Positions 1 to 27,200 of a stretch of 27,200 bases of DNA are shown in pieces; position 1 is the first letter of the stretch, and each line of letters opens with the position of its first letter. The stretch spans positions 1 through 27,200 of the forward strand of contig JAJRDJ010000090.1 in assembly GCA_028678445.1 (NCBI GenBank). The letters run 5' to 3'. The position numbers and the translations under genes are program-made. Source of the DNA: Methylococcaceae bacterium (GTDB lineage: Bacteria; Pseudomonadota; Gammaproteobacteria; Methylococcales; Methylococcaceae). The notes under the pieces were generated by a model, which saw nothing but the letters and a program-made list of their open reading frames with translations, did not search any database and was not told the origin of the DNA.

Positions 1-29
1 AAAAAAGTGCGGCATTTCACGCACTCCAC

Positions 30-45
30 TGCGGCATATGCCGCA
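30..45. promoter_or_regulatory. Perfect 16-bp palindrome TGCGGCATATGCCGCA, candidate transcription-factor site
   Basis: Self-complementary 30-45. Further TGCGGC/TGCCGC half-sites at 8-14, 73-79 and 81-87. Lies about 65 bp upstream of a sigma54-like motif and resembles GC-rich RegA/PrrA/RegR-type boxes. Confidence 0.45.
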
Positions 46-108
46 ATTCGGGAGCTGTCCTGGCCTCCACCTTGCCGCCATGCCGCGATTTCCGGGCTTT
101 ACAGGGAA

Positions 109-124
109 TGGCACAAAGATTGAA
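109..124 (+). promoter_or_regulatory. Candidate sigma54 (-24/-12) promoter
   Basis: TGGCAC-AAAGA-TTGAA versus consensus TGGCAC-N5-TTGCW: spacing and -24 element are exact, but -12 is GA instead of GC. 50 bp upstream of the first ORF. Confidence 0.35.
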
Positions 125-174
125 TTCTAGTTAACGATGCATTTCCCCCAACGATCAACCCAGAGGTCATCGCA

Positions 175-411
175 ATGAGTTCCAGCAAAGCCCTAGCCAC
201 CGTTCAACAGCCCCAACCCACCGCTCTGATCATCGGCACGGGGCTGGCATTCGCCTCCCTGATTCTGCTGCCGGCCATAGCCGCGCAAATGGGCGTGGGC
301 GCGGCACTGACGGGTGCCATGCGCATCGCCCTCATGCGCGCTTCCAGCCGCGTCATCAGCGGCGGGAATGCTAACGGAGAGACCGCACCCGCCGGTTTCA
401 GCTGTCACTGA
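175..411 (+). CDS. Small hydrophobic Gly/Ala-rich membrane protein, unknown function (78 aa)
   Basis: GAGG RBS about 8 nt upstream. Hydrophobic stretch LIIGTGLAFASLILLPAIAAQMGVGAALTGAM. First gene of a co-oriented cluster. Confidence 0.6.
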   Translation: MSSSKALATVQQPQPTALIIGTGLAFASLILLPAIAAQMGVGAALTGAMRIALMRASSRVISGGNANGETAPAGFSCH

Positions 412-496
412 AGCCGCTGACTCTCTATTTGGTAGGGTGGAGCAATATCAGAAAACCATTGGATTGATTTACGGGGTGGTATAAGCTTTATTTTCA

Positions 497-515
497 GCGG
501 CGGATAATCCGCCGC
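497..515. repeat. 19-bp inverted repeat (GC-rich hairpin or operator)
   Basis: GCGGCGGAT-A-ATCCGCCGC has perfect 9-bp arms. No U-tract on either strand, so not a clear intrinsic terminator. Confidence 0.5.
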
Positions 516-552
516 CTTCGCGAAATATTTGGCGTAGCAGAGGCCAGCACCC

Positions 553-732
553 GTGAGTGACGAGAACAAAAACTGTGACCTGTGTCAGTTGCCGATCGAA
601 GCCCCGGGCTTTGTCCTCATCACTACCTCAGGACTAAAGCAATTTTGCTGCGAAGGCTGCCAGGGTATATACCGGATGCTGCATGAGGATGAACTGGTTG
701 GCGATGGCACGGCGCCAGCGGCGTCATACTAG
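553..732 (+). CDS. Stand-alone Cys-rich metal-binding protein (59 aa), similar to the N-terminal metal-binding domain of CcoI/FixI-type ATPases (TRASH/YHS-like)
   Basis: Hand-translated, GTG to TAG, AGAGG RBS upstream: MSDENKNCDLCQLPIEAPGFVLITTSGLKQFCCEGCQGIYRMLHEDELVGDGTAPAASY. Has CxxC and FCCxGC..IY motifs. Absent from the ORF track (shortest listed ORF is 60 aa). Confidence 0.8.
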   Translation: MSDENKNCDLCQLPIEAPGFVLITTSGLKQFCCEGCQGIYRMLHEDELVGDGTAPAASY

Positions 733-821
733 GCGGCATCGGGTCCACCCTCCCGGCGCCCCCATCCTCGAAACCCGAAGAACACCCGCATCCCCACCCT
801 AGCAACAAGGAGCAGTACCTT

Positions 822-1235
822 ATGGCCCATGTACACGGCGCGGCGGCCAACACCGCCGCGCATCACCACGCTACGATGCAACACGCCACCAGTGGCGCGG
901 CAGCCATCAAGGGGCACATGCCAAGCGCCAGCCATGGCGTGGCCAAAGCCGCGCAATACACTGGCGCTGCTGTCGGTGTAGCAGCGGCCACCCAAACATC
1001 CACAGGAAAAAGTTTCATGAGCATTCTCGCAAAACATCCCGTACTGGTTTTTAGTCTTGGTGTCGCCACCGGCTATCTGGTACACAAATACCGCAAGGAA
1101 ATCATCGCATCCGCAACCCGTGTCACCGAGCAAGGCAAGGATTTTGTCCTGCACCAGAAGGAGAACCTGGAGGACCTGGTTGCGGAGAGTCGGGAATCCG
1201 CTGATGATGCCGGCAGCGAAGGCAAACCGGCCTGA
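822..1235 (+). CDS. His-rich N-terminal, single-TM protein with DUF5132/YtxH-like C-terminal helix (137 aa)
   Basis: AAGGAG RBS. 8 His in the first 40 aa. TM HPVLVFSLGVATGYLV, then an amphipathic helix ending KENLEDLVAES. Confidence 0.75.
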   Translation: MAHVHGAAANTAAHHHATMQHATSGAAAIKGHMPSASHGVAKAAQYTGAAVGVAAATQTSTGKSFMSILAKHPVLVFSLGVATGYLVHKYRKEIIASATRVTEQGKDFVLHQKENLEDLVAESRESADDAGSEGKPA

Positions 1236-1280
1236 GCTTTCATTCCGCTCTCCTCCCAAGCCATTCCGTGCGGTTGAGTC

Positions 1281-1907
1281 ATGTCCATATCAGAACAGGT
1301 TCTTTTGCGTTACCGTGATGAGGGTCATTTACGGTTCGATCTGCCCCCTGAACTCTGTGAGCCGCACGCGGCAACCGAGTTGGTTGCTGGAATCCAGTCA
1401 CAGGAAGGAATTTACCGGGTCGATCTTCTGGCGGGCAAGGGCAAATTAGCCATCCGCTATTTATCCACCGTCTGTGGTTTCACGGACGTGGTCAAGCACC
1501 TGCAAGCCGTTATCCAGTCCTTGGGTCAAAAGCCCCTGCAGACCTCATCGCGGGCGCTAGTGCTCAGGCCCGCCGCCAACCAATCGCTTACCGAACGGCT
1601 GCAATCCGCTCAAACAGCGGTTTCCCGCTGGCTGAGGGCGAAGCTGCAGGAGCTGCGTGAGACAGCCGAGGCAATGAAGATCATGCTCCGGCGCTTCACG
1701 GGAAGCGATCCCGCCAACCCGGATCTGCAACCACGATGGATCAAGGAATTCCTGAACGATCTGGTCATGCTGTACCTGATCAAATATCACTGGCATCACA
1801 TCACCACCGAATGGCTCCCAAGGCCGTGGACCCACCGTTACGAATGGGCCGCGACACTCTATCTCATCTACTTATCGGTTCAAGCAAGACTGCCCAAACC
1901 GGCATGA
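1281..1907 (+). CDS. HMA2-like (Cys-less heavy-metal-associated fold) protein with W/H-rich C-terminus (208 aa)
   Basis: N-terminus [13 protein letters not shown]...EGIYRVDL...GKLAIRY resembles the HMA_2 pattern also present at the start of the next ATPase. C-terminus is [20 protein letters not shown]. Confidence 0.65.
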
Positions 1908-1929
1908 GTTTGGACCCGCCCCAAGGACC

Positions 1930-4398
1930 ATGGCTATGACCGGCACGGCAGCAGCTGACTTGAATACACGTTATTTCCAACTGGAACATCGGCTCAGACG
2001 CAGGATTCGTATCAGCGTACCTAGCCTCAGGAACTCCCCGGAACGGCTCTACGCGCTAGAAATCCTGCTACGGAAACGCCCCGCCATCCGGGACATTCGC
2101 GCAATCCCCGGCCTTGGCGGCCTGGTGATCCATTTCAATCCGGCCGAGCTACCGGCAACCAAACTCTATACCTTGCTGGATGCCGTGATCCCCAACCTCG
2201 GCAAGGAGCGGAAGCCCGTCGTGGGTGAGATCGAGAGACTCACGCGTACCGGCAAGAACCAGGAAATCCCGTTTGCCGTGGAGGGCATCACCTGTGCCTC
2301 TTGCGCCCTGCTGATCGAACTGGTTTTAAGACGCGATCCGCGCATCCGCAGCGCCAACGTCAGCATGGCCTCCGAGATCGGGGTGGTGTTTGGCGATCTT
2401 CCCAAGGAAGACGTCTACGATCTCGTCGCGCGCACCGGCTACAAGGCCCTGCCGCTCGACACCCTAACGCAGCGCAAGCTATTGATGGAGCGCGAGGAGC
2501 AACGTATCGCCGAATCGCGGAGGCGAGCCATTGTCGCCGCAGTGCTCAGCGTGCCGGTGACCGTCATCGCCATGGCGGACTGGAAGGGCACATTCTGGCG
2601 CTGGGCGCAGCTGATCTTGAGCACGCCGATTGTCTTCTGGTCCGGCAAACCCTTTTTGACCAAGGCCCTGAAACTGGCCAAGCAACGCTCCGCCAACATG
2701 GACAGCCTGATCGTGCTGGGCGTGGGCGCGGCGTATATCTACAGTACAGCCGCCCTGTTCTCCCGACGGCCTTACCTGTATTTCGATGCCGCCTCCGGCA
2801 TCATCTGCTTTGTGCTGCTGGGCCGCTACCTCGAAGAAAAAGCCAAAGGGCGCGCTCACGCGGCCATTCGCCGGCTGCTCGACCTGCAGCCCCCGACCGC
2901 CAATCTGCTACGCAATGGCGAGGTCATCACCGTGTCAGTCGATGATCTCGTGCTTGATGATCTGGTTCTGATCCGGCCCGGAGAGAAAATCCCCACCGAT
3001 GGGGTGGTCACCGAGGGCCTGTCGACGGTGGACGAAGCCATGTTGACCGGCGAAAGTCTGCCGGTGGTGAAAGCGCCCGGCCATGAAGTCGTCGGTGGCT
3101 GCATCAACGGCACCGGCGCCCTGCAGGTGCGGGTCACCGCGATTGGCGCCGATACCGTGCTCGCCGGTATCATCCACATGGTCGATCAGGCCCAGTCATC
3201 GAAACTGCCCATCCAGAAAACCGTCGACCGCATTTCGGCCGTCTTCGTGCCCAGCGTCATGATCATCGGTGGCTTGACCTTTACCAGCTGGCTGCTGGCC
3301 GGAGCCGGCTTCACCACCGCTTTCGCCACCGGCATCACCGTCCTCTTGATCGCCTGCCCTTGCGCCCTGGGGCTCGCCACACCCGCCGCCATCATGGTCG
3401 GCACCGGACAGGCCGCCCAGCGTGGCATCTACATTCGCAATGGCGAGAGCCTGGAAACGGCCACCCACCTCACCACCATCATTTTTGACAAGACGGGCAC
3501 CATCACCGAAGGCAAGCCCTTCGTGACCGATTTCAGCAATGTCTCGAAACTGTCGGATGAGGACATCATCACACTGGTCGCCTCCGCCGAGCTGCACTCG
3601 GAACATTTCCTGGGCAAAGCCCTGGTCGCTTACGCCAAGGAACTGGGTTACCCAATACAGGCCACCGATGAATTCGAGGCCATCCCGGGTCGGGGTCTCA
3701 AAGCCAGGGTGCAGGACCATGAGCTGATCATCGGCAATCTCGCCTGGATGGAAGAGGGTGGCGTCAAGCTGAGCGCTTTCAAGAACCGGCACGCTGACCT
3801 TGCCGGGGAAGGCAAGACCCCCGTGTTCTGCGTTATCGATGGTAAGCCTGCCGCGCTGTTCGGCATCGCCGACCGGCCCCGCGCCAACGCCGCCGAAGCC
3901 ATTGCCCGGCTGCACCGCATGGGGATCGAGACGATCATGGTCACCGGCGATATTGAAGCCGCCGCCCACTTCGTGGCGCGCCAGGTCGGCATCAACACCG
4001 TGATCGCCCAAGCCCGTCCGGAGCGGAAACTGGAGATCGTCCGCGAACTGCAAGCCGAGGGCAAACACGTCGGCATGATCGGCGATGGCATCAACGATGC
4101 ACCTGCCCTCGCCGCCGCCAATGTCGGCTTCGCCATCGGCACCGGCACCGATGTCGCCATCGAAACCGCCGACCTGACCCTCGTCAATGGCGACATCACC
4201 AAGGTCGCCGACGGACTGGAAATCAGCACCGAAACCCTGAAGATCATCAAGCAGAATCTGGCTTGGGCTTTCGGCTACAACACCCTGGCCATCCCCATCG
4301 CCGCCTTCGGCAAACTCAACCCCATGGTCGCCTCGCTCGCCATGGCGCTGAGTTCGGTTTCCGTGGTGCTCAATTCCCTGCGGCTGCAACGGAAGTAG
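1930..4398 (+). CDS. copA: Heavy-metal P1B-type ATPase, Cu(I)/Ag(I) subgroup P1B-1 (CopA-like), with an extra N-terminal HMA2-like domain
   Basis: GITCASC HMA, TGES actuator, CPC in TM6 ([12 protein letters not shown]), DKTGT phosphorylation site, GDGIND hinge, YN in TM7 (AFGYN), MxxSS in TM8 (AMALSS). The start may be the ATG at 1936, which has better RBS spacing. Confidence 0.9.
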
Positions 4399-4429
4399 CC
4401 GCACGCTCAAGCGGCCCGATCGCGCATCC

Positions 4430-4546
4430 TTATTGATCAGCGCTCCTCGTCGGATTAGCTGGGGTACGTCTGCCGTATTTACCAGCGGCTACTGGAGAGG
4501 CATGGATTAATCCAATGCTTGGGACTGGCGGCTCGACATAGGCCAT
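4430..4546 (-). CDS. Possible small protein (38 aa) or gene remnant
   Basis: ATG at 4546 preceded by GGAGGAG with a 5-nt spacer; TAA at 4432-4430. Translation MAYVEPPVPSIGLIHASPVAAGKYGRRTPANPTRSADQ. No recognisable family. Confidence 0.3.
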   Translation of the reverse strand: MAYVEPPVPSIGLIHASPVAAGKYGRRTPANPTRSADQ

Positions 4547-4703
4547 GACGGCTCCTCCGCATAAACTCACCTTCAACAAGGTGTAATTGCCGTCACCGGT
4601 TCACAAGTTTCCAGCATCGGGTCCTTGGACATTAACGTACCCGCCCCACCGGGTTGGGAATTTGGGCACGATACGCAGACCTTAACTCAGTGAGATTTCG
4701 CCC

Positions 4704-4712
4704 TGCTATAGT
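4704..4712 (+). promoter_or_regulatory. Candidate extended -10 sigma70 promoter for the two-component operon
   Basis: TG-C-TATAGT matches TGn-TATAAT at 5/6 in the hexamer, upstream of the kinase gene. Confidence 0.35.
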
Positions 4713-4896
4713 GGCTTGAAATGTCTAATCGGGTTGTAAGTGAATCCCTCAATCCACGGTGACTGCATACAGGAGACTCAACAGGGCCATCCTGGTTTCT
4801 GACTTGGGCGGTCGAGATTGCAGTTTCTCTTGCAAGTGCAAGCAGCCACTTACCATCATCAAGCCGAACGCTTTGATAGCAGCGGAGGAAAAGCCA

Positions 4897-6552
4897 TTGC
4901 GGGATTTTCTGTGGATAGTGAGCGTCTGTGTTCTCTATCTGACGACAGCCAAACTCGGGCTAGCCTATGCTGTTGTCGGCCAAACAGTTACGTTGTTTTG
5001 GCCCCCCAGTGGCATCGCCCTTGCCGCAACCCTGATGGGCGGCTATCGCGTGTGGCCAGGCATCGCCTTGGGCGCCCTCATCGCTAACGCCGGGACCGAC
5101 GTACCCCTCGTCACCCTATCCATCATCACTTTGGGCAATACCTTGGAACCATTAATCGGAACCGTATTGCTCAAACGCCAGAACAACTTTTCGGATACCT
5201 TGGACAAGGTATCCGATGTGCTCGCGCTGGCCCTGTTCGGCTCTGTCGTCAGCACGATCGTGAGCGCTTCGTTTGGCATGCTGGCGCTGTTTGTCGGCGG
5301 AGAGATAGCTTTTGCCGATATTGGGCCAACCTTCTTGACCTGGTGGCTTGGGGATGGTTTGGGCATAATCCTGGTCAGCCCGATTCTTCTTACCGGGGTT
5401 GCCGCAATCCGCGTGATCCCGGTGAAGATGTCGTCCACGAAGGCCATGGAAGCTTTGGCCTTGTTGCTTGCCTTGACAGTGGTCGGTCAAGCAATCTTCG
5501 GTAATCCAAGATTTGCTGGTCTAGGCTATTTCCCGGTCTCCTTGTCAATGTTTCCGTTTGCCATCTGGAGCGCGCTTCGGTTCGGAACTTTCGGGGCCGC
5601 CAGTGTGGCTCTTCTTGTATCCCTCATCGCCATCCATGGCACAGCGCAGGGTACTGGCCCGTTCGCGACGGATTCAGCGATGGAGAGCCTGATCCGCGGG
5701 TGCGTGTTTGCCGACATCATGGCAATCACCGGACTCCTCTTGGGGACCGTCAGTGCCGAACGGGCAAAAGCGCTGGCGACATTAAAGAGTTGCAATGAAG
5801 ATCTGGAAGAGCGAGTGCGAGTACGTACCGAAGAACTCACTCGCGCCAACCGGGAACTGCAAAAAGCGTTAACCGAGCGCCGCCGCCTGGAGCAGGTAAT
5901 GAATGAGATCAGTGAGGCCCGGCTAAAAATTATTGGTCAGGAATTGCATGATGGTTTAGGGCAACAGCTCACCGGGATTTCCTTTATGGTTAGCTCCCTG
6001 ATCCAATTGCACATGACCACCCCGACACCGGAAATTCCCGCCGTCCGTCAAATCGAGCAGTTTCTCGGCGAAGCGATAGCCATGGTCCGTTCACTGTCAC
6101 GCGGGCTTTATCCCGTCGCGCTGGAAACGGGCGGTCTGGCATCTGCCCTCAACCATCTTGCGGGACACGCACACGGCTTTTCTGGAATCCAGTGCGATTT
6201 CAGTTGTACGAATGGCCTGCATTCGCTGAGCAAAACCACGGCACTGAACCTGTATCGCATTGCTCAGGAAGCTGTCAGCAACGCCTTGCGGCATAGCCAA
6301 GCGCAACGGATCGACATCAGGCTTTCGAAAGTGGAAGATCAATACGTGCTATCGGTCGAGGACAACGGCAACGGTTTCCGCGTCCAAAACCCGAAGACCA
6401 ACGCAACGCTGGGTTTGCGCAGCATGCAGTGCCGAGCCGATCTCATCGGGGCGGCGATCGAAATCCGGAAGAACCAGGACGGCGGCACGTCAGTCCTGGT
6501 TACCGGTCCTATTAACTCGGAGGGTCAGGACCTTGTCCAGCGAATCCAATGA
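4897..6552 (+). CDS. MASE1-domain sensor histidine kinase (HisKA_3/NarX-UhpB type)
   Basis: MASE1 pattern LYLTTAKLGL...LFWPPSGIALA plus many TMs. Coiled coil, H-box QELHDGLGQQL, N-box EAVSNALRH, G-box DNGNGF. Start placed at TTG 4897 (GGAGG 8 nt upstream) rather than the ORF-track GTG 4759. Confidence 0.9.
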   Translation: MRDFLWIVSVCVLYLTTAKLGLAYAVVGQTVTLFWPPSGIALAATLMGGYRVWPGIALGALIANAGTDVPLVTLSIITLGNTLEPLIGTVLLKRQNNFSDTLDKVSDVLALALFGSVVSTIVSASFGMLALFVGGEIAFADIGPTFLTWWLGDGLGIILVSPILLTGVAAIRVIPVKMSSTKAMEALALLLALTVVGQAIFGNPRFAGLGYFPVSLSMFPFAIWSALRFGTFGAASVALLVSLIAIHGTAQGTGPFATDSAMESLIRGCVFADIMAITGLLLGTVSAERAKALATLKSCNEDLEERVRVRTEELTRANRELQKALTERRRLEQVMNEISEARLKIIGQELHDGLGQQLTGISFMVSSLIQLHMTTPTPEIPAVRQIEQFLGEAIAMVRSLSRGLYPVALETGGLASALNHLAGHAHGFSGIQCDFSCTNGLHSLSKTTALNLYRIAQEAVSNALRHSQAQRIDIRLSKVEDQYVLSVEDNGNGFRVQNPKTNATLGLRSMQCRADLIGAAIEIRKNQDGGTSVLVTGPINSEGQDLVQRIQ

Positions 6553-7210
6553 CAACCAGGCGAAGGCCAGGATTCTGATTGTCGACGACCACCCCATCGT
6601 GCGGCAGGGGGTGGCGCAAATGGTCAATCTTCAAGCTGATCTGCAACTCTGCTGCGAGGCTGGCAACGCCGAAGAAGCCCTGATCGCAGTAAGCCGTTGC
6701 CATCACGATTTGGTAATCGTCGATATTTCCCTCCAAGGCGTTTCTGGATTGAACCTTATCACTACCCTCAGGGCACGCTATCCCCAACTCCCTATCCTGG
6801 TCATGAGTTTCCACGAAGAAGCCCTTTACGCTGAACGCACATTGCGACTGGGTGCGAAGGGTTACATCATGAAGCATCAGGCTACCTTAAACATCCTGTC
6901 TGCAATACGCCGCATCCTGGAGGGGGGTATCTATCTGAGCGATGACATGCATAGCCTGATCATGGAACGCATCAGTTCCCGCTCTTACGAGCCGGGCATC
7001 GCCGACCCCGTCGCCAGCCTCACCAACTGCGAGTTCGAAGTACTACGGCTGGTCGGGTTTGGGTTAGGCACCCGGCGGATCGCCGAAAAACTCAACAGAA
7101 GCGTCAAGACCATCGAGACGCATCGCACCAATATCAAGGAAAAACTAGGTCTCAAGACCGGAGCAGAATTGGCTCGCTTCGCGGCTTTTTGGGTTGAAGG
7201 ACAGGACTAG
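6533..7210 (+). CDS. NarL/FixJ-family response regulator (REC + LuxR-type HTH)
   Basis: ILIVDDHPIVR, phospho-Asp in LVIVDISL, GYIMK, HTH SLTNCEFEVLRLVGFG...SVKTIETHRTNIKEKL. TTG start at 6533 follows GGAGGG and overlaps the kinase stop. Confidence 0.92.
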   Translation: MSSESNDNQAKARILIVDDHPIVRQGVAQMVNLQADLQLCCEAGNAEEALIAVSRCHHDLVIVDISLQGVSGLNLITTLRARYPQLPILVMSFHEEALYAERTLRLGAKGYIMKHQATLNILSAIRRILEGGIYLSDDMHSLIMERISSRSYEPGIADPVASLTNCEFEVLRLVGFGLGTRRIAEKLNRSVKTIETHRTNIKEKLGLKTGAELARFAAFWVEGQD

Positions 7211-7217
7211 ATCATCG

Positions 7218-7236
7218 CCTAGGGGATTCCCCTAGG
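7218..7236. promoter_or_regulatory. Palindromic operator candidate upstream of the HiPIP gene
   Basis: CCTAGGGGA-T-TCCCCTAGG has perfect 9-bp arms and a 1-nt centre. A degenerate second copy (TCAGGGTAATGCCGA) lies at about 7243-7257. Confidence 0.5.
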
Positions 7237-7385
7237 TGCAAATCAGGGTAATGCCGATTTCCTACCCTCCACGGCAGGTTTATCTTGGTTATCACTTTCC
7301 GGTAAGAGATCAAACGGGAAGTGGGGGGAAGCGGCCGGCCAGGCTGCAAACCAAGAAGCAATCACCCTAATGGAGGACCGTCGCC

Positions 7386-7799
7386 ATGTCCAATAACACC
7401 CTCATCAATGATCATCGCCGCCGCTTATTAAAGACCGGCCTCGTGAGCCTGACCTTGGCTCCCGCCGCGAATCTTCTATTCAACCGCCGTGCAGAAGCGC
7501 GTGGCAGCCGAGCGGTTACCGGGGTTTCAACCGAGATACCCAAACTCCCGGAAACCGACCGGCAAGCAATAGCGCTGGGTTATAAGGAGGACGGCGCTAC
7601 AGTTGACACATCCAAATTTCACAAGGCGGAAGGGGCGTCTTGCAGTAATTGCCAGCTTTACAGCGGTTCAGAGGAAGATGCGTGGGGACCCTGCGCCATT
7701 TTTTCCTATCGCATGGATCAGAAGCTAAACAGAAACTATGTGGTCAGCGCCAAAGGTTGGTGCCGATCCTGGGGACCGAGGGCGGGAACAAAAAGCTGA
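7386..7799 (+). CDS. High-potential iron-sulfur protein (HiPIP) with Tat signal peptide
   Basis: GGAGG RBS. Twin-arginine HRRRLLK, hydrophobic core and AEA cleavage site. Four-Cys pattern CSNC...WGPC...GWCRSW and ALGYxED motif. Confidence 0.88.
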   Translation: MSNNTLINDHRRRLLKTGLVSLTLAPAANLLFNRRAEARGSRAVTGVSTEIPKLPETDRQAIALGYKEDGATVDTSKFHKAEGASCSNCQLYSGSEEDAWGPCAIFSYRMDQKLNRNYVVSAKGWCRSWGPRAGTKS

Positions 7800-7815
7800 G
7801 GATCAGCGCCTGATC

Positions 7816-10800
7816 ATGGTTGCCTTCTTGGCGCTAAGACTGCTCCTTCTCGCGGGACGACATGCCGCCCTTTGGTTGCCCTCCATACCCCTTTACTGCA
7901 TGAGTGCCGTAGAACGTTTCGGCAACTCCCGGCGACTATTATGGGAATTGATATGGAATGGGCGATCCCGGGTTCCCGGATGGTTGCTTTGTGGACAACG
8001 AATCATCCCCGAGGCCATCGCCGGGGCAACCTGGATAGCCTCCGAGCGGGGACTCCTCGCCACGCCGGCTGACAGCCTCGGGCCTTGTGGATGGGTCCTG
8101 CTAGGGGGGATGGCCCTACGGCTTGGACTTTTCGCGGCAGTTCTCCTCCACGAAGCTGGACACGCGGCAGTCGCCGCCATCATCACCCCGGGCTACTGGA
8201 GCGGTAGTTTCCTTGAGGGCCTTGCCGACACCCGAGCGCGGATTGCCTTGCGGAGCGTCCTTCCCGCGCAACGAATTTTCATACCGGGATTTTCTCCGGT
8301 GCCCGAAGCACCCTCCGTCCCGGCACCCGCCCGGGGCTGGCGTACTAGCGTGACTGCCCTGGCAGGACCTTTGTTCAATGTATTGACGGCACTGTCGCTG
8401 TCACAACTCCTCCCCGAAGGGCCCCTCATTGATCTCCTGAGTGTAGCCATCACGGCACTCATCGCCGGCCAGGTGCTCGGGTTGCTCACCTCATGGAGCG
8501 ATTTTGAGACCACCTGCACAGGTTCCGCAGTCCGGCTTTTCTGTGGGAACGTAGTTGTTTTAGGGAAAGTTAATCGTGCCTCCCCGGCGCAAGCTCACGC
8601 CAGTCGTGAACGAAGAATGTGGTGGCAAATCGTCGTGCGGGGCGGGCAATCCGGTGGACGTTTCATTCTGACGAAAAAGGGGTTCATCGGTTGGAAAGGG
8701 CTGAACCCGAAGCGGGCCAAATTGCCCTTGACGGTGGATAGAAATTACCGGCTGGCACGGTTTTGGGCTCGGATCCGGGGTGTCCGACCCTTGGAGGGTA
8801 TCTATCAAACCCAAAGCCACGTGCGCTTCGCCACCAGCGGAGCCTCGACTCAAAACACCACGCAACCCCTGTCCTGGCGGCCTGCCCACACCGCCAGGAG
8901 GTGGTGCATCAACGAGGGACGACTCACGAAATCCTGGATGACCCAGCATCACCTTTTTTGCTTCAACGGGGACATTGACGCTTGGGTGAGGGCGGCTGAC
9001 GACCCTGCCCTGCGGGTGAATCTGTTCGGGACCGTTTGGAGCGGGCCGGAACTTCAGCGCCTGCTCACCAAGATCCTCGGTGCAAAGCCGGCGGGCTGCG
9101 ACCCGGATGGGCTCATCCGCACCGATACCATTCTCGGCGCCGGAATTCAGGAAGTATTGCTTACCCAGGGCCGTTGGGGGGATTCTTTCCGGATGGCTTT
9201 TGCCCTGAGCGTGGCGGAGAACCCCGAGCATTTGGACCTCCTCACGGACGCAGTTGTCCGGGAGTTCGATGCTGTCGGTGACGAGGTCTTCCGGTGGTGG
9301 CTGGAGGAAAATAAAGTCAGTGCGGTGGGATGCAGGACCCTGTCAGACCTATCCGACAAGGCCGCCCCGCATCTGGACGGTCTGATCCAAGCCCTTGAGA
9401 AAAAATCACTCTCCATCCGGGGTTTGAAGGGACGGCTGGACCAATCCAAGCGCGGCGCACTGATCCGTGCCTGCGTCGATGGTTTCTTCCATAATGACCT
9501 GCGCGAGGCCGCCAGGGGTTTCGCGGAATACGCCCGGGGTACTTTCGCCGCAGTGTTGCAGTCCTCACTCTATCCAGGGGAGGTGTCGCTGATTTCCTTC
9601 AAGCAACCACTCTACATCGGCGTCCACGCCGCGGAAGATCCAGAAGAGGATTTCCTGGTCGTGGCCTCGGAAACGGCATCCGTGTTCGTGTCCGGCAATC
9701 CGGGCCCAGACGCTCAGCCGCAGCGGCCGGCCTACCTCTACCTGATGCGGGACGGAGAATTGGCGCATATTCATTTGCACCCCGGCACCGCCCGTTCCAC
9801 CATCAGCTTCCGGGACGGCTTTTCCCGTGGGGATCCGGAGACTACACAAACCCTGACCCCCTCCCACCTGGACGACTGGACGCGCCGTTCTGAAACAGGT
9901 GGTGGGCGAGGCTGGGTATCCCTGGGGCCCTCCAATCCCTACTTTCAGGACAAGCTCCCCATGCTCGGGGTCCGAGATCCCGTGCGGGAGGGCTTGGATG
10001 GAATCCCCGCGCTCATCGCCAGTATTCAAACATCCTGGGAAGATGCTTCCTCCCTCAACCGCCGGACCGCCGAGGCGTTCACCCGCTTCATCCTAACCCG
10101 TGCCCTGAGAGCCGAGGCGGTTTCACACCAGACCGGAGGACCCGCGCAGAACGCCCAGCTCGACCTGCTGATCCTGGGGGCCGGGGAGAGTTTGGTGCTG
10201 GCCGGGGCGTTCGCCGAGGATTTGCGGCGGCTATTCCCGAAACTCCATGTCCTGTCGCTGGATTCAAAGACCTTCGCCACCGCGCCAGAGAGCATCGCGG
10301 TCGGACCGGACACCGTCGTGTTGGGGGTGAGCCATTCTGGACAATATTTCAATACGCTGGACGATGTGAAATTTCTCCGGGCCGTTCACGAGTGCGGCGG
10401 GTGCGGGCCGGTTTTTGCCTTGACCGGTCAGATTGCTACGCTACTGGGGCAAGCCGTCGGGCAAAGCTTTAAGGCAGGCGCACCCTTCGGTGAACGCATC
10501 TTCACCGACGGAGCTGGCTGGCGGCTGGAAGAGCCGCACGGCCTCACCACCGTCGCGGCCCACTTCACCTTGAGTCAACTTCTACTCCGGCTCGCGGAAG
10601 CCGCGAATAGAGGGGATTCCCGGGCTGGGCTGGGCGTCTCCAACGACGACCTTCAATTCCTTCGCTCCCGGATTGGGGAAAGCGGGGCTAAAGCCGAGGA
10701 AATAACGGGATGCACCGCGAAAGGCTACCGTTTGGGAAGCCCGATGCACCGGAACCTGCAGAGAGAGGGACGATGGCTATCTTGGTTCCTCATCGAGCCA

Positions 10801-11907
10801 TTGGCGGTCTCCGTGCTGAGCGTCTTGCACCTCGCCGTCGTGTTTTTCCTTGGGGTCAATCCTGTCACCCTGGCGATGAAAACCCTACCCGATGCCTGGG
10901 TAAACGTGGCCTCACCCGCGCTTTGGTCTTGCGTGCTCGTCTACGGCCAGGTGGCCTATTTCTTCCTCATGGCCCCGGTGATTATCGCGCTGCTCATGCG
11001 GCTCATCATGGGTCGCCCGCTTGCCGACCGTTTTACCGGACGGAACCTTTACATCGCCGATCGAGGATGGGTGGCGACCTTGACGGAATCGTTCGTCAGG
11101 AGGCTCTTCGCCCTTGGGTATGGCTTCTCCGGATTCCAGGATCCGAAATCCGGCGACATCGTCGCGGGATTCATCGATGCCGTGGCCCCCAGCATCACTC
11201 GCGGGGACGTCCTCGTTAAGGGCATCCCGGTGGATGACCGTGTCCGCGCCACCACCACCATGGTCTCCACACAACTGCGCGGCGGCCCCAGCCTAAACCA
11301 AAGCGCCTATGCCGTCGGCATTGGTCAGGAGAATTCGTCAAGGCACAAGTTCCACCGTTTCGTGTCGGTGGGTGGTGCGCCGCGCGCCAGCGGTAGAGTC
11401 AGCGCGACGGGCCGCCAAATCGATGAATCCCGAACCTCGGCGCTCTACCGCCTGATCGGTCATTACGTGATGTTCCACAACCTGGCCTCACGCGTTCGAT
11501 CGGCGGTCAACAGAATTCTGCCGTTGATCAACCTCATTGGCGCTCCGGTGTTCTTGCTGATGTATCTCCTCAGCCTGGGCCGTTGGCGGATTTGGTTTCG
11601 TTCCTGGGATATCGCCGAGACACAGAGCCGGGCCAACATTTTCACCACCTCGGTGGCGCCGCCTATTGCCCTTCGGTCCGACCATTACCGGCCCTTGTTG
11701 TGGGAACCCACCGTTGCCCGGCGCGATAGTTCGGAGGTATGGGATCAGGTCATTTCTTCTACCGCGACGGGTGTCCGCGCCTTCATCTCTCCGACGCAAA
11801 TCCCGGGCCTGATGGGAAGAAAAGGAAGCGTTTGCCAGAAATCCATCGTATGTCATGCAGAGCAGGCAACAGGCGGGGTTGGTGGCGCGGGAGTTGGCCA
11901 GCGGTGA
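7816..11907 (+). CDS. Large multidomain protein: HExxH M50-like peptidase + class-II glutamine amidotransferase + SIS (GlmS-like) + TM helices
   Basis: HEAGH (nt 8149-8163) and ALAGPLFN. Internal FCGN (Cys at nt 8542), VRGGQSGG, HVRFATSG, FNGDI and RTDT mirror GlmS MCG/RGYDSAG/HTRWATHG/HNGII/TDTE. SIS motif VSHSGQYFNT. Two hydrophobic helices at about 10780-11010. Start uncertain (7738, 7816 or 7900). Confidence 0.7.
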   Translation: MVAFLALRLLLLAGRHAALWLPSIPLYCMSAVERFGNSRRLLWELIWNGRSRVPGWLLCGQRIIPEAIAGATWIASERGLLATPADSLGPCGWVLLGGMALRLGLFAAVLLHEAGHAAVAAIITPGYWSGSFLEGLADTRARIALRSVLPAQRIFIPGFSPVPEAPSVPAPARGWRTSVTALAGPLFNVLTALSLSQLLPEGPLIDLLSVAITALIAGQVLGLLTSWSDFETTCTGSAVRLFCGNVVVLGKVNRASPAQAHASRERRMWWQIVVRGGQSGGRFILTKKGFIGWKGLNPKRAKLPLTVDRNYRLARFWARIRGVRPLEGIYQTQSHVRFATSGASTQNTTQPLSWRPAHTARRWCINEGRLTKSWMTQHHLFCFNGDIDAWVRAADDPALRVNLFGTVWSGPELQRLLTKILGAKPAGCDPDGLIRTDTILGAGIQEVLLTQGRWGDSFRMAFALSVAENPEHLDLLTDAVVREFDAVGDEVFRWWLEENKVSAVGCRTLSDLSDKAAPHLDGLIQALEKKSLSIRGLKGRLDQSKRGALIRACVDGFFHNDLREAARGFAEYARGTFAAVLQSSLYPGEVSLISFKQPLYIGVHAAEDPEEDFLVVASETASVFVSGNPGPDAQPQRPAYLYLMRDGELAHIHLHPGTARSTISFRDGFSRGDPETTQTLTPSHLDDWTRRSETGGGRGWVSLGPSNPYFQDKLPMLGVRDPVREGLDGIPALIASIQTSWEDASSLNRRTAEAFTRFILTRALRAEAVSHQTGGPAQNAQLDLLILGAGESLVLAGAFAEDLRRLFPKLHVLSLDSKTFATAPESIAVGPDTVVLGVSHSGQYFNTLDDVKFLRAVHECGGCGPVFALTGQIATLLGQAVGQSFKAGAPFGERIFTDGAGWRLEEPHGLTTVAAHFTLSQLLLRLAEAANRGDSRAGLGVSNDDLQFLRSRIGESGAKAEEITGCTAKGYRLGSPMHRNLQREGRWLSWFLIEPLAVSVLSVLHLAVVFFLGVNPVTLAMKTLPDAWVNVASPALWSCVLVYGQVAYFFLMAPVIIALLMRLIMGRPLADRFTGRNLYIADRGWVATLTESFVRRLFALGYGFSGFQDPKSGDIVAGFIDAVAPSITRGDVLVKGIPVDDRVRATTTMVSTQLRGGPSLNQSAYAVGIGQENSSRHKFHRFVSVGGAPRASGRVSATGRQIDESRTSALYRLIGHYVMFHNLASRVRSAVNRILPLINLIGAPVFLLMYLLSLGRWRIWFRSWDIAETQSRANIFTTSVAPPIALRSDHYRPLLWEPTVARRDSSEVWDQVISSTATGVRAFISPTQIPGLMGRKGSVCQKSIVCHAEQATGGVGGAGVGQR

Positions 11908-12025
11908 GAGCTTTGCTGCATAACGGGTTGTCGCGGCACCGGTCCCGTCAGGAGGCTACACGGTAGTCTCAGCGGTCGAGCAACCGATTGGGATATCCCG
12001 GCACACGGCTGACCTTTGTTTTTTT

Positions 12026-12160
12026 GGAGGTGGGTCGAATAGGTTGATATCGACTGGAGGAGGCTCTTCATCCTGGGGGGCGGGCGTCTCGCCCGCCGGC
12101 GGGCCAGGCGGCCCGCCCCCAACTGGAGTTCGTGACCATCAATCAGTTTGACCCACCTCC
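12026..12160. mobile_element. MITE-like non-autonomous element (135 bp)
   Basis: Terminal inverted repeats GGAGGTGGGTCGAA / TTTGACCCACCTCC (13/14; 19/23 when extended). Identical 8-bp flanks GTTTTTTT at 12018-12025 and 12161-12168. Internal GC-rich stem (12076-12085 with 12111-12120). No ORF. Confidence 0.6.
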
Positions 12161-12206
12161 GTTTTTTTTTTTGCGCGAAGGGAATCCTTTCTCCCGGGAG
12201 TGAGTT

Positions 12207-15010
<2,804 letters not shown>

Positions 15011-15026
15011 ATTGAAATCTCGGGTT

Positions 15027-18000
15027 TCAGAGGGCTGCCAGTTCGACTGCCGCGTCAATGTCCACCGCCACGATGCGGGACACGCCAGGTTCCTTCATGG
15101 TGACGCCCGCCAGGTGGTGCGCAATCTCCATGGTGACCTTGTTATGTGAAATGAAAAGAAATTGTACTCTTTCGGACATTTCCTTGACCAACTCACTGAA
15201 TCTTCCCACATTCGCATCATCCAGCGGAGCGTCGACCTCGTCCAGCAGGCAAAAGGGCGCGGGATTCAGTTCAAAGATCGCGAATACCAGCGCGGCGGCG
15301 GTCAGCGCCTTCTCACCACCGGAGAGCAGGTGAATGGAGCTGTTGCGCTTCCCGGGCGGGCGGGCCATGACAGTGACGCCGGATTCCAGCAAGTCGCGCT
15401 CGGTCAGTTCCAGACAGGCATGGCCGCCGCCGAACAGTTTTGGGAACATCTGCTGCAGGCCGGTATTGATAAGCTCGAACGTATCCTTGAAACGGGAACG
15501 GCATTCCTTGTCGATGGTTTCGATCGCCTCGCGCAGGGTCGCGAGGGACACGCTCAAATCCTCGTGTTGCTGGTCGAGGAAGGCGAGACGCTCTTCCTGC
15601 ACCAGATATTCCTCCCTGGCTGTCAGATTGACGGCGCCCAGGCGGGAAATTTCCTCGCCGAGTTCGCTCAAGCGCGTCTGCCAGAGGGATTCATCGGCGT
15701 CATCGGGGAGACCTGCCACCACGCTCGCAGGGTCCGCGCCCAGTTCCTCGAACTGCTCCTGAACGGTTTGCCGGCGTACCGAATTGGCGGAGAGTTCCAG
15801 CCGGATCTGCTCCAGCCGCTCCTTGATGCCATTCAGTACTCGCTCATTCCGTAGGCGGGCCTCGCTGGTCCGTCGCAGCTCGGCTTCCAGTTCGGCGGCG
15901 CGATGGCGCAACTCCGCCAACTTCTTTTCGACTGCAGTCTTCTGGTCCGTCAACGCATCCAGCTCGGCCTGAGAGTCACCGGTGGGCTGATGGATATCGG
16001 CGACGCGGCGGCTGAGTGTCGCAAGGCGTTGCAGGGCCAGGTCGAGCTGGCTGCGGATGCGCTCCAGATGCCGGCTGGTCAGTTGTTCGCTGGAGCGGAG
16101 ACTCTCGGCCCGGCTGCGTAGGGTGCTGACACGGTCCCGCGCCTGGCGCAGGGCGGCATCGGTTTCAGTCAGCCGGCTTTCCAGACTGTCCCGGCTATTG
16201 GCATGCTCGGCGGCGGCCAGCTCCAGTTCTGTCAACCGATCCTCGGCCTCCAGCCGCAGCCGCCGGGACTCCTCGATGTCCTCGCGCTGTTCAGTGAGCT
16301 GCTCTTCAAGGTCGGTCAGCTCGGCGCTGATCTGCCCCAGCCGCCTTGAGGACTGTTCGCACCGCGCCTGGGTCGCGCTGAGTTCGGCCCTCGCCCGGCT
16401 GTGCTCGGCATTCAGCCGCCGCTCGTCCGCCTGCCGCCGCTCGCGTTCGTGCTCCGCCTCGCGGGTGGCCATTTCCGTGCCGTGCAGTTGCTGCTCCAGC
16501 CCCCCGATTTGGCCGAGTAGCTGCTTCAGCCCGGCTTTCATGGTTTTCAGTTCCCGCTCCCGCTTGATGACACCCGCCTGCCCACTCTCCAGTTTCTGCC
16601 GGGTCAGCCAGCCGGGGCCAAGCCGGGTGCCATCCGGCGTGATCACGGACTCATGCTCGGCGATTTCTGTACTCAGGTCATGCGCAGCGGCCAGGTCATC
16701 CACGCAATACACCGCGCCCAGGAGCGGCGTCAGATTCCAGGGCGAGTTCACCCGCTCCAGCAATCGCGAACCCATCCTGTCCTGAAGCTCGATGGCGGGG
16801 GGGCGCGTTTCGAAGAGCGACAGCGATTCCTCGGCCAGCCCGCCCAAGAGGGGAATGAAGCGGGCCGTCTCCTCCACGCACAGGGCCTGAAGCTGGGCGC
16901 CGAGTGCCGTCTCCACGGCGGTCTCCCAGCCGGGCTGCACATCGAGCTGCTGGGCGAGGCGCGGGGCCTGTTCGAGCTGCTGCTCGGCCAGCCAGCGCCG
17001 CAGACCGGCCCGATCCTTGCCCATCGCATGTTCCTGCAGGGTTTCCAGGGAACTGATCTTGCCACTCAGCGCGTGCTGTTCCGACCGGCGGGCATTCAAC
17101 GCGTGCTGCAGGTTCTTCAGTTCTTCCCGTCCCGTCAGGATGCGCTGGTTCAGGCCCTGCAGGGCTTCATGAACCACGCTCCGTTCGGCGTCAAGTTCAG
17201 CGAGCGTCAGTTCCAGCTCGGCCAGCCCTTCGGCATTCAGGGTGACCTCGACTTCTTGGCGTTCCATGGCAAGCTTTTCCTGCCGGGCCAGCAATTGCCT
17301 GGCTTGCTGCTCCAGCTGGCCGATGCGGGACTGCTGGATATCCCGCTGGCTGCGGGACCGGCCGATCGCTTCGCTGAGCTGCTCGAACTGCTGGCGCGCC
17401 GTCTTCAGGCCGAGGTCGGCGTCACCGCGCCGCGCCGCCGCTTCAGCCTCGGCTTTCCGTGCCTCTTCGAGCGTCATCTCGATTTCCGCCAGCTCCTCGC
17501 GTAGCGTCTCCAGCTGCAGCCGGTCATTCTCGAGATCCTGTTCGGCCTGCTGCTGTTCTTCTCGCAAGCGGGACTCCTCCTGGAGCAGATTTTCGTGCGT
17601 CTCCCGGGCATGCCGAATGCTTTGGGTGAGGCGGCTGATTTCCGAGCCCAGCTCATAGAAACGGCCCTGCTCGGCATTCAGGACTTTTTGGACCGCATCC
17701 TGCTGAGCGCGTTGCGCTTCCAGGGTTTCGTTAAGGGCATGATCCTCCCCGGCCAGCGCCCGAAAGCGGGTCTCGCACTCGGCCAATTGCTCCTGGTTCG
17801 AGTGGAATTCTTCGTCATATTTCCGCCAGCGCAGACCCAGCAATTGTTCCCGGTAGCCCCGTTCCTCGACTTTCAAAGCCATGTACTTTTCGGCTTTCTT
17901 CGCCTGCCGCTTCAGGCTCTCCAACTGCTTGCCGACTTCGTCGCGCACATCCAGCAGACGGTCCAGGTTCTCCTGCGTGTGGCCCATGCGCAACTCGGTC

Positions 18001-18536
18001 TCGTGGCGGCGTTCCTTGTATTTTGAAATACCCGCGGCTTCCTCGATCAGCTCGCGAAGTTCGGCTGGCTTGGCCTCGATCAGCCGGGAGATGGTGCCTT
18101 GCTCGATGATGGCGTAGCTGCGGGAACCGAGACCCGTGCCGAGAAAGAGATCGGTGATGTCCTTGCGGCGGCAGCGGGTGCCATTGAGGATATAGGTCGA
18201 CTGGCCATCGCGCGTGACCTGGCGCTTGATGGAAATCTCGGGGTAATTGGCAAACTCGCCGGGCGCCTTGCCCTCGCCGTTGTCAAACACCAGTTCGACC
18301 GAGGCCAGCCCCACCGGCTTGCGGCTGCTGGAACCGTTGAAAATGACATCGGCCATACTCTCGCCACGCAAATGCTTGGCGGAGCTCTCCCCCATCACCC
18401 AGCGCACGGCGTCGATGATGTTGGACTTGCCACAGCCGTTCGGTCCGACGATGCCGATCAGATTGCCCGGCGTAGGGATGGTGGTGGGATCGACAAACGA
18501 CTTGAAGCCCGCAAGTTTGATTCGGTCGAGGCGCAC
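15027..18536 (-). CDS. smc: Chromosome partition protein Smc
   Basis: Walker A GPNGCGKSN, long coiled coils and hinge, LSGGE signature, Walker B/D-loop LLDEVDAPLD; 1169 aa. Confidence 0.97.
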   Translation of the reverse strand: MRLDRIKLAGFKSFVDPTTIPTPGNLIGIVGPNGCGKSNIIDAVRWVMGESSAKHLRGESMADVIFNGSSSRKPVGLASVELVFDNGEGKAPGEFANYPEISIKRQVTRDGQSTYILNGTRCRRKDITDLFLGTGLGSRSYAIIEQGTISRLIEAKPAELRELIEEAAGISKYKERRHETELRMGHTQENLDRLLDVRDEVGKQLESLKRQAKKAEKYMALKVEERGYREQLLGLRWRKYDEEFHSNQEQLAECETRFRALAGEDHALNETLEAQRAQQDAVQKVLNAEQGRFYELGSEISRLTQSIRHARETHENLLQEESRLREEQQQAEQDLENDRLQLETLREELAEIEMTLEEARKAEAEAAARRGDADLGLKTARQQFEQLSEAIGRSRSQRDIQQSRIGQLEQQARQLLARQEKLAMERQEVEVTLNAEGLAELELTLAELDAERSVVHEALQGLNQRILTGREELKNLQHALNARRSEQHALSGKISSLETLQEHAMGKDRAGLRRWLAEQQLEQAPRLAQQLDVQPGWETAVETALGAQLQALCVEETARFIPLLGGLAEESLSLFETRPPAIELQDRMGSRLLERVNSPWNLTPLLGAVYCVDDLAAAHDLSTEIAEHESVITPDGTRLGPGWLTRQKLESGQAGVIKRERELKTMKAGLKQLLGQIGGLEQQLHGTEMATREAEHERERRQADERRLNAEHSRARAELSATQARCEQSSRRLGQISAELTDLEEQLTEQREDIEESRRLRLEAEDRLTELELAAAEHANSRDSLESRLTETDAALRQARDRVSTLRSRAESLRSSEQLTSRHLERIRSQLDLALQRLATLSRRVADIHQPTGDSQAELDALTDQKTAVEKKLAELRHRAAELEAELRRTSEARLRNERVLNGIKERLEQIRLELSANSVRRQTVQEQFEELGADPASVVAGLPDDADESLWQTRLSELGEEISRLGAVNLTAREEYLVQEERLAFLDQQHEDLSVSLATLREAIETIDKECRSRFKDTFELINTGLQQMFPKLFGGGHACLELTERDLLESGVTVMARPPGKRNSSIHLLSGGEKALTAAALVFAIFELNPAPFCLLDEVDAPLDDANVGRFSELVKEMSERVQFLFISHNKVTMEIAHHLAGVTMKEPGVSRIVAVDIDAAVELAAL

Positions 18537-18604
18537 GGCGTAGCTGCGGGAGAAGGGGCTGAGGAAGAAAAAGCCGGAACTGGCCGGAAGAGGAACCGGT
18601 CGCT

Positions 18605-18610
18605 ATTATA
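18605..18610 (-). promoter_or_regulatory. Candidate -10 element for smc
   Basis: Perfect TATAAT on the minus strand about 70 bp upstream of the smc start. No convincing -35 at 17 bp. Confidence 0.3.
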
Positions 18611-18688
18611 GCCGACTAACTCAACGCTCGAGCTTTGGGCCCTAATGCTCTTTGTTCCGTCATTTCAGCGATTAATCCTCCATCACTT

Positions 18689-19078
18689 ATGACCACCCAA
18701 GCCAGGACAACACTCGAAACTTTTGACAACCCGCAGCCAAACCGGGATTTCACCATTCGCATCGACATCCCGGAATTCACCTGTCTCTGCCCCAAGACCG
18801 GCCAGCCCGATTTCGCTACCCTACACATTGAATATGTGCCCGACCAGACGTGTGTGGAGCTGAAATCGCTCAAGCTCTACGTCTGGTCCTACCGCGACGA
18901 GGGCGCTTTCCACGAAGCCGTGACCAACCGCATCCTCGAAGATCTGGTGGCCGCAACTCACCCGCGCTTCATGCGCCTGACCGCCCGCTTCAACGTGCGC
19001 GGTGGACTTTACACCACCGTTATCGCCGAATACCGCCAGCCCGGTTGGCAGGCACCACCCGTCGTCCAGCTCCCCTGA
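18689..19078 (+). CDS. queF: NADPH-dependent 7-cyano-7-deazaguanine reductase (preQ1 synthase), short single-domain type
   Basis: [15 protein letters not shown] with the catalytic Cys, QueF motif [11 protein letters not shown] and RGG. Start at ATG 18689 ([15 protein letters not shown]). Confidence 0.95.
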
Positions 19079-19100
19079 TCAACCCGGAAAGCCCCAGCCC

Positions 19101-19439
19101 ATGACTAGCCCAGCCTGCCCCGTTTGCGCGATGGAAAACACTTACAGCGACGGCATAAACCATATCTGCCCCGACTGCTTCCACGAATGGCCGCTGAGCG
19201 CATCGACCGATAACGAAGCCGAAGGCGAGACCGTGGTCAAGGATGCCCACGGCACGCCACTCGCTGACGGTGACTCCGTGATCCTCATCAAGGACCTCAA
19301 GGTTAAGGGCTCATCCACCACCCTCAAGAAAGGCTCCAAGGCCAGGAACATCCGCCTACGTGAAGGTGATCACGAAGTAGACTGCAAAATAGACAACGTG
19401 AGCTACATGCTCAAGGCATGTTTTCTGAAGAAGGCGTAG
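19101..19439 (+). CDS. yjdM: PhnA/YjdM-family zinc-ribbon protein
   Basis: CPVC...ICPDCFHEW zinc ribbon, then VKDAHGTPLADGDSVILIKDLKVKGSS..LKKG.KA.NIRL. ATG at 19101. Confidence 0.9.
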   Translation: MTSPACPVCAMENTYSDGINHICPDCFHEWPLSASTDNEAEGETVVKDAHGTPLADGDSVILIKDLKVKGSSTTLKKGSKARNIRLREGDHEVDCKIDNVSYMLKACFLKKA

Positions 19440-19699
19440 TTACTGGGGGTGCGTAACCCAGCCGTGCCGATGGCGGGACTTTCAGACGATTTTTCTAGAC
19501 GGCGTTCAGGCAGTAGGCGGAAAAAAACGGCGATGCGAAGCTTGACACGTTGATCTCTCGACTTTAGGGAACCTCCAACGATATCTCTTTCGTCAAAGGG
19601 GTACCTGATGAGCGAGCTTATTCAGCCTGCCCGGTTTTTTATCTCGCTGACGGCGCCTACTGGCGGCTTCCTCCCACCACCCAGGCATTGGCCTTGGCC

Positions 19700-19927
19700 A
19701 TGAATCGCATCAGGTTTCAACCCGGTCTGTCGTTGCCCGAGTTTGTCGAACAGTTCGGTACCGAGGTCCAATGCGCCGTAACGCTGGAAATCGCGCTCTG
19801 CCCCACGGCTTTCGCTGTATCCGTTTGCGCAAACAGGGCAGTACCTGCTGCAGGAAAGTAGCCATCTGCTGTTTCAATGCAGAACCTGTCGTCTGCAAAC
19901 CTCGCTGACTGCTGCGACGCTATTCCA
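19700..19927 (+). pseudogene. IS1595-family transposase N-terminal (zinc-ribbon) remnant, frameshifted and truncated
   Basis: MNRIRFQPGLSLPEFVEQFGTEVQC, then after frameshift(s) PHGFRC...LFQCRTCRLQTSLTAATLFH. Cut exactly at the IS3 inverted repeat. Confidence 0.75.
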
Positions 19928-20690
19928 TGAACCGCCCCGGGAAATCCGGAGGCTGGTTGGTTTAAGTCCGGCGGCTATGGCTGATGGGTTTATCTGCGCA
20001 GAGTGATTCCTTTCGGCTGCGGCCGGAGGAATATTGCCCAATTGGCGTCAGCCGTCGGTGATGGTTGAACCAGCCCACCCCTTCCAAGCAGGGCGAGTTC
20101 GACCTCGGAGCGGTGCTTCCATGGGCCTCTGCGGTACATGACCTCCGTCTTGTATAGCCCCTTGATAGTCTCCGCCAGGGCAATTTCATAAGCATCACCG
20201 ACCCTGCGTGCGGCGGTCTCAAGGCCCGCTTCAGCGCGTCCTCTGTGTAGGGAATGAAGACATACTGTGAGCCTCGCTGTGATGGATCAGTCGTTGCGAG
20301 GCGGCGGGGCGTCGTGCGGAGAGCGCTTGCTTCAGTGACTCCAGAACGAAGTCGGTCCGGGCGGAACTGGACACGTTTTCGCCCACGCTGCGGCGGGCAA
20401 AGACGTCGATGAGAAAGGCCACATAGACCAATCCTTGCCAGTTGGACACGCAGGTGAAATCGGCTGCCCACAGCGCATTCGGTCGATCGTCATTGTACTG
20501 GTGCTGTACCCGGTCGAGCGGTCTTGGCGCCTGGGTATCGGCATCGTGGTGCGAATGCGCTTGCCATGCGCAGCGCCCCAATGCATCCAATGACGCATCA
20601 GGCGCTCGTCAGTGAAGCGTGCGACATCCGTCACTTCTCCGCGCCGCTTTGGCCAAACCTTGCGGGAGCCTACCGCATAACAATAAACCA
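19928..20690 (-). mobile_element. Degenerate IS3-family (IS51 group) element: orfB remnant and right terminal repeat
   Basis: End sequence TGAACCGCCCCGGGAAATCCGGAGGC at 19928 (IS629/IS3411-like). Minus-strand fragments GSRKVW...DVARFTDERLMR, PNALWAADFTCVSNWQGLVYVAFLIDVFARR, LIHHS, WFNHHRRLTPIG, NIPPA. Multiple frameshifts; orfA and the left end are absent. Confidence 0.88.
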
Positions 20691-20750
20691 GTATTAGCGA
20701 TTCTTTAGGGGGTTTTGGAAGGGTCCGATATATGCCGAATAGTTCCGGAA

Positions 20751-22097
20751 TTATTTTCCGATGCAAAAACTCGAAAAAATTCTCCCCAGCAAATCGTCGC
20801 TGGTGAATTCCCCCGTTATTTCGGACAGGGCCTGCTGTGCTGTCCGCAGTTCTTCGGCCAGCAATTCGGGGGCGCCGGCCTGGAGTTGCAGATCCGCACG
20901 CTCTAATGCCATGCGGGCCCGATCGATAGCGTCGAGATGTCGGCGACGGGCTATGAATAGGCCCTCCGCTCCGCTGTCATAACCGACGCAGTGCTTGAGG
21001 TGTTCCATCAACACCTCCGTGCCGGCGCCCGACTTGAGCGAGAGGAAGACGACGGGGCCATCACGCGTTTCCTTCAGGCCGGGATTGTTCCCTGTCAAAT
21101 CAATCTTGTTGTGAATGCGTGTGACCGGCAATGGAGCAGGGATGTCCGCCAGCAGGGCCTCGCTATCGCTAGGGTCGCTGTCGTCAATCAGCAGTAATAC
21201 CCGGTCGGCTTTGGCCATTTCTGCCCTGGCCCGGCGCATTCCTTCCTGTTCGACGGGGTCTTCGCTATCGTCCCTGAGCCCGGCGGTATCGATGATGTGT
21301 AGCGGCAGGCCATCGATCTGGATGAATTCCCGGAGGGTATCCCGGGTGGTGCCGGCGATGGCGGTGACGATAGCGGTTTCCTGGCCGGTGAGGCGGTTGA
21401 GCAGGCTGGATTTTCCGGCATTGGGGCGGCCCACAATGACCAGCGTCATGCCCTCCCGCATCAGGCACCCTTGCCGCGCGGACCCGCGTATGGCGTCGAC
21501 GCGGCCAGACAGATTCGACACCTGTTCGGCAATGTGACCCTCGGCCAGAAAGTCGATGTCTTCATCGGTAAAGTCGATGGAAGCTTCGACGTACAGACGG
21601 AGTTGTATGAGTGCCTCCTCCAGCTCGTCGATCTGCCGGGAGAATTCGCCTTGCAGTGAACGCTGGGCCGCGCGGGCAGCCTGTTCAGTGGTGCTGTCGA
21701 TGAGATCGGCGATAGCCTCGGCTTGCGCGAGGTCGATTTTATCGTTCAGAAACGCGCGCTCGCTGAATTCTCCGGGACGCGCGTCACGTACGCCCAACCC
21801 GAGGAGGCGGCGGATCAGGCCATCCAGCACCACCGGGCTGCCATGAGCGTGTAATTCGAGGATGGGCTCACCGGTGAAAGAGTGTGGGGCCGGAAAGTAA
21901 AGGGCCAGCCCCTGGTCGATGATTTGCCCCTGTTCGTCCCGGAAAGGGACAAAATGGGCATGTCGAGGTTGCAAGGGCTGGCCGAACAGGGCCGAGATTA
22001 TTTCTGGCACGGCCGCTCCGGAAACCCTGATGACACCGACCCCTCCCCGCCCGGGAGGGGAGGCGATGGCGGCAATGGTGTCCCCGGGTGGATGCAT
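20751..22097 (-). CDS. mnmE: tRNA uridine-5-carboxymethylaminomethyl(34) synthesis GTPase MnmE (TrmE)
   Basis: [45 protein letters not shown]-terminal [11 protein letters not shown] at 22097. Confidence 0.97.
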
Positions 22098-22111
22098 GCG
22101 CGGGCAGAGAG

Positions 22112-22135
22112 CGGGCGGACAGGATAGTCCGCCCG
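22112..22135. repeat. Intercistronic hairpin between yidC and mnmE
   Basis: CGGGCGGAC-AGGATA-GTCCGCCCG: 9-bp stem, no U-tract. Possibly an mRNA-stability or attenuation hairpin. Confidence 0.45.
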
Positions 22136-22161
22136 GGATTGACTGGCTTAGCGGCCGGCGT

Positions 22162-23808
22162 TCACGCTTTGGCCGGTGCCGGGGTCCCGATGGTCTTGTT
22201 GATATACCACTGCTGAAGAATCGACAGGATGTTGTTGACCACCCAGTAGAGCACCAGACCGGAGGGGAAGAAGGCAAAGAACCCGGTGAACATCACCGGA
22301 AAGAACTGCATGATTTTCGCCTGTAGGGGGTCGGACGGCGGCGGGCTCAGCCGCTGCTGGATAAACATGGAAACACCCATGATCAACGGCAGAATGAAGT
22401 ACGGATCCTTGGAGGACAGATCCGTCAGCCAGCCGATGAACGGTGCCTGGCGCATTTCGACCGTTTCCACCAAGACCCAGTACAGGGAAATGAACACCGG
22501 GATTTGCACCAGTATCGGCAGGCAGCCCCCCAAGGGGTTGACCTTCTCCTTGCGGTACATTTCCATCATGGCCGTATTGAGTTTCTGCTTATCACCGCCG
22601 AAACGTTCCTTGAGTTCGGCGAGCTTCGGCTGCATCTTCCGCATATTGGCCATCGACTTGTAACTGGACGCCGACAGCCGGAAAAACAGCGCCTTGAGGG
22701 TGATGGTGACAAAAATGATGGCCCAGCCCCAGTTGTTGAATACTTTATGGAACTGCTCCAGCAGCCAGAAAATCGGCTTGGCGATGATGGTGAGCATGCC
22801 ATAATCGACCGTCAGATCCAGTCCCGGCGCGGTGGCTTCCAGCACCCGCAGCAGCTTGGGTCCGGCGAAGAGTTGGGCGTTCAGCAACTTGTTCTCGCCC
22901 GGCTTCACCTCCACCGGAGGGGTGTAGCTGCCGATCACGAAATGGTTGTCGGCGAGCGCCTTGGTATAGAAGTTGTTTTCCTGCCCCGGCGCGGGGATCC
23001 AGGCCGCCAGGAAGTAGTGCTGAATCATGGCGATCCAGCCTTCCTGGGATTTCCGGTTTAGGTTCTCGCCAGCCATGTCCTTGAAGCTGATCTTTTCGTA
23101 CTTTTCCTCGGGTGTGTAGAGCACGCCACCGGTATAGGTGCGGATGTACTGATCCTTGTTCTTGTCTCCGGGATCCTTGCGCTGTAACTGCAGGTATTGA
23201 CGGGCTGTCCACGGACTTGGGCTGTTATTGGCCACCTGCTGTTGGAGTTCAATATCGTAACTTCCGCGTTTCAACACATAGGCCTTGGTTACGGTCACGC
23301 CTTCCGGGCTGGTCCAGGTCAGCGGTACGCGCAGTTCATCCTGACCCTTGGCCAAACGGTAAGAGGAGGCCTGGGCCTGCCAGAGGCTATGATGATTGGG
23401 GGCTGACGCCTCGGCGCCCAGGAAACCGCTTTGGGCCACGAAAATCAGGTCATCGTCGGAGAAAAGCCGCACCGGCTTGTCCGGGGCATCCTTGGCGACA
23501 GGATAGTGCAGGAGTTCGAGCTGGCGGATGTCGCCACCTTCGGTATCCACTTCCATCCGGACCACGTCGGTCTCCACGCTGATCCGCTGGCGGCTCGTCA
23601 GCGCCTCGCCCGAGTCGGCTGCCACGGGAGCGCTGTCGTCCGTGGCCGCAGGCGTTGCCCCCGGCACGTCGGGGTTGGCCGGGGGCTCGAGGCCGCCCTG
23701 AGCGGCGGTGACCGGCGGTTTCGGCCCGTAATCCACCTGCCATTGCTGGAAGAGCATCATGCCGAGCAAGAAGAAGAAGACGATCAGGACGAACCTTGCA
23801 TTATCCAT
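22162..23808 (-). CDS. yidC: Membrane protein insertase YidC
   Basis: N-terminal TM, large periplasmic domain, VDYG...[51 protein letters not shown] at 23808. Confidence 0.97.
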
Positions 23809-24037
23809 TGTTGATTTCCGGTTTTTTATGAGGTACGGGATCGATTCCTCCCGCATGCCAGGGGTGGCATCTGACGAGGCGCCTGATGGCCAGGCTGGAG
23901 CCATGGAGGGCGCCATAGCGCTGGATCGCGGTTAGAGCATAGGCCGAGCAACTCGGTTCAAAACGGCAATGATGCCCCAGCCAGGGGCTGATCAGGTAGC
24001 GGTAGAATTGGATGATGGCGACCAGGAGGGTTTGCAT
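23801..24037 (-). CDS. yidD: Membrane protein insertion efficiency factor YidD
   Basis: [23 protein letters not shown]...[18 protein letters not shown]; canonical position. Confidence 0.95.
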
Positions 24038-24387
24038 TCCTTCACCAAGCGTGCCCAGTGTCTCTGCAATGAGCGGGAGAGTGATTCATGGTCTGCCTGG
24101 ATTGCGGCGGTGCGGGCCATTACAACAAAATCAAGACCGGCCAGTTTGTGCTGGTTCAGCCGGAAGGATTCTCGGGTCAGGCGCTTGATTCGATTACGGT
24201 CCTTGGCCAGCTTAACATAGCGTTTTGCTATCGCCAGACCCAACCGCGGACGCTCCATCCCATTGACTGTGGCGAGCACGGTCAGATATTGATCCGACGA
24301 TCGGGTTGCGGCTTCGAAAACATGCCGGAAGGCCCCCGATGTCGTTATACGGCGCGAACGCGGAAACCCATAAGGCAGTTGCGCCAA
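23992..24387 (-). CDS. rnpA: Ribonuclease P protein component
   Basis: [14 protein letters not shown] motif ([14 protein letters not shown]), [11 protein letters not shown] start. Confidence 0.95.
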
Positions 24388-24395
24388 ACGATCAA

Positions 24396-24530
24396 TCAGA
24401 CGCTGAGACGCTTGCGTCCCTTCGCCCGACGCGCATTGATGACCCGGCGGCCGCCAGGGGTCTTCATGCGGGCACGGAATCCATGGGTTCGCACACGCTT
24501 GATCTTGCTGGGCTGGTATGTTCTTTTCAT
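24396..24530 (-). CDS. rpmH: 50S ribosomal protein L34
   Basis: Hand-translated [44 protein letters not shown] (44 aa). Too short for the ORF track. Confidence 0.97.
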
Positions 24531-24569
24531 GAGTTGACTACCTTGGAACCGGTCTACAAAAGGGGCGGA

Positions 24570-24599
24570 ATGCTAAACCAACGGGTGATGCCCTGTCAA
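24570..24599 (-). promoter_or_regulatory. sigma70 promoter of the rpmH operon
   Basis: Minus strand TTGACA (24599-24594), 18-nt spacer, TAGCAT (24575-24570), about 40 nt upstream of the rpmH ATG. Confidence 0.65.
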
Positions 24600-24607
24600 T
24601 CCTTGCT

Positions 24608-24772
24608 CAGCTTCATCCAATCGTGCAATGGCATGAGGCCATCGGCGATCTGACGCTTGCCAATGTGATTCTGGATCTACTCGTGCATAACGCTAACCGC
24701 ATCCAGTTGAAGGGGAAGTCCAGCCGCAAGAATCGTGGAGAGACTCGAAATACATGGCGCGCAGTGGAATCA
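24608..24772 (+). pseudogene. IS21-family IstB helper ATPase C-terminal remnant with degenerate right end
   Basis: QLHPIVQWHEAIGDLTLANVILDLLVHNANRIQLKGKSSRK matches the IstB tail WHE.IGDPTLADAILDRLVHNAHRI.LKGES.RK. Followed by GAAATACATGG...GTGGAATCA, resembling IS21/IS408 end repeats. Confidence 0.8.
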
Positions 24773-25147
24773 ATTCCGACACCATTATTACGCTGGTTAT
24801 GCGGAGCTACATTTCCAGGCCAAACAGTTAGCCGAGGGCCGCTGCCAGTGGCTGATGCTGTTGTGCAGCGATCTGGTCCGGCCTTGGCCCACCTGATCCC
24901 TCGCGGGCACCGCCAGGCCAGGAAATCCCATTCCGACGACCAGGGTCGGTGTTGGGGAGAATCTGACAAAGTCGAACTTAAGGGCTAGCTGAATAAGTTT
25001 GCTAATCAGGTTTTTTCTTATAGTCTAAGCCTGTATTATTACGTATTGTGGTTATCTAGAGTGCATGAATGAATGAATTCCCTTCATCTCTCTTCTCACC
25101 CACTCTCCACTGCAGAATCAACTTAATCCTTGTTTATGAGGTATTCA

Positions 25148-25390
25148 ATGAGTTCTACCGCCTCCGTGACACATCTGTATTCCCCGGAATTCGAGAAGTT
25201 GGCCAGTGTCTTTAGCCACATTCATCCACCCTACAAACAGGAAGACGTGAGGGCATTCAGTACGCTGTACAGCAGGTTGTACAGAGAGCTTACAGTGGAT
25301 GAGAAGAAGTACGCTGAGCGAATGGTTGATCTCATCATTGAAGGGTTAGAGCGTCGTGAGGACGCCATACTCTTATACGGCGTTGTTTGA
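25148..25390 (+). CDS. Small hypothetical helical protein (80 aa)
   Basis: GAGG RBS 6 nt before ATG 25148. Visibly AT-richer than its neighbours and preceded by an AT-rich intergenic tract. No family recognised. Confidence 0.65.
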   Translation: MSSTASVTHLYSPEFEKLASVFSHIHPPYKQEDVRAFSTLYSRLYRELTVDEKKYAERMVDLIIEGLERREDAILLYGVV

Positions 25391-25620
25391 TCTCGTCCGC
25401 TGGGATAATGGTGTACAACCGGCAGTTTCGGTCTCGCCCGGGCGCATCGTGCTCGACGTATTCTACAATAGGCACCGTAGCGCAACCCGGTTGAATTCAT
25501 CTGGGCGCAATACATCCGCGGTAAATGACGAGCCTCTCTGCTGAGTATCGCTGCGATCCGGCATGCGGATGAGGTGGATGCCGCGTCGGCTGTGACTAAT
25601 GTCAATCTCACCATCATTCC

Positions 25621-27102
25621 ATGGCGAAAAAACAAATAACCGGCAAGGACGAACTGCGGAGCATCGCGCACGCCGCGATGTTACAGAGAGGTCTGCTGCC
25701 GGACTTTTCACCCGCCGTGATGGCCGAGACCAACCAGATTTGGCAGGCCGCCGCGGCGTCGGGCGCGGCGATTCGCGATTTGCGCGGCCTGCTCTGGGCG
25801 TCGATCGATAACGACGATTCCCGCGATCTCGATCAGCTCTCGGTTGCTGAACCCGTGGCGGGTGGTGCGGTGAAGGTCCTCGTCGCCATTGCCGACGTCG
25901 ATGCGCTGGTAAAAATGGATTCCGCGATCGACGGCCATGCGTGGAACAACACGACCTCTGTCTACACGGCCGCAGCAATCTTCCCGATGCTGCCGGAGAA
26001 ACTGTCCACCGATCTGACTTCGTTGGGCGAGGGTCAGGAACGCCTGGCGATCGTGATGGAAATGCTGATTGCCCCCGATGGCACCGTGTCGGCATCCGAC
26101 ATCTACCGAGCATGGGTGCTTAACCGCGCCAAGCTTGCCTACAACGGGGTCGCCGCCTGGCTCGAGGGTACGGCACCCGCGCCGCCCACGCTGGCGGCAG
26201 TGCCCGGACTGGATGAGCAGCTCCGCCTCCAGGATCGAGCCGCACAGGCGCTGAAACGGGTGCGCCACGCGCATGGCGCGCTGCGACTGGAAACGCTGGA
26301 AGTGCGGGCCGTATTTGACGACGGCGCCCTAGCCGATCTGCGGCCGGACGAAAAGAACCGGGCGAAGGAACTGATCGAGGATTTCATGATTGCGGCCAAT
26401 GGCGTCACCGCAAAATATCTCGAAACGAAAGGCTTCCCATCGCTGCGTCGGGTGCTGCAAACGCCCCAGCGCTGGGACCGGATCGTCGCGCTCGCGGCCG
26501 TGTCGGGGGAGCGGTTGCCACTGAAGCCGGACCCCGTTGCGCTGGATGTTTTTCTAGCCAAACGCCGTGACGTTGACCCAGTGAGCTTTCCAGACCTTTC
26601 GCTCGCCGTTGTCAAGTTGCTCGGATCCGGCGAGTATGCGCTCGAAGTGCCCGGCCAGCCGTCCGAAGGACACTTCGGACTGGCCGTGAAAGACTACACC
26701 CACTCCACGGCCCCCAATCGCCGGTTTCCCGATCTCGTCGCCCAACGGCTGTTGAAGGCGGCACTCGCCGGGCATCCTTCGCCCTACACCCACAATGATC
26801 TCGCGACGCTGGCGCGCCATTGTACCGTCCAGGAAGACAATGCGGCCAAGGTGGAACGGCAGGTCCGGAAGTCTGCCGCCGCGCTGCTGCTTGCCTCGCG
26901 CATCGGTGCGCAGTTTGATGCCATCGTGACCGGCGCGGCGGACAAGGGAACATGGGTCCGCATTTCCGGCCCAACCGCCGAAGGCAGAGTCGTTCGCGGA
27001 TTCGAGGGTCTCGATGTCGGTGACCGGGTTCGCGTGGAACTGGTCCACACCGATGTCGTGCGCGGTTTCATCGACTTTGCCGCAGTGCGAATGAAACCAT
27101 GA
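25621..27102 (+). CDS. RNB-domain ribonuclease (RNase II/R-like, minimal form with C-terminal S1-like domain)
   Basis: SIDNDDSRDLDQ catalytic loop, SVYT, LIEDFMIAAN, HFGLAVKDYTHSTAPNRRFPDL, C-terminal OB/S1-like region. No N-terminal cold-shock domains evident. Confidence 0.88.
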   Translation: MAKKQITGKDELRSIAHAAMLQRGLLPDFSPAVMAETNQIWQAAAASGAAIRDLRGLLWASIDNDDSRDLDQLSVAEPVAGGAVKVLVAIADVDALVKMDSAIDGHAWNNTTSVYTAAAIFPMLPEKLSTDLTSLGEGQERLAIVMEMLIAPDGTVSASDIYRAWVLNRAKLAYNGVAAWLEGTAPAPPTLAAVPGLDEQLRLQDRAAQALKRVRHAHGALRLETLEVRAVFDDGALADLRPDEKNRAKELIEDFMIAANGVTAKYLETKGFPSLRRVLQTPQRWDRIVALAAVSGERLPLKPDPVALDVFLAKRRDVDPVSFPDLSLAVVKLLGSGEYALEVPGQPSEGHFGLAVKDYTHSTAPNRRFPDLVAQRLLKAALAGHPSPYTHNDLATLARHCTVQEDNAAKVERQVRKSAAALLLASRIGAQFDAIVTGAADKGTWVRISGPTAEGRVVRGFEGLDVGDRVRVELVHTDVVRGFIDFAAVRMKP

Positions 27103-27200
27103 CTTCTGGCGATAGACCGCGCAAACCCGTCGCCTACAAGAACGAGAGGTTCCTCGACAGCGACGATGCGCGTCCGCTGCGCATTCTCGCTGAATACCTT
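27099..27200 (+). CDS. LOG-family (Rossmann-fold nucleotide monophosphate hydrolase) protein, 5' part only
   Basis: ATGA overlap with the RNB stop. MTSGDRPRKPVAYKNERFLDSDDARPLRILAEYL matches the AY..FL.S..ARP.RIL.EYL N-terminal extension of long LOG proteins. Runs off the window. Confidence 0.6.
   Translation, partial: MTSGDRPRKPVAYKNERFLDSDDARPLRILAEYL

What the first reader, a model, noticed from the sequence alone, without database searches (positions are those of the whole stretch)
7816..11907. Protease-capped amidotransferase: M50-like HExxH domain fused in front of an internal Ntn catalytic Cys of a membrane-bound GlmS-like enzyme
Seen: HEAGH + AGPxxN + SD within hydrophobic segments (nt ~8100-8500). 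Immediately after comes F-C-G (Cys at 8542) and the full set of class-II GATase motifs (RGGQSGG, HVRFATSG, FNGDI, RTDT), then a SIS motif and TM helices. Established: class-II (Ntn) amidotransferases such as GlmS and PurF need this Cys at the free N-terminus. Bacillus PurF obtains it by propeptide removal, and M50/S2P proteases use HExxH plus a distal Asp. No start codon precedes the Cys, so Met excision cannot expose it. Inference: the enzyme is made as a zymogen and activated by autoprocessing or by its own fused membrane protease, which would make a signal-gated aminosugar or amidation enzyme. I know of no characterised protein with this architecture.
Basis: partly seen in the sequence, partly recalled or inferred. 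Interest (0 to 1): 0.8.

Follow-up and report, generated by a model that had tools for sequence, protein, structure and literature searches.

The report
Protease-capped membrane GlmS-like amidotransferase
This gene encodes a large membrane protein in which a site-2-protease-like domain sits directly in front of the catalytic cysteine of a very divergent glucosamine-6-phosphate-synthase-like enzyme, so the enzyme probably has to be cut to become active; it belongs to a large family that nobody has studied.

Summary
The ORF 7738/7816..11907 (+) carries HEAGH (8149-8163), AGPLFN (8362-8379), SWSD (8491-8502) and an internal F-C-G-N (Cys269, 8542-8544).

Pfam and NCBIfam find nothing in the whole protein. 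Deeper tests do:
- **Core.** A confident AlphaFold model (pLDDT 88) matches full-length GFAT1/GlmS (Foldseek E 1e-17, TM 0.70-0.76). Profile-profile alignment to GlmS gives 97.8% probability and puts Cys269 on GlmS Cys1.
- **N-terminal domain.** Residues 86-262 have the M50/S2P fold. All four M50 structures rank 1-4 of 48,161 chains, and hhalign gives 90%.
- **Family.** It has at least 543 representative clusters, all unnamed or "hypothetical". Of 105 representatives classified, about 73 carry an M50-type cap, 3 carry an unrelated Rce1/CPBP-type intramembrane protease motif set in the same position, and 12 start Met-Cys.

This supports a masked nucleophile that must be released by cleavage at F268|C269.

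The main caveat is that the catalytic Glu is Gly (HGxxH) in 15-17 representatives, including the nearest relatives. Class-II amidotransferase propeptides are also known to self-cleave. The agent of cleavage is therefore undecided between the M50 site in cis (my lean) and self-cleavage. The "signal-gated" idea and the aminosugar product have no support.

Another first-stage note (e1-5333690) covers the C-terminal half of this same gene.

The parts
7816..11907 (+). Gene for the capped amidotransferase. The ORF is open from 7738. The likely start is ATG 7816, with ATG 7900 as the alternative. The stop is at 11905-11907.
   Evidence: ORF list and translation. The 16-nt gap after the HiPIP stop matches L001 and L002. 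An in-frame 3-nt deletion at 7856 in one metagenome is consistent with coding. The Atlas record starts at residue 55.
7993..8523 (+). M50/S2P-fold membrane domain, residues 86-262, with four predicted TM helices.
   Evidence: VIA-align ranks RseP (two entries), SpoIVFB and MjS2P 1-4 of 48,161 chains. Atlas shape search: most rows are Peptidase_M50. The AFDB Swiss-Prot top 4 are M50 proteins. hhalign against small M50 proteins gives Prob 90.1, E 1.6e-6. Pfam M50 is only E 0.019, below its cut-off.
8008..8013 (+). P91-E92, the 'PE' motif on the helix before the HExxH helix.
   Evidence: Present in 16 of 16 HGxxH representatives that have enough upstream sequence, but in only 7 of 15 HExxH ones with enough upstream sequence; another 14 HExxH representatives are too short upstream to score. 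That this Glu substitutes for the catalytic Glu is inference only.
8149..8163 (+). HEAGH, the candidate zinc-binding and catalytic motif (H138, E139, H142).
   Evidence: DNA read directly. Both His are invariant in the 28-sequence N-domain alignment. The second position is E, or G in some branches; in five representatives the first His is Asn, giving NExxH.
8362..8379 (+). AGPLFN, which corresponds to the M50 'AGPxxN' helix.
   Evidence: hhalign aligns it with AGPaxN of small M50 proteases.
8491..8502 (+). S-W-S-D255, the candidate third metal ligand at the cytoplasmic end of the last cap helix.
   Evidence: Asp is nearly invariant. It lies exactly 14 residues before the Cys in 16 of 17 HGxxH representatives and 12-20 residues before it in most HExxH ones.
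8539..8544 (+). F268|C269, the predicted maturation site. Cys269 is the Ntn nucleophile homologue.
   Evidence: The family 'yCGnfg' aligns on M1-C2 of human GFAT1 and on M-C of GlmS. Cys is present in 67 of 68 aligned representatives, and the 68th is misaligned by two residues. Residues 264-268 have pLDDT below 50 in the full model.
8542..9909 (+). Class-II (Ntn) glutaminase domain, residues 269 to about 724, with a helical insertion at about 436-598 (nt 9043-9531).
   Evidence: Foldseek and hhalign. Invariant R301, G302, Q304, H361, N410, G411 and D463, which correspond to GlmS R26, R73 region, N98-G99 and D123.
9970..10737 (+). First SIS subdomain, residues about 745-1000. The phosphate-binding loop S865-H-S-G-Q-Y-F-N-T is at 10330-10356.
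   Evidence: Foldseek matches to GlmS/GFAT isomerase domains. hhalign aligns the loop with SQSGETADT. S867-G868 are nearly invariant.
10741..11025 (+). TM hairpin inserted between the two SIS subdomains, residues about 1002-1096.
   Evidence: Hydropathy and long helices 918-954 and 976-1007 in model numbering.
11035..11382 (+). Second SIS-like subdomain, residues about 1100-1215. It contains the family motif corresponding to GlmS 'LKLKEISY', here RRLFALGY.
   Evidence: The beta-alpha pattern in the model. Whole-GlmS structural match with TM by target 0.70-0.76. The residue mapping is not significant.
11404..11904 (+). C-terminal long helix and TM segment (residues 1223-1282), then a poorly conserved tail (1283-1389).
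   Evidence: The tail is not conserved in homologues.
7386..7799 (+). HiPIP gene immediately upstream, probably co-transcribed.
   Evidence: Pfam HIPIP E 5e-17. The same arrangement and 16-nt spacing occur in L001 and L002. No terminator-like site lies between the two genes.
4759..7210 (+). MASE1 histidine kinase (4759-6552) and NarL-type response regulator (about 6550-7210). They lie next to the HiPIP/amidotransferase pair in all three genomes.
   Evidence: Pfam.

Best explanation
The gene encodes a polytopic inner-membrane precursor.

**Shown by fold, profile and motif evidence**
- Residues about 86-262 form a four-helix domain with the site-2-protease (M50) fold and a His138/His142/Asp255 metal site. 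In this protein the motif is an intact HEAGH.
- Fourteen residues after Asp255, on the cytoplasmic side, comes Cys269. It is the exact homologue of the N-terminal nucleophile of GlmS.
- A complete but very divergent GlmS-type enzyme follows: a class-II glutaminase domain and two SIS subdomains. It is anchored by an inserted TM hairpin and a C-terminal TM helix.

**Inferred**
- Class-II glutaminases need the free alpha-amino group of this Cys. The precursor is therefore inactive and must be cut between F268 and C269.
- The cut is most likely made, or assisted, in cis by the adjacent M50-type metal site.
- The cut would release the cap and leave a membrane-bound glutamine-dependent amidotransferase.
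- The acceptor substrate is unknown. It is probably a phosphorylated sugar-like compound at the membrane, and probably not plain fructose-6-phosphate.
For: **Core enzyme**
- AlphaFold model of residues 85-1280: pLDDT 88.2, pTM 0.81.
- The 31 best Foldseek PDB hits are all full-length GFAT1/GlmS: E 1.1e-17, TM by target 0.70-0.76 for 25 of them; the six chains of the 3ooj C1A mutant give 0.43-0.45.
- Family profile against PDB sequences: GFAT1 at E 5e-4, with the family Cys on GFAT1 Cys2.
- hhalign of the family against a GlmS alignment: Prob 97.8, E 7.9e-13, 527 columns, with F-C on M-C.
- The glutamine-site residues are invariant.

**Cap**
- The four M50 structures in the PDB set rank 1-4 of 48,161 chains: Z 8.4, 7.3, 6.5 and 6.4, rmsd 3.0-3.5 Å.
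- Atlas and AFDB Swiss-Prot top hits are M50 proteins.
- hhalign gives Prob 90.1.
- The His/His/Asp residues are conserved, and the Asp-to-Cys spacing is near-constant.

**A free N-terminal Cys is the functional state**
- 12 of 105 representatives start Met-Cys.
- P0076 has an in-frame stop three codons before ATG-TGC, on three contigs.

**A protease is what is needed at this position**
- In P0017, P0019 and P0026 the segment before the Cys instead carries the EExxxR / FxxxH / HxxxN motifs of Rce1/CPBP intramembrane proteases. The last His lies exactly 16 residues before the Cys.
- Pfam Rce1-like scores above its cut-off for P0019: 23.0 against 22.4 bits, E 1e-4.
- hhalign gives P 2.4e-4, while the cross-controls give P 0.3-0.75.

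**Other**
- The linker 264-268 is the least confident stretch of the model.
- In the cap-only model, R266-F268 forms one of only two short strands, the other being 193-195 in the TM1-TM2 loop. That would resemble substrate strand addition in S2Ps. It is weak and is not reproduced in the full model.
Against: - The catalytic Glu is replaced by Gly in 15-17 representatives, including all four closest homologues at 62-63% identity. E and G have interchanged at least four times on the tree. These HGxxH proteins keep every glutaminase residue, so they must mature without a canonical M50 general base.
- Class-II amidotransferase propeptides are described as autocatalytically removed (PMC7056826, PMC9140057).
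- Some representatives have an internal Cys but no recognisable protease motif: 5 "none" and 12 with short extensions. Several of these are truncated gene calls.
- Pfam M50 is below threshold (14.8 against 27.2 bits).
- Foldseek against the PDB gives no significant hit for the cap alone.
- I could not read model coordinates, so the distance between the metal site and the F268-C269 bond was not measured.
- There are no protein-level data.
Confidence: 0.45

Rival explanations
1. The architecture is the same, but maturation is Ntn-type self-cleavage, as in MEROPS family C44. The thiol of Cys269 attacks the F268-C269 bond through an N-to-S acyl shift. The M50-like domain is not the maturase. It could be a membrane anchor or metal-binding pseudoprotease, or a separate small S2P released as a second product of a polyprotein.
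For: - The literature states that class-II GATase propeptides are autocatalytically cleaved. One example is AtGPRAT2, matured to Cys87 even when expressed in E. coli (PMC7056826; PMC9140057).
- It explains the HGxxH variants and the repeated E/G switching.
- It explains representatives with an internal Cys and no recognisable protease motif.
Against: - It does not explain why both His and the Asp are invariant, or why the Asp-to-Cys spacing is fixed at 14.
- It does not explain why only Gly, and never other residues, replaces the Glu.
- It does not explain why an unrelated intramembrane protease type sits at the same position in another branch.
- Known C44 propeptides are short, not 180-2,000-residue membrane domains.
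Confidence: 0.3
2. No maturation occurs. The protein is primarily a site-2-type intramembrane protease acting on another substrate. The GlmS-like cytoplasmic module is a metabolite-sensing regulatory domain, analogous to the CBS or PDZ domains of other S2Ps, or a non-catalytic scaffold.
For: - S2Ps commonly carry fused regulatory domains (general knowledge). Atlas M50 clusters with CBS, TPR or zinc-finger domains illustrate this.
- The gene lies next to a two-component system.
- The equivalent of the isomerase base E488 seems to be absent (not significant).
Against: - The GlmS-like core, not the cap, is the conserved hallmark of the family. There are 543 hits, many without a cap, and 12 representatives start Met-Cys.
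- Every glutaminase catalytic residue is invariant.
- The cap's Glu is dispensable in many lineages.
- No anti-sigma or sigma gene is adjacent.
Confidence: 0.12
3. The cap's metal site ligates the Cys269 thiolate, as in a cysteine switch, and holds the enzyme latent or redox- or metal-gated. Cleavage would be secondary. The HiPIP and two-component neighbours would then point to redox control in this clade.
For: - The His/His/Asp residues are conserved, with fixed spacing to the Cys, in both the E and the G variants.
- HiPIP is coupled upstream in three genomes.
Against: - This is pure inference, with no structural measurement behind it.
- HiPIP is periplasmic, whereas the site is cytoplasmic.
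- The HiPIP link is absent outside this clade.
- The alpha-amine would still have to be free for catalysis.
Confidence: 0.08

Closest known systems
GlmS / GFAT1 (glutamine--fructose-6-phosphate aminotransferase; PDB 2j6h, 1jxa, 6svp)
   Same: It has the same three-domain fold: a class-II Ntn glutaminase domain and two SIS subdomains. The nucleophile Cys, the R26, R73, N98-G99 and D123 equivalents, and the S-x-S-G-x-T phosphate loop all align.
   Different: - About 10% identity, and no hit to TIGR01135 or to Pfam GATase or SIS models at threshold.
- The Cys is internal, behind a membrane domain.
- A helical insertion of about 160 residues sits in the glutaminase domain.
- A TM hairpin lies between the SIS subdomains, and there is a C-terminal TM helix.
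- E488 and H504 equivalents are not found (weak).
- The genome also has an ordinary glmS (849 bits).
Site-2 proteases of family M50 (RseP 7w6z/9j83, SpoIVFB 8vjl, MjS2P 3b4r, Rip2)
   Same: It shares the core helices with HExxH, AGPxxN and a distal Asp. These structures give the best structural matches, and hhalign gives Prob 90.
   Different: - It is fused in front of an enzyme instead of a PDZ or CBS module.
- The NxxPxxxxDG motif is reduced to N...S-x-S-D.
- The catalytic Glu is variable (E or G), and the first His is Asn in five relatives.
- It scores below the Pfam threshold.
- The presumed substrate is its own chain.
Propeptide-bearing class-II amidotransferases (B. subtilis PurF, plant GPRAT2; MEROPS C44)
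   Same: The catalytic Cys is made internal and must be exposed by cleavage (PMC7056826, PMC9140057).
   Different: Those propeptides are short and soluble, and are reported to self-cleave. Here the "propeptide" is a folded intramembrane-protease-like domain of about 180 residues, preceded in some relatives by 1,000-2,000 further residues.
Rce1/CPBP intramembrane proteases (Pfam PF02517)
   Same: In relatives P0017, P0019 and P0026 the cap carries the three CPBP motifs and sits in the same place before the Cys.
   Different: The window's protein is not of this type (hhalign control Prob 0.2). It matters only as a parallel case within the family.

Membership tests
Peptidase M50 (site-2 protease) | HExxH inside a transmembrane helix | tested here: met
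   HEAGH at residues 138-142 lies within hydrophobic segment 117-150.
Peptidase M50 (site-2 protease) | Third metal ligand Asp in a later TM helix (NxxPxxxxDG motif) | tested here: inconclusive
   Asp255 is nearly invariant, with a conserved Asn about 10 residues before it in most relatives (the window's own protein has Gln at that position). The P and G of the motif are absent. A global hhalign places the two motifs about 3 residues out of register.
Peptidase M50 (site-2 protease) | M50 core fold | tested here: met
   VIA-align ranks 1-4 of 48,161 chains are the four M50 structures, Z 6.4-8.4. Atlas and AFDB Swiss-Prot top hits are M50 proteins. Foldseek against the PDB is not significant.
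Peptidase M50 (site-2 protease) | Sequence-profile membership (Pfam PF02163 gathering score) | tested here: not met
   14.8 bits against a cut-off of 27.2, E 0.019, and only when the domain is scanned alone. The six-frame scan of the own genome found no match. Profile-profile hhalign does give Prob 90.1.
Peptidase M50 (site-2 protease) | Catalytic Glu conserved among orthologues | tested here: not met
   HGAGH in the four nearest homologues that cover this segment. Counts are 53 HExxH, 15-17 HGxxH and 5 NExxH among representatives, with at least four E/G changes on the tree.
Peptidase M50 (site-2 protease) | Zinc-dependent peptide-bond hydrolysis | not testable with these tools
   Needs expression, mutants and inhibitors.
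GlmS-type class-II (Ntn) amidotransferase | Nucleophile Cys homologous to GlmS Cys1 | tested here: met
   Cys269 aligns to Cys of M-C-G-I in GFAT1 and GlmS. Cys is present in 67 of 68 aligned representatives.
GlmS-type class-II (Ntn) amidotransferase | The Cys is the first residue of the mature protein | not testable with these tools
   In the gene it is residue 269, or 243 counted from ATG 7816, and is preceded by Phe. The mature N-terminus needs protein chemistry. Twelve relatives do start Met-Cys.
GlmS-type class-II (Ntn) amidotransferase | Glutamine-site residues (GlmS R26, R73, N98-G99, D123) | tested here: met
   R301, R363, N410-G411 and D463. R301, N410, G411 and D463 are invariant in the 66-sequence alignment and R363 is nearly so.
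GlmS-type class-II (Ntn) amidotransferase | Two SIS subdomains with the S-x-S-G-x-T phosphate loop | tested here: met
   Whole-chain structural match to GlmS/GFAT1. The SHSGQYFNT loop aligns with SQSGETADT.
GlmS-type class-II (Ntn) amidotransferase | Isomerase catalytic residues (E. coli E488, H504, K603) | tested here: inconclusive
   The best alignment puts Ala on E488 and a gap on H504, but it is not significant (Prob 0.1). It leans towards not met.
GlmS-type class-II (Ntn) amidotransferase | Curated model thresholds (TIGR01135; Pfam GATase_6/7, SIS) | tested here: not met
   No hit at E<=1 for the whole protein. SIS scores E 0.25 on the isolated segment. It should therefore be filed as a distant paralogue family, not as GlmS.
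MEROPS C44 self-processing precursors | Short N-terminal propeptide removed autocatalytically | not testable with these tools
   The extension is a folded membrane domain, not a short peptide. Autocatalysis cannot be tested here.

The most novel reading that the evidence does not exclude
A large, unstudied family of membrane-embedded GlmS paralogues uses a built-in intramembrane protease as a single-use maturase. The protease is M50-type in most branches and Rce1/CPBP-type in at least one. It cuts its own chain to unmask the N-terminal nucleophile of the amidotransferase. That would be a new way to activate an Ntn enzyme and a new job for intramembrane proteases. In HGxxH lineages the general base would have moved to the conserved Glu of a 'PE' motif on the neighbouring helix.
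Probability: 0.35. Interest if true: 0.85.

Novelty: new variant of a known kind. Interest (0 to 1): 0.74.

Why it matters
- **New role for intramembrane proteases.** They are known as signalling enzymes that cut other proteins. A fused, cis-acting copy that matures an enzyme would be a new role and a new route to the free N-terminal nucleophile that all Ntn enzymes need.
- **A natural experiment.** The family offers HExxH, HGxxH and NExxH variants, a CPBP-type replacement, and uncapped Met-Cys forms. Together they make the question directly testable.
- **An unannotated family.** It has at least 543 clusters at 50% identity. It occurs in methanotroph-like Gammaproteobacteria, Cyanobacteria, Omnitrophota and others, and is invisible to Pfam and NCBIfam.
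- **A possibly unknown reaction.** A membrane-embedded GlmS-like synthase with a divergent isomerase site points to a glutamine-dependent amination at the membrane that has not been described.

Tried and rejected
- **Direct Pfam and NCBIfam scans** of the whole protein and of ten relatives found nothing.
- **Single-sequence PDB search** gave only a chance-level hit. BLASTP against the genome's own GlmS was not significant, although the two best local matches fell on the correct motifs.
- **Foldseek against the PDB** with the cap alone gave no significant match; MjS2P appeared only at rank 3, E 0.75.
- **hhalign of the cap against RseP-type M50 proteins** with a PDZ insert gave only Prob 20.8.
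- **Gene neighbourhood as a clue to function.** HiPIP and the MASE1/NarL system are conserved only in the three Methylococcaceae-like genomes. More distant members have unrelated neighbours.
- **Distribution among relatives.** The protein was not found in 60 other genomes sampled from the same order, including two of the same genus. Its distribution is therefore patchy.
- **Mapping of the isomerase catalytic residues** was not significant.
- **CPBP cap profile against PDB sequences** gave no hit. NCBIfam gave only weak CPBP hits, and a further homologue search added no new CPBP-capped members.
- **Fusion artefact or frameshift** is rejected. The same architecture recurs in dozens of representatives from unrelated sources.
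- **Literature.** No paper combines an intramembrane metalloprotease with a class-II amidotransferase.
- **Model coordinates** could not be read, so no distances were measured.

Full report
**1. What is in the sequence**

The region holds one long ORF, 7738..11907 on the + strand, 1389 codons.
- HEAGH is CAC GAA GCT GGA CAC at 8149-8163.
- AGPLFN is at 8362-8379 and SWSD at 8491-8502.
- TTC-TGT (F268-C269) is at 8539-8544.
- RGGQSGG, HVRFATSG, FNGDI, RTDT and SHSGQYFNT follow further on.

The codon before the Cys is Phe, so Met excision cannot expose it. Hydropathy gives TM-like segments at residues 25-47, 117-150, 228-254, 1014-1048, 1061-1096 and 1256-1282.

The likely start is ATG 7816. It lies 16 nt after the stop of an upstream HiPIP gene, the same spacing as in two related MAGs. 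ATG 7900 is an alternative.

**2. Standard annotation fails, but the protein is not an orphan**

Pfam, NCBIfam and a single-sequence PDB search give nothing for the whole protein.

A word-indexed search finds five close relatives at 62-64% identity. Two of them are in Methylococcaceae MAGs.

An exhaustive profile search finds 543 representative clusters at E<=1e-3, of which 131 are at E<=1e-30. They range from about 140 to 5,926 residues. Where sources give a name, it is "hypothetical protein", or an automatic label for another domain of the same protein. The best AlphaFold DB cluster hit is labelled only "Glutamine amidotransferase type-2 domain-containing protein". Ten relatives scanned against Pfam gave no hit for the shared region.

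**3. The core is a GlmS-like enzyme**

With a 66-sequence alignment, AlphaFold2 gives a confident model of residues 85-1280: mean pLDDT 88.2, pTM 0.81.
- Foldseek against the PDB returns full-length human GFAT1 and E. coli GlmS as the 31 best hits. The values are E 1.1e-17, and TM by target of 0.70-0.76 for 25 of them over chains of 608-663 residues; the six chains of the 3ooj C1A mutant give 0.43-0.45. Isomerase-domain-only entries and PurF follow.
- A family profile against PDB sequences finds GFAT1 at E 5e-4. The family's "yCGnfg" lies exactly on M1-C2-G-I-F, and two further collinear segments match.
- hhalign of the family against a GlmS alignment built from this genome and its relatives gives Prob 97.8, E 7.9e-13 over 527 columns, again with F-C on M-C.

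In the 66-sequence alignment, R301, G302, Q304, G307, R326, H361, N410, G411 and D463 are invariant. R363, T366, S867, G868 and others are nearly so. From the GlmS literature (my knowledge), these correspond to R26, R73, N98-G99 (oxyanion hole), D123 and the phosphate loop.

The genome also has an ordinary glmS (849 bits against TIGR01135). This gene is therefore an extra, divergent paralogue.

Relative to GlmS it has three additions:
- a helical insertion of about 160 residues in the glutaminase domain;
- a TM hairpin between the two SIS subdomains;
- a C-terminal TM helix.

By motif alignment the equivalent of the isomerase base E488 is Ala, and H504 falls in a gap. That alignment is not significant. 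I therefore treat the acceptor chemistry as unknown.

**4. The N-terminal domain has the M50/S2P fold**

Scanned alone, it gives a sub-threshold Pfam M50 hit (E 0.019, 14.8 bits against a cut-off of 27.2).

A separate model of residues 55-275 has pLDDT 83.5. Its search results are:
- Foldseek against the PDB: not significant.
- VIA-align against 48,161 representative chains: ranks 1-4 are Kangiella RseP (Z 8.4, rmsd 3.0 Å, 118 residues, 20% identity), Aquifex RseP (Z 7.3), SpoIVFB (Z 6.5) and M. jannaschii S2P (Z 6.4). These Z values are modest for a helical domain. However, these are the M50 entries in that set, and they stand together at the top.
- AFDB Swiss-Prot: the top four hits are the M50 proteins Rip2 and sll0528.
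- Atlas shape search: 7 of the 10 listed rows are Peptidase_M50 or site-2-protease clusters.
- hhalign of a 28-sequence alignment of the cap against small M50 proteases taken from related genomes: Prob 90.1, E 1.6e-6, covering the HExxH helix through AGPxxN.

In the cap alignment, R128, H138, H142, C269 and G270 are invariant. P91, P176, D255 and G262 are nearly invariant.

**5. Family comparison: the point that decides how to read the fusion**

*Location and context of the Cys.* I located the Cys in 105 representatives by motif and classified what precedes it:

| Class | Representatives |
|---|---|
| HExxH, 85-210 residues upstream | 53 |
| HGxxH (two more) | 15 |
| NExxH | 5 |
| Rce1/CPBP-type motifs | 3 |
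| Start Met-Cys | 12 |
| Extension shorter than 117 residues | 12 |
| None recognisable | 5 |

Several of the short ones still carry the S/T-D motif and look like truncated gene calls. By my estimate, HExxH is expected in well under 1% of such 125-residue windows by chance.

*The Met-Cys forms are real, at least in one case.* P0076 has an in-frame TGA three codons before ATG-TGC, on three contigs from three runs. In this family, a free N-terminal Cys is therefore a natural state.

*A second, unrelated protease type.* The three CPBP-type proteins (P0017, P0019, P0026; 2,387-3,348 residues) share invariant EE..F, F..YH and H...N motifs. The last His is exactly 16 residues before the Cys.
- P0019 passes the Pfam Rce1-like threshold: 23.0 against 22.4 bits, E 1e-4, covering profile positions 4-93 of 93.
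- hhalign against CPBP proteins from related genomes gives P 2.4e-4, Prob 44.
- The cross-controls give P 0.75 (CPBP-type cap against M50) and P 0.3 (M50-type cap against CPBP).
- I rate the CPBP assignment as probable, not certain.

Two unrelated intramembrane protease types at the same position, plus uncapped Met-Cys forms, are what one expects if the job at that position is to cut the chain in front of the Cys.

**6. The complication**

It is partly met.
- All four nearest homologues that cover the segment read HGAGH. Thirteen to fifteen other representatives also have Gly.
- On a maximum-likelihood tree of the glutaminase domain, E and G interchange at least four times. The window's protein (E) is nested as (P0009 E, (P0007 G, (window E, (P0003 G, P0005 G)))).
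- Only Gly replaces Glu. Both His and the Asp stay. In the HGxxH class the Asp-to-Cys spacing is exactly 14 in 16 of 17.
- All 16 HGxxH representatives with enough upstream sequence carry a Pro-Glu motif on the preceding helix, against 7 of 15 HExxH ones. A relocated general base is possible. This is inference, and it is confounded by shared ancestry.
- The HGxxH proteins keep every glutaminase residue, so they must mature by some route that does not need the canonical Glu.
- The literature says class-II amidotransferase propeptides are removed autocatalytically (PMC7056826; PMC9140057).

Self-cleavage is therefore a serious rival.

**7. Population and expression data**

The stretch occurs in wetland, freshwater, sediment and biofilm metagenomes from 16 studies.
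- In one independent 2017 run, all seven differences in the contig covering 8043-8780 are listed. None touches the Glu139 or Cys269 codon.
- Another run has a synonymous change in the His142 codon and an in-frame 3-nt deletion at 7856.
- A sediment metatranscriptome holds two short contigs at 9803-10052. This is only weak evidence of transcription.

**8. Context**

HiPIP lies directly upstream, and a MASE1 histidine kinase and NarL-type regulator are adjacent. Both features are conserved in the window and in the two MAG loci, next to ligA-zipA-smc. More distant family members have unrelated neighbours.

The protein was not found in 60 other genomes sampled from the same order, including two of the same genus. 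The distribution is patchy. The HiPIP link is specific to this clade and remains unexplained.

**9. Verdict**

- **Architecture.** It is established as far as computation allows: an M50-fold cap, then the Ntn Cys 14 residues after the cap's Asp, then a membrane-embedded GlmS-like enzyme.
- **Need for cleavage.** That the precursor must be cut at F268|C269 is a strong inference, about 0.75. It rests on the known chemistry of Ntn amidotransferases and on the Met-Cys members.
- **Agent of cleavage.** This is open. I lean to the cap's metal site acting in cis (0.45), because of the conserved ligands, the fixed spacing and the parallel CPBP cap. Self-cleavage (0.3) explains the Gly variants more simply.
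- **Unsupported parts.** "Signal-gated" and "aminosugar" are unsupported.
- **Filing.** By the membership tests it should be filed neither as GlmS nor as a standard M50 protease. It is a distinct, unnamed family related to both.

Noticed in passing
window 7386-7816; L001 7439-7992; L002 5630-6081: The HiPIP gene stops exactly 16 nt before the start of the large gene in all three genomes. A MASE1 kinase and NarL-type regulator pair is always adjacent. The HiPIP/large-gene pair is inverted relative to ligA-zipA-smc between the window and L001. It is unexplained why a periplasmic electron carrier is coupled to this enzyme.
   Followed up: partly
window 7816-7990 (residues 27-84): The window's protein has about 57 extra N-terminal residues, with one more predicted TM helix (25-47), that the 63%-identical homologues lack. 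One metagenome carries an in-frame 3-nt deletion at 7856.
   Followed up: partly
window 11035-11382 (residues about 1100-1215): In the second SIS-like subdomain the family motif 'sKLFalSY' (here RRLFALGY) lines up with GlmS 'LKLKEISY'. This puts Ala where GlmS has the isomerase base E488. The family's 'NPxDHxVHR' motif is lost in the window's clade. The alignment is not statistically significant.
   Followed up: partly
relatives P0017, P0019, P0026 (not in the window): Giant relatives of 2,400-3,350 residues carry Rce1/CPBP-type motifs (EExxxR, FxxxH, HxxxN) instead of the M50-type cap. The motifs end 16 residues before the Ntn Cys.
   Followed up: yes
relatives P0090, P0106, P0112, P0123, P0149 (not in the window): A third cap variant reads NExxH: the first His is replaced by Asn and the Glu is kept. 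It occurs in proteins of 2,150-5,926 residues.
   Followed up: partly
relatives P0007 (L053), P0051, P0149: Some family members have 1,000-2,000 further residues in front of the cap, with no Pfam match except a 2'-5' RNA ligase domain in P0051. P0007 is flanked by toxin-antitoxin genes (PemK, BrnT/BrnA).
   Followed up: no
genome G000 (whole assembly): The six-frame scan for Peptidase_M50 found no match in the window's own genome. RseP is therefore missing from this assembly, which is 83% complete, although 12 of 12 relatives have it.
   Followed up: no
protein P0006 (homologue from ENA): One close homologue looks frameshifted in two places (alignment columns about 935-1100 and 1340-1400). It is probably an assembly error or a broken copy.
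   Followed up: no
window 11922-11924: Two single-base deletions just after the stop codon appear in two independent metagenomes, at the edge of the element that another note calls a MITE (12018-12168).
   Followed up: no
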